Source: Haliotis rufescens
Taxonomy: Eukaryota
Length of the DNA stretch: 64,000 nt
Reading direction: 5' to 3'
Assembly: GCF_023055435.1 (NCBI RefSeq)
Contig: NW_025963802.1
Location: 7,874,001-7,938,000 of the forward strand
The notes below the pieces were generated by a model that did not search any database, was not told the DNA's origin, and saw only the letters and a program-made list of their open reading frames with translations. The translations under genes were made by a program, and so were the position numbers. Shown here piece by piece: positions 1 through 64,000 of this stretch. Every line of letters starts with the position of its first letter. Within the stretch, counting starts at the first letter, position 1.

Positions 1-47
1 CGACATACCACTTCTGTGTCCCTGTGTCCGTTGTTGACTGCCCTCAC

Positions 48-215
48 CACGCTCGTTGATGTTGGTGTTGAGGAGGCTGACCAGACTGTCGAAGAGGTCA
101 GTGTCCTCAAAGATGACCATCCGAACTTCACGTAGGCACCGCAGGCCGGAGTGTTTCGTCAGCGAGCTATGGACGTATTCCGCTAGCTTCTGTTTTGATA
201 TGCCACCTTTGCGGC
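48..215 (-). CDS. PARP gene left copy: macrodomain 2 C-terminal exon (GRKGGISKQKLAE…LREVRMVIFE…)
   Basis: Acceptor GTTGTAG, donor GTGAGG; near-identical to 61920-62087. Confidence 0.85.
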
Positions 216-3200
216 CTACAACATTACACAGGCTTATTCCCCTAGAATTGTATAAAATGCTAGAGCTTTTACGATATTGCACGGGAGGCCTAGTCAGCTA
301 AAGCGCCGGGGTTTCCTTTGAACAAATATTGCAGCTAAGAATATTGTGTGAAAAAAACCTGCTTTCATCTGCTTATTTATATTCACCCGCAAAATAAACC
401 CAAGTCGAGTATATACTAATAGGGCAAGATTGACAAAGATTTGACTGAAGACAGTTTAATGGATTAAAAGGCAGATGACGTAATTGTTTTTTTCAAATGT
501 TAAGGGCTTACACAGTTTCGGGTCAGTTTTCGGGTCGATTTGTGAAGGCCCCAAGGATCCTCCTGCACACACCCAGAGCAGCTGTGCGTAGTTCATCGGC
601 AGTTGTAGGGACTGGGCGCACATTGTGCAGACGCCTTTGAACCTCATCCCACAAGTGTTCGATGGGGTTCAGATCAGGGCTGAGAGCTGGCCACGGTAGA
701 ACACGGATGTTGTGTTGTTGCAGAAAGGCCATGGTAGCACTGGCAACATGGGGACGAGCGTTACCCTGCTGGAAAATATGTTGTTAATGTTGTGCAAAAA
801 ATGGAACAACGTTGGGTCTGATCACTTGGTCGATATACCGCTGAGCAGTGACGCCGTGTCCCCGACCTTGACCAACATTCAGAAAGCACATGGGTCCAAG
901 TCTCGCATTAAGTCCAATCCCTGCCCATATCATGACGCTAGGTCCACCCCATGGATCCCTTTCCACAACGTTTCTGTCAGTGAAACGATCACCTCGACGC
1001 CGCCAAATTCTGACTCTTCCGTTTGCATGGTAGACACAAAAGCGACTTTCATCAGAGAAGATGACACGCCTCCACTCACGATGCCACCAATTGCAATGAC
1101 CCTGTGCCCACTGAAGTCGTGCTTGTCGATGCCGTGGTTGGAGAACAGGACGACGTGCTGGTCGGCGACATCTGAGGTTGTTGGAACGGAGACGTCGGAT
1201 CACATTGTCCCGGCTAATGTGTCGATTATGTGTTTCTATGGTGTGTCGTGCACTTTCAGTTAGGAACGGATGTCGCTGGTGTTGACGGGTAATATGCCGA
1301 TCTTGTCGAGGTGTGGTGACCCTAGGACGCCCGCTCCGAGGAAGGTCATCTGTGGTCTGTGTAGCATTGTATCGATGCAGGAGACGGTAAATTGTGGTTA
1401 TGTTAACGTTGAAATGACGGGCAACATCTTGGACAGACTCTCCAGCTTCCAAAAGTCCGATAGCCTGGTTTCTCTGAATTTGAGGTAGGCGTGGCATTGT
1501 TGACCAAGGAGTGGTAGGTCGAAGAATTGGCCACAGTTTTATACCCATTACAGTTCGTGACAGTTCGTGCATTTTCGATTTCGCGAGAAATTGGTGCATG
1601 ATATCCACATATTCATTGAAATGGTGCCTTTTGGCGATTCATTTTTTATGTTGCGTATTTACTGGGGGCTTCCAAAATGCAACCAAAAATATTGATAACA
1701 CCATCAGGCTTCACTTCATGCTAAAACTCGTATCAATTTATGGTTCCGTGTTTGTTACCTATTTGCTTAAAACCACTTGTGTTTCTTTTGCGTGTGAGTA
1801 TATATCTAAGCTTCAATAAAGAATCTCGGCTTCAGTATTCTCATCTAATCAATATAGAGTAGTTCGTGAGCAAAGCCATTAAAGCAAAGCCATGAGAGAC
1901 AGTATGTCTGTAACACTTATGTATTCATCATTTCAACTCTTCCATTTCAAGAGGCCATATCACCCAAGGTACTGCCTTGTATTCTTGGACAACCTTGGGC
2001 AATTCCATGTGTCCCTCTGTGATATGACTGAAACAGATCTTGGCTGTGATGTGAAATGCCTATTGATACAGCGTTGTATTGCCCTTCTATTATATAAGAT
2101 AATCACTGTTTGTAATAACCAAACTTGATGAGTCAAAGAAGCGTTAACAAACATCACAGTTTGTTCATAAAACAGAAAAGGACGGAGCTACAGATAAGTT
2201 TTCCCCAAAATATTCAAAACCCAATTCCTTTCAATTAACTTGCGTACAGAAACGCATGCATAAAATGAAAAACTCAAATGATGATAAAAACAGCATGCGT
2301 AAATATCCAAATGAAGCTCTTTCAGCATGCGTACAATGGAGCTTATTTCCGAAACACAATTCCGAGATAATTCACTTTACAAGTCAAACCTTTAGTTAGA
2401 ACCCTTATACATCTAAAACATTATTTTATTTTTCTTGAAATATCAAAATGCTAGCTCATTTTGGGAAAAAACCAATAGAGTGATGAATAGATGAGTGACA
2501 AAATATTGGTTACCCAATGAAAAATGTAATTACCCAATTAAAATAGAAACTTTCGGGTAAAAACTCAATTTCTCAAAAGTTATCTGGAGTTCTGAAAGGA
2601 CCAAATGATTATCAAGGAAGGCATTTGTACAGTCAAAAGACATGAATTAACAATATCATTACAAGTTATGACGTGAATAAGAACAAAATGAAGGTAGTGT
2701 GTCCACACTTTGGAGGACAGGGTTAGTGTGTTCATAGCTTTCGGCCATGGGGCCATGTCTGGGGCCATGTCAGAGGCCATGTGAAGGGTGGACAAAGTCC
2801 GTGATCTAGACTACCAGTTGTCGGACTTTCATTTTGTAATAGCCTCGGTGCCTGAGTGGGTTAGATCGCTGATTTTGTTTGGCAGACTCTCTCTGGCAGT
2901 GTGGGTTCGAATCCCGGACGAAAATCTGTACTCAGAAAGTGTTATCCCAAATATAACATTAGTTACATTTGGTGAGTTGTTCAGTAATCGACCAATCACC
3001 AAACTGAAGTCAGACTATTAAACGCTCTTTAATCCAATATCGTGTATGTCAACCATAAGCATCAATGCACGCCTTAACTCGACGACGGGCAGAAGATGTG
3101 AGACGTGTGATCACAAGAAATGGGTGTCGACGCCATTCTTCTAGGAGGGCCTGTGCTTACTGATCCCTGTTATAAGGGATAACTGGTATTGCTCTAATCT

Positions 3201-6200
3201 GACGGTGAATGTGATTGCACACATGTTCTATAGGTTATAGGGGCACAGTCGCCTAAGACGAGAAACCTATGATTGTTGGTTCGAATCCCGGTTCGCCCCG
3301 ATTATGTTTCTAGGATTGTCAGCACCATACCCGTGCTCGTGGGTTTCACCGAAGTGGTAAACGTCTGAGACCTGCATCACTTCGGGCTTTCCTCCCACAT
3401 AAAATTGTTTGATGGGCATTACTTAGAAGTTGACGGGTGACAACGTAAACACAATTTTATGGATAACAACTTCTTTAATACTGTAAAAAGCGACGTTTCG
3501 GTATAGATCCTATACCGTTGTCAAGCAGGACGGATAACAACTTCTTTAATACTGTAAAAAGCGACGTTTCGGTATATATCCTTACACCCTCCTTCTTCAC
3601 AACGTGCTTCAGTCGAATGTTCACCTACGTCTGTATTGAACAACAGGACCGTGTTATTAATAATAAAAATAAACAAACTCGTCCTCGTCTGCGAGTTTGT
3701 TTCTTATTATTATCAGTTACATTATGTGTTATTTTGTCAACGTTAGCGTTTTTCAGAGTGTAAACCCCCCTGGATGCCACAGTTACACATGTGTCTCTCC
3801 TCTTCAACCCTCTCTTCGAAGTCGAATAAAATTCAAAATACATCACGCAAACTTATACACTTCACAGTTTTGAATTCCCCCTTCTGTTTATCATTTACTG
3901 TCATTTAGGCAAGCACAATTACTGAAAGTGACTTCTGAAAAAAATTACATTGTAAATCTCGCCTAATCACAATGAACGGCGTTATTTACTTTGTGTTTAG
4001 AAATCTCAATATAGGATATTTACTCGAATAATTAAGGTAGAAAAATAGCATATCAGTGATCGCAGGTATCAAATCACTAATGATAATTCTGCAGCGTCGC
4101 TGATAAGCATAGAATCGTTTAGAATGTTTTGGAAAATATGCACACACGAAAAGTTTTCACTCAGTACAGTGTATGTGAAATATACACTGAACCGCAACAG
4201 AAACGTCACCATGGATAGTTATATGAGAATCTTTATTTGTCCAAACACTGTAAACATACTTTGAGACATATCAAAAAAATGAAACTTGGCAAAACTGACC
4301 ATCAAGGTTGAAATTAAAGTGTCAAATGTTCTTAAAGTGAAACACAACAATAGTCTCTGAGAAAATGGCATCGCAAGTCAGTATCTCGTGTGTCTGCCAT
4401 GTGCATTGATGACTGCCGTGCAACGTCGATACATGTAATGGATGAGGCGATTGATGAAGGCCATAGGCACTTGAGCCCACACTCTGAGGAACACTTGACG
4501 CAGTTCAGCTGCAGTTGTCGGCCTTGGTCGGACGTCATTCAGTCGTCTTTGAATCTCGTCCCACAGGTGCTCAATGGGATTAAAATCGGGACCGAGGGCA
4601 GGGCACCATTCTGATGCCATTCTGCTTGAGGAAGTCTCTTTTTGCTCTCGCAGTGTGGGCACGGGCGTTATCATGCTGAAATTCGTGGTTGCGGCGACGT
4701 GCCAAATGAGGTTTGGCGTGTGATCTCAAGACTTGATCAATGTACCGAGCTGCTGTGACACCATTGCCTCTCCCTGGACCGATGTTCTGGAAGACCACAG
4801 GGCCGACCCTCTGTTCAAGACCAATTCCACCCCACACCATGATGCTCAGACCACCCTACGAGTCTCTCTCAACAACACAAACATCCGAAAAACGTTCCCC
4901 ACGGCGTCTGCAGACTCTCTCTCAGCCATCTGCTGTTGAGATACAGTGACGGCTCTCGTCTGAGAAGAAGACTCATCTCCACTGCTGGTGGCACCAATGC
5001 TGGTGCTGTGTTGCCCACTGAAGACGGCCCCGGCGATGACGTGGGGTCAGAATGGGTCCTCGGTGTGGCTTGTGACAGTGGAGATGTCTGCTCGTCAATG
5101 GTCGACGTACGGTGTCCGCACTAAAGTGTCTCTGGTGTGTCCCCAAGGTCTGTCGAGCAGTTTCCGAACCAGTGACAAAGGGATCTTGAAGATGCTGTGG
5201 CACAATCTGACGATTCTGACGTCGGGTGGTGACCCTTGGTCTTCCACTACGTGGTCGGTCATCTGTAGTGTTGGTGGTCTGGTACCGTTGCTGGAGCCTG
5301 TATATGGTCCTTACGTGGACTTGAAATGCACTGGCTACTTGCCGGGCGGTTTGCCTAGCTTGCAATCGTCCAAGGGCTTGGTGTCGATGATTTCATGTCA
5401 ATCTTGGCATGCTGCAGCAATTTAATAACGAATAAATGTTATCCGATCTGGGTGGATTTTTATAGGGTAAGAAATGGGGGAACGCATGTGCATTTCAATT
5501 TGCACGGAACTCGCGTGCATCAGGTTACCATGGCCGTTGTCGTGATGCGTTTGGGCGATCGGTTTTATTGTCATCTGCTTTGTTTTTTAACCTTCAACTT
5601 TCATTTTTCCGGAAAAGGTACTGTTAAATTTTAGTAACTTGGACAAGAATTACCCAAATATTTAAATGACAACTTTTCATGCAATGTTAGTTGGGGTGAC
5701 GTTTCTTTTGCGGTTGAGTATAGTTCACCAATTAGCTGTGTTGTTATATTTTGTGAGATATTCACCAGTAAGTTGCTTCACACTTTTGCCTTACCCATCA
5801 CCACGCCCGGCTGAATTTGTACCCATAACATTAGGTGTGGGACAAGCAGGAAGACCCTCAGTAAACCACCAGGCAGACTGGGTGCCGACGTGATCGTTGA
5901 AATTGCACAGCGCGTCACAGGCAATCCGTTTTAACTCCAGTATGGGAAATTCATGCAGTGGCAGAATTTTTCGTTTTGGCGACGATTTCGCCTGTCGTTT
6001 TTTATCGTCTGTTTTACGCTATTTCCGATGTACTTAATGTCAAGCATTTATAATTATGTATGTGCCAAGGTATTAAAATCGTTCAATTTTTCAACAGCAA
6101 AAAATAGAGTGATTTAAAACTTTTTAAAATTTCGCTTAATACACAATATGATGGATATGTTGGACATCTTATCTTTGAAAATGAATAAATTTACTTTTTT

Positions 6201-9200
6201 CGGCACAAATGTACAACAGTTAAAACATGGTAAGGGTTATGCGGCTGCTAATTCATTGTGCCAATTTATTTGTACATAAAATTACCCAGCCATAGATTAC
6301 CTTTTACAAACTGTTGCAGGAATGAGTGATGGTTAAATAGACATAAAATCGAATTTAACAACAGTTCTTTCAATTTTCATTTACATAAAAACAACAACAT
6401 TTGAAACGTCCCCCTAATAATGAAGAAAAAAAACATGATTAAAACCACCGCCACCACATACCCGCCACCACACACCCACCACCCACACATATCAAATGGT
6501 CCGCCCCTTAGTCTGCCAACACCCATTTTGTTGGTTTCAAATCGAGCTGAAATCAAGCGGCGTTAAACACAGTTCACTCACTCTACTTTTTACAGATTCG
6601 GGGGACAACAGTTGTGCAAAATGATGTTTCTGATGTATTTTCTTACCTTGATCAAGAGCTGGCAGCGCCAAAGATGTGTACTTCAGCTCATCTGCTTTCA
6701 CCATTAACGCTGGTAGCACCTTGTCAATGCCATGGAAGAAGTGAATGTCATAGTGCAGTACTGCCTTGAAACATGCGTCGGACACACTGGTGACAGCAAG
6801 ACCCGTTTTGGTGATGTTACCCACTACAACATTGAACAGGCATACAATATGTTAGCGGAATGGGCACCTGTACCTGTATGTACTCGTATTCATCTACAAC
6901 GGAAAACTGACTGTCGTCGTTAAGATATGGACTAAACAATTTCACAACCAGTCAACGATATGTATCCAACAGTGTAACTGCAATCACGTTGTCACGTTGG
7001 ATCTGGGTCCCTTGAAATAGCTTTATGCGTTTGTGGATAAGAAACGGAAAGATAGAATTACTTTTCCTTTACAATAATTGCTGTACATGGCTACATGGAA
7101 TTGAAAATAATCATTTACGAGTATTGTACATATGGATGTGAATTTGAAACTGTCAGATTTTAAAATGGTTAACCTGCTCGATGCCTCTCTTCTCTCTAAG
7201 CTAATGTTGTCTGTTTATTTGTAGTTTAACGCCACACTCAGCAATATTCCAGCTATATGACATCGGTCTGTAAATAATCGAGTATGGACCACACAATTCA
7301 TGAATTGACATCATACGCATCTATCTACGCAATTGGGATACGATGACATGCATCAACCAAGTCAGCGAGCCTGACCACCCGATCCCGTTAGTCAGCTCTT
7401 CAGACAAGCATAGTCACCTTTTACAGCAAGCATAGGTTGCTGAAGACCTATTCTACCCCGGATCCTCACGGGTCTTTCTTGCTTGCCGACCTTGATCAAC
7501 TCGCGTTGAGTTGGTATATTAACCCAAGTTAACTTTGGTATGATTTAAGTCATACTTCGGTTGACCAGAGTTGCCCATCCCTACTGAACCTAAGCATGGG
7601 CTGCTGAAGACCTAAACTTACCCGGATCTTCACGGGTATGTTAATGTTGGGTAGCACTAACACACCTCCTTTAATCACAGAAGATTCGGATACTGGCTCT
7701 TTTAATCAGCAAATTTTCAGAGCTATAATCTAATTATGATACCATTAAGCATTATACAAAGGTTTATAAACTTTACCTTCTTCTTTACACTGTTTCTCCA
7801 GTTCTTTTCCAAACCTCTTTCGCAGCTTCTTTGACAACATCCCTTGAAAACACATAAAAGCACAAACTATTAGACGCTCAGAGAGGTCTAAGAAAAGAAA
7901 ATTCGAAAGGTGTGTGTATTGCATCCAGAGAGTGAAAGCATTTCATAACCACTTTCAAATCTTAAAACATCCTCTAATCCCTCCAGAAACATTTATCATG
8001 ATTTGTTTGCAATAAATCAATAGACCAGCTGACGACCGACCTCCAAAATATCTGTTTATATTCAAATGAATGTCAATTCCGTTACTTAAAACACACCATT
8101 AGTTTGATTGTTTTACGCCGCACTCGGCAACATTCAAACTAAATGACGGCAGGCTGTAAATAATCGAGTATGAGAATGCCACAAGGGTCTTTCCCGATTG
8201 TAAGGATATCACCTAGTGTGACCTTGACCTTCGACAGGTGACACCTTCGAGCCTGTCCCAGCGGCAGGCTTTATCTCGAGATGATGTCAAGTAGGAAACA
8301 CCAGCCAGTTATCACTCTCAACTCTACCCGGAGTAGGAAGTGATCAGTGAAGCGAACATGTACAACATCCAAATCGCCACACATTACCTTGTTATTAAGG
8401 TCAAGGTCACAATAATTAAGTGGGATCTGCAGATTTTCCTAAATTAACTTCTCGTGATGAAGACTTTGGAGATTAAAGCAATAAATCCCTTTTCATAATC
8501 ATAAGATATCCCGAAAGATTCAACTGTACGACTCCACCATGGACGTGTTTATGGATAATATCAAATACAATAAATTGAGTGAGTTACGCCGCTTTTAGCA
8601 ATATTCCAGCAATATCACGCCGCTCGACACCAGAAATAGGCTTCCATGTCGGGAATCGAACCAGGGTCTCCGGCATGACGTGCGAACGCTTTAACCACTT
8701 GGCTACCTAAACGCCCCCGAATTCAATGAAGACGACGCTATGAACAATAAGAATGTACCAAACGAGAGTTCCAGTCTGCTGTTACTGCCGTTGACAATGA
8801 GGTCCACACGTTGCTGCATGATGTCACCTTCAACCAACTGGAAACGAACGTTCCCGAACAATACGCCTCTTGCCACATGCGCATCGGCTGCTGTCAACAT
8901 GCAATGAATCATCTGGGTGCCCGTGATCATACAGAATATAAACAGTGCTCGCGTTCAGTTTCAAAACCCTGATGACTCAGTAAGTTAACAAGTTAACAAC
9001 GCTTTGAACATTATTCCAGTTTTATCGCGATGTGTCAGCTTAATGTGAGAGGAAATCCAGTAGTGATTCACCTCTTTGACATTTACCACTTTTGTGAAAC
9101 CAACGAGCACGGGTTTTGTGTGTGACAAAACTAGAAATATAAACTGGGATTCGAACCATGATCATAGGTTTCTTGCATGCTTTATTTGTTTGTTTGTTTG

Positions 9201-12200
9201 TTTGTTGTTTAACGTCACACTCAGCAATATTCCAGCTATATGACGGCGGTATTTATATAGTCGTGTCTGGACCAGATAATTTAGTGATTTACAACATGAA
9301 CATCTATCCACGCAATTGGGATACGATGACATGCATCAATCAAGTCAGCGAGCCTAACCACACGATCCCGTGAGTCGCCACTTACGACAAGCATAGTCGC
9401 CTTTAACGGCAAGCATGGGTTGCTGGAGACCTATTCTACCCCGGATCTTCAGGGGTCTTCCTTGCATGCCGACCTTGATTAACTCGCGTTGATTTGGTAT
9501 ATTAACCCAAGTTAACTTTGGTACGATTTTAGTCATAGTTCGGTTGACCAGACTTGCTTGGACTTGGGTCATTCTGTCTGATTGGCAGAAGTGAATGGGT
9601 ATTTGGGTATAAGTTACTTTTACCAATGTGTACGCGTTTTCATGTTTCACCTTTTTCGTCTTGGACACTGAGCCTGCGTGATCCTCTTATGTGAATCTTT
9701 CCGTAGAGCTTCTCATGTTCTTCTTGAAAAGCCTGCAGTTACAATGTTGTAGTTTTTTATACATTTTTCAGATTTAATAGAAGCCAACATTTTAAATTAA
9801 CACTTCGAGAAATGAAAAGCCATAATGCAATAACATAACAATTAATAGAGATACAAAAATAAGATTCAAAGCAACGCCAGAATGTTGTTACCAAGACACA
9901 CACGTTCCTCCTTCGAACACTGCTTGAAAACAAATACGACTGATCGGACGGTGTGTGTTCAGGTCTAAAAAGCAATAAGGAGCTGAATTAAAAATGGCGT
10001 GTGGGCATATATCATCAACATTTGACAGGGTAGCATGGGTGCCTCTTCAGTTTATGGACCATTACCTCATCTACACCATCGCGTTGTCCAGAGATTACAA
10101 CAACTTTGACGACTTTCAACATTGTATCAGGGTTGTTTTCCCAAAACTCATTCACGGTCTCGTATATTGTTTTAGCTGTGGCGTTCTTGTCATAATTAAG
10201 TCGGCCTGTACCAAGAGCAGGGAAAAGGAGACTGGCGTGTTTTTTCTTTGATGCCTCCTCCAAACAACGCGTGACAATGGACTTTATATTCTGAAAAAGG
10301 AACTGTAATTTCTAAGAGACAAGGTAGAAATTGTTTGCCACAAAAAAATACATTGTTGAAAGCTGTTTATATTTCTTTATTTTAGACTCATAATTTTTAA
10401 TTATTTAATTAAAATAATATGTTTTTGCAAAAGTAAATGAAAAATATCTCGACTCCATATAACATTCCAGTAACGGATCAGGCGGTCTGAGGGGCGGTCG
10501 GGTAGCCTAGTGGTTAAAGCGTTCGCTCGTCACGCCGAAGACCCGGGTTCGATTCCCGACCTGGGTACAATGTGTGAAGCCCATTTCTGGTGTCCCCCGC
10601 CGTGATATTGCTGGAATGTTGCTAAAAGCGGCGTAAAACCATATTCACTCACTCACTCAGGAGGTCTGGCAAAGGGAATTGGCTGACAGGCTGTCATTGT
10701 GCCCTGATTGCACGGGCCGTTGTTCTACATGTAGCATTCTGTCGCTTGTTTGTGTTGTTTATTTACAGGTCACCAAGATAAATCCTGAACATTTCTGACT
10801 GGAACACCAAACAATATTTACTCAAGTTCAATTAAATCAAGAATTCAGACTTACCTGTTCGTTTATTCTGTGGTTTGTATTCCCTGTTGGCAGGGTAGTA
10901 TGGTAGATCTCTGCACACTGTAGCTTGTACCCTTTAGTGATGGCAAGATCCCCTACCTGGATACCATGAGGGTAGAGCTTCTTAACTTTCTTCTCAAGCT
11001 TATTTCCAGCTTCTTGTAGAATACTTGCAGACAGGGCTCCGGCACTCACAATCACGTCGGCCTATTGTGACGGAGAATATATCAGTAATATATAGATCCA
11101 TTGCGATGATTAGCTAAGAGTTTTTCTCTGTCATAAATATCATCTCAGAAATGCATTAAGTATTAAGNNNNNNNNNNNNNNNNNNNNNNNNNNNNNNNNN
11201 NNNNNNNNNNNNNNNNNNNNNNNNNNNNNNNNNNNNNNNNNNNNNNNNNNNNNNNNNNNNNNNNNNNNNNNNNNNNNNNNNNNNNNNNNNNNNNNNNNNN
11301 NNNNNNNNNNNNNNNNNCAAAGGGTAATGGTATATATATTATATCACGTCAGTATTAAAATAATCGATGTTTTAGACCTTATTGAAGTAACTATAGAAAC
11401 CGTGCGTGACTACATTGTTTGAGTGAACCACCCTTTTTATCCAATGATTCGAAAGGTGTTCAGCCATACTTGTCTACACAATAACCAACACACCCGGCCC
11501 CCCTCTTTATAGTTATAGGGAGTTGGGAACGTTGGGCAATAGCTTATTGAGCAAGCCGGCGATGAATGGACGTTAAAAGTACTTCCTGTTTGGTGACTTC
11601 ATTTGCATATATATCGGATCCTGATACCACGTTTATCGGATTGGTTTATGGCATCGATACTACTATCCATTATATAATAAAATCATTATGACTATATATA
11701 AAAGGCTAGAACTGTAATTACGAACGTGGTGTCATGGCATGGTATACTCAAATACAAAACAAACTAAGCCTTATTCATACTGTCATCTTTTAAAGCACTT
11801 TTTCTTTTTCGAAGATTAAACTCATGTTTAAAATCTTTAATACAATCAAGGAAGGTCTTTCTTCATATTTTTCATAGAAAGGGTTTGACACAAGTGGAAT
11901 TAATACGAAGGATGTGCTTGATTGTTTTGCAATCTCTGAAGAAATTCAGTTAGGTCAAAACATGAAACGAAGGTTATCAGTGTCAATACTTATAAGAATG
12001 CTACCCCTGTTACATCATTGCCATAACCCTGTATTTTGGTTGTCAGCGCATTATAAAAAGCTTTTAAATTTACAACAGAGGTCCTCTTCACCGTCAGCTG
12101 ACCCCAATTAGTTGTGTGGATAATAGTTTTTTTCCCCACCATTGGTCTGCACATGCGCCAGGCGGGAAAACCAACTAGATGCAGATTATTTGGGAAGATT

Positions 12201-15200
12201 GCTCCTGATGTTATAAACGCAGTATTCTTAGAAATATTAACAATGATAATTATTGTTTGACAATTCCTTCGAATACCATACCTATAGTACATCATTTCCA
12301 GAATAACCAGTGGGACTTGTGGGTTTTGAAATCTAGTAATCCTGGGGCAGGTAACGACAAATCCTTATTTATAAAGGATCTAAAAATTATACCATAAATT
12401 CTGAAGCCACCATGAAGTATAGTCAGAACATATTCACTGAAAAGACCCAATACTTGATAATTCCTCGGAATTACCGTTATGTTGCCTTCATATGACGTCA
12501 TTTCCGGTTCACGTTTACCCTCCAAAGATTAGGCTGCCGGAACTTCTCGAAGGCAACTTTCAGTTACAGTGATCTTTCGCTTCATGCAACTGTGGCCTTT
12601 GTTATATCTTAGTATTGCAGGAGACGTTCTCTGGTGTCTTCTATGAGGCTCTGTTGCAGCCAGATACAATTTTTGTGCACATACAGGATAGGGAAGTCTG
12701 TCGCGGAGATACGCTGTTATACTTAGAGCAGGTATGGAGCTAGTACCGCGCAAATCTGACGCGTTGCTAAAGCTTGAAAAAGTGGGCTGGTGCAATTTTT
12801 GGACTGACGGATCGTGAGATTTGTGGAGATACTTTGTATTTCACCCCACTATGCTCCAAAATAGCACCAAGCTTCCCTGGTATACCCTTACAGTAAGTTG
12901 TGTGTCAGAAGAGTGTCCAGTCTATAAAGTCCACCATGTCCACTTATCAAAAGTACCAATAAATGTATGTGAGTTTACCTAAGTAGAACACAGAAGTGAC
13001 ATTCTCTCCACAAACTGATTTTGTTGTTTGTTGTTTAACGCCGCACTCAGCAATATTCCAGCCATATGACGGCGGTCTGTAAATAATGCAGTCTGGACCA
13101 GATAACGCAGTTGAGATACGATGACATGCATCAACCAAGCCTGACCACCCGATCCCGTAAGTCGCCTTTTACGACAAGCATAGTCGCCTTTTACGGCATG
13201 CATGAAGACCTATTCTACCCCGGATCTTCATGGGTCGACTAAACTGTACTAAATTGGAAATAAAGGATTCAAGTAAAGGTATATATGACGTTTACCACAA
13301 TGAACACTAATGGGTCAATTACTATCCTGCTAAAGGGGAGCCCATTGGTAAAGAAACGGAGTTCGATTCCCCAAATGGGTACAACATGTAAGCCCTATCG
13401 GTGTTCTGATTATCATAGAGACATGCACACCCTTTTTATTGTCGCTTTTTAAATGAAAAAAACAACAACTAATTGCATTCGACAGTTGTAGTGTCATACG
13501 ATGTGAGATGAGCAACCGCTATTTTAAACGATAGACAAAAGGGCATACAATTCCATTATATTAATTCCACATCAGTGATGGCTAGTTTGTGAGGGACTTG
13601 TGCTGGAAGCAGTGTACAACTACGCGCTAGTGCATTGCATTAGTATTTGAGGTTCTATGCTCCATGGTGTCTAAATCTAGACATTGTAAAAAAGGCGTCA
13701 TTGTCTGTGTAGCTTGTTAATAAATAATTGTGTTTCATAAAATGGGGTGTAAATGTTATGTTAAGAACATAATATTTGCTCATTCTGACAAATGTTTTCT
13801 CATAACATGTTCATTGGCGGTGGGGTAGCCCTGTGGTTAAATCGTTCGCGCGTCAGATCAAAAGTCGGGTTCGATTCCCCATATGGTTGCAACTCACTCA
13901 TAAAAAAAAGCCATGCCTGGTAACGGGAGACACAGAAACAACTCAATTAACAATATCAATATCGGGTGTGACCACAATTTTTGTAGACGTTGATTTTCAG
14001 CAATCCGTGGCATTACTTAAGTGTTATTTACGGCTAAACAATTTTTATTTTCATCAGCACCTCATAGCCAGACAGTCATTGTGCGCTGTTCACATTAAAA
14101 AATACACGTGAGTGAGTATCATGCCCCAAACTAACATGCAAACATACAGATTGTGAATCACGACCTTAAAGTCGAGGAGATTTCTTCATGAATACATACT
14201 GAAAGATACATTACTTATTTTTCAGAATGAATTAATTTTTATTGAACTTTATATGAAGCATGGATACTTTTTCCCGTTAGTGTAAATGTAATTAGGATAT
14301 GATTGATATACATGGTAAATGTGAAGACAAAGTTAGTTTGGGGGACTTGAACTAAACTTGGTGGGACTCAATTTAGTCGAGCCTTGAACCCATTAAAAGT
14401 TATCACTCTTACATGCTAATTGTTTGAACCAAGGGAAACGGGTGTTGCAAGGTATCATTGATTTTGAAACTGTACCTGTTTTACCTTAAGCTCGGCGATT
14501 GAACCTGTGACAAGCTCGACTTTCCTTGGATATACCTTCTTGACTGCAAGAGAGTTGAGTCGAGACCGGAAGTCCTGGTCACTCTCTGGATGTCGTATCT
14601 GTAAAGTAGACGGACAGATTGATTTAATCCCCAAAATCCTAAAAACATTGATAAAACATTTTATAGTTGCTATTAGAGAACGTTGATAAAAGTATTGTTG
14701 TTTTTGTTGTGCATAAAGCTACACTCAGCAAAATTCAAACGATGTGACGGCGGTCGCACCTGATTGTGTCTGGACCAGCCAAACAAGTGTTTGAAGCAAC
14801 GTTACTTACCCCCAAGTCAGAGTTTCTCCTCCTCCCGTGCCAATTAGATATTGCTGGTTGCCCTGGTTCAGCTGGCAAAATGAAATGTGTGTAATAGGAC
14901 ATTGGGAATGGACATGCTTTCTTGTCAAAACTGTGTCATCAGGGGTTTCACGTTTCTTCAGTACACTACTGTTCAAAACGAACATCCCCACGATCGGGAA
15001 CCAGTAGCCCTAATACATTTGCAGATACAAGCACCCCAAAGTGGCGCTATGTCTTTTTATAACACGCGTCCCTGACGCCAAGTGTTCGCGTCCCGGTAGC
15101 GTTTTGAAGATAGTGTAGAATTAAAACTGTTCGTACGGCAGTAGTTATTGCCGGTATTAATACCTATATGTGTCTATATTTAAGCCAAACTAACAGGACA

Positions 15201-18200
15201 ATCATTGACTTGTAGGTGATACTGGGAATCCTGATCGGTCACTTTAATCTAACATTCAAAGAGAGCAGTAAGAAGGTAACAAATAAACGATAAAAATGTC
15301 ATATTTCTATTAACTTTACACAACAGCAAGGCTATTGAACTTCATCAAGTCAACACTTACCAGATTCTAATGCCACAGTAGCGGGTTGGTAAATCAGGCA
15401 GTCATTCCGCTGTGCTACAGTAGAAACATACATACGCCCCTTCTCAGAGCGTAGAAACATAGCGGCTGCTCCATCGGTTAAGGCAAACCTTTTATGCAGT
15501 TCTGTCTTATCATGGCGAGGGAATTTCGACTTGCATTGTTCAATTCCTTCTTTGAGTCCACGTGGTGAAAGGTCACATGAGTCATCCTGATATGGCATTA
15601 GCATGGTTTCGGTTCCGTGATGAGCTCCAGGAAGCCGCCCGACTCCGGGAGATGCTGCCGATGTATCCTGAGACGCAGAGGCGGTTGTGAGGTCGTGCTC
15701 TCCCTCCTCTCGTACAGGTTCTACTAGGTCCCTCTGGGCTACAACAGACAGCAGACAAACATTGCCTTTCTCTGTGTCTCAGTTAATGGGAGCACGAATG
15801 AGTCCAATACTGTGTTGTTTCTTTGTTGAAGTAGTTGTATATACCAACTACAAACATGATGTGTATGTGTATGATGTGTCGGTAACGGTGAGTGAATGTT
15901 CTGTAACGTCACAGTCAGCAACATTTCAGCTAGATCACGACTACCTGTTTGAAAAAAAAGCCTGGACACGGAAAACCAGATACTGAAAATGTGAGCGCCG
16001 ACCCACGCAATCGGGGCACATCCGTAAACGTCACAGGGCCTGAATATATTTCGTCGCCTCTCGCGACCACCAAGGGGATCCAGCGGATTTATTCTAACCT
16101 GGGTCCCCATGGGGTGTATGTTGGTTACAAGTTGAACGTTTTAGAAAAGGTGATAATTTTCGCTCTACTTCAGTATTTGAGTTACAAATGTTACAACCAT
16201 AGCTTCCATTAGGGTAACATTCAGTCACCAATAGTTTAAAGTAACACGGCTTTGTGCCATGCACTCTACTGTACTTGATATGAGTGAAGTATGGGGACGA
16301 TGGCAATGATGTGTAACAATGGTGATGCTGATGATGTGTTGCAATGGTGGTGCTGATGATGGCGATGATGTGTTGCAATGGTGGTGCTGATGATGGCGAT
16401 GATGTGTTGCAATGGTGGTGCTGATGATGGCGATGATATGTTGCAATGGTGGTGCTGATGATGGCAATGATGTGTTGCAATTGTGATGCTGGTGATATGT
16501 TGTAATGGGGGCGCTGATGATGGCGGTGATATGTTGTAATGGTGATGCTGATGATGGCGATGATGTGTTGCAATGGTGGTGCTGATGATGGCGATGATGT
16601 GTTGCAATGGTGGTGCTGATGATGGCGATGATATGTTGCAATGGTGGTGCTGATGATGGCAATGATGTGTTGCAATTGTGATGCTGGTGATATGTTGTAA
16701 TGGTGGCGCTGATGATGGCGGTGATATGTTGTAATGGTGATGCTGATGATGGCGATGATGTGTTGCAATGGTGGTGCTGATGATGGCAATGATGTGTTGC
16801 AATGGTGATGCTGATGATGGCGATGATGTGTTGCAATGGTGGTGCTGATGATGGCAATGATGTGTTGCAATTGTGATGCTGATGATGGCGATGATGTGTT
16901 GCAATGGTGGTGCTGATGATGGCGATGATGTGTTGCAATGGTGATGCTGATGATGGCAATGATGTGTTGCAATGGTGATGCTGATGATGGCGATGATGTG
17001 TTGCAATGGTGATGCTGATGATGGCGATGATGTGTTGCAATGGTAATGCTGATGATGGCTATGATGTCTTGTAATGGTGATGCTGATGATGTGTTGCCAT
17101 GGTGATGCTGATGATGGCGATGATGTGTTGCAATGGTGATGCTGATGATGGCAATGATGTGTTGCAATGGTAATGCTGATGATGGCAATGATGTGTTGCA
17201 ATGGTGATGCTGATGATGGCGATGATGTGTTGCAATAGTGATGCTGATGATGGCGATGATGTGTTGCAATAGTGGTGCTGATGATGGCGATGATGTGTTG
17301 CAATGTTGGTGCTGATGATGGCGATGATGTGTTGCAATGGTGGTGCTGATGATGGCTATGATGTGTTGCAATGATGGCGCTGATGATGGCTATGATGTCT
17401 TGTAATGGTGATGCTGATGATGTGTTGCCATGGTGATGCTGATGATGGCGATGATGTGTTGCAATGGTGATGCTGATGATGGCAATGATGTGTTGCAATG
17501 GTAATGCTGATGATGGCAATGATGTGTTGCAATGGTGATGCTGATGATGGCGATGATGTGTTGCAATGTTGATGCTGATGATGGCAATGATGTGTTGCAA
17601 TGGTAATGCTGATGATGGCAATGATGTGTTGCAATGGTGATGCTGATGATGGCGATGATGTGTTGCAATGATGGCGCTGATGATGGCTATGATGTCTTGT
17701 AATGGTGATGCTGATGATGTGTTGCCATGGTGATGCTGATGATGTGTTGCAATGGTGATGCTGATGATGGCGATGATGTGTTGCAATGGTGATGCAGGTG
17801 ATGTGTTGCAATGGTGATGCTGGTGATGTGTTGCAATGGTGGTGCTGATGATGGCGATGAAGTGTTGCAATGGTAATGCTGATGATGGCGATGAAGTGTT
17901 GCAATGGTGATGCTGATGATGTGTTGCAATGGTGGTGCTAATGATGGCGATGATGTGTTGCAATGGTGGTGCTGATAATGGCGATGATGTGTTGCAATGG
18001 TGATGCTAATGATGGCGATGATGTGTTGCAATGGTGGTGCTGATGATGTGTTGAAATGGTGATGCTGATGTTGGCGATGATGGGTTGCAATGGTGATGCT
18101 GATAATGGCGATGATGGGTTGCTATGGTGATGCTGATGATGGCGATGATGTGTTGCAATGTTGGTGCTAATGATGGCGATGATGTGTTGCGATGCTGATG

Positions 18201-20224
18201 CTGATGATGTGTTGCAATGGTGATGCTGGTGATATGTTGCAATGGTGATGCTGATGATGGCGATGATATGTTGCAATGGTGATGCTGGTGATGTGTTGCA
18301 ATGGTGATGCTGATGATGGCGATGATGTGTTGCAGTGGTGATGCAGGTGATGTGTTGCAATGGTGGCGCTGATGATGGCGATGATGTGTTGCAATGGTGA
18401 TGCTGATGATGGCGATGATGTGTTGCAATGGTAGTGCTAATGATGGCGATTATGAGTTGCGATGCTGATGCTGATGCTGAATCAACACTATTGTATGCAA
18501 AGAAAAGTAAATATGGAAATTTATTTGTTTAACTACAACTTGAATGTTTTTGGTTTCGCGCATTACTTAACAGTATGTCAGCTCAGTGTGTTTGAATTAC
18601 CGGATGTGACGTAAGTTGTTTGAATTTACCAATGAGGTCACCACCGCACATGGGTATGATGTTCGCATCCTAAGGATCGTAACTGAGGCAAATATCGGAC
18701 TCTAACACAAGACCTGTGGATCCTGGTACCTTGAGAACGGGTCGCGGCCAACCCCGGCCCTATAAATATTCTCAGCAATAAAAGTTCCTCTGACACGAAA
18801 TAAAACAAGAACCTGATCAAAGAAGACGCACACATGTGAAAGAATTCATATTTCCAAACAGACAATGGACCAGGAAAACAAGTGTAGACATTTAATGACA
18901 CATGACTAGCATGGCGTAATGACAAGAGAAAGATGCAATTGAACACGTCAGTTGCGTGTTGCGTGTTGCGTGTTGCGTGTTGCGTGTTGCGTGTGGGCCC
19001 CCTCTAGCTTGGATGCATACAATGCATCTCCTTCGCATTGAACGGATCAAACGTCTCACACAGTTTTGATGGGTGGCATCCCATACCTCCACCAGCCTGT
19101 CTCTCAGGTCTTGTACTGTAGTCGGAGCACGTGATAAATGTCGGAGACGGCGTTCCTTTTATCCCACATGTGTTAAATGGGAGAAAGATCTGGAGAGCTA
19201 GTAGGCCATGGGACCACATTCACGTTGTTCTGTCCAAGTGCTTGTTGAACAATCCGGGCTACATGGGGTCGGGCGTTGTAATGCTGAAAAAACATGCCAG
19301 GTCCATGTTGATTCAAAAACGGCACAACGATAGGCTGGGTGACCTCGTCACGGTAACGCTGCCCGTTCTAAATTCCATTGATCACTTGCAAACGAGTTCT
19401 CTGTCTCTCGGTGATTCCTCCACCATAACACTGACTCACCCGAAACGGGTCTTCCTCCACAACACAGTTCTGAGCGTAGCGTGAACAAAGCCGTCGGTAA
19501 ACTCGTATTCGGCCATGCTGTGGGAGAGGTGAAATCGGTGAACAGAACCTGTCTCCACTGAATTGTCGTCATACGCACTCGCTGTCTACACCACTGCAGA
19601 CGCAATTGGTGGTGCTTGTTGGTCAGAATTGGGCGTCCGGATGGCCTCCTCGTAACAATCCCGTAACGTCTAGGATGGCGACGCACAGTCTGTGCCGATA
19701 TTCGACAAAGGCCAGGGATGGTTCTTGCAGGGATTGTTGCAGGCTGGAACTGATTTCGCTGATGGGTGGTTCGAATCCAACGATCTTGACGGACGCTCGT
19801 AACCGGGGACCTGTCGCTCCTTGGTCGGTCTCTGACAGTGTTTTTGCCGCCAGCCACTGCTGCCATTTCTTCCTGTTGGTGTTTCTGTGCACGTTCAATC
19901 GCCTAGCAACTTCACGCTGCGACGTTCCTGACTGGAGCATACCAAAGGCTCTCAAGCGGTCATTTTCAAAGCTTTCAAATAATGATTGAAATTTGATGTT
20001 TTCCGTGTTGCAGTTGTCAAGACAAGCAGAAACAATGCATACTGAATCCCTACAACACGCGAGCTTTTATGCCCTGCATGAAAGACACTTTTTGCCATCC
20101 AGATATTTTAGAAGCTGAACCATTTAATGTCACAATCTGTATATCACTCTGCGTCCTCGAATATTTATGTATATATAAACAAATAAACAGTGATTTTCTC
20201 TGTCTTTCTTTTTTGTTGTTGTTG

Positions 20225-20278
<54 letters not shown>

Positions 20279-21238
20279 AAAAAGCACAGTAAAGTCCTAA
20301 CTCTCAGGCACAATATAGTAGTAATTAAGTAAGTGGAGTAAGATTGAACACAGTTCAGTACGTGGTAAGGGTTGAAATCTTACTTCACTTATATAATTAT
20401 AACTATATATATAAGAATAGATATATGTATATATATTCTTTTATTACGGCTACTCTGCAACTATTTGCTACCGTAAGTTTGTTTTTAGCCCGATTCGTAT
20501 GATAAGAAGCTGACAATAACCGTCCAATAATACCACACACGTGAGCCTGAGAAATCCCATAATAAGTTGGTGATAAGAGAGATGGAGATGGTGACGTCAC
20601 TTCCGAAACGAAGCCTTGTGGGTTAATTGGTCCCTAACACATTCGTCACCACTCGCCCCTTTCAGTAACCTGCAAGAAGAACTTGTCACCCAATCGATGA
20701 ATGTTATGTGCGAAAATGCGACAAACCAATTAGAATGCGCATATGACTTCGGTCGAAGAATCCCTCGGGTATAATTTTTGTTATTACATATGTCTTGCAT
20801 TTAAAAACATACCCAAGTTCCAGTCAAATGTGTTCAATCAAACTGTATAATACTGTAAGTTCCGATGTGATTTTAATATCGTCTAGAATATACACAATAT
20901 ATGGGGAATATACATGTACCATTGCGGAACGATATGACAATTATTTTAGCAATGTCCGTTTGCGCTTAGACGGAACCTAGTCGAAAAAATGGCCACGAGA
21001 AGGGCACTATTCGACCTGTCCCGGAGTAACAAAGTTGGTCACGAATGATATATCATAGTGGAATAGAGTTATAATACAACGGATCCTCGAGGCTGATATA
21101 TGTTACATTACTGTTGAACGAAGATTGCCTACCTGTCGCCACGTTCTCACGGACAGGACACAGGGCTGTTTCTGGATGATCTGGTACGTGCAGGCCTGGT
21201 GACGTAGACGTTGCATGATGCCCATAACGAGTTGCCAT
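48..21238 (-). CDS. PARP14-like: Macro-WWE-PARP gene, left tandem copy, 5' part (11 exons: 21133-21238, 15361-15738, 14810-14871, 14485-14598, 10855-11061, 10066-10290, 9651-9732, 8759-8890, 7777-7842, 6647-6823, 48-215); continues left of the window
   Basis: All exons have GT-AG boundaries with compatible phases (1,1,0,0,0,0,1,1,1,1,1) and no stops. They encode two macrodomains (VELVTGSI..ADVIV..FPALGTG; FQLVEGDI..DLIVN..SLALPAL). Family-level call only; orthology not established. Confidence 0.85.
380..1800 (-). mobile_element. Tc1-family (DD34E) DNA transposon, decayed
   Basis: TIRs TA(C/T)TCAC.CGCAAAA.AAAC.CAAG, TA flanks; paired-like HTH, RSGRPR, FSDESRF, SPDLNPIEHLW; frameshifts and deletion. 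Confidence 0.93.
2840..3025 (+). mobile_element. tRNA-derived SINE-like fragment
   Basis: A-box-like GTGCCTGAGTGG and B-box GGTTCGAATCCC, followed by a non-tRNA body. Confidence 0.5.
3240..3400 (+). mobile_element. tRNA-derived SINE (second copy inverted at 24110-24320)
   Basis: GGTTCGAATCCCGG B-box; body shared with 24110-24320. Confidence 0.75.
3461..3581 (-). repeat. 71-bp tandem unit with hammerhead-like hairpin, probable Penelope-like element end
   Basis: 3461-3531 partly repeated at 3532-3581; minus strand CTTGACAAC-GGTATAG-GATCTATACC-GAAACGTC. Confidence 0.5.
4185..5720 (-). mobile_element. Tc1-family DNA transposon, full length, frameshifted
   Basis: 26-bp TIRs (..AACCGCAA.AGAAACGTCACC), TA TSD; RSGRPR, FQHDNAR, PDFNPIEHLW, GRHTRY. 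Confidence 0.93.
6647..6823 (-). CDS. PARP gene left copy: macrodomain 2 exon (…LAVTS…KAVLH…YTSLALPALDQ)
   Basis: Phase 1-1, donor GTAAGA. Confidence 0.85.
7213..7575 (-). mobile_element. SINE of the abundant GCTTGTCGTAAGAGGCGACTAA-core family (long 5' form)
   Basis: Homologous to 9191-9555, 13024-13235, 23246-23480, 39086-39345, 59752-59965; (AAAC)n tail. Confidence 0.8.
7777..7842 (-). CDS. PARP gene left copy: macrodomain 2 helix exon (GMLSKKLRKRFGKELEKQCKEE)
   Basis: 66-nt phase 1-1 exon matching the G.VS..I...AG..LE.EC pattern of macrodomains. Confidence 0.8.
8577..8712 (-). mobile_element. tRNA-derived SINE, (CACT)n-tail family
   Basis: Inverted, internally deleted copy of 10490-10656. 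Confidence 0.8.
8759..8890 (-). CDS. PARP gene left copy: start of macrodomain 2 (…FQLVEGDIMQQRVDLIVNGSNS…)
   Basis: GDI and DxIVN motifs; phase 1-1. Confidence 0.9.
9191..9555 (-). mobile_element. SINE, same family as 7213-7575
   Basis: Direct homology including the 5' extension. Confidence 0.8.
9651..9732 (-). CDS. PARP gene left copy: inter-macro linker exon (AFQEEHEKLYGK…)
   Basis: Phase 0-1 fits both neighbours. Confidence 0.75.
10066..10290 (-). CDS. PARP gene left copy: macrodomain 1 C-terminal exon (…SLLFPALGTGRLNY…)
   Basis: FPALGTG diphosphate-binding loop; acceptor TTTTTCAG, donor GTAATG. Confidence 0.9.
10490..10656 (+). mobile_element. Full-length tRNA-derived SINE with (CACT)n tail
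   Basis: A-box GTAGCCTAGTGG, B-box GGTTCGATTCC, TSD TCAGG(C/A)GGTCTG at 10478-10489 and 10657-10668. Confidence 0.9.
10855..11061 (-). CDS. PARP gene left copy: macrodomain 1 core exon (ADVIVSAGALSASILQEAG…GDLAITKGYKLQCAEIYH)
   Basis: Macrodomain motifs; phase 0-0; donor GTAAGT. Confidence 0.9.
11168..11317. other. Assembly gap (150 N)
   Basis: Run of N. Confidence 1.
13024..13235 (-). mobile_element. SINE (core family), deleted copy
   Basis: Homology to 7213-7473. Confidence 0.8.
14485..14598 (-). CDS. PARP gene left copy: start of macrodomain 1 (…KVELVTGSIAELK)
   Basis: Acceptor CTTTACAG, donor GTAAAA, phase 0-0. Confidence 0.8.
14810..14871 (-). CDS. PARP gene left copy: 62-nt linker exon (EPGQPAISNWHGRRRNSDLG)
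   Basis: Acceptor TTTTGCCAG, donor GTAAGT; phase 1-0 bridges its neighbours exactly. Confidence 0.7.
15361..15738 (-). CDS. PARP gene left copy: low-complexity N-terminal exon
   Basis: 378-nt open phase 1-1 exon, acceptor TTGTAG, donor GTAAGT. Confidence 0.75.
16298..18480. repeat. Intronic minisatellite, 34-bp unit GATGATGTGTTGCAATGGTGATGCTGATGATGGC with 25-bp variants
   Basis: Direct inspection; higher-order blocks recur at about 17058, 17389 and 17686. Confidence 0.97.
18951..18993. repeat. (GTTGCGT)n 7-mer microsatellite
   Basis: Direct inspection. Confidence 0.9.
18997..19990 (-). mobile_element. Tc1-family transposase relic
   Basis: SQREVARRL HTH, DRPRS, WRQVLFTD, SMRRRC..CIQARGG; many frameshifts; TIRs not resolved. 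Confidence 0.85.
20229..20276. repeat. (GT)n microsatellite
   Basis: Direct inspection. Confidence 0.95.
21133..21238 (-). CDS. PARP gene left copy: putative first coding exon (MATRYGHH...ENVAT)
   Basis: ATG at 21238, phase-1 donor GTAGGC at 21132 matches the next exon, and an acceptor lies at 21254-55. The frame stays open up to the acceptor, so an upstream coding exon cannot be excluded. Confidence 0.55.
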
Positions 21239-22782
21239 TGCAGTACGGTGTTCCTAAAGACACGCGTATTTTTCATTATGGCCTCGCTTTAGAAACGAAT
21301 ATGATTCAGCATTTAAGTCTTGTCTGACGATGGTGGAATCCATTTAGTGTGGGTTCGAACCCCAGGTTCGTACCGTCATGGTCCTACGTGTGTCGGCACC
21401 ATACCCATGCTGCGTGGGGATTCCAGGTTAGAATATCCCCCAGCTTACTGTGCTTGTAAGAGGCCACTTACTGGTGAATTGTTTTATACTGTGGCATCCT
21501 AATCCAGACTGGATTACTTACAGGCCGCCATAATGGCTTGAATGCTTTGCGGGTGTGACGTAAAACAACAAACAAACACAAATACTGGTATATGTCTAGT
21601 CTCATATTAAAACTGGCCGTCGTGACACGACTGAGGTATAAAGTGCGGTAAACTCCATGATCATGTACTGAACTGTTGACCGGACAGTGAAGTGGAGCCC
21701 ATGCGCGATCCACTGTCATCCACGGATCTGTGAATACTGTGTACTATCTGCACGAACTGATAACTCGCTGTGAAGTGTGGCAGTATATACAACATTGCTT
21801 CGAGTTGTTAATTACAGTTATAGATACACATACACATAGACACTTTCCGAATTTAATCTGTAAGGGACTGAAGAGGGGGGAATCTAGGGGACGTAGCTGT
21901 ATTTTGTATCGAAATTAGACATTTATTCAGCTACAGCTACAAAACCATACATTTAAAAAAAATTAAAACTATATATAAGAGAAGGCTTTTCTAAAGAAAG
22001 ACACCTTGCAACGATGTCATTTTTGTGACAAGCAATTTCTTTCTTTCAATAGCCTAAAGCATTATTATTTTTTCCAGTGTTTTCGGCGACAATTCATATT
22101 TTTCGATAACATCATCCTCGGCGTCAGAAAATAACACTTAATAGACAAAATGTGCACAATGCTTGTCATATTATTACACCCACCTCTTGAAATGGCGATA
22201 CTTTAACCAAGATGAATGAGTGGATGTGTGTCCTCTGTATCGGGAAGTTGTTGTGGCTTGTGGCCTCCCTGCATGCTTTATCTGATAAATCCGTTAATCA
22301 GTGAATACAAGGTTCAGCTCGGCTCTTTGCTATGTGCAGTGGGCTGCAGGAACGCAATGGTGTGGTTACAACATAGCGTACCGACACCAATAGTGGCGTA
22401 TATATGGAGGATTTTAATCAAGTAAAGCAGGACTTGATACAATTAACGGCCATCTTGATGAAATGCCGATCATGTTGGATTTCTTGTTGCTAACCATTTG
22501 TCACAAATTAACCAAAGCATGCACATTTATGTGCTTTTTGTATGACGTATCATCATTTGAACGACGTATCTGCCCTACTACTTGCCTCTGAACTATATGC
22601 TTGCATCATAGTTGTAAGATTGAGATAGTTGTAAAGTTTTCACATTTTATTGTCAAAAGACAAATGGATCAGCTACAAGTTGTGAAACGTACGTATTCTT
22701 ATATAATGAAACAGAGGTGAGGGTAAATGAGTTTTAACGTCGCGTCCAAGATTATTGCATTTATATAGCCACGTGCATGCAC

Positions 22783-23105
22783 GCGCGCGCGTGCGTGCGT
22801 GCGTGCGTGCGTGCGTGCTCGCGTGCGTGCGTGTGTGTGTGTGTGCTTGTCTACTAGTCCGGACTAATTTTATAGTGCTTGCCCACTGAGATACCATGCC
22901 GCAGTTTGACATGAATACCCACACTCAGACACAGTATACTGACTCCGGGCCAACCAGTCCTTGTTTAGCCTCTTAATGCCGAGCGCCAGACAGGGTAACC
23001 ATAAGTATCATATTTTAACGTATTTTGGTATGACGCGGCCGGGGATCGAACCCTGGACCTTCCCCTCTCCGGTCGGACGCTCTACCACTAGACATTGGAG
23101 GCGGT
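22783..23105 (-). mobile_element. tRNA-derived SINE with (GCAC/CA)n tail
   Basis: Minus strand GTCTAGTGGTAGAGCG…GGTTCGATCCCCGG head; microsatellite tail at 22783-22845. Confidence 0.75.
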
Positions 23106-23245
23106 CTTGATAAAACATGAAGAAAACTTAATAAATGCATGATAATGTATACAAAGAGGGCATCAAAGTTTAGATTATGCATCAAAATGACAATATATAC
23201 TCAGCCTCATTATGAAAGGGTCACCTTGGTATGTAGGGTGTCGAA

Positions 23246-23480
23246 CCGTGAAGATCCGGGGTAGAATAGGTCTTCAGCAACCCATGCTTGTCGTAAGAGG
23301 CGACTAACGGGATCGGGTGGTCAGGCTCGCTGACATGGTTGATTCATGTAATCGTATCCAAATATAGCGTGGATCGATGCTCATGGTGTCAGTCACTGGA
23401 TTGACTGGTCCACACTCGAATATTTACAGGCCGTCATATAGCTGGAATATTGCTGAGTGCGGCGTTAAACAACACCACCA
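23246..23480 (+). mobile_element. SINE (core family)
   Basis: CCGTGAAGATCCGGGGTAGAATAGG…GTCGTAAGAGGCGACTAACGGG…GGCGTTAAACAAC. Confidence 0.85.
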
Positions 23481-24109
23481 AATTTAGGGTGTCAAACATG
23501 AACATATGCCAACAAGAGGCAATAGGTCTGAGTATGTAGACAATGTGATTAACAATTGAAGGAAAATGTTGCCTATGTCACACTGATTGGGTAGCTTTTA
23601 TGAAAATGGAAAATGGACGACTTTTAGATACGGTGAAAAAGTGCAAAATTAATTGATGTTGATGGAAGAAAGCTCCAAAACCATCCGCCTAGACGCAACG
23701 AATGGTTTAACCCATGCACGTGCAATACATGCAAGTTAGTCAATGTGGGTATATAATGATTCATTCTAGGTGCAACTCTTGGAAGTTAATAAATGCATTT
23801 CCCCTTAAAATTATATGTATGCAAGTAGTGTCTGTTGAGTTTTTGAAATATATTGATTGTGTCCGGTCTAGTGCACAGATAACACACACATGTCGTAGTG
23901 TAATGAGGATTATTTCAACGGAAGTCAGAACAAACGCCCTGAAACATAAACTTCAAAAAAAATATACACGTCATAACACATCATATTATAGTAATAGTGA
24001 TATTGCTGGAATAGTGCTAAGAGGGGTCCAAAACCATATTTACTCACTCGCGTGTTTTCATTAGAGTGGGTGAGTTGGCTTAAACGCCGCTTTTAAGTGT
24101 CGTAGCTTA

Positions 24110-24320
24110 ATGTGGGTGGAAAGCCCGAAGTGATGCAGGTCTCGGACGTTTACCACTTCGGTGAAACCCACGACCACGGGTATGGTGCTGACAAACCTAG
24201 AAACATAATCGGGACGAACCGGGATTCGAACTCATAATCATAGGTTTCTAGCGTGCCCAAGGGACGCAGCTCTGCACAGCGAATCGCGGCGCCTTACACG
24301 ACTGAGCCATCCGTGCCCCC
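24110..24320 (-). mobile_element. tRNA-derived SINE, family of 3240-3400
   Basis: Inverted homology. Confidence 0.75.
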
Positions 24321-26480
24321 TTGTTTTCATTAGAAGAGAGAAATATTTATACGAACATTAATAACAAAACTTCACCCACGACGATTCACATTTAGTTTTG
24401 TCACCCCCCAAAATACAATTCTAAAACCTTATTTATCTATTTTACAAATATTGTATAACCTGAATATATCGTGAAATCCAAAGTAAATAGTTATGGATAA
24501 TCATTGTTAGATAAATGGTATCTGACAGACACTCGCGTAGTAATCTCTATGGGAAGATCTAGAGACCATATTTGGAGAATATTGGTTTACATTGGTTGGA
24601 GACGACAAATTGGTTAAAGCATTTCTTATTAACTTTTTGTGAAAAAACTAATTGGGTCCGACACCATAGATAATAAAAAAATGTAATTTGTATAACTAAA
24701 GCAGTGCGAGTGACCGCGTGCTGTTTAGACAATGATGATAACAGGTACACCTAGTCGACGGGAAAGTTCTGCACTATTTTGATTCCCTCTCGCGTTTTAA
24801 CAGAACTCTACTCAAACGTTTTCCATGGTCAGTAATAAGCGCGTTTGCTCATAGCAGAGACCATTAAATGTATTTTGTTGCCGCCGGATATATTTAACGT
24901 TGTTTAATATGACGTATGTCTTATTTCTTTTTAAGTGTGGCAGTTACAGGTTTTGTTTTACTGTCAACTAACCAGTAATATACCAGTAGTATGTAGTGTA
25001 TATAATACATAGTGTAGTTAGTATTAGCATTAGTATTATTATTAATATTAGTATTTAGTATTAGTATTTAATATTAGTATTAAGTATTTGTTTGCAGTAT
25101 GGGTTTTATGGATTTTAATGAAGATTTGATACAACACCTTTTAACTTAGTTATGCTTGGGTCAGTCACTACCCTATCAGCTCCTTTGTGTCAGCCAGGGC
25201 AAATGTTCTGGTTGAGTGGTTGACCCTATTGTTTTCCTTAGGGTCTGTTGTTTGAATATGTTTATGAGGCTATTATCATATATGTGTTAAATGTATTGTA
25301 AGTGTGTGGACATTTATGATAGTTTTAGGATGTTTAGTAATTTATTGTGTTTTATAGTAGTGCTGTGTTCAGATCTGTAAATATGTATAAACAGTACCAC
25401 TGATTTGATAATAATGTCCACACGTGCAAGAGCATTGTGTAAGGAAGCTAGTTTTATTGTACATTTAGAATAACTTCCATATTTATAGGTACTTTGATGT
25501 CACTGTAGCCCTGGCCATGTAGTCGTGACAGACTAAAGTGTAACATACACCTAGAGGCCATACTTCTGGTATGTTTACTTGTCACCAAATGTAAATATAT
25601 ATTATTAATATGTTTATCTATTGATCACGTTTTACACCACCTAAGAAGTATTTTGATTTGATGTATGCATATACTATATGTATGTATAATGTAATTCTAA
25701 TGATGTATCATGTTCTGACGTATACATATCCTCTATAATATATATACGGTAATCCTAATGAAGTATCATGTTCTCATTTTAATTGTCATAATTAACAAAA
25801 TTCTTATTGAGTGTTATTGTGCATTTCAGGGTGTGAAAGAAAGGTATACCACTCGTCATCTAATAAAACGAATCACACCCGTAGCTGTGTTTTTGACATC
25901 ATTTATCGATGCACACACATATTCTGCTACAAAATGGAGCCCCCAGTGAGGACCTTGATGATTTAGTGTGGATCTGACGACTACATGTGGGAATGAACAG
26001 TGATGGTTTGCCCGGGATGCCATAGTGCTTGAATAGTTGATTATTTCAGCCTTTCGCGTTATCTAAAATACGTATTGTCATATAGGCCTACGCGTTATCA
26101 CGTTTATCGTGGCATGATTAGTGACTCTTGATTGTGACATTCGTGAAATATGTGTTCGGACTATTCCTTGTAAGTACGTGGAAACGAGATGCTTGGCCAC
26201 TTTCACAGATCGCGGGATCCCCTTGACGCGCCGTGTTGTCGTGATTTGAAAATATACCGGTGATCACTGATTGTGTTGTTTATTTAATTTGATCCATTTG
26301 AAATATATTTCCTGTTGTTTTCATGCTTTGGTATACCATGGTTTATTATAGTAATGCTGGCATATTCAATCTCAGTTTCAAGTTTAGTGTGAATGAGTCT
26401 TGTGTTGTGAGGGATAGTAAATAAATTATTAACTTTCACTTCAAAGAAACATAAACCTAACTTACCCTAAAGCTACGTAA

Positions 26481-27876
26481 ATAGAGGTTATCACGCGAGT
26501 GTGTTTGGGGATGGTAAATATCCTGCATTAGGAATAAACATTGTATTATACGAGCCTTGGCGAGCTAAATACATAGTGTTCATTCCTAATACAAGATATT
26601 TACCATCCCCAAACAAACAAGCGTGATAACCTCTTTATCATATAATGTCATTCTTTAATTCTGTACTTCAAAATCGCTTTCCCTCTCTCACAAACATTAC
26701 CGAAACATTGCGAGTTTTCCTGGAATGCGCGCATTAATATTTATTACGTCACAGGGTAAGTGATGTATCAGTCGGACAGTGACAGTAGCCATTATAGTTC
26801 CAACTGAAATCTATTTCTTATACAGTGGCGAAGCAACATAAACGCAAAACAACAATTGTTTTTAATTGCCTTTCGCGGCAATCCATCGGTCTGTCCGCTA
26901 GAGTAACTGCCCTTTGTCAAAGGGAAGCTACTCTAACCCTAGTCTATGAGACGTCACGGCAACGGTCAGACTTTGTTGACAGTCGGTCTGCCCTGTCATA
27001 ACATTAAGAAGTGTAGACAGATGTACACACAGCGACGAAACGAAACAAGGTAACAATTCAAATATATTTCGGCTAAGTCCAAATATTATAATTTGTGGAG
27101 AAGGTTTCAAGCCGCAGAGGTCTACAAGCACAGATATGGCTACTGCTTGGCTAGGCCTCGTGCCCTCGCAAAATTGTTTCGAAATTTATATATCTCCAAA
27201 GTTGCCAAAACTTATAAAATGCCTTATCTACGTCACAGTTAAACACTGATTTTCAGTATATTAGACTGTTCTTTTGATAATGATAGCAATTATCCCTGTA
27301 GTTTATCCAGATTCCCGATGGTTAATTCTGACTCGATCGCCGAATGACGAGGGCGACGCCATGTTTGTTTATAAACAGTGAAAGTAGTCCCTACTTGATC
27401 TTTGATATTTGCATCTCTATCCGCATATGACCCCAACGGATATCGTTTTTATCCGTTGGCTTTATCCTGCCGAGAAACCTACCCATTATATGATGAATAC
27501 TTATACCTTCACCTATATAGATGCACGTGGCCGAGCCCTGCCGGAAAAGGGATCGTCTGCAACGAAGCTTCAAGAAAGGTAAAATCCCTAGTTCTGAGCT
27601 GACAGTCGCGGACCGCATTTTAGAATAACACTACGCAGATCGTGCCGGACGATCACACTGTTCGCAGCGCCACTGTAGTGATTTTACTTCCGCGAACAAT
27701 ATGGTGATTAACTGCTCTGATGGTTCCGCCAATTAATAGTGTGATCGTCCGGCACGATCTGCGTAGTGTTATTCTAAAATGCGGTCCGCATCTTGGCCTC
27801 GGCTGCCCGAACACTTCCGAGGGAAACTGAATGTCTCCGACGGAAGAAGAGATCGCCTCACACAACTGACATTATA
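26481..27876. mobile_element. Hairpin-ended non-autonomous element (Crypton-like by inference), copy A
   Basis: Imperfect hairpin of about 155 bp (26481-26635), then TTATCATATAATGTCA; partial inverted match TGACATTATA at 27867-27876; sits at the Gypsy LTR/leader boundary. Confidence 0.55.
27608..27789. repeat. Perfect 52-bp inverted repeat with 78-bp spacer
   Basis: 27608-27659 is the exact reverse complement of 27738-27789. Confidence 0.95.
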
Positions 27877-28040
27877 GCACGTATCAATTACTCACCATGC
27901 ATACTAACATTTGCTATTTAGTAATTTAGTATTGTTTTGGGTCATGTATTTCTAATAGGATTAATGTTATATAGTTTGACCTTAGTTATTAGTTAGTCAG
28001 TGGGGTTGAACTCAAATAGGATAGATATCACGGTACAGTA

Positions 28041-30727
28041 TCCTCGTGTCATGGAAGTTCGATCACTTACGAAAAGTCGCTGAATATTCATAGTAACATT
28101 CATATAATCTTTTTTTCAAATATCTTACCTGTGAACTTGTTTATTTATGACAAACATTTCCCAAATCCACGTATTTCCATTGAAATTTACACTCGCGGCA
28201 TGGCCGCCCTCTCACTGTCAACAGAAGTGACCCAGAAAGCTACGTCACACAAGTTCGATCATTTGATTGGTTGGCTTGTCGCATAACCGGGATGACATGT
28301 ATGGACGATCTCTTGTGTCAAAATTCGAATTAGAACAGTCCGCAGTCGTTTTATTACATCTTTGTCCATCAAACGTTCATTTTATGTTTTAATATTGAAA
28401 AAAAACCGATGAAAAGTCACAAATATCCAGATTATTTACAAGGTTGATGCAGGGAGTTATTCTTCGGGCTCATCGTGACAGGGGCACCAAAACTCAGAAT
28501 GTCGACGCACAACACGAACTGGCGTGCAGAAACGTAAATGTGTCCAGTGCTGACATGTAGGGTGGGTACATTGTGCCCAGGTTGTTATGATCAGGGAGAC
28601 ATTAGCTCGAACCTCATCAGGTACAAATTTGCTACATTTGCAGCACAGTTCGTCATCACTTGTCACATCACTATCAAAACTATCGTCCTGATGCGCGTTG
28701 GACCGTGAAGTTCCAGTACTTGCATTCGTTGCAGTGACAGTATTTATTTTTTTTAAAGATTTACTTGGTTTAGGCGCTTGCTTTCTCTTTTTGGGTGCCG
28801 ATTTCACAGCCTGGTGGGAAATAATTTTATTCAGAATGACGTCTTCGGTGATGGCCTTGCCCCCGACAACAGTGCTCAGAACGTTTCTCTTTTTAGTAGG
28901 CACAGCTTTCTTGAAAAGTACAGTCGTCTTGTCTTTAAAGAATCCTGCTACATCATTGCCCTCAGTAGGTGAAGTGACAACCTTGTCTCCAACTGGCACA
29001 CATGAATCAATAACACCAGTATCAGGATGCAGCAAAGGTTCAGTCGACTTAAAAACTGTTGATGGCGCAAAGTTGATATTGGCGGTGGAAGACTTGTCAA
29101 ATGGATAGACTCCACATTTCCTGAAAGAGGATTGCAGATTTGTTGGTGTCAGCGACAGGTTATAAGCTCTACAGCCAAGTTCACAAACAGAATGTTTATC
29201 AACTGAACTTGTGGCATTTTCCCGCATATACTTATGACAGAGGTTGTTGTAAATTTTAGCAAAAGGTCCAAAGCAACCAACATCCATTGGCTGTAAAACA
29301 TGGGACGTGTGTGCAGGCAGTACAAACAAAATAATGTGATGTTGACGTGCCCGTTCGATGAGTGGAATAGATACGTGGGATCTATGACCATCATACACAA
29401 TAAGAAGTGGACTATCTGCAGACGCGGCGACAGCATGCTTCAGGAAATGCTCTGTCAGATAGTGCTGAAAAATCTCAGTGTTTGACCAGCCAGAGTCGCT
29501 TACAGTGCCTGCTGCTCCAGGGGTACTTCCTGAAAGGAGTTCTTCCCGCATCCTCTTGCCCTTGAATACAAAATACGCTGGTATAGAACTACCAGACGCA
29601 TTGCCGCAACCTATAACCGTTGTAGTACTTGATCTTGATGTTGTGACTGCAGCTGGAGTACTCTGACTCGATGTAACAACTGATGGTGGGGTATGATGCT
29701 CCATAAGTCCCTTTTCGTCAACATTATAAATGCGATGAGGGCATGTCTTCAGGTTGTACTTATCCATGATGTGCCCAAGCTCATTAAAATAATGAGTGAT
29801 CGTCTCCTCTGAGGTAGCTTTTGCTCTCTGTATCTCAAGGGATCGTGGTTTCTTCACTGACAGATCAGGCCATCGCTTCATAAACCCATAGAACCACTGA
29901 AGTGATAGGGGTTGTTCATCCTTTGACTTCTTTCCAACATATATTGCTAGGTCTGTGGCAATAGTAGTAACTTCAGCCCTTGTATAGCCATACCCAAAAT
30001 TTGCCATGGCTTCAATATGTGAAACAAGTCCCTGTTCTTCTTCCATGGACAATAGTGGTTCTCTACCAGTGGTACTACATTCAATAGAAACCTTCCCACT
30101 CATCCTGTCATGCAGTGTAGCAAATGGAACAGCAAAGGTAGTGGCAGCTTTCCTAATTGCCATTCCATCTAAAACAGCATTATATGCCTTGTCTAGGGCT
30201 GCAGACAAATATTGCCTATATTGACCTCTTCTGGTTGGTTCACCATTGGTCAAAACCTGTAAAAATAAAGGTTTATTTTATATATCACCAAAACTCCAGA
30301 GACAGAAGTTCTCAAAAAGCATAACGTTTTCAATAAGAAATGACCCTAATTTGTTTCCATAGTTTTAAATTTTTTGCGAGCACATCACGTGTCTCATCAC
30401 GTGACATTTACACCATGAACGTAAACAAGCAGACGACAGGTGTGCCGTCGATTTACAACGTGTGCATTTATTACAATTGACATTTTATTTGAGCTGATCA
30501 AGTTACATTAGTGATCTCGGGTTAAAAAGTAGTTGTTTGCTGAATATGAGCTATTACTTACGTTTGGTAACTTGACACGAAGCATTTTCCGGTCCAAGCG
30601 AACGAAAGCAGTGTTGTCAGAAGATCAAAGCTGCAGGTACCGTAATTTCTCGTTACATTTCGCGAGAAATATCATTCAAAATGGCCGATCGAAGTTACAT
30701 GTCGATCGAACTTGTGTGACTTGACGA
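28041..30727 (-). mobile_element. pogo-type (DD35D) DNA transposon, apparently intact
   Basis: Imperfect TIRs of about 24 bp ending in AAGTTCGATC, TA on both sides, repeated sub-terminal motif, intact ORF. Confidence 0.88.
28457..30585 (-). CDS. Transposase, join(30562-30585, 28457-30256), 607 aa: psq-type HTH, CENP-B HTH, DDE_1 (DD35D), C-terminal PHD-like finger
   Basis: IRKAA..F.VP..TLHDR; IYNVDEKG; YDGHRSH-35-QPMD; CxxC…WAQC…CxxWxHxxC…CPC. Micro-exon MLRVKLPN splices in frame (GTAAGT / TTTTTACAG). Confidence 0.9.
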
Positions 30728-31358
30728 TATCATATTAATTCAGTATTATTGGTGTTATATTTAACCTTGTAGTAGTTAGCCATTTAGTAACTTAGTCACA
30801 TTAAGTAATTAAAGTTACTTATTCCTATACAGTTGCTTAGTACTACAAATACCTACCTTACATTGTGTTTCCGTTACAGGTATCATACAATAAGTACAAT
30901 GTGTTGCTGTCACATGTATAACTGCATTACACTTCCTTAACCACAAGAGGGTGGTGAGGTGAAGTAATTGCTGTTATCAAATGACAGTGTAATGTTGTGA
31001 TAGTTCATTAAGAGGTGGTATTATCGGGTCATAAAAGGTAACTTTTGAAACTGCTTTCACCTAAACTGTTCTGTACTTACACTGTACAATGTACTTTGCT
31101 TTATAGTTGGACGACAACTATGTTTACTTAAACCAATTTAAACCAAAATTAAACCATCTAATCCAATTTAAACCCAAACCGTACATACATACACACTGAG
31201 CGTCAACAAAACGACAGTTGTAACTGTTTTTCACTGTACGTTTATAGAATGACAGTTGTATCCGTGCTACACTTAGCGTGGTTTTCAGTCAGTTTTAGTT
31301 GTTGACTCTGATAGTCATTGCAAACAATTCATTCTTGGACAAATATTCATTTATAAGG

Positions 31359-32493
31359 ATGGAACTCACTGGTGATGAATTGAAGAATATTGTCCTGGCT
31401 TTCAAGAAGTTAGGTGTTAAACCCAAAGCAGACACCCAGAGGACTTTGCAACATGGATGAAGGAATACTCTGCAGTCGAATCAGAGGAGGAATCGAAGGA
31501 GGGAATAGCCCAAGCTACAGCTCCACAGCCACCACCAGGCATGCCTACCTACATGTATCAGAAGTTTCCAAGACTTCCAAATTTCAGCGGTGACAAATCT
31601 GGCAAAGACACATCTTATGAAGTCTGGAGATACCATGTAGACTGTCTCATTAACAACAAGGTTTATTCCTCTGATGCTAAGGACCAAACTATAAGGGATT
31701 CCTTAAAGGGGGAGGCGGCCAAGATTGCCGTTCACATGCAACCAGACGCCAGCACCACTGACTTACTTAGGAAGTTCAACAGCGTATTTGGTGTTGTGGA
31801 GAGGAAAGAGTGCAGTATGGCACACTTCTACAGCACTCGGCAGGAAGAGAAAGAGGATGTATTTGTATGGAGTTGTAGACTAGAGGAACTTCTTTCAAGG
31901 GCCATGATGGATAACTCCATCACGTATGAGACACGGGATGGGATGCAGCATAATATGCTGTGGACTGGGCTTAAACCCTCTTTGAAAAATATATCTGGCC
32001 ACAAGTTTGACAGCATCCATAACTTTGTGGACTTACTGGAAGCACTACGTGAAATTGAGGCAGATCAACACAGCGCCACATCAGCTAGCCAACAGAAACA
32101 GGCATGTACCATCAAGAGAGCCATGGAGTTTGAACCAGAGTGGAAGAAGGAAATGTCTGATATGAAGACTATCCTACACCAACTTACTACAGACATGGCC
32201 GACATGAAAAACCAAAGACGACAGAGTTGGAGAACATCCCAGGACTAAGTGCCAAGGGGAGATAACCAGTAGAGGAGTTGACAGCCCTCCAACTATACTA
32301 ACCCAAGACCAGAAGGCCATACTGAATATTCGCCTTATTCATCCCAACGAGCAGGAAGTGAAGCAGCTGATCCAGAGTGTTGGCGATGTGGACAGAGAGG
32401 CCATTACCAGTATGGATGCCAAGTGAGACTCGAACACAGTCGTCGTGGGAGGACTTTAAACTCATGCAGGCCTATGGGCAGGGGCAAGCCATA
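31359..32493 (+). pseudogene. gag: Gypsy gag (PNMA-like capsid, CCHC knuckle CWRCGQRGHYQYGC), disrupted
   Basis: LPNFSG…SYEVWR…SLKGEA motif; frameshift and stop. Confidence 0.85.
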
Positions 32494-35400
32494 GGTCCTT
32501 CAAGACAGCCCAGGAAGAGAGTTCCTGAGGGATTAGTTGGAAATACGAATGAGGTTGATTTATATATGGGAGATACACAGGTCAGATCATTGTTGAATAC
32601 AGGAGCATCAGTATGTTTGGTGTCTAGGTCCTTCTACGATTCTCATCTCTCAAGTAGTCCGATTGAGCCCTTAGGAGATCTATGTGATATTGAATGCGCT
32701 GATGGCGAAACATTACCTTACGATGGCTTCATTGAGGTCAAGGTCAATGAATAGGTTCCGGTACTAGTGAAGCTATTCCTTGTTTGTTACTGGTGGTACC
32801 AGATACACAGTTCAATAGGAAAGTGCCTGTGCTATTAGGAACCAATGTGCTTACCCACTTCTTGAAGGTTTGCAAGGTACAACATGGTGCCAGATACTTG
32901 CAGCATGCCAACCTAACAACGCCTTGGTACCTTGGTTTTAGAACCATTAACTTATGTAGAACTTGGAGAAGAATGACTGGAGACTTGGACTAGTATACAA
33001 TGCTGATGGTTCCAGAGTTACCATACCAGCCAACAGCTGTGCAGTACTTAGAGGCCACGTTACCAAGGAGTTAGATGTCCAAGAGTTTGTGCCCTTTTAC
33101 AGCCAACAAACAGTTCATCCATTCCTACGGATTTGGACATAGCCCCTACAATTATTGATTATGACATCAGTTATCCTGGATACATAGACACGCATATTGC
33201 TAATGTTACCACACGTACTGTTGTGATACAACCGAGAGCGATTCTTTGTGAACTCCAACCAGTTACTTTACAACGTCCGCCCATTGGCAAGCCATTTGAA
33301 GGAGTTGCATTGACAGAGCAAGTTGAGATTGAACACAGTACCCTAACACCAGAAGAGTTTGAGAGAGGGATACAAGTCATCATGAAGTTTCGTGATATAT
33401 TCTCAAAAGGTGAAGAGGACATAGGCCATTCAGATGCAGTCAAGCATAGGATAGATCTTGTTGATGATGTCCCCTTTTAACAGCGACACCGGCGTGTACC
33501 ACCTGCCATGTATAATGAAGTCCGGACACATCTTCAACAACTCTTATCTGCTGGAGTGATACGACATTCTCATAGCCCATGGGGATGGAATGTTGTATTA
33601 GCACGGAAGAAGTCAGGCCAGCTGAGGATGTGTGTTGACTTCAGACAGCTGAATCGTAAGACCATCAAGGATTCCTATGCTCTTCCCCGGATTGAAAAAC
33701 TCTTGGATTGTCTCAGAGGGATGAAATATTACAGTGTCCTGGACATGAAGAGTGGTTACCACAAGGTTGAGTTGGAGGAGGACCATAAGCAGCGTACAGC
33801 ACTCACAGTTGGGCCTCTTGGATTCTTTGAATACCATTGTATGCCATTTGGTTTATGCAATGCACCGGCGACTTACCAACGTCTAATGGAACAGTGTCTC
33901 GTTGGATTACATCTTGATATATGTTTAATCTATCTTGACGATCTGATTATCTTTTCAAGAACATTTGAGGAACATCTGGAGCGACTGGAACGTGTCCTAC
34001 AGAGATTGAGGCAATGTGGTTTGAAGCTAGCCCCAAAGAAATGCCAATTCTTCAAAAGACGTGTGAAATATGTGGGATATATAGTATCTGAAGATGGAAT
34101 TGAGGCAGATCCAGAAAAGATAAACAAGATTCAGGACTGACCAACACCTTGCACACCATAGGACGTCAGAAAATTCTTTGGATTTGCTGGTTACTATAGG
34201 AAGATTGTGCGGAACTTTTCAACAATTGCCAAGCCTCTTTCAGAACTAATGCCAAAGATTCATCGAAAGAAATCTCACAGTCCTAAGAGAGAGCAAGTTC
34301 AGTGGCAGTGGGAACCGACTCAAGAGAGTGCCTTTCAAGAACTCAAGACGTGTCTATCTACTCCTCCCCTTTGAATTGCACACAGATGCCAGCAGTCATG
34401 GTCTTGGAGCAGTGCTATACCCGTGAGTAACAGAATGGACAGCCAAGAGTGATTGCTTATGCCAGCAAGGGACTTCGCAAGTCGGAGCGCCACTATTCTG
34501 CCGACAAGCTTGAGTTTTTGTGCTTGAAATGGTCCATTTGTGAGAAGTTCCATGATTATCTTTATGGACAGAACTTCACTGTACTGACGGATAACAATCC
34601 ACTCACTTATATCCTCACTAGTGCCAAGCTGGATGCCACCGGACACAGATGGTTAGCTGCCCTTGCATCGTACAACTTTGACATCAAATACAGAGCAGGA
34701 AAAGCCAATGTCGATGCTGACATACTATCTAGGCTGCCAGAGTCCAGTGAAGTAAACGAGAAAGTGGATGTGATTTCTCAAGACTCCTTACATGCTATTT
34801 ATCTACAAATCTGTTGGAATGTGTTTGTTTTTCAGATGATGCTTTGCCTGATGAAGAACTAAACATCACTGAAGAAACCTGTTCCATCATTGCTACAGAC
34901 TGGCGGAGAGCCCAAACAAGAGATCCAGCTCTAGACATTATCATGACCCATCTTAGGAATCGAACAAGACCACATTTCACAGACTACACTGGAGTGAGTG
35001 AGTATAGTTTTACGCCGCTTCTAGCAATATTCCAGCAATATCACGGCGGGACTACACTGGAAATACAGAGATGATTACTTTACTGAAGAGCCTTAACCAC
35101 TTCAAGCTGAAGAGAGGTGTGCTCTACCGAGTAATCCAAGACAATGGAGAGGTACAGGAACAGTTAGTGCTACCAAAAAGATGCCGTAAAGGAGCGCTGC
35201 ATAGTCTTCATGACAATGTGGGTCACCCTGGTCGAGATCGAACATCTTCATTGATAAAAGCAAGATTCTACTGGCCAGGGATGACAAAGGATATAGAGGG
35301 ACATGTACAGAATTGTGAACGGTGTACAAGACGCAAGACTACCCCAGGAAGAGACCCATTAGTGAACATACAAACATCACAACCTCTGGAATAAGTCTGT

Positions 35401-36850
35401 ATGGACTTTTTGACACTGGAACCATCCAAGGGCGGAAAACAACACATTCTTGTAATCACCGATCACTTCACCAGATATGCACAGGCGTATCCAACCAGAA
35501 ATATGACTGCCAAGACCACTGCTGATGTATTCTTTCACAACTTTGTGGTGCATTATTGATTACCTGTGCGTTTTCATTTAGATCAAGGTGCCAACTTTGA
35601 AGGAGCTCTTATGAAAGAACTGTGCAGGTACACCAACATGCAGAAGTCTCGCACTGCGCCCTATCATGCCATGGGTAATGGCATGTGCGAACTGTTTAAC
35701 AGGACACTTCTCAACATGCTTGGTACACTTAACCCAGAGAGTAAGAAGGATTGGAAGAACCACGTTGGACCTTTGGTACATGCGTACAACAGCACAAGGC
35801 ATGAGGCTACAAATATTCACCATTGTATCTGATGTTTGGGAGAGCTCCAAGATTACCAGTAGACTTGGTATTTGATTCAGACATTGAGCCAGAGAAGTCG
35901 AGATCCATGTCTAAATACATCAGGAACCTCAAGGACAATCTACAACAGGCTTATGAACTGGCATCTGCCAATGCTAAGAGGTCTCAGACAAGGCACAAGT
36001 CAAACTACGACTACTGAGTGAGAGCAACCCAACTGGATAAAGCAGATAGAGTATTGGTGAAAAAGGTGGCATTCGATGGGGAAACATAAACTGTCAAACA
36101 AGTGGGAGGAGAATGTGTATATTGTAATTAAACAGCCAAATCCCAGCATTCCAGTTTATGTTGTACAGAAAGAGCCTGGAGATGGAAAAAACCGTACACT
36201 CCATAGGAATCTGCTTTTGGCCATCAGTTCCTTACCATTGGAGACACCGATTCCTAAGCCAAGACACTCAGACAGGACACTGCTTGGACCATGCCCCAAG
36301 GAAGACAGGAGTCCTTTGTCTGACAAAGATCAGGACCAGGAAGAAGAAACAGATGACATCACCATTGTTGTTTCTCGTGACCAATCAGACCCGTCAGTGT
36401 CAACTGATAATCCAGATGACAGGCCGACTGAGGGAGAAGCACAAGACAGTGCTGTTCTGGATGAGGTCGTGACAGGAGAAGAGGAAGTGGTAGATACTGC
36501 TGAAGATGTCCACAGCTCTGACGCCCAAGGAACGGAGCAGGATGCAGACTCTTCACAGAATGAACCACAGACTCCTGAAGTCGGTCCTGGTGACACACAG
36601 ACCCAGCCCTAGGTCGCAGTCTCACCTATACCAGCACCAAGGAGATCTACCAGAGAGAGAACAAGACCAGCATGGCAGACCAGAGGAGATTATGTAATGT
36701 CTGCATTATCTCCATCATCATCATCACCATCACCATCATCAGACTGGCTTGGTTGTGCAGAGTACCTCAGCTCCCTAATGGCTAAGGGTGTATTTGCAGG
36801 CAGATCAGAGAAGGTACTTGATGCGTTGGTCAACTTGGTAGCTGGTTTAC
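32455..36850 (+). pseudogene. pol: Gypsy pol (protease, RT, RNase H, integrase), disrupted
   Basis: LLNTGAS, LRMCVDFRQLN, MPFGL.NAPATYQR, YLDDLIIF, TDNNPL, HPGRD..C..C, DQGANFE, GNGMCE; several stops and frameshifts. Confidence 0.92.
34994..35049 (-). mobile_element. 5'-truncated (CACT)n-tail SINE inserted in Gypsy pol
   Basis: 12-bp TSD GACTACACTGGA at 34982-34993 and 35050-35061. Confidence 0.9.
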
Positions 36851-37130
36851 AAGCAAGAATGATGAGGACGTCATTAAACAGGAAGGGGAAGTGTGTGGCA
36901 GTTACAGGTTTTGTTTAACTGTCAACTAACCAGTAATATACCAGTAGTATATGGTGTATATAATACATAGTGTAGTTAGTATTAGTATTAATATTAGCAT
37001 TAGTTATTTGTGTCGGTATAAGTATATAGTGTATATGTTAGTGTTTTGTTTTCCTTAGGGTCAGCTTTGCATGCTTTTTAACCCTCAGTCACTACACAGA
37101 CAAGTCGCTGATAGACGACAGCAAGTGGAC

Positions 37131-37606
37131 ACCAGTAACAAACAAGGAATAGCTTCACTAGTACCGGAACCTATTGCATTGACCTTGACCTCAATGAAGC
37201 CACCGTAAGGTAATGTTTCGCCATCAGCGCATTCGATATCCAATAGATCTCCTAAGGGCTCAATAGGACTACTTGAGAGATGAGAATCGTAGAATGACCT
37301 AGACACCAAACATACTGATGCTCCTGTATTCAACAATGATCTGACCTGTGTATCTCCCATATATAAATCAACCTCATTCGTATTTCCAACTAATCCCTCA
37401 GGAACTCTGTTCCTTGGCTGTCTTGAAGGACCTATGGCTTGCCCCTGCCCATAGGCCTGCATGAGTTTAAAGTCCTCCCACGACGACTGTGTTCGAGTCT
37501 CACTTGGCATCCATACTGGTAATGGCCTCTGTCCACATCGCCAACACTCTGGATCAGCTGCTTCACTTCCTGCTCGTTGGGATAAATAAGGCGAAAATTC
37601 AGTATG
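37131..37606 (-). repeat. Inverted duplicate of Gypsy gag-end/protease segment 32318-32796
   Basis: Reverse-complement match with few differences. Confidence 0.93.
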
Positions 37607-38176
37607 CTCTTGCTTTTGGTAGAAAGTATCATCTGCAGTTCTCTGATCATTTTGTTTAGTTTGTTTCTAATTTTTTTAATGTGAGTATCATACATCATAA
37701 TGTTTACAATCTTTAGAGCTTCTGTTATGAAACAGTTTGACATTTGTAATACTGCTTACAGTGTCACTGGAAAGGTCCATAAGCTAAATGCAATGCTGTG
37801 ATGTTTGATGTTAAACACATTTAAGACATTTAAGACATTAAAGACATTAAATTTAGTTACCATTATCAGGAACTAGGGCATTTTGTGTTTGCTCTTTACT
37901 TGGTGTACCATGTCTACTTATGTGCCTACTCAAAATTTCACTCAAATTTTCAGAATAAAATCAAAATGTAGTCTCACTTTCTTCCTTCTGAAGTGTAATG
38001 TTTTCAAAACAATACTTTTCCAATTAGTTTTCCTTATTTAACGGTAACCCAACTGAAACCTGTTTTTTTTATGATTTAGCTTGTGTTTAAGGTTGTATTT
38101 GTACAAACTTGTTAAAGAGGAAAGATTTTCAAGCACTGTCCAATATCTGAAAGTGACACAATATCAAAAGCTAACA

Positions 38177-38610
38177 TTTAACTCCCCAATCATCTTTGAC
38201 AGAAAATAATTTTTATTTCAAAAATTAAAATTGGGTATTTTGATTCTAATTATTAAATGAATGATTATATACTACTGCCTGGATTCTTTTCAAATTTAGG
38301 ACACTTTCTAAACTAATAGGAGAGGGTCTGTGCGAAGCTTGATTTTGATATGTGGATGTTCTGCAAAAAAACAATTTTCCTCATGTTTTGAACTTAGACA
38401 TAATTTTTACATCAACATTTGTGTGACCTATAACTTGAAAACTGATTCTTTTGAATTGGATGTGCGGTTTCTATACCTTTCGGGGAGATGCAGTGCAAAT
38501 TTTGATTTTGGTAAGTGGATTTTCTGAGAAATACTGCTTTTTTTATGTCTTGAACTTAGAAATATGTTGGATTCGAAGTTGGGGGTGTTAGTGAGCCCTG
38601 CTCACTTTTT
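38177..38610 (+). mobile_element. Possible Helentron-associated non-autonomous element
   Basis: 3' GGGGGTGTTA, palindrome GTGAGCCCTGCTCAC, then T-run; imperfect partner TAACTCCCC near 38179. Confidence 0.35.
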
Positions 38611-39085
38611 GCCTTGTTGTTCTTTACTTAGCTACAAGCTAATCTGTACTCAGCATATTTATTTGAGAGATTGATTTTCCAAAACTTCACAGCATTCCAG
38701 ATTGTATAAAAATTGTAAGTATACTGTTATTGAGTGTTCAATGCCCAGAAATTTCATTTGGAAATGATGTAAGTGTTCACAGCAGTAACAGGGTTTCATT
38801 GTATAAGTGGGTGCATAGTGGATGGGGTAGGTGCTAAATAACACTGATCATAAGATGTCAATGGAAGTGCCAATATGATCATATGTAACCATGGTAACAG
38901 CTTATGTGTTGATTTGATTTTCTGAGGGGAACTGGTCTTTTGGCATGTTTGGATTTTTCTTAAGAAATAAATGTTTTGGAAATTATTGTTTATTTTTTAA
39001 ATTTTGCATTAGGTTTTACAAACAAAACAAGTTGTTTGCTGAAATTGCTGTGTGTCCTAACAAGATGTGTTCTGAATAGCAAGTA

Positions 39086-39345
39086 TGAAGATCCGGGGTA
39101 GAATAGGTCTTCAGCAACCCATGCTTGCCGTAAAAGGTGACTATGCTTGTCGTAAGATGCCACTAATGGGATCGCGTGGTCAGACTCGCGGACTTGGTTG
39201 ATGCATGTGATCGTATCCCAACTGCGTGGATCGATGCCCATGATACCAATCACTGGATTGTCTGGTCCAGACTTGATTATTCATAGACCGCCGTCATCTA
39301 GCTGGAATAGTGCTAGCGTGGCGTTAAACAACAAACAAACAAACA
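39086..39345 (+). mobile_element. SINE (core family)
   Basis: Homology to 23246-23480; (AAAC)n tail. Confidence 0.85.
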
Positions 39346-41616
39346 GAAAATATGATTGTTCGTCTCTCTTCAGAGAAAATAATTCTTTTCCTTGAAGCAG
39401 GGACTGAAAAAAGTCCGTAACAAATATTTAACACCCCATCCTGTATAGTAAATAATAGGGCCCTTACTGCAGTCAGAAGTCATAGTGCATGAGAATGTCA
39501 TTTGGGTATTGTACTAGGTTTTTTTACCTTTTGGTGATAGCATGGAGATGAAAATAGGATGCATGTGTAATGGGTATGTTTAATATTTCTAGATTTGTTT
39601 GAGACTTTGTTACATGTATAAAATATGCAGAGACAATGTGCCATTTATTGATGATTGAAATGTTCTGTGAACTAATTATTTGTGTGTGTTGAGTTTGGTT
39701 GTGGTCTTTAATAAATGAATGTCATGCATAAGAGCAACGATGCAGTGAAATTGCGTCATGAATTGATATGTTAAATCGAGGTAACTATCATTGCACTTAC
39801 TTATTGTAAACACAACATATCGCGCAGATTTTACATAAAGTTTGTGTCACAGACATTCATATTTTCGAATTTTTAAAAATTTAATTTAGCCCTATGCCTA
39901 TCAACCATCTCTTCTGGGGGCTGATTTATGTTTTTTACTCGAGTAATAAGCAGTTATGTACCATCTGATTTTGAGGAATGAATTGTATGCCGTTTTAACT
40001 GTCTATTTCCTCTTGTGTTAAAACCCTACTTCTAACATGTCCAATAAGGCATAAAACTTTTCAGTGTAACTTGATAATTGCAGTGATGTGATAAGAAAAT
40101 GTTCAAATTGTTACCTCTGATTTTCCTGGATTAGGTTGAAGTGTATAATCATTTAAAGTGAATTATGAGCTTTATTAAGATGAACTCTACTTTCTCCCTG
40201 TTGCTCAGTGAGCTAATTCCTGTTCGAATTTCTATTGGAAAGACAAACTTTCAGTATTGTTATTAGGTCTTTTGCTCCAATTGAGTAGCATGATAAAACG
40301 TGTACAGTGTATTGGTTTGTATGTTCCATGTTAAACAATGTGTTCAAAATATAGCCTCTAATGTGGTGATAATACATTTTAGAAGCATATTTGGTCTTTT
40401 GAAGGCCTACCCTTTCATTTGACTATTTAAACAGAACAATTCTTCCTACTTATAATGGTCTAGAGCTATCATTTCACCTATCATTCAGTCTGAGGCACTG
40501 CAATTTACTGTACAGAGCCGCTTCTTGTGCCAGAAACCCCATTCGAGACCAACTTGTGTTATTCCGGGACAAGCCAAATAGTGACTCGTGCCTTCTCGTG
40601 GCCATTTTGGTGACTGGGTTCTGTCTAAGTGCAAATGGGTAAAAGTAAAAGAATTGTCAACTCGTTGCGTAATGATTCACATATATTTCCCCCTCCGGTA
40701 TTGGAGGTTTAAAGTGTATCACAATAGTTTGCGATGCACAAGGCCCTATGGTGAGACGTATCACCATATATTGTATAATTCTAAATTTTGAATTCAGGAG
40801 CAACCTAATACATTAAGGTATGAATTGAAGTTCATAAATGTTCAAGACAAGATGCTGGTACAACATAAAGTTTACTCAGTCAATAAATACAAGCCATTTG
40901 GGGGCCGCGAAGGCATTTGGCAAGTCTATGACATTAAACACATGATAAAAACCGCTATTTGAAATCACTTTATATATTGAGCATGAAAAAATGATATTGT
41001 GATACATGTCACAGAAAGAATGAACCGTAATATACCAATAATACTGGTAATAACGCACACCCTTAGTATGCAGACAAGGTATATTGTTGACCCCTCTACA
41101 GAGCTACTCCAGAAATCAGAAGAAGCATTGCCATACTTTGACATGCCTTCCAACTGTGTTGACATTTTAAAAGCTATTCGTTATGAAGGAGAATATTTGC
41201 ATCTGATTGTATCTATGCAGCACTCCTGCAATTCAAAAGCATTCAATTTCCTAAAGATGTTAAATACCGTTTAGGTAAACAAAAACAAGCTTGTAGTAAC
41301 TATGTGTGACAGATGTTTGGAAGGTGAGCTTCTGTACCTGGGTTCTGGATGTTTTGTTGAACTAAAGGTTGAATCAATAAATGCTTAAAGTTGACAATAT
41401 TTATTGTTTTTGTTTTTTTAATTTTAAGATTACATGTATTATGATCATATCATATCTTAATAATACTTGCAGTATAATTATGGATAATAGGCAGATGTTC
41501 ATACATATTCAGGCTGTTTGACTTGGGCATAGTTGGCTGAATGTGCCATTGTGTCAGAATGTCATGGCTTGTGCATGCTAATTATGAGATTTGTTAGATG
41601 GGTTTAACACATAATA

Positions 41617-42841
41617 CGAGGGCTGGACAAAAAGTTCAAAGTCTGACTACTTTCAAATATGGGCCTAAACAAAGTGAACTAGTCAATGTAGTACATTGTT
41701 TGAGTAGTTCATTGCAAGTGTATTTGGTCTGTTGAGGCTGTTTGTATATTAGTGACAGCCAGTTGAATGTGATAGGGGTCCAAATGGACACAGAAATGGC
41801 AAAGAACAAGTACCGAGCAGTACCGACTGCATGTCACAAGTGTATGGGAATAAGTGCCTAAGCTATTCCACTGTTAAGCATTGGATTGCGAGTTTAAGGC
41901 TGCGAGAACAAGCATGGATGATGACCTCCCTCAACTTCCATCAATGAAGATTCAATCAAGGAAATAGAAAAACTTATACTGTCAGAAAGATGTATTACCA
42001 TTGCTGAACTTGAGGAAGACACAGATCTAAGCCATGGATCCACTGAAACTGTTATTCATGAACATTTAGAGATGAATAAGATATCTGATTGTTGGGTGCG
42101 AAAGTTTCTACATTCTGATCTTCAGGGAAAAAGAACTGACATTGCCAGAGAAAATTTAGAGCTATTAAAGGAGGGTTTCGTCAAATTCAAAAAGAGAATA
42201 GTAACGGGTGATGAAACATGGTTCCACTACTATGATCTCGAGTCAAAACGTCAATCCATGGAATGGCACCATTTCACTTCTCTGGCACCAGAAAATTCAA
42301 ATCTTCAAGATTAGTGAAAAAAGTTATGGCCACTGTATTTTGGGATGCAAGGGTGTGATCCTTGTTGATTACTTAGAAAATCAAAAGACAATTACCGGTG
42401 CTTACTAGGCTGCTTTGCTTCATCACCTGAGAGATTCTATCAAAGAAAAGCGGTGAGGAATGCTGACAGGTGGAGTTCTACAGTTTCATGACAATGCCTC
42501 TTCCACACCTCTTGACTTGCAACAATGTGACAGTGGGTTCAAAGAGCTACCTCACCCTCCATACTCGCCAAACTTGGCACCAAGTGAGTTCCACTTGTTT
42601 CCTAAACTGAAAGACACCGTTGTGAAAAGCTCTATTACGACAACGATGACCTCAAAGCTGCTGTAAATGGATTTTTCAGGGTGGCTTCAGAAAACTTTTT
42701 ATCCGACTGGCATTGAAAAGCTTCACTATCAATATGAGAAATGTATTGAAACAAAGGGAGATTACCTTGAAAACTAAAACTAAAAACTTTAACAATTGTT
42801 GGTTTTGATTGTTAGGCTCAGACCTTTTTGGCCAACCCTCA
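41617..42841 (+). mobile_element. mariner-family (DD34D) transposon relic
   Basis: TIRs CGAGGGCTGGACAAAAAG / CTTTTTGGCCAACCCTCA, TA flanks; IVTGDETWFHYYD, FHDNA, HPPYSPNLAPS; stops and frameshifts. Confidence 0.9.
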
Positions 42842-43209
42842 TATGCCAACATTACAACCAGTAATATCATCAGTAAAATAGCCAATATCTAATCAGGTAA
42901 CCACTACATGGAACAATATTTCCAGTAAAAAGTCAAGCAGGTACATCAAACATGCCATGCCTAACAAAGTCTTCTGAATCATTTACCCAAATAAAGTCGT
43001 TTTTCTGTTAATGTGTAAAATGTCTGTGGGTGACCCTCGGAATGGCCATTGGCTATGATATACATAACAAGCATCTTATGTTGAGCTCAATATGTTAAGG
43101 TGAGCCGAAGTCTACATTTCACATTTTAGACATCTTTTCTGAAACAACTAGTTGTGTCAGTGACACATTATAGTTCAGGACTTCTCTGTTGTTTCCCATA
43201 GTCCACATT

Positions 43210-43520
43210 CTATTTGGACGCCATATCCACCAACACTTTGTAAGTTACCAGGTATTTTGGATAGGCCTGTGTGTAATTAAAGATGACAAACTTTTCAGGT
43301 TTTTTGATATCATCAACAACAGAATCAAAGAGGAATGCTGGGGTGGCCGGATCTAGAGGAGGAGGAACCCCCATACCCTTCTTCCCCTGAGTGTACTCCC
43401 CGGTCAACACGTCCGCTAAGTAGATGTATTTGTAGCCGGCAGAGTCAGGTTGGGAGAACCTATCTTGTGTGGAATAGCTGGCGTCTTTTGCAAAGTAGAC
43501 ACCGTTTCCATATTGGGCGG
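43210..43520 (-). CDS. PARP gene right copy: last exon, catalytic C-terminus
   Basis: AQYGNGVYFAKDASYS…VLTGEYTQG…FDSVVD…QAYPKYLVTY…stop; acceptor CTTTCAG. Confidence 0.92.
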
Positions 43521-46500
43521 CTGAAAGAAAAGAACATGATGTTTAAAGGAGGACGGAGCTCGGTAAATTTTCAGTACCAGCCTGTTGGATTCAAGTAGGT
43601 CAAATACCACAGAGATGTGCCCATGTGTCATAATAGCACTAAGTACAGGGTCTATACTGTTACAAGGTGATTTCCAATTTCAAACGCAGAGGTTAACCCA
43701 TCAATCGGTTTGCACAGAACTAAACTGTGAAACTAGTAAATGACCAAAACAACATCGATGAATAATCAATAAAATATATTTTGAACACAGATTCAGGCTT
43801 ATAATCACAATAGGCAATACAATGGGCCAAATATGTGCTCTCGCGAACGTTTGGAATATTGTCACTGTAGGTTTTGCTGTAAGAGGCCTCTCCTTGCTTG
43901 AATCTAGACTCATGTTGGCAGCTTGTGTGGTGAGGTGAAATGGGGTTTAACGTAGCGTTCAAGATTATTGCACTTATATAGCGACATGCATACAGTGCTA
44001 GACTGCTGAGATACTATACTCCTCACAAAAAGTTAAGCAACAAATCTATTATGTGTCAGTCCATGTTCATATATTCCAATACCTAAAAACTGACTAAAGC
44101 AATACAAAGAAAGAGCACAAACACACATTATCCTCAAAGGGAACTGAAAAGCGTTTTTGCCTAACAGGTTGACAAATGATCAAAAACAGTATCATGAAAA
44201 CAGTCGTGCAAAATGTGCCGCACTGAAAGATGAAAATCTTTAAATTTGAGTTTGTCATTTTGAAACAATGATCCAATGTTCAGTAATGTGTATGTCCACC
44301 ATTGGCTTGAATGCATGCTTCTACACGTCTTGGCATTGACCAGATAAGCCTATCAAGTGTCTGTTGTGGAATGTTCTGCCATTCTCTCCTTAAGGCCTGT
44401 TCAAGTTGAGCCAGATTCTGAGGACGAACATGAAGACCATAAACACGCCTTCCAAGAATGTCCCATGCATGTTCAATGGGATTAAGATCCGGAGACCTTG
44501 CAGGCCAGTCCATATGCATGATGTTGTTGGTCGATGTGGACGAGCATTATCATCCATAAAGATGAACTTAGGACCTGCTTCTTGTGCCAGGGGAATGATC
44601 ACAGGTGTGACAATCTCGACCCTGTGCGGTACTCCAGTCATTGTACCACGTCTGATGACCACCAGATCAGTTCTGTGTCCAACCCTGATGCCAGCCCAGA
44701 TCATCAAACTTCCACCTCCGTACTGGTCGTGTTCAGCAATTGTACAGTTGGCGTATCATTCATTACGGTTTCTCCACACACGTGCCCTACCATCGTTGAA
44801 GTCAAGGCAGAATCTTGACTCGTCTGTGAAGAGAACGTTACGACAACGATTGACCCTCCAGTTACAGCGTTGATTGGCCCAAGCAAGTCTCTGTTGTCGA
44901 TGGTGTGCAGGCAGTGGGATACGTCGTACTGGTCGTCTTGACCTCATATCCTGAGCGTGAAGTCTGTTTCTTACTGTCTGTGTTGAGACTCTGTTTCCTG
45001 CAACTCTCTGAAGGTCATTCTGGAGAGATCTGGCCGTAGTAAACCTGTTTCCCCGGGCTAGGGTGGCTAAATACTGGTCCTCACGAGGAGTTGTCACCCT
45101 TGGACAACCTGTGCGTGGTCTCTCTGTCATCAGTCCAGTTTGATGGTATCGAGTTATCGCTCTTGAGCAACAGGGGGAAAGTAGGGTTGATCTTAACAAA
45201 ACTCATAATCCACGCCAGATGATTCCACAGTGCTGTCTGATTAAGGAGATGATAAGAAACAAGTAAGGTCGAAAAAAGATAATCAAATCGCTCTTTTATA
45301 GAGACAGCCAGCCAGCCTCTTAGAAACCGTCCTATCCGGAAACGTCTCGAATGATCAAGCCTTCCATGTTCATGCATACAATCAGGGTCAGATAACTCCG
45401 CTATCCATATAAAAGTGTCATGTATTCTAGTAACTCCGGTACAAAACCATCCTGAAAGATCTACTCGCTGTGGACTGCGGTTCAAATCCGCCCATGACAG
45501 CAATTATTATTATTATTATTATTATTATGGGGAGTCGGACAACATGGTACTTTGGATGCAAGCGTGACATTTCGAAAGCGAGGTCTGCATATTTGATCTT
45601 GTCAATCACATTACTGTCAAAAGGGACAGAAAATTCAATGATATAAATGATTTCATTGGATATATCAAAAAGGACAAGATCAGGTTTGATGGTCTGGATA
45701 TGTCTGAGGCTGTATACGGGCCTATTCGAAAGGATTTTGTATTTATCATTTTCCATGACAGCCTCTACATATTTCGGTTCGTACCATTGATGGACCTCTG
45801 TGTCAAAACCATAACCATGTCGAAAACGGTAATAACATGGTCAAGTCACTCCATCATGTCGCCACAGATACTGTGTCTGTGCCAAAGCTGGGCATCCACT
45901 CACAATGTGTTGGACAGTCTCATTAAATTCATAATTACATAATCTACATTTCAAATTCACATTTTGATGCAAAAGTGCACAAAACAATTGTGTCATGAAA
46001 AGCCCCAACGTTAATCAAACCACGTCCTCCCGTAATGACTGGTAAATATATTATAAGTGATTGAGGGAAGAGCGAGGGTGGTGGGATCTATTGTCTGACA
46101 TGATTCTTCGTGTGAGGGTGTCAATACCCTGAATTTCTTGTTATGTCTAATCAACAACACCAAAAGAATATGAAAGGACGGGTACAGCATAAGTATTTGT
46201 GGCTTTTACCTTATTGCGAGCGTTCAGATTTTCCAGATTTTCTTAAGTCCAGATTTTGTTTAAGTCTACATTTGTACTCTGCCCGAAGTGTTTTCCTTGA
46301 TATGGGCATTTTAGAGTTTGTCCCTAATCTGCATCCCTAAGTACGTATAGGCCTGACCTTCCATGAGATGGTCAATAACTCCTCCTCCAAGGAAACTGAC
46401 TGATTTTCGCTCTTCTACCTTGGCACGTTTCAGATGAAGAATGTTGCATTTGTCGAGTCCAAAGGACATGTTGATATCATTAGAAAAGGACTCATCTGTT

Positions 46501-49500
46501 TTTTGAGTGTGGATCCTCCATTGGCAATAAGTTCAAGGTCATCGATGTAAATGAGGTGAGTAAGGGGTGTTGGAGATCTGTGCTGAGGAGGTCCAAGATG
46601 ATAACCTTCCTCTTTGCTAAGCAAAAAGCTCAAAGGATTTAATGACAAACAGAAAAGCAAAAGACTGAAAGAAACGCCCTGAAATATTCCTCTTCTAATA
46701 GAAATGGTTTACAAAATCACCACCTGCCACTGTGAATACATCTAAAGTTGACTTGACCAGTAATTCATTAAAGATTTGAGTAAAACAAATAGCCACTCAG
46801 GGAGGTCAATACATTCCAGTGACTTCAAAATTCATTCGTGAGGTACAGAATCATAAGCTTTTCTGTAGTCTATCCAACACATTGAGAGGTTACGGTGGTA
46901 AGTTTTAGCCTCTTTCAGGATCATTTTCTGAACCAGCAATTGATCCTTACAACCCCAACATCCCTTTCTGGATCCTTTCTGCTCCATGTAGATAATGTCA
47001 TTCGAAGCGCAGTACGATGACGAGATCTGTAAGACACCCTGTAAATAGTTTGTACTGTGTTCAAACAAGTAATTGGGCGGAAGCTTTTAGCGTCAGTCAG
47101 ATCACCTTTCTTTGGGAGAAGTATTGTTCACCCTTTGCAGAACAAAGGCGGAACATCCCCTGCATCCACAAGAGAATTAACACAGTGAAGTAATGGCGTT
47201 TGGGCACAAGGGAACTGTTTCCAATACCGGTTTCGAATACCATCAGGCCCTGGCGCCGTATTAGATTTGGACTTTTTAATGACATTTTTTAGGCAATCAG
47301 GTGTAATGAAACACAACAATGGTGAACTTATTTTTGTAATCCTCTACCCATGGTTCATCGAGGTTACAGTTGCCGGGTACAGACCACAACTGTTTCCAAA
47401 ACATTTCACTGGAATCCATGGTGGGTCTTTTCACATCACTCTCATTCCCTGCATTTAATTGCCTGTAAAATTGTTTTTCATGTGATTTAAACAATTTATT
47501 TTGTTTTATGAAATTATTTTTCTTATCCCACTTTCTTTTTTCTTTCTGTCCAAACCTTTAACTTTGCCTTTAGAGAATCAAGAATTTGATTGAGTATTTT
47601 AACCTTTGTTGTCTTGTGTTTTTGTTGTTGTTGTTTTCCAAATTGATTTCTGGCGTTTTGACATAGACTGTCCTGAAGAACGCAGTTTTAAACAAAGTTA
47701 TATCCAAGACACATCTTTCCTTGTTTCATCCAATATAATTTGAAACCGGTTTTTCTTTTGATTTTGTTGTTGTATATTTCCCTTTTGTGGTTCATTTTCT
47801 TTGGACACTTATGTGGTTCCTCCAGTGTTCAGCAGCAGCATACACGCAACAGTTAATGTCATGCAAAGAGCAGTCCGCATTGAGAGTAACAGAAATAAAT
47901 AGAGAATACTACACTCATTCTCGTTAGATACCATTTTTACATGGTAAAAATGGTATCTAACGAGAATGAGTGTGGTATTTTATTTATTACCCACGTTAAA
48001 TATATATTTCAGTGTAAATACATAACAACTTTCGTTTGTTGACAGACCAAACTGAAACCGGTTGCAAAATCTGGTTGCGTATGAATATTGATATATGCCC
48101 AAATATGGGCATTGTTGACATTTCTATGCATATGCATTAACAACATGCGCCTGCAGTTGTGCTTGCAAAGAAAACAGCACCGATGCTCAAGATCCTTTTG
48201 GAAGAAATTCTTCAACTTATGGTAATTCAAGCGCCATGTTATTAGTGCGTAGGACAACTATAAGAAATTTGAAAAGTCACATAAGCGCCGCGCTTTGAAT
48301 ATCGGACCAACAGTCGGTCACTCGCACTGCCAGTGTCCCGTCTGTGCAATCAAAATGGTTCGGTTTCCTTGATCTATCAGCTGAATTCATCATGTTCGTA
48401 CCATTTTGGAAGAGGGAAATCAGAGTGTTCGCCAAAGACATTCATGTAAACTGTACCACCCTATACTGAAGACGTGAAAATCAACAAACTTGTCATGTCA
48501 GTGACAGCTTCGAGCGATCGAAGGGCAAGGTCACCACCGGAATAAGAAAAGACAACCGTGGTCTACTCACAGCTTTTTACGCTAGAGATAGGGAGTGTTA
48601 TTGTTCACATTTGGGATGTTTGGGGCCACAAAATCAGAAGTCAGGCACACTTCCACGGATTTTTCGAAAGATTTGTATCTGGTCGTGCAGTCGTGTACGT
48701 TCATTCATGAACAACACCTCCCGAAACAGCGCCACAAAATACGCTTCGAAAGTGTTACGTGCTGTGTATGCTGTACACATGTCTGGATAGCCATAGCCAA
48801 CTCAGGTTAAAGCATCAACGTTTATTATAACTTGCATTGCAGACATACACCAAGGGAAGCAACTCTTGTCACAAGAGTGCATACCACGTAACATCTCCCT
48901 TCCTTTGAGGAAAACAAATAAAGTAATTAAACCTTTAACTACAGGTACATTAACCCAAGAAATGAGTGACATTACCGAGTCGGTCCATATACTGGGATAC
49001 AGTATGCAGTTCACTATAACATTCCGTTAAAGCACTTTCCCATAATTCCTGAATTAAAGTTCGCTGTCAACTTGCAATGACAAAATTATAAGTTTTAACT
49101 AAACAACATCAGAAACACATTATTATTCCAGTCTTTGGAAAACTGTTAAAGAACACATCCAAGAATTACAAATCAAGCCGTTTAACTGGCTTAACTACTC
49201 TCCCAGACTTTGTCTTGAACATGTCAGATTTTGGAGATGAGGTATTCTTTGGAACATCTCTTGTTGGAATGACAGAATCAGTCTGAGTATTAGAGAGGTT
49301 AGCACTAGACTGAACACATTGCTTATCCTGGATAAGTTCATCATCTCTAGATCTTCTTGGCGACTGGCAGTTTGAGAATGTTGGAATCTCAAGATTAACA
49401 TCATCCTCAACTCTAGACTTTCTGGCAAGACGAAGTTGTTGTCTATTCCGTTTGAAACAGTGACCATTATCAGATCTCACAGAGTAGGTTCTTGGCTTGA

Positions 49501-52500
49501 TCTCATCTGTCACAGTAGCTTCATTCCATTCCTTCCTGCCGGTTTGAATGGGTTGCATTCTGACAGTATCACCAACCTGTAAGCGTTTGAGAGGTCTCTC
49601 AACTACAAGCATCCTTTTGTCTTCAAGTTGTTGCTTGTCATCCGGACCAGAATCATGTTGAATAGTCTTTAACGTACAAGGAACCTGAGTACGTGTTCGG
49701 CGACCAAATAGTCTTTGGGCTGGACTTGTTTGTACGCCTTCGGTCGGTGTATTTCTCACATTCAACAATCCCAGGTAAGGATCCTCTTTAGCAGCTAGAC
49801 ATTTCTTCATCATCCTTTTAGCTACTTTAACGGCAGCTTCGGCAGCACCATTAGCTTTACTGTTACCAGGGCTGGAAGTTTCATGAGAGAAACCCCAAGA
49901 CTGACTGAACTTCTTGAACTTCTCACTGGTATACTGAGGTCCTCCGTCACTGATGACGACTTTAGGTATACCATGACGAGCAAAGTGGTGCTTCAACTTG
50001 GTAACCACAACATCAGAAGTGGTTTCAGGCAGAAAGTCAATTTCAAAGAAATTGCTGTAGTAGTCAGTTGTCACAAGGTAATTCCTACCTTCAATGGTGA
50101 AAATATCAGTTCCCACCTTTTCCCAGGGATGATCAGGAATCTCATGCATAATCAGAGGTTCTGGTGATTGCTTATCACTGAAACGAGCACAAATATCACA
50201 TGACTCGATATACTGTCTTATGTCACTTGACATCAAGGGCCAGAACACAAGTGTCTTTGCACGGCGTAGACAAGAGTTTATCCCCATGTGACCAACATGA
50301 AGTTTTCTCTTGATCTCATCTCTCAATGCAAGTGGGATGACAACTCTAGGTCCAAGAAGAATTATCCCATCTTGAATGGTGAGTTCGTCTCTGTAACTGA
50401 AGTAAGGAGTAAGCTCAGAGGACAGATTCTCCTTATGTGTTGGCCATCCTTCCATTATAGTTGATTTCAACTTGGTGAGGGTTTCATCAGATGCAGTTGC
50501 AACTCTAATGTCATTCATGAGCTTGTCCTTGATCGGGAGATGATAGACATTATTCACATACACAGTTTCAGAGGAAGGTTTGTCAGGCAATGGCGCTCTG
50601 GAAAGTGTATCAGCAATAGGAATAGCTGTTCCAGGTAGATACTGAAGATCGAACACATATCGCTGGGTCCTCAGTAGCAATGACTGCAGTCTATTGGGAG
50701 CTCTAGACAAGGGCTTCTTGACGATAGACACTAGTGGCTTGTGATCAGTTATCACAGTTACACTTCTACCATATGTGTAATGGTGGAATTTCTCAAGACC
50801 AAAGGTCACGGCGAGCATTTCCTTTTCTATCTGAGCAAATCTTTGCTCAGTGTCAGTTAGCGAGCGACTGGCATAAGCGACAGGCTTTCCCTCCTGCATT
50901 AGTACTGAGCCAATGCCATGTTCACACGCATCATTCTCAACTGTCAGCTCTTTCTCTGGATCATAATATGACAATACAGGTGCCTTGGTAACCATGTCCT
51001 TAACCTTTTGGAAGGATTCCTGTTGAGAACTGGACCATGTCCAGGCAACATCCTTTCTTACAAGGTTACGCAGAGGAGCTAGCACATCAGTTAAGTTTGG
51101 CAAGAACTTGGACAAGTAGTTCACAAGACCAAGGTAACGTCGAAGTTCTTCAAGATTTGTTGGTGGAACCATGTTTTGAATTGCTCGGACCTTCTCGGGG
51201 TCAGACTTCAAACCATCTTTGTTTATCAAATGTCCCATGAAGGTGATTTCACTCAATCGCAGTTCAAGTTTTGATGGGTTCAGCTTGATATGGCTCTCGC
51301 GACATCTTGCTAGAAATGCTTCAAGATGAGCATCATGTTCTTCTAGGTTCCGACCATGAATCAGCACATCGTCAGCAATACAGACAACACCTGGTAGTCC
51401 ATCAAGGGCTTGAATCAACTTCTTTTGGAAGATTTCTGACGACACAGAAAGACCAAATGGCAACCTGAGAAATCGATAACGACCAAAACAAGTTTGAAAG
51501 GTCGTAAGAAGACTTGACTCCTCATCGAGTTGGACATGCCAGTATCCAGATGACAAGTCAGCTTTGGAGAAAACTCTAGACTTCCCTAGCTCATGTAGGG
51601 TATCTTCAAGCACAGGCAGAGTGTAATGCTCTCTACAAAGGGCTTTGTTTAGTTCTTGCGGATCCAAACAAATTCGAAGTTCACCTGATTTCTTTTGCGT
51701 AATTGCGATTTGGTTTACCCAGGGGGTTGGCTCACTGACAGGCGCAATCACACCTAACTTCTCCAGTCTGTCTAACTCAGTGTTCAACTTTGAGCGCAGT
51801 GCAACAGGAACACGACGGTTTGGCATCACAACTGGTCTCACCGCACTATCAACTGACAGATGAACAACACCACTAAAAGTACCAAGTTTACCGTCCAGCA
51901 CATCACTGAACTTTTCAGTAACTTCAATATTGGCAACACGTTCAATATTCTTCTCATGAATTGTGACTAAGTTCATGAGTGTAACAGTTTTGACACCTAG
52001 GAGAGGTACAAAGTTCTCTTGCACAACAACAAATTCAACAGAATACTTTTTCTTGTTAGCAGGATTCTGAACAAGAATGTTTAGGCAACCAAGAGGAGTG
52101 ACGTCAGTCTCATTCCACATCTTCAACTTTTTAGTTGTAGGTTTCAGACTCTTCAACTTGTCCTGGACAATAGAAGACGGAATGATATTAACAGCAGCAC
52201 CAGGATCAATAGTGAAGACGACATCTCTTCCCTCCACGGTCATTCTACATTTAGCAGGCTTGTCCGTGTTTGAATCTTCATGCACAGAATTTATCCAATC
52301 TTCATCTGGAAGCTCAACATTGTTGACTTTGCTGTATTGCTTCTTACTGGGACACTTTGGTGCAAAATGATTCAGCTGGTGACACTTCGTGCACTTTTTT
52401 CCCCATGCAGGACAACTTTTACGAGCCATGATATGAGAATAACCACAGAATTTACAGTCTCTTTCACGCTGAGATTGAGGTCTCTGACTTCTCGATGGAG

Positions 52501-55500
52501 AATTCATCTTTTGACTTGAACGAAGAGGCTTCTTTTGCCTTGATCTCAAAGAGTCTATTGCAACTCTATTGATAGGTTCAGGTCTGATCAACTTTGACTG
52601 AACTGACGCATTTTCAGTGGCTTTACAGATGTCGATACATCTTTCTAGAGTGAGGTCCCTTTCTTTGAGCAGTGCTTGCTGAGTGTCGGGATCTCTTACT
52701 CCAAGGATGAGTCTATCTCTTATTATTGAAGAGATACAATTCTGACAATAGTTGCAGGTTTTCACAAGAGAACGGATTGATCCTAAGAAATTTTCAAATG
52801 TCTCTCCTTCCTTCTGTTTTCTGAGATTGAAGACGTATCTCTCATATGTCTCATTAACTTCACCAATAGTAAATGCTTCGAATTTGTCTAGAATTTCTTT
52901 GACAGTTCTCTCAGCTTCTGGTGTTTGAAAATGGAATCCATTGAAAACTTTTAAGGCTTCATCACCAAGTGTGTTTAGGAGCAAAGCTACTTGATATTCC
53001 CTTCCATATCCTGGCAGGTTCACAAGTATAGAATAATTGGTCCATTTCTGTTTGAATGATTTCCAATTTTCAGCAATGTTGGATTCAATAACAAGGGGTG
53101 ATGGAGGTTTTATACCACTAACAGGCCGTTGAGCTTGAGGAGGATTGTCGGCCATATTTGAAGACTTGAAGCAAGGCTAGACTATCTTCACAGACAATAC
53201 ACACTTGTAGCTAGTTGACATCGACAAATGCAGACAGGAATCTCTCGAGTGTGCAGAATGTCGCTTATCAGGTCAAATTAAGCTAACAGATTCAAGTGTT
53301 CATTCATTTCAGCGAGTGACATCACTGCTGAGACATTTGAATGATAGCAGACGAACGCACGTGGTCTGAAACACCTCGGTTTCCATTATAACATTTCAGA
53401 CATAAAACTGACAGAAATAGGTCGTGGTATCATAGAGGAGTGAGAAAGTCACCTGCTGCCACCATGTTACGTGCTGTGTATGATGTACACATGTCTGGAT
53501 AGCCATAGCCAACTCAGGTTAAAGCATCAACGTTTATTATAACTTGCATTGCAGACATACACCAAGGGAAGCAACTCTTGTCACAAGAGTGCATACCACG
53601 TAACAGAAAGGGACACTGATGGCACAACCGGATCATCCCAAGTAAGTCTACATATCTCTCCGGATAGTTAAACAGACTTCATTTCACCAGGCTTATCCTT
53701 TTACGTTAAATCAAATTGAAAGTTGCGAAAGTGGTCGGGTGCGTCACACTCATGGGGGACCCTCGCTCTATTGATCGATTATATCCCAACGTTACCTGAA
53801 TTCGGCGTTCTCCTGTTTTCGGCGATCATGTTTCTCGCGTTATTGTCCGAGAGCACGTGCTGTGTCAGCAGGTCACTTCGACCCTCTCGGAAAAAAATCG
53901 GCTCCATATGGAAATCAGAAAGGTATTCTTACTATAGTTACAAAAACGTTGTTGAAATATACTCTCGAAACTTATTACCAATCCTACCCTATTTAAAAGT
54001 GTTGGAAATTGTAGTACTGAACTTCTAAAAATTCGCCTTTCGGCATCGTCTGCTAAGTTAACCATGTTTGTCAACAATATATCACGTGACTGAAGTCGTC
54101 AGATGCCGAGCGGTTAAAAAAATATGGAAACGTTTTCGGGACATCTCTTATAGTATTTTACCATTCGTCCCAATGGTTCTAAGATAGTTCTTTATGTTCT
54201 TTCAGACCAGTACGACCGTTCGTGGTCATTATAGATCCAATTACAGCATTGATGACCTGGATAATGCCTATAAACTGGTTACCGAAGAAAATGTATCTGC
54301 ACAGAGGGCTGCAGCTAGGTGGGGTGTTCCAGTTTCAACACTTAAAGACCGTCTTCTCGGAAATGTCAGCCTCGACACAGTCAAGTCCGATGCCGTTATT
54401 TACAGCAACAAAGGAGTCATTCTTGGCCAGTCACATTCGGGTTATGGGGGAGATTGGCTATGGTTACACTCGTCAGGAGTGAATCAACCTTGCGAGTGAC
54501 TATGCTGTCCACTTGGGATATCGGGATCGTTCTCATCCATTGAGTTTACGGTGGTTGTACAGCTTCATTGATAGATGGCCAGAACTTAAAGTCCAGAAAC
54601 CACGCAAACTTGAGGCTGCAAGGGCGAGATCGGCGACCAAGGAGAACATTGCGAGGTATTTTGGAGAGCTGTCACAGCTCATAAAGAAACACAGCTTGGA
54701 CAATTCTCCTCATGCTATCTTCAACATCGACGAGAAAGGCCTCTCTACCGATGTTAAACCCCCCAAGATTGTTGCCGGTGTTAATTGCAAGGCACAGACT
54801 GTGACATCGGGAAAGTCTAAAACAGTCACGATGATTGCAGCTGTCAGTGCAGTTGGCGGGAATGTTCCTCCTTCTTTTGTATTTCCTGGTCAACGGATGA
54901 GAGAAGAACTGCTGTCTGAAGCAACACCTGGAGCCTCTGGCACTGTGTCTGAGACAGGATGGTCGAATACGGACGTATTCAGCACCTACATGAAGGATCA
55001 CTTGGCGAAATACCTGCCAGCTCGTGACGCAGATTCACCCGTTCTTATATTATATGACGGCCACAAGAGTCACGTGTCACTTGGTTTAATTGAATGGGCG
55101 AGGCAAAATCACATCATATTGTTTGTTCTTCCACCTCATACCAGTCACCTTTTACAACCGCTTGACATCGGGTGTTACGGTCCTTTTCAGACCACCTGAA
55201 TGAGAGCCTGTCATACATTTCTTAGAGAAAATTCCGGGAGAGCCATCAGTCAACACGACATATGCGGGATAGTGTTTTATTCCACTTTGACGCCTATTAA
55301 CATTGTATCTTCCTTCAGAAAATCTGGAATCCACCCGTTCAACTCCGATGTTGTTGATGACTTGCTTGTCATGCCTGCCCGGTCTTTTACCAGGCCCCCG
55401 CCGTCTGATTCGGAAGGAAATGCGGTTGTTGCCAATACTGATTGTGCAGCACGAGATTTTCTGGAATATCAGGGTGGCGAAGTCTTGAAGAATGTGAAAA

Positions 55501-58500
55501 CGTTTAAACCAAGAAATACTCTGAGTAAAATCGTCGGTGGGAAGGCAATAACTGACCAGACAATACTTGACAAAATTACAGCGCATCGGGATAAACAGAA
55601 TTAAAGTCGGCAAACAGAATCCGCGTAAGAGGAAACGGGACAGTCAACGTGATCCATGCACTGACCAGCCCACAACATCAGGCGTGGATATATCTATGGG
55701 AAAAGGCAATTCTTCCAATAACAACAAAGCCAAGGGGAAGATATCTAGTCGCGCGGGTACTGCTGACAAAGCTACGCGCACACCTGAAGTCCCACCTAAT
55801 GACAGTTTCACAGACAGTGAAACAGATGATGACGATGTCTGTTGTGTTTGCGGGAAATTCACTCCTGATGCCTTACGGTACACTGACACAATCACATTTG
55901 TGAAGTGGGCAGAGTGCAGTAAATGTGGACATTGGGTGCATCTAGTATTTTGCACGAAGTTACGATTTGTCCACACTCATACACAATTTCTTTGTGCCCA
56001 CTGTGAGCCAACGGTTGAAGAGTAAAATTCATAAATGTCTTCAAATGTTCCAGTTGGAGTGACTCATTTAATATTTCTTAATTGATGTTGGAACTACGTC
56101 GAGTTCCATTGTATTTTCACCAAAAACATTCACGTGTTGTGTGTGAAACATAATTTTGGATTTCATCAACGGTGTACCATACATTCTTCGTGTGAAACGT
56201 CATCGCCGAAAACAGGTGACGTAGGACGCATCTCCCAAATATGGGCCACTGCAGTAATTTGAAGAGTGTCGTCAGTAAAATGTGAGTGAATATCCTTTGA
56301 CAGATGATTGTTGCCATTACCAGAAAATGAATTGATTTTATTTGAACGTGTATAATTTTACCGCGCACTTTTCGTTCATCGCCGAAAACAGGTGAAACCG
56401 GGATATAATGTCTGTGGAAGCTCAATGCATAACTTATATAGGATGCAAACAGAATTTGATGCGTGTAACTATTTTGTTTGGTTTAATAAAGTGTTTGTAA
56501 ATATCTCTCGTTCTCATTATTAATTTCTTCAGTTCTGCCTTGTAGTTGCAAAATGAATGACGTCTCGCGATTTTTTATGAATGAAAAAAGTAGTCCCGGT
56601 GTGACAGAGGTCACGGTTATCCAATCAAAACGAATAAAACAAGGTCAACCTTGTACGACACACGTGTGACGTACGGATTTAGTATCTTACCACCTGTATC
56701 TTCACCACGTGGGTAATAATGTCATTTAACTTATGAAGTTGATTCTGTGGAAATGATTGGTTAATTTGTTTTATTGGCTTCCGTTTCTCAATCGGTAAAT
56801 CACAGATTTGATTATAAAATGTTATTTTAATTATAATTAATTTTAATATTATTATCCTTTCAATAGTTGCAGCAACTGACAATCACTTCAAATATATTTA
56901 CACTAACACTACTTACACATAACAATACTTAGATCTGAAATTAGTACCCGACATTAGAGCACGCCAGACAAAGTGTGTGAAAAGACAATTATGATTATCT
57001 TGTCCACTTCTTGTTGATACCAACCACCACCACCACCACTTTGTAAAAACACACAAACTAATACCTGTGAAATATACAAAGTCTTCAGCATCCCCAACTA
57101 CCCTGCCTCGTTTTCAGATAAGCAAAACACCCCGTCCACTAAAGTTAAGAATTCTGAATATATATTAGGCGTTTATTTCTGACATATGACGCCCAAAGGG
57201 TAAAAATCAACAACAACAATAAAAATAATAATAATCACATTACATCTCATCCTACCGGGTACCCATTCACTGCTGACATACTTCCAGTCTCTTGCCTGAG
57301 GAGACACCACACGTGCTTCACGATCTATACCCCATGCATTAACATGTTGGAATGGTTCAAGGCATTCAAGGCATGCGAGATATTCCATAGTGGTTTTTTA
57401 TGCACCCACATGAAGGGTTTCTGTGTGTCATGTCCAGAATACAGTCATCATGTTTAATGGACGCCAGGCGGCTCTTTATCACAGATAGGCCTCCAACATG
57501 AGGGGATACAAATAGGTTACAGTTGTCGCTCACCATGTTTGCCGCAGTAGTTCCTGTTGAAGCCGTTTCTGTTGATGAAGGGAATTGCTTTACAATCAGT
57601 TCCGTGCCAGAGTTGCATCTCCGGCTCTCTGAACTGCACACTCTTGGCGGTGTACTGCTTGTACAAGGTCTTGTTCTGAATGCGCTCGATCTGGAAGCAG
57701 TGAGTGAGCCCGTGTTAGAATAAGTTCCCAGAAACCTATGCTGGTCGAAATAGACGATTTAATGGTTCCAGGGGTTATGCTCGGTGACTTGGTTGATTGC
57801 TTGTCATCGTACCTTGACGGCGTGGGTCGCTGCTCACTGGACTCACTCCTAAAGTTGATAACTCTATGTACAACTGACACAAATACTGCCACAAGTCGAC
57901 TTAGATGTCGCACAGGGTGGATTTACGCCAACGCATGTTTTATTCAAATAACAACCAACACAAATAGCGCCAAGGCTGTGTTGCTCACAAGCGACCTTCC
58001 ATATGAGCTAATGTAGTGTGTATTGAAATATTTAGCCACACACGCGGGAAAGTGTTAACTGGCTGCGCAATGTTTTCTCAATATAATATTCTTTACAATT
58101 GAAAAAAAGATTGATATTGTAACAAAACTCCTCCAAAAATATCACTGCAAACCGGTTTCTGAAAATAGAATGCTTAATCAGTTTCTAGAATTGAACAATA
58201 TATTTCAATTTAATTTTGCATTTAAACTTTTTCCATTTGCGTGCCATAAACAAATCTAATCCACATTAGGATCTGAAACACCTCTGCACTCGGGGCCTAG
58301 AGGTTTCTGAGAATATGATTTATTGGTGTTTTTCTTAAAGTTTGTATTATTTTATGGCTATGTTGATCAAAACATGTGGTACATTGAATCATTGGCATTG
58401 CAGCAAGATTATATATTTTTTTTATTATATCGGAAAACATAAATGCCTATCTGTTTATCAATTCACCTTTACTACTTTCATCCTTGATACTGAAAACTTG

Positions 58501-61337
58501 TTATCCACAACCCTGTACTCTTGGTCATCCTGGTTAAGAAGGACCACCTTTATGTTCTCACCGGGATCCATGGGTTCCCAGGACAGCGGTGGGTGGAAGT
58601 CTCTCGCTGAAACTACAAGACCAGGGTGCCCTTGTACAAAACAACCTTAGCACTACGGCAGTCGTAAGTCTATGTTAAAGTATGGGAGTTACGATCACCT
58701 TAGCGCTATGATCACTTTGTACAACGGCACCCGGGACTTTGGGGAATGCTCGGATTTAATGAGTAGACAAATTTAAGACATTTTAGCTTAATTAATTCAT
58801 TGCTTTCCGAAATTTGAGTAAAACTAGATTGATAAAGAAAAGTAAGTGACAATGGTGAGATAAGGGTAAAAAGGGGTAACGTGCGTTTCTATGACAACCA
58901 CATATACATATTGCATACCAAATTCCTCTTTGATTAAAGCAGAGATGACATAAGGGACTTTTTCAGCATAGCAGCCATGATGTCCATGTTAAGAAACGGC
59001 CTGGATTCTTTTTAGCTTTTTAGGTAGTAATAAAGGACAAAAGGGCAGCGCGCTAATTTTCAAAGCTATAAACCAAGTGGTTTGTGACATCTCTAGATTT
59101 ATGAGGGTCTATGAACTCAGAGGCCATTGTCATATCAGAAATCAAAGTAAGCATTGCGCATGACAAACACTTCATGGATATTAGTCACTGGTAACTTGAC
59201 ATTTTCAATATGGCTGCCGTGGTCGTCAATTTTAAAACAGCATTACCTCGCCCATTCTTCCAATGAAACACATTACCGGATTCTGGCATGGACGCATAGC
59301 ATCTATACAGTCTTGTTTGGTGGTTAGCTGGCGCCATTATATTACAAACCGAAAGGATATCCTATTTGACCTACTTTCAGTAAGGTTCCTTCTGACGACA
59401 GGGACTGACGTATTTTCCTTGTCTCCTTCCTTGTATTCCACCATGTCGTTAAAGTTGATGACGTAGTTGACGCCGTCATTAGTGGTCAATTTACATTCAG
59501 GCTCTACGGCGTTGCTCCGGAATGCCCGCTCTATTTCCTCATTGAGACCAGACTCGTATTTCTTCAGCACTTGTTCCCCGCTCTCTTTCTCGTCAACAAA
59601 GTACCATTGTATGGCCCTAGCCTCGATTTGGGAAGCTCGTATGTCTACACATATCTCATACACGTGTTTCATCATGTTGTAAACATCATCAGGAAACCCC
59701 TGATTATGAAATCAATTAATAAATAAATACATTTTAGCGATTGTTTCTTTTGTTTGTTTGTTTGTTTGTTTGTTGTTTAACGCAGCTATATGACGGCGGT
59801 CTGTAAATAATCGAGTCTGGACCAGACAATCCAGTATCTGGAATACGATGACATGCATCAACCAAGTCAGCGAGCCTGACAACCCGATCCCGTCAGTCAC
59901 TTCTTACAACAAGAATAGTGGCTTTTTGTGGCAAGCATGGGTTGCTTAAGACCTACTGTACTCCAAATTTGAACGGAAATGAGTGAGTGAGTGAGTGGGT
60001 AGATGTATAGGTAGGTAGGTAGGTAGGTAGGTAGGCTGGCAGACATGCCTTATTTATCAACTCACGATTGAATAATTTCTTGTGCAAACTGATGTATTTG
60101 ACATTTACAACTATCATTTCCCAACTGTCTTGTCTCTTCTGTCAATGGCCGTCCTATCTTACTTCGTATAGTTTTTCTTTTGCCCGTGTGTGCATATATC
60201 AAAAGTTTCTCTTAGGCAGTTATCACATTTAAAGGATATCTGACTTGATGTCGTTATTAATTCTTGGAAGTGTAAAAGCCTCAAAGAAATGATTCGACAT
60301 GAAGGTTTACCATAACATTGACAACTCCACCGTTGGTGTCCACGGAGATGCCTACGCTGTGTATCTTTGCATGGTCATATAGATATTTCAGCTGAAACGA
60401 TCAGAGCGAGAGAGTTGGTTGAACGCTGCTTTGAATAGTATCTTAGTAACGGTCTTAATATTGGAGGAAGTCCCCTAAGTGACGCTTAAACACGGATATG
60501 GGGACACCAGCAAGAATCATACGCATAATAATTGGCTAATCGTGGATATTAATCCACAAACAACGGATCCTGACGTGATTAACGGTCGCAAGTTACTCGC
60601 AACTCCTACAGCGAGTTGCCGCGCATTAGACGGTAGGAAACCTGTGCCCTCTAAACCCAGCTGCTGAAGTGGTGCCTTTTGCTGTTCAGGATAAATAGAT
60701 TGGCCTGATTCGGTGATGGGAACGTTGGGTTTAACATCAACACTCGCCATTATTCATCAACACCTGTAAGCACGGTGATACCAAAGTGGTGGTACACGCC
60801 CAATGATACCTCCCGATGAAGGTATTTTGGCGAAGATTGCAATATAACGTGATATATCTGTAAAGAAACCTAATATGGAAGAATAGTGTGTGTGTGAGAT
60901 TTTCACTTTGTAGTCTTTGACTGACAACCTTGGTAAGCACCTGTCCTCATCCAGAAAGTGGTATTATCATTGTGGCTATTATAAATTCCCAAGGCAACAG
61001 GCGTTCAAAATTATTGCATTACACAGCGACGCGTGTCCCGTTTACTATAATAGTAAATACCTTGTCAACTGTCAAGTTCACCAAACATTCTTCGGCAATA
61101 GGTTCTTGCTTTATTTTAGGCAGTGACTTCAGCTCTGCAATGGCTTGGTCAATGCGCTGTGAACAGTCGGAGTGGATTGAAACCTCATATCCCTCGGTTT
61201 CATACACCTTGAAGCCTCGCCGTTGCAAAGGTTTTACGTCGTCGTCCATTGTTGCACTCGCTGAAAACATCAAATTAATGACACTTAGCATGTCCACCGA
61301 ACCATTAAATATATGTGTGTGAAACCTAAGAAACACA

Positions 61338-61381
<44 letters not shown>

Positions 61382-62087
61382 CACAGACACACACACACAC
61401 ACACGCCGAGATTAAATGGTCGAGAATGGGGATATATGTTTTGTTCAGCCGTAGCAATGTAGTAAATAGAAGTTCCACACAGTGGTACTGCGCTCCCTAC
61501 CGCTTGCGTCATGCACGTGTATCGCACTGCAATAAAGAATTCCTAATAGACTGGTGCATGCCTGCATTTGCGCTGCCTCATATATAATGCCGCTGAGTAA
61601 ATAAAACCGTGGTTTAGCTGCTGTTACCACATTGTCTCATCCAATCATGTTGTAATATGAGTTGTATTTTCTGCATGTCATTGCTTGGGGTGAGGATGGA
61701 CCCGCATGTCCCAAGGAAGTCCCCCCACGCCATCAGTGGCATGAAATCAGTCGGACAACCACCCAATCCACATTTCAGTGGACTCTTACGACAAGCAAAC
61801 TAGTCTGCACGCAAACCCCACAGCAGGGATGCAATCAGCAAATTGAGACATGGTTACATATTGATAGAAAGGCGACATACCACTTCTGTGTCCCTGTGTC
61901 CGTTGTTGACTGCCCTCACCACGCTCGTTGATGTTGGTGTTGAGGAGGCTGACCAGACTGTCGAAGAGGTCAGTGTCCTCAAAGATGACCATCCGAACTT
62001 CACGTAGGCACCGCAGGCCGGAGTGTTTCGTCAGCGAGCTATGGACGTATTCCGCTAGCTTCTGTTTTGATATGCCACCCTTGCGGC
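43210..62087 (-). CDS. PARP14-like: Macro-WWE-PARP gene, right tandem copy, 3' part (7 exons: 61920-62087, 61061-61260, 60311-60391, 59375-59699, 58467-58606, 57534-57690, 43210-43520); begins right of the window
   Basis: GT-AG exons with compatible phases. WWE exon plus PARP catalytic motifs IERIQN, LWHGT, NGFNRNYCGK, YGNGVYFA..ASYS, VLTGEYT.G, FDSVVD..P..FVIF..QAYP.YLVTY, ending in TAG at 43210-43212. Confidence 0.9.
44017..45166 (-). mobile_element. Tc1-family transposon, 5'-truncated
   Basis: One TIR-like end TACTCCTCACAAAAAGTTAAG; FTDESRF, FMDDNARPH, SPDLNPIEHAW, GGHTHY. Confidence 0.9.
45529..47898 (-). mobile_element. RLE-type non-LTR retrotransposon (R4/Dong-like), decayed, main part
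   Basis: APGPDGI, EQKG…GCKDQLL, WIDYRKAYDSVPH, RGIFQG, THLIYIDDL, C-terminal KPDLVL…IIEFSVP restriction-like endonuclease. Confidence 0.88.
48753..53605 (-). mobile_element. Full-length Ty3/Gypsy (Mag-like) LTR retrotransposon, recent
   Basis: 141-bp TG..CA LTRs (48753-48893, 53465-53605) with one mismatch; 5-bp TSD GAAAG; PBS TGGTGGCAGCAGGT (53451-53464, tRNA-Leu-like); PPT at 48894-48906. Confidence 0.97.
49166..53155 (-). CDS. gag-pol: Single Gag-Pol polyprotein, 1329 aa (2 CCHC knuckles, protease, RT, RNase H, integrase)
   Basis: Uninterrupted ORF; DPGA protease site, LRICLDP, LPFGL, IADD, NDAC, TDHKPL, HHCC, D..DGG..E integrase. Confidence 0.96.
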   Translation of the reverse strand: MADNPPQAQRPVSGIKPPSPLVIESNIAENWKSFKQKWTNYSILVNLPGYGREYQVALLLNTLGDEALKVFNGFHFQTPEAERTVKEILDKFEAFTIGEVNETYERYVFNLRKQKEGETFENFLGSIRSLVKTCNYCQNCISSIIRDRLILGVRDPDTQQALLKERDLTLERCIDICKATENASVQSKLIRPEPINRVAIDSLRSRQKKPLRSSQKMNSPSRSQRPQSQRERDCKFCGYSHIMARKSCPAWGKKCTKCHQLNHFAPKCPSKKQYSKVNNVELPDEDWINSVHEDSNTDKPAKCRMTVEGRDVVFTIDPGAAVNIIPSSIVQDKLKSLKPTTKKLKMWNETDVTPLGCLNILVQNPANKKKYSVEFVVVQENFVPLLGVKTVTLMNLVTIHEKNIERVANIEVTEKFSDVLDGKLGTFSGVVHLSVDSAVRPVVMPNRRVPVALRSKLNTELDRLEKLGVIAPVSEPTPWVNQIAITQKKSGELRICLDPQELNKALCREHYTLPVLEDTLHELGKSRVFSKADLSSGYWHVQLDEESSLLTTFQTCFGRYRFLRLPFGLSVSSEIFQKKLIQALDGLPGVVCIADDVLIHGRNLEEHDAHLEAFLARCRESHIKLNPSKLELRLSEITFMGHLINKDGLKSDPEKVRAIQNMVPPTNLEELRRYLGLVNYLSKFLPNLTDVLAPLRNLVRKDVAWTWSSSQQESFQKVKDMVTKAPVLSYYDPEKELTVENDACEHGIGSVLMQEGKPVAYASRSLTDTEQRFAQIEKEMLAVTFGLEKFHHYTYGRSVTVITDHKPLVSIVKKPLSRAPNRLQSLLLRTQRYVFDLQYLPGTAIPIADTLSRAPLPDKPSSETVYVNNVYHLPIKDKLMNDIRVATASDETLTKLKSTIMEGWPTHKENLSSELTPYFSYRDELTIQDGIILLGPRVVIPLALRDEIKRKLHVGHMGINSCLRRAKTLVFWPLMSSDIRQYIESCDICARFSDKQSPEPLIMHEIPDHPWEKVGTDIFTIEGRNYLVTTDYYSNFFEIDFLPETTSDVVVTKLKHHFARHGIPKVVISDGGPQYTSEKFKKFSQSWGFSHETSSPGNSKANGAAEAAVKVAKRMMKKCLAAKEDPYLGLLNVRNTPTEGVQTSPAQRLFGRRTRTQVPCTLKTIQHDSGPDDKQQLEDKRMLVVERPLKRLQVGDTVRMQPIQTGRKEWNEATVTDEIKPRTYSVRSDNGHCFKRNRQQLRLARKSRVEDDVNLEIPTFSNCQSPRRSRDDELIQDKQCVQSSANLSNTQTDSVIPTRDVPKNTSSPKSDMFKTKSGRVVKPVKRLDL
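53784..56403 (+). mobile_element. pogo-type (DD35D) DNA transposon, decayed relative of 28041-30727
   Basis: Ends TA|TCCC… and …GGGA|TA; repeated CCTGTTTTCGGCGAT motif. Confidence 0.85.
53908..56025 (+). pseudogene. HTH-DDE_1-PHD transposase pseudogene, join(53908-53922, 54206-56025)
   Basis: IFNIDEKG, YDGHKSH, QPLDIGC, CCVC…WAECSKCGHWVHLVFC…CAHC; frameshifts near 54400, 54480 and 55600; TGA at 55197. Confidence 0.9.
56720..56815 (-). mobile_element. R4/Dong-like LINE, upstream continuation
   Basis: …EKRKPIKQINQ…HKLNDI joins in frame to ISVTLNADCSLHDINCCVYAAA at 47896 once 47899-56719 is removed. Confidence 0.75.
57534..57690 (-). CDS. PARP gene right copy: HGT-motif exon
   Basis: IERIQNKTLYKQY…LWHGT…INRNGFNRNYCGKH; phase 0-1. 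Confidence 0.92.
58467..58606 (-). CDS. PARP gene right copy: first catalytic-domain exon (PLSWEPM…DQEYRVVDNKF…VVK)
   Basis: PxxW..M…EY..V..KF pattern of PARP14-type ART N-terminus; phase 1-0. Confidence 0.88.
58621..58735. mobile_element. Small MITE-like element
   Basis: Imperfect TIRs CCAGGGTGCCCTTGTACAAA / TTTGTACAACGGCACCCGGG. Confidence 0.55.
59375..59699 (-). CDS. PARP gene right copy: WWE-domain exon
   Basis: QWYF…KKY…NEEIERAF…YVINFNDMVEY…VVRR WWE pattern; phase 0-1. Confidence 0.88.
59752..59965 (-). mobile_element. SINE (core family), deleted copy
   Basis: Homology to 7213-7473; (TTTG)n tail. Confidence 0.8.
60311..60391 (-). CDS. PARP gene right copy: linker exon (LKYLYDHAKIHSVGISVDTNGGVVNVM)
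   Basis: 81-nt phase 0-0 exon. Confidence 0.75.
61061..61260 (-). CDS. PARP gene right copy: post-macro linker exon
   Basis: Acceptor TTTTCAG, donor GTATTT, phase 1-0. Confidence 0.8.
61333..61404. repeat. (GCAC)n/(CA)n microsatellite
   Basis: Direct inspection. Confidence 0.95.
61920..62087 (-). CDS. PARP gene right copy: macrodomain 2 C-terminal exon
   Basis: Duplicate of 48-215; one synonymous change seen (AAA/AAG). Confidence 0.85.
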
Positions 62088-62250
62088 CTACAACATTACA
62101 CCCACTTATTCCCCTAGAATTGTATAAAATGCTAGAGCTTTTACGATATTGCACGGGAGGCCCAGTCAGGTAAAGCGCAGGGGTTTCCTTTGAACAAATA
62201 TTGCAGCTAAGAATATTGTTTGAAAAAACCTGCCTTCATCTGCTTATTTA

Positions 62251-63699
62251 TACTCACCCGCAGAAGAAACGCAAGGGCAAGATTGACAAAGATTTGACTG
62301 AAGACAGTTTAATGGATTAAAAGGCAGATGACATAATTGTTTTTTTCAAATGTTAAGGGCTTACAAAGTTTCAGGTCAATACCCAAAATGTCAGTCAATA
62401 CCTGGTGTGACCACCATTAGCATTGATCACTGCCACACTTCTCCTGTACATTGAGTGGATCAGACGATTTGTGAAGGCCCTAAGGATCCTCCTGCACACA
62501 CCCAGAGCAGCTGTGCGTAGTTCATCGGCAGTTGTAGGGACTGGGCGCACATTGTGCAGACGCCTTTGAACCTCATCCCACAAGTGTTCGATGGGGTTCA
62601 GATCAGGGCTGGGGGCTGGCCACGGTAGAACACGGATGTTGTGTTGTTGCAGAAGGGCATGGTAGCACTGGATAATGTGTTGTTGATGTTTGCAAAAAAT
62701 GGAACAACGTTTGGTCTGATCACTTGGTCGATATACCTCTGAGCAGTGACGCCGTGTCCCCGACCTTGACCAACATTCAGAAAGCACATGGGTCCAAGTC
62801 TCGCATAAAGTCCAATCCCTGCCCATATCATGACGCTAGGTCCACCCCATGGATCCCTTTCCACAACGTTTCTGTCAGCGAAACGATCACCTCGACGCCG
62901 CCAAATTCTGACTCTTCCGTCTGCATGGGAGACACAAAAGCGACTTTCATCAGAGAAGATGACACGCCTCCACTCACGATGACGCCAATTGCAATGACCC
63001 TGTGCCCACTGAAGTCGTGCTTGTCGATGCCGTGGTTGGAGAACAGGACGACGTGCTGGTCGGCGACATCTGAGGTTGTTGGAACGGAGATGTCTGATCA
63101 CAGTGTCCCGGCTAATGTGTCGATTATGTGTTCCTATGGTGTGTCGTGCACTTTCAGTTAGGAACGGATGTCGCTGGTGTTGACGGGTAATTTGCCGATC
63201 TTGTCGAGGTGTGGTGACCCTAGGACGACCGGACCGAGGAAGGTCATCTGTGGTCTGTGTAGCATTGTATCAATGCAGGAGACGGTAAATTGTGGTTATG
63301 TTAACGTTGAAATGACGGGCAACATCTTGGACAGACTCTCCAGCTTTCAAACGTCCGATAGCCTGGTTTCTCTTAATTTGAGGTAGGCGTGGCATTGTTG
63401 ACCAAGGAGTGGAAGGTCCAAGAATCGGCCACAGTTTTATACCCACTACAGTTAGTGAGAGTTCGTGCATTTTCGATTTCGCAAGAAATTGGTGCATGAT
63501 ACCCACATATTCATTGAAATGGTGCGTTTTGGCGATTCGTTGTTTATGTTGCGTTTTTAATTGGGGGCTTCCAAGATGCAACCAAAAATATTGATAACAC
63601 CATCAGGCTTCACTACATGCTAAAACTCGTATCAATTTATGGTTCCGTGTTTGTTACCTATTTGCTTAAAACCACTTGCGTTTCTTTTGCGTGTGAGTA
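62251..63699 (-). mobile_element. Tc1-family transposon, duplicate of 380..1800, decayed
   Basis: Same TIRs, position and motifs; different internal indels. Confidence 0.93.
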
Positions 63700-64000
63700 T
63701 ATATCTCAGCTTCAATAAAGAATCTCGGCTTCAGTATTCCCATCTAATCAATACAGAGTATGTCGTGAGCAAAGCCATCAAAACAAAGCCATGAGAGACA
63801 GTATGTCTGTAACACTTATTTATTCATCATTTCAACTCTTCCATTTCAAGAGGCCATATCACTCAAGGTACTGCCTTGTATTCTTGGACAACCTTGGGCA
63901 ATTCCACGTGTCCCTCTGTGATATGACTGAAACAGACCTTGGCTGTGATGTGAAATGCCTATTGATACAGCGTTGTATTGCCCTTCTATTATATAAGATA

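Follow-up and report, generated by a model that had tools for sequence, protein, structure and literature searches.

A gene-less Crypton in Haliotis rufescens with a proposed folded recombination site and probable movement as a single DNA strand

The transposons closest to the element described here are the animal Cryptons, for whose movement the literature consulted offers only a hypothesis. The available text of Kojima and Jurka 2011 (PMC3212892) presents animal Cryptons as lacking terminal repeats or other terminal signals and cites a duplex-circle hypothesis for their movement, and some CryptonV families insert into microsatellites, according to the available part of PMC8869645. Among other tyrosine recombinase (YR) systems, a replicative-resolution model exists for integrons (as summarised in the accessible portion of PMC9345347), and YRs act with a 3′-phosphotyrosine polarity (PMC3442271). 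Neither a hairpin nor a single-strand model for Cryptons was found in the literature searched, which did not extend to Repbase Reports and Goodwin 2003.

The window, which is the whole 64,000-nt stretch analysed (positions 7,874,001 to 7,938,000, forward strand, of H. rufescens contig NW_025963802.1), contains at 47899-56719 a 1.34-kb non-autonomous Crypton with two nested insertions. Lacking a gene of its own, it is one copy of an abundant animal transposon, whose recombinase-coding relatives have the same ends. Its features are as follows (positions in the window).

47894-47898, + strand: host target, left half-site AATAA, outside the element; present in empty paralogues; left-flank consensus R-T-A-H
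47899-47905, + strand: left terminus, formed by the 7-nt spacer ATAGAGA of the element itself, kept at 86 of 89 scorable left ends
47899-47995, + strand: terminal hairpin and inner arm, 97 nt; CGAG blocks and GCGAAAGC loop lost relative to the 168-nt form
47970-47995, + strand: inner arm, complementary to the joined ends, as judged from sequence, the natural-junction fold and covariation in other families
47975-47978, + strand: part of the inner arm pairing with the left arm
47979-47983, + strand: 5-nt spacer of the inner arm
47984-47995, + strand: part of the inner arm pairing with the right end
47996-48752, + strand: internal segment A, with about 62% similarity to the autonomous element
48395-48589, - strand: decayed remnant of the 3′ end of the recombinase gene (tblastn E = 2e-8, 36% identity, a stop and gaps)
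48753-53605, - strand: nested Ty3/Gypsy-type LTR retrotransposon, outside the Crypton proper and missing in other copies
53611-53783, + strand: internal segment B, with about 34 nt absent near its end relative to other copies
53784-56403, + strand: nested pogo-like DNA transposon, outside the Crypton proper (HTH_psq, DDE_1, broken frame)
56404-56719, + strand: segment C, sharing 87% identity with the autonomous element over the final 240 bp
56708-56719, + strand: right terminus CGTGGGTAATAA, an element-derived arm (TAATAA in 71 of 100 unbiased rows)
56720-56729, + strand: host target, 6-bp spacer TGTCAT and right half-site TTAA

The nested Gypsy-type element has 141-bp LTRs differing at one position, a GAAAG duplication and a 1336-aa frame. 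The pogo-like element has imperfect TIRs and is flanked on both sides by TA; its left end was found at five places, following TA in four of them. The counterpart of segment C in the autonomous element lies upstream of the recombinase gene. The window copy, which lacks the hairpin centre and has taken up nested elements totalling 7.5 kb, is probably dead.

The preliminary description of this DNA had proposed a non-autonomous element of about 1.3 kb, moved by a Crypton-type recombinase encoded elsewhere, and had looked to further copies with both ends and to longer ones encoding a DUF3504 tyrosine recombinase. All of these are present in the genome, a search of which revealed hundreds of copies, other copies being uninterrupted (A+B+C) and about 1.3-1.5 kb long. 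The proposed boundaries and junction mirror are also real. The host paralogues carry the actual empty site: it is present in 13 of the 14 paralogues of the host repeat, reading AATAA/TG(T/C)C, and in the 14th minus one T. The window copy and eight others have empty paralogues at gap 0, with neither duplication nor loss, while two copies matched empty paralogues only at gaps 4 and -6. The boundaries had originally been argued from restoration of a host reading frame upon deletion of the element. The empty site stood but the open frame did not, the ORF being closed around the insertion site in the three paralogues that were translated; frame restoration is therefore weak support, and the proof lies in the paralogues. 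In a profile search the host repeat, suggested earlier to be R4/Dong-like, gave only a weak RVT_1 match.

The autonomous partners L068/L093 and L094 carry both Crypton ends and one ORF, which in the 2.4-kb L094 is an open frame for a DUF3504 tyrosine recombinase of 515 aa. The partner protein matches DUF3504 (E 3.8e-24) and Phage_integrase (E 2.5e-8), and GCR1_C was absent from a Pfam scan at E 1 in which three families matched. The catalytic residues R262, H391, R394, H417 and Y426 are all present, R394 and Y426 being invariant in 97 rows. Domesticated DUF3504 genes, unlike the partner, have not retained the catalytic R-H-R-Y. The best structural match of the recombinase model (pLDDT 84) is Cre (E 1.4e-10), which is closer than integron integrase (E 1.6e-6, rank 32); the N-terminal 55-aa beta-barrel gave SH3/KOW/Tudor-like matches, none reaching E 0.001. 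Homologues from molluscs and one hemichordate are named KIAA1958-like or ZMYM2-like. The window element and the partner are 90% identical in the hairpin arm and 87% in the last 240 bp; since the internal part is only 62% alike, an older relative may instead be the exact mobiliser. Contigs of three public runs were about 150x deeper over the ends of L094 than over its gene and included a near-empty-site joint with unclear letters, and nothing in a public small-RNA run matched L094.

In 62 copies compared, TA occupies positions -3,-2 in 47 and +8,+9 in 37, against a background mean of 5, and the best axis of target symmetry yields a 6-bp spacer (r 0.62; next 0.44). Sequence comparison identifies the targets as dyads of diverse AT-rich sequence around a 6-bp spacer, and two tail-to-tail pairs are separated by exactly 6 bp. 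No base is shared between the left flank and the right end in 42/62 copies, and at least four are shared in only 9/62; duplication of any kind is lacking in 49/62, the remainder having 2-4 nt. The alignments show that insertion is precise, falls at the 5′ edge of the 6-bp spacer and produces no duplication. The earlier suggestion of short direct repeats as the recombination substrate is not supported. Nor is AATAA a terminal repeat, its right copy being element-derived and its left copy target; the comparison of flanks in the 62 copies and the gap-0 empty paralogues rule it out as a direct repeat or TSD. The exact right-to-left join occurs seven times in the genome, in head-to-tail stacks. These joins are no proof of a circle, since an inserted copy offers a new target at its right junction and re-insertion explains them; the stacked copies differ, and the tail-to-tail pairs show the right junction used as a target.

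The arms of the window hairpin (47905-47940 and 47944-47979; 36 nt, 97% complementary; fold z = -14 in 200 shuffles) are as nearly perfect as had been claimed, and the right end is indeed the inverse of the left subterminal sequence, with TTATTACCCACG at 47984-47995 and its inverse copy at 56708-56719. The family hairpin is 168 nt long with a GCGAAAGC loop, and the window copy represents a 97-nt deleted form without the centre. The proposal that the joined ends are nearly the reverse complement of an internal stretch survives, but the mirror is not exact: the join exceeds the inner arm by 2 nt, a shortfall conserved across families. Reading by eye gave spacers of 7 nt in the joined ends and 5 nt in the inner arm in eight families, and covariation such that the inner arm matches its own family's right end in seven families with 37-57% protein identity. 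The + strand of the natural junction folds better (-83 vs -76 kcal/mol) and is favoured by 1-3 kcal/mol in 8/9 other hairpins, with L072 reversed; for most hairpins the energy gap between strands is small. On this strand CGAG lies opposite CGAG and the GCGAAAGC loop occurs in three families, both being known stable motifs of single-stranded DNA according to the available parts of PMC10085684 and PMC13037366. Loops are inverted in 3/28 scorable hairpins, and deletions are scattered over the tree of copies, a deletion class of eight rows corresponding to six changes. Both kinds of rearrangement are scattered single events confined to the hairpin centre, a pattern that fits palindrome decay, and the tree does not support deleted hairpins as mobile sub-lineages (43/68 paired copies are 1.2-1.65 kb).

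The element's spacer is kept at 86 of 89 scorable left ends (binomial p 4e-22 vs 0.5) and follows at most 1 of 97 right ends, some rows in both counts being segmental duplicates and hence not independent. The right end reads TAATAA in 71 of 100 unbiased rows, 26 being variants and three truncated. These alignments show that the two spacers are inherited one-sidedly. The reciprocal product is expected in half of the cases from a two-strand exchange; its near-absence from the footprint suggests that, as in CTXphi, a folded site exchanges only one strand. L157, a candidate reciprocal product, is actually an insertion into the hairpin of another element. In 12/97 copies the right end finishes with a target-like base, and a crossover shifted by 1 nt fits two of the four readable cases and not the other two. 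In two families the +1 base agrees with the first base of the element (A 78/109, T 15/29; Fisher p 0.001), and a third shows no such agreement (A 8, T 2, n=14); given this disagreement it was rejected as a reporter of the pairing strand.

With a probability of about 0.62, we propose that the non-autonomous Crypton moves in the form of one DNA strand, in which the joined ends and the inner arm would fold into a recombination site. The wider reading, in which animal Cryptons are single-strand transposons and a Cre-like enzyme inserts the folded strand into loose 6-bp-spacer dyads by one exchange, is hardly less probable. The footprint, together with the 3′-phosphotyrosine polarity of YRs (PMC3442271), implies that the transferred strand would be the + strand. 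This strand of the window, antisense to the gene, would be exposed single-stranded and fold, the left junction then resembling a site with a mismatched 7/5-nt centre and the right junction being an ordinary duplex 6-bp site. The recombinase would exchange that one strand to produce a single-strand circle, the other strand retaining a copy. Within the circle the join would pair with the inner arm, and a single strand exchange with a duplex target would follow, in which the mismatched centre would block the second exchange and the junction would be resolved by replication. Several observations weigh against single-strand movement: the small strand energy gap and the reversed L072, the variable last base without a single rule and the disagreement of families over the +1 base, the enzyme fold nearer to Cre than to integron integrase, and the two copies with non-zero paralogue gaps (4, -6).

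The one-sided footprint would also be explained if one strand were transferred without a free folded circle, either by SE-like strand-biased copy-out or by an inner-arm bridge aligning the chromosomal ends, like an ICR; the long hairpin might then be a second-strand origin, with a duplex circle integrating by one exchange. There are precedents, since SEs circularise one strand using YRs (available part of PMC9345347), VGJphi is duplex DNA that integrates by one exchange, and mini-hairpins are known at single-strand replication origins. However, a duplex circle would offer a 7-bp spacer to a 6-bp target, and the fixed 2-nt shortfall of the inner arm at the exchange point is needless for an alignment guide or an origin, and we regard this route as unlikely. 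Still more doubtful is the textbook Crypton route, comprising excision of a double-stranded circle and two strand exchanges, with the palindrome acting as a cruciform or accessory binding array and directed repair fixing the spacer outcome. The duplex circle is the published hypothesis (available text of PMC3212892) and has support in Starships (accessible part of bioRxiv 10.64898/2026.09.21.753150); the Cre-like fold and the full dyad of the target also agree with it. Against it, both spacer arrangements are predicted, in contrast to the 86/89 left and at most 1/97 right ends observed, neither the junction (7) nor the inner site (5) would, as duplex, fit the 6-bp target spacing, and the route does not account for the way the inner arm tracks the right end in seven families. 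The single-strand reading is likewise preferred over inverted sites serving inversion or hairpin-end resolution in a Flp- or protelomerase-like manner, with a hairpin-ended linear or rolling intermediate. The inverted loops in 3/28 hairpins and the two inverted sites that a circle would carry 160 bp apart speak for this very improbable process, but the rearrangements look like palindrome decay, being scattered and restricted to the hairpin centre, and in none of the copies examined is the whole hairpin flipped at the sites. Helentrons carry a hairpin and a sub-terminal inverted repeat, a resemblance behind the Helentron alternative of the preliminary description, and the window copy does contain a DDE_1 gene, but the element with the same ends encodes a YR only, the target is a dyad with a 6-bp spacer, there is no duplication, and the DDE gene sits between ends of its own and does not occur in other copies, leaving a Helentron or DDE-mobilised element largely refuted and scarcely credible.

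Base-precise definitions are now available for the cis signals and the target dyad, for the site of the cut and for the strand predicted to be transferred; with open enzyme genes from several families, they make the mechanism testable with oligonucleotides. If the single-strand model is true, folded single-strand recombination would extend beyond bacteria, to a eukaryotic system that parallels CTXphi and integron recombination but has evolved around an enzyme encoded by the element itself. The ZMYM/QRICH1/KCTD1 domains would then descend from a hairpin-reading enzyme, and a small enzyme inserting DNA without duplication or double-strand break might find technical use.

In integron attC cassettes, a YR acts on a folded strand, the strand is chosen by imperfections of the hairpin, and units are stacked. 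By analogy, the Crypton may share the folded-strand YR site, the imperfect hairpin and the stacking of units; it differs in having no attI platform, a hairpin at one end only and an enzyme model nearer Cre than IntI. In CTXphi attP(+)/XerCD (PMC3442271), comparable here in the way it works only, two inverted sites fold within one strand around a mismatched centre, one strand is exchanged with a duplex target, replication completes the process and tandem arrays arise. However, CTXphi uses host recombinases, a unique dif site and a rolling-circle single strand (PMC3442271), whereas the Crypton has its own YR, a loose AT-rich dyad as target and a fold requiring joined ends. According to the available part of PMC9345347, the SE elements of Vibrio are also YR-driven, with a one-strand outcome and a 6-bp central sequence in fixed placement, but they are bacterial, have four core genes and are described there without a hairpin site. 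DIRS elements (available text of PMC13465315) share a YR and an internal sequence complementary to both termini. The membership suggested by that likeness to the ICR is not borne out, the resemblance being geometric only: the 2.4-kb partner has one ORF and neither reverse transcriptase nor RNase H, and the complement is here an arm of the terminal hairpin. Within the Cryptons, the 4-6-bp terminal direct repeats of CryptonF and CryptonS are lacking (42/62 copies share no base), and the targets are diverse dyads rather than the microsatellites of some CryptonV families. CryptonA, in the available text of PMC3212892, has a single YR ORF matching DUF3504 with the catalytic residues kept, a length of about 2.4 kb, no GCR1_C, TIR or TSD, and far commoner gene-less derivatives. 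The present family likewise has a YR-only ORF with R-H-R-Y kept, no GCR1_C, no TIR, TSD or terminal direct repeat, and shared termini, its assignment to CryptonA resting on these features. That text mentions neither a hairpin nor a junction complement nor a target dyad for CryptonA, whereas the family described here has all three.

The preliminary description had placed a mobile element at 47899-56719, with a hairpin at its left end and an inverse 12-mer at its right end (56708-56719), and all of these lie where it put them. The reconstructed empty site is also real: in 13 of 14 host-repeat paralogues, fetched out of 40 matches, AATAA (47894-47898 in the window) is directly joined to the right flank, while the fourteenth lacks one T at this site. 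The host is a decayed non-LTR retrotransposon with at least 40 genomic matches, two of them no more than 60 kb from the insertion site. The element contains two unrelated insertions, both with ends and a duplication of their own; its length without them is 1343 bp, and its three pieces are contiguous in other genomic copies.

Features in and around the element and elsewhere in the window
45427-47898 and 56720-about 56990, minus strand: decayed non-LTR retrotransposon, host of the insertion
48753-53605, minus strand: nested Gypsy-type LTR element; one difference in 141 bases between the LTRs, single 1336-aa frame, GAAAG duplication
53784-56403, plus strand: nested pogo-like DDE_1 element; broken frame, asymmetric sub-terminal repeats
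44280-45202, minus strand: Tc1-like transposase remnant (HTH_Tnp_Tc3_2, E 1.5e-19)
58617-58739: another long hairpin, imperfect (54-nt arms, complementarity 74%)
16323-18476: tandem array, 2.1 kb, period 34 with sub-periods

The Gypsy-type element is young. The pogo-like element has a Cys/His-rich tail, PHD-like by eye and lacking a Pfam match, and its left end has five genomic matches.

A recombinase encoded elsewhere had been proposed to move the element, and a longer element with the same ends and a tyrosine recombinase of the DUF3504 family was indeed found, both ends being present at one of the 30 DUF3504 loci fetched (150 scored). The first partner copy (2451 bp) has one frame interrupted by a stop, and the second, L094 (2359 bp), has an open frame of 515 aa. 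The partner protein matches DUF3504 and Phage_integrase and retains R262, H391, R394, H417 and Y426; its structure model (pLDDT 84) is best matched by Cre, with QRICH1 at rank 4 and an integron integrase at rank 32. An SH3/KOW/Tudor-like barrel at the recombinase N-terminus (L094:1498-1671) is kept in seven aligned proteins. The partner gene is oriented as the window minus strand, with the hairpin downstream of it. The window element contains a decayed fragment of this gene, and the two elements are 87-90% alike at their ends and 62% in the interior. The element is almost certainly a Crypton. At least eight Crypton families coexist in the genome (loci L093-L119), and in several of them the gene is open (515-545 aa). 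About ten long open frames (515-925 aa) that match DUF3504 weakly are clustered at G000:C323:3195554-3516007 and may represent an expanded family of domesticated genes.

Searching with the DNA of either element end brought up more than 1200 first-look candidates, of which 40 per end were scored; exact patterns matched 259-282 right ends in the genome and the left arm 320 times. The complete family hairpin is 168 nt long, and its centre is lost or inverted in many copies, including that in the window. Such deleted hairpins could define mobile sub-lineages, but on a tree of 43 copies, with the hairpin excluded from the alignment, the losses are scattered and so fit decay after insertion: one deletion class (8 rows) needs six changes, and as few were obtained in 34 of 500 shuffles. 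In a 17-bp satellite (L283, G000:C1:84961100-84961900), the repeated unit is a fragment of the Crypton's hairpin arm. At L021, L105, L157 and L278, Cryptons inserted in hairpins and ends of other Crypton families form mixed stacks, a triple one at L278.

AATAA does stand at both ends, as first described; the right copy belongs to the element and the left copy to the target, so the two are not a repeat of common origin. No duplication above chance length was found in 62 paired, non-stacked copies. Empty paralogues with no gained or lost bases were obtained for eight further copies with different left flanks, and two others matched a paralogue only with gaps. The joined flanks of the 62 copies form a dyad, R-T-A-H, six free bases, D-T-A-Y, with TA at -3,-2 in 47 and at +8,+9 in 37 (background 5), and its symmetry is strongest with a spacer of 6. 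Two tail-to-tail copy pairs lie exactly 6 bp apart, which marks the cut position on the other strand. The target layout is that of a tyrosine-recombinase site, spacers of 6-8 bp being given for such sites in PMC3212892.

Exchange of two strands between unlike spacers would, from the chemistry of these recombinases, leave heteroduplexes that replication turns into two equally frequent products; only one product type is seen in unbiased read-outs of the ends. The element spacer (47899-47905 in the window) is kept at 86 of 89 left ends (at most two mismatches; three unclear), counted by hand in the first 100 of 320 left-arm rows minus eight satellite rows, two inner arms and one rearrangement, and an element-like spacer follows at most one of 97 right ends (first 100 of 259 rows, three truncated ends set aside), both sets including some segmental duplicates. 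At 12 of the 97 right ends the final base reads C, T or G, which is more variation than neighbouring positions show (p 0.0007). Very probably, only one strand is exchanged.

A hairpin of 115-170 nt is borne at the 3' end of the gene in eight Crypton families, namely the partner's own and those at 37-57% protein identity to it. The right end was located in seven of the eight, and there the inner arm (47970-47995 in the window) matches it with family-specific letters. Read by eye, the spacer between half-sites is 7 nt at the left end and 5 nt at the inner arm in all eight; the 6-bp spacing of the target is absent from both duplex sites. When folded, the strand offers a duplex site whose centre is mismatched. 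The stem mismatch blocks place CGAG opposite CGAG on the plus strand, and CGAG blocks and GCGAAAGC are described as folding into stable structures of single-stranded DNA that contain sheared G-A pairs (PMC10085684; PMC13037366). The loop is in forward orientation in 25 of 28 gene-less copies. Tyrosine-recombinase polarity makes the plus strand the exchanged one; the natural junction fold is -83 kcal/mol for this strand versus -76 kcal/mol for the minus strand, and the plus strand folds better in eight of nine other hairpins, by small margins.

We favour, at a probability of roughly 0.6, a folded-single-strand route from excision to replicative resolution. The plus strand would become exposed and fold, and the folded left junction would recombine with the duplex right junction in one exchange, which would release a single-strand circle. 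The circle would then undergo one exchange with a new dyad target, and replication would resolve the integration junction. The seven places in the genome where the ends are joined exactly are no evidence of circles, since different copies meet there at a regenerated target.

The literature searched yielded no account of a hairpin in Cryptons, of a junction complement or of a single-strand model for them; the palindrome may be described in sources outside this scope, namely Repbase entries, Goodwin 2003 and bioRxiv supplements. The rows shown of the PMC3212892 supplements give no terminal repeats for animal Cryptons. The cis architecture and the footprint point to a mechanism for which no counterpart was found in print, in an element whose superfamily is known and which is CryptonA by every feature testable here.
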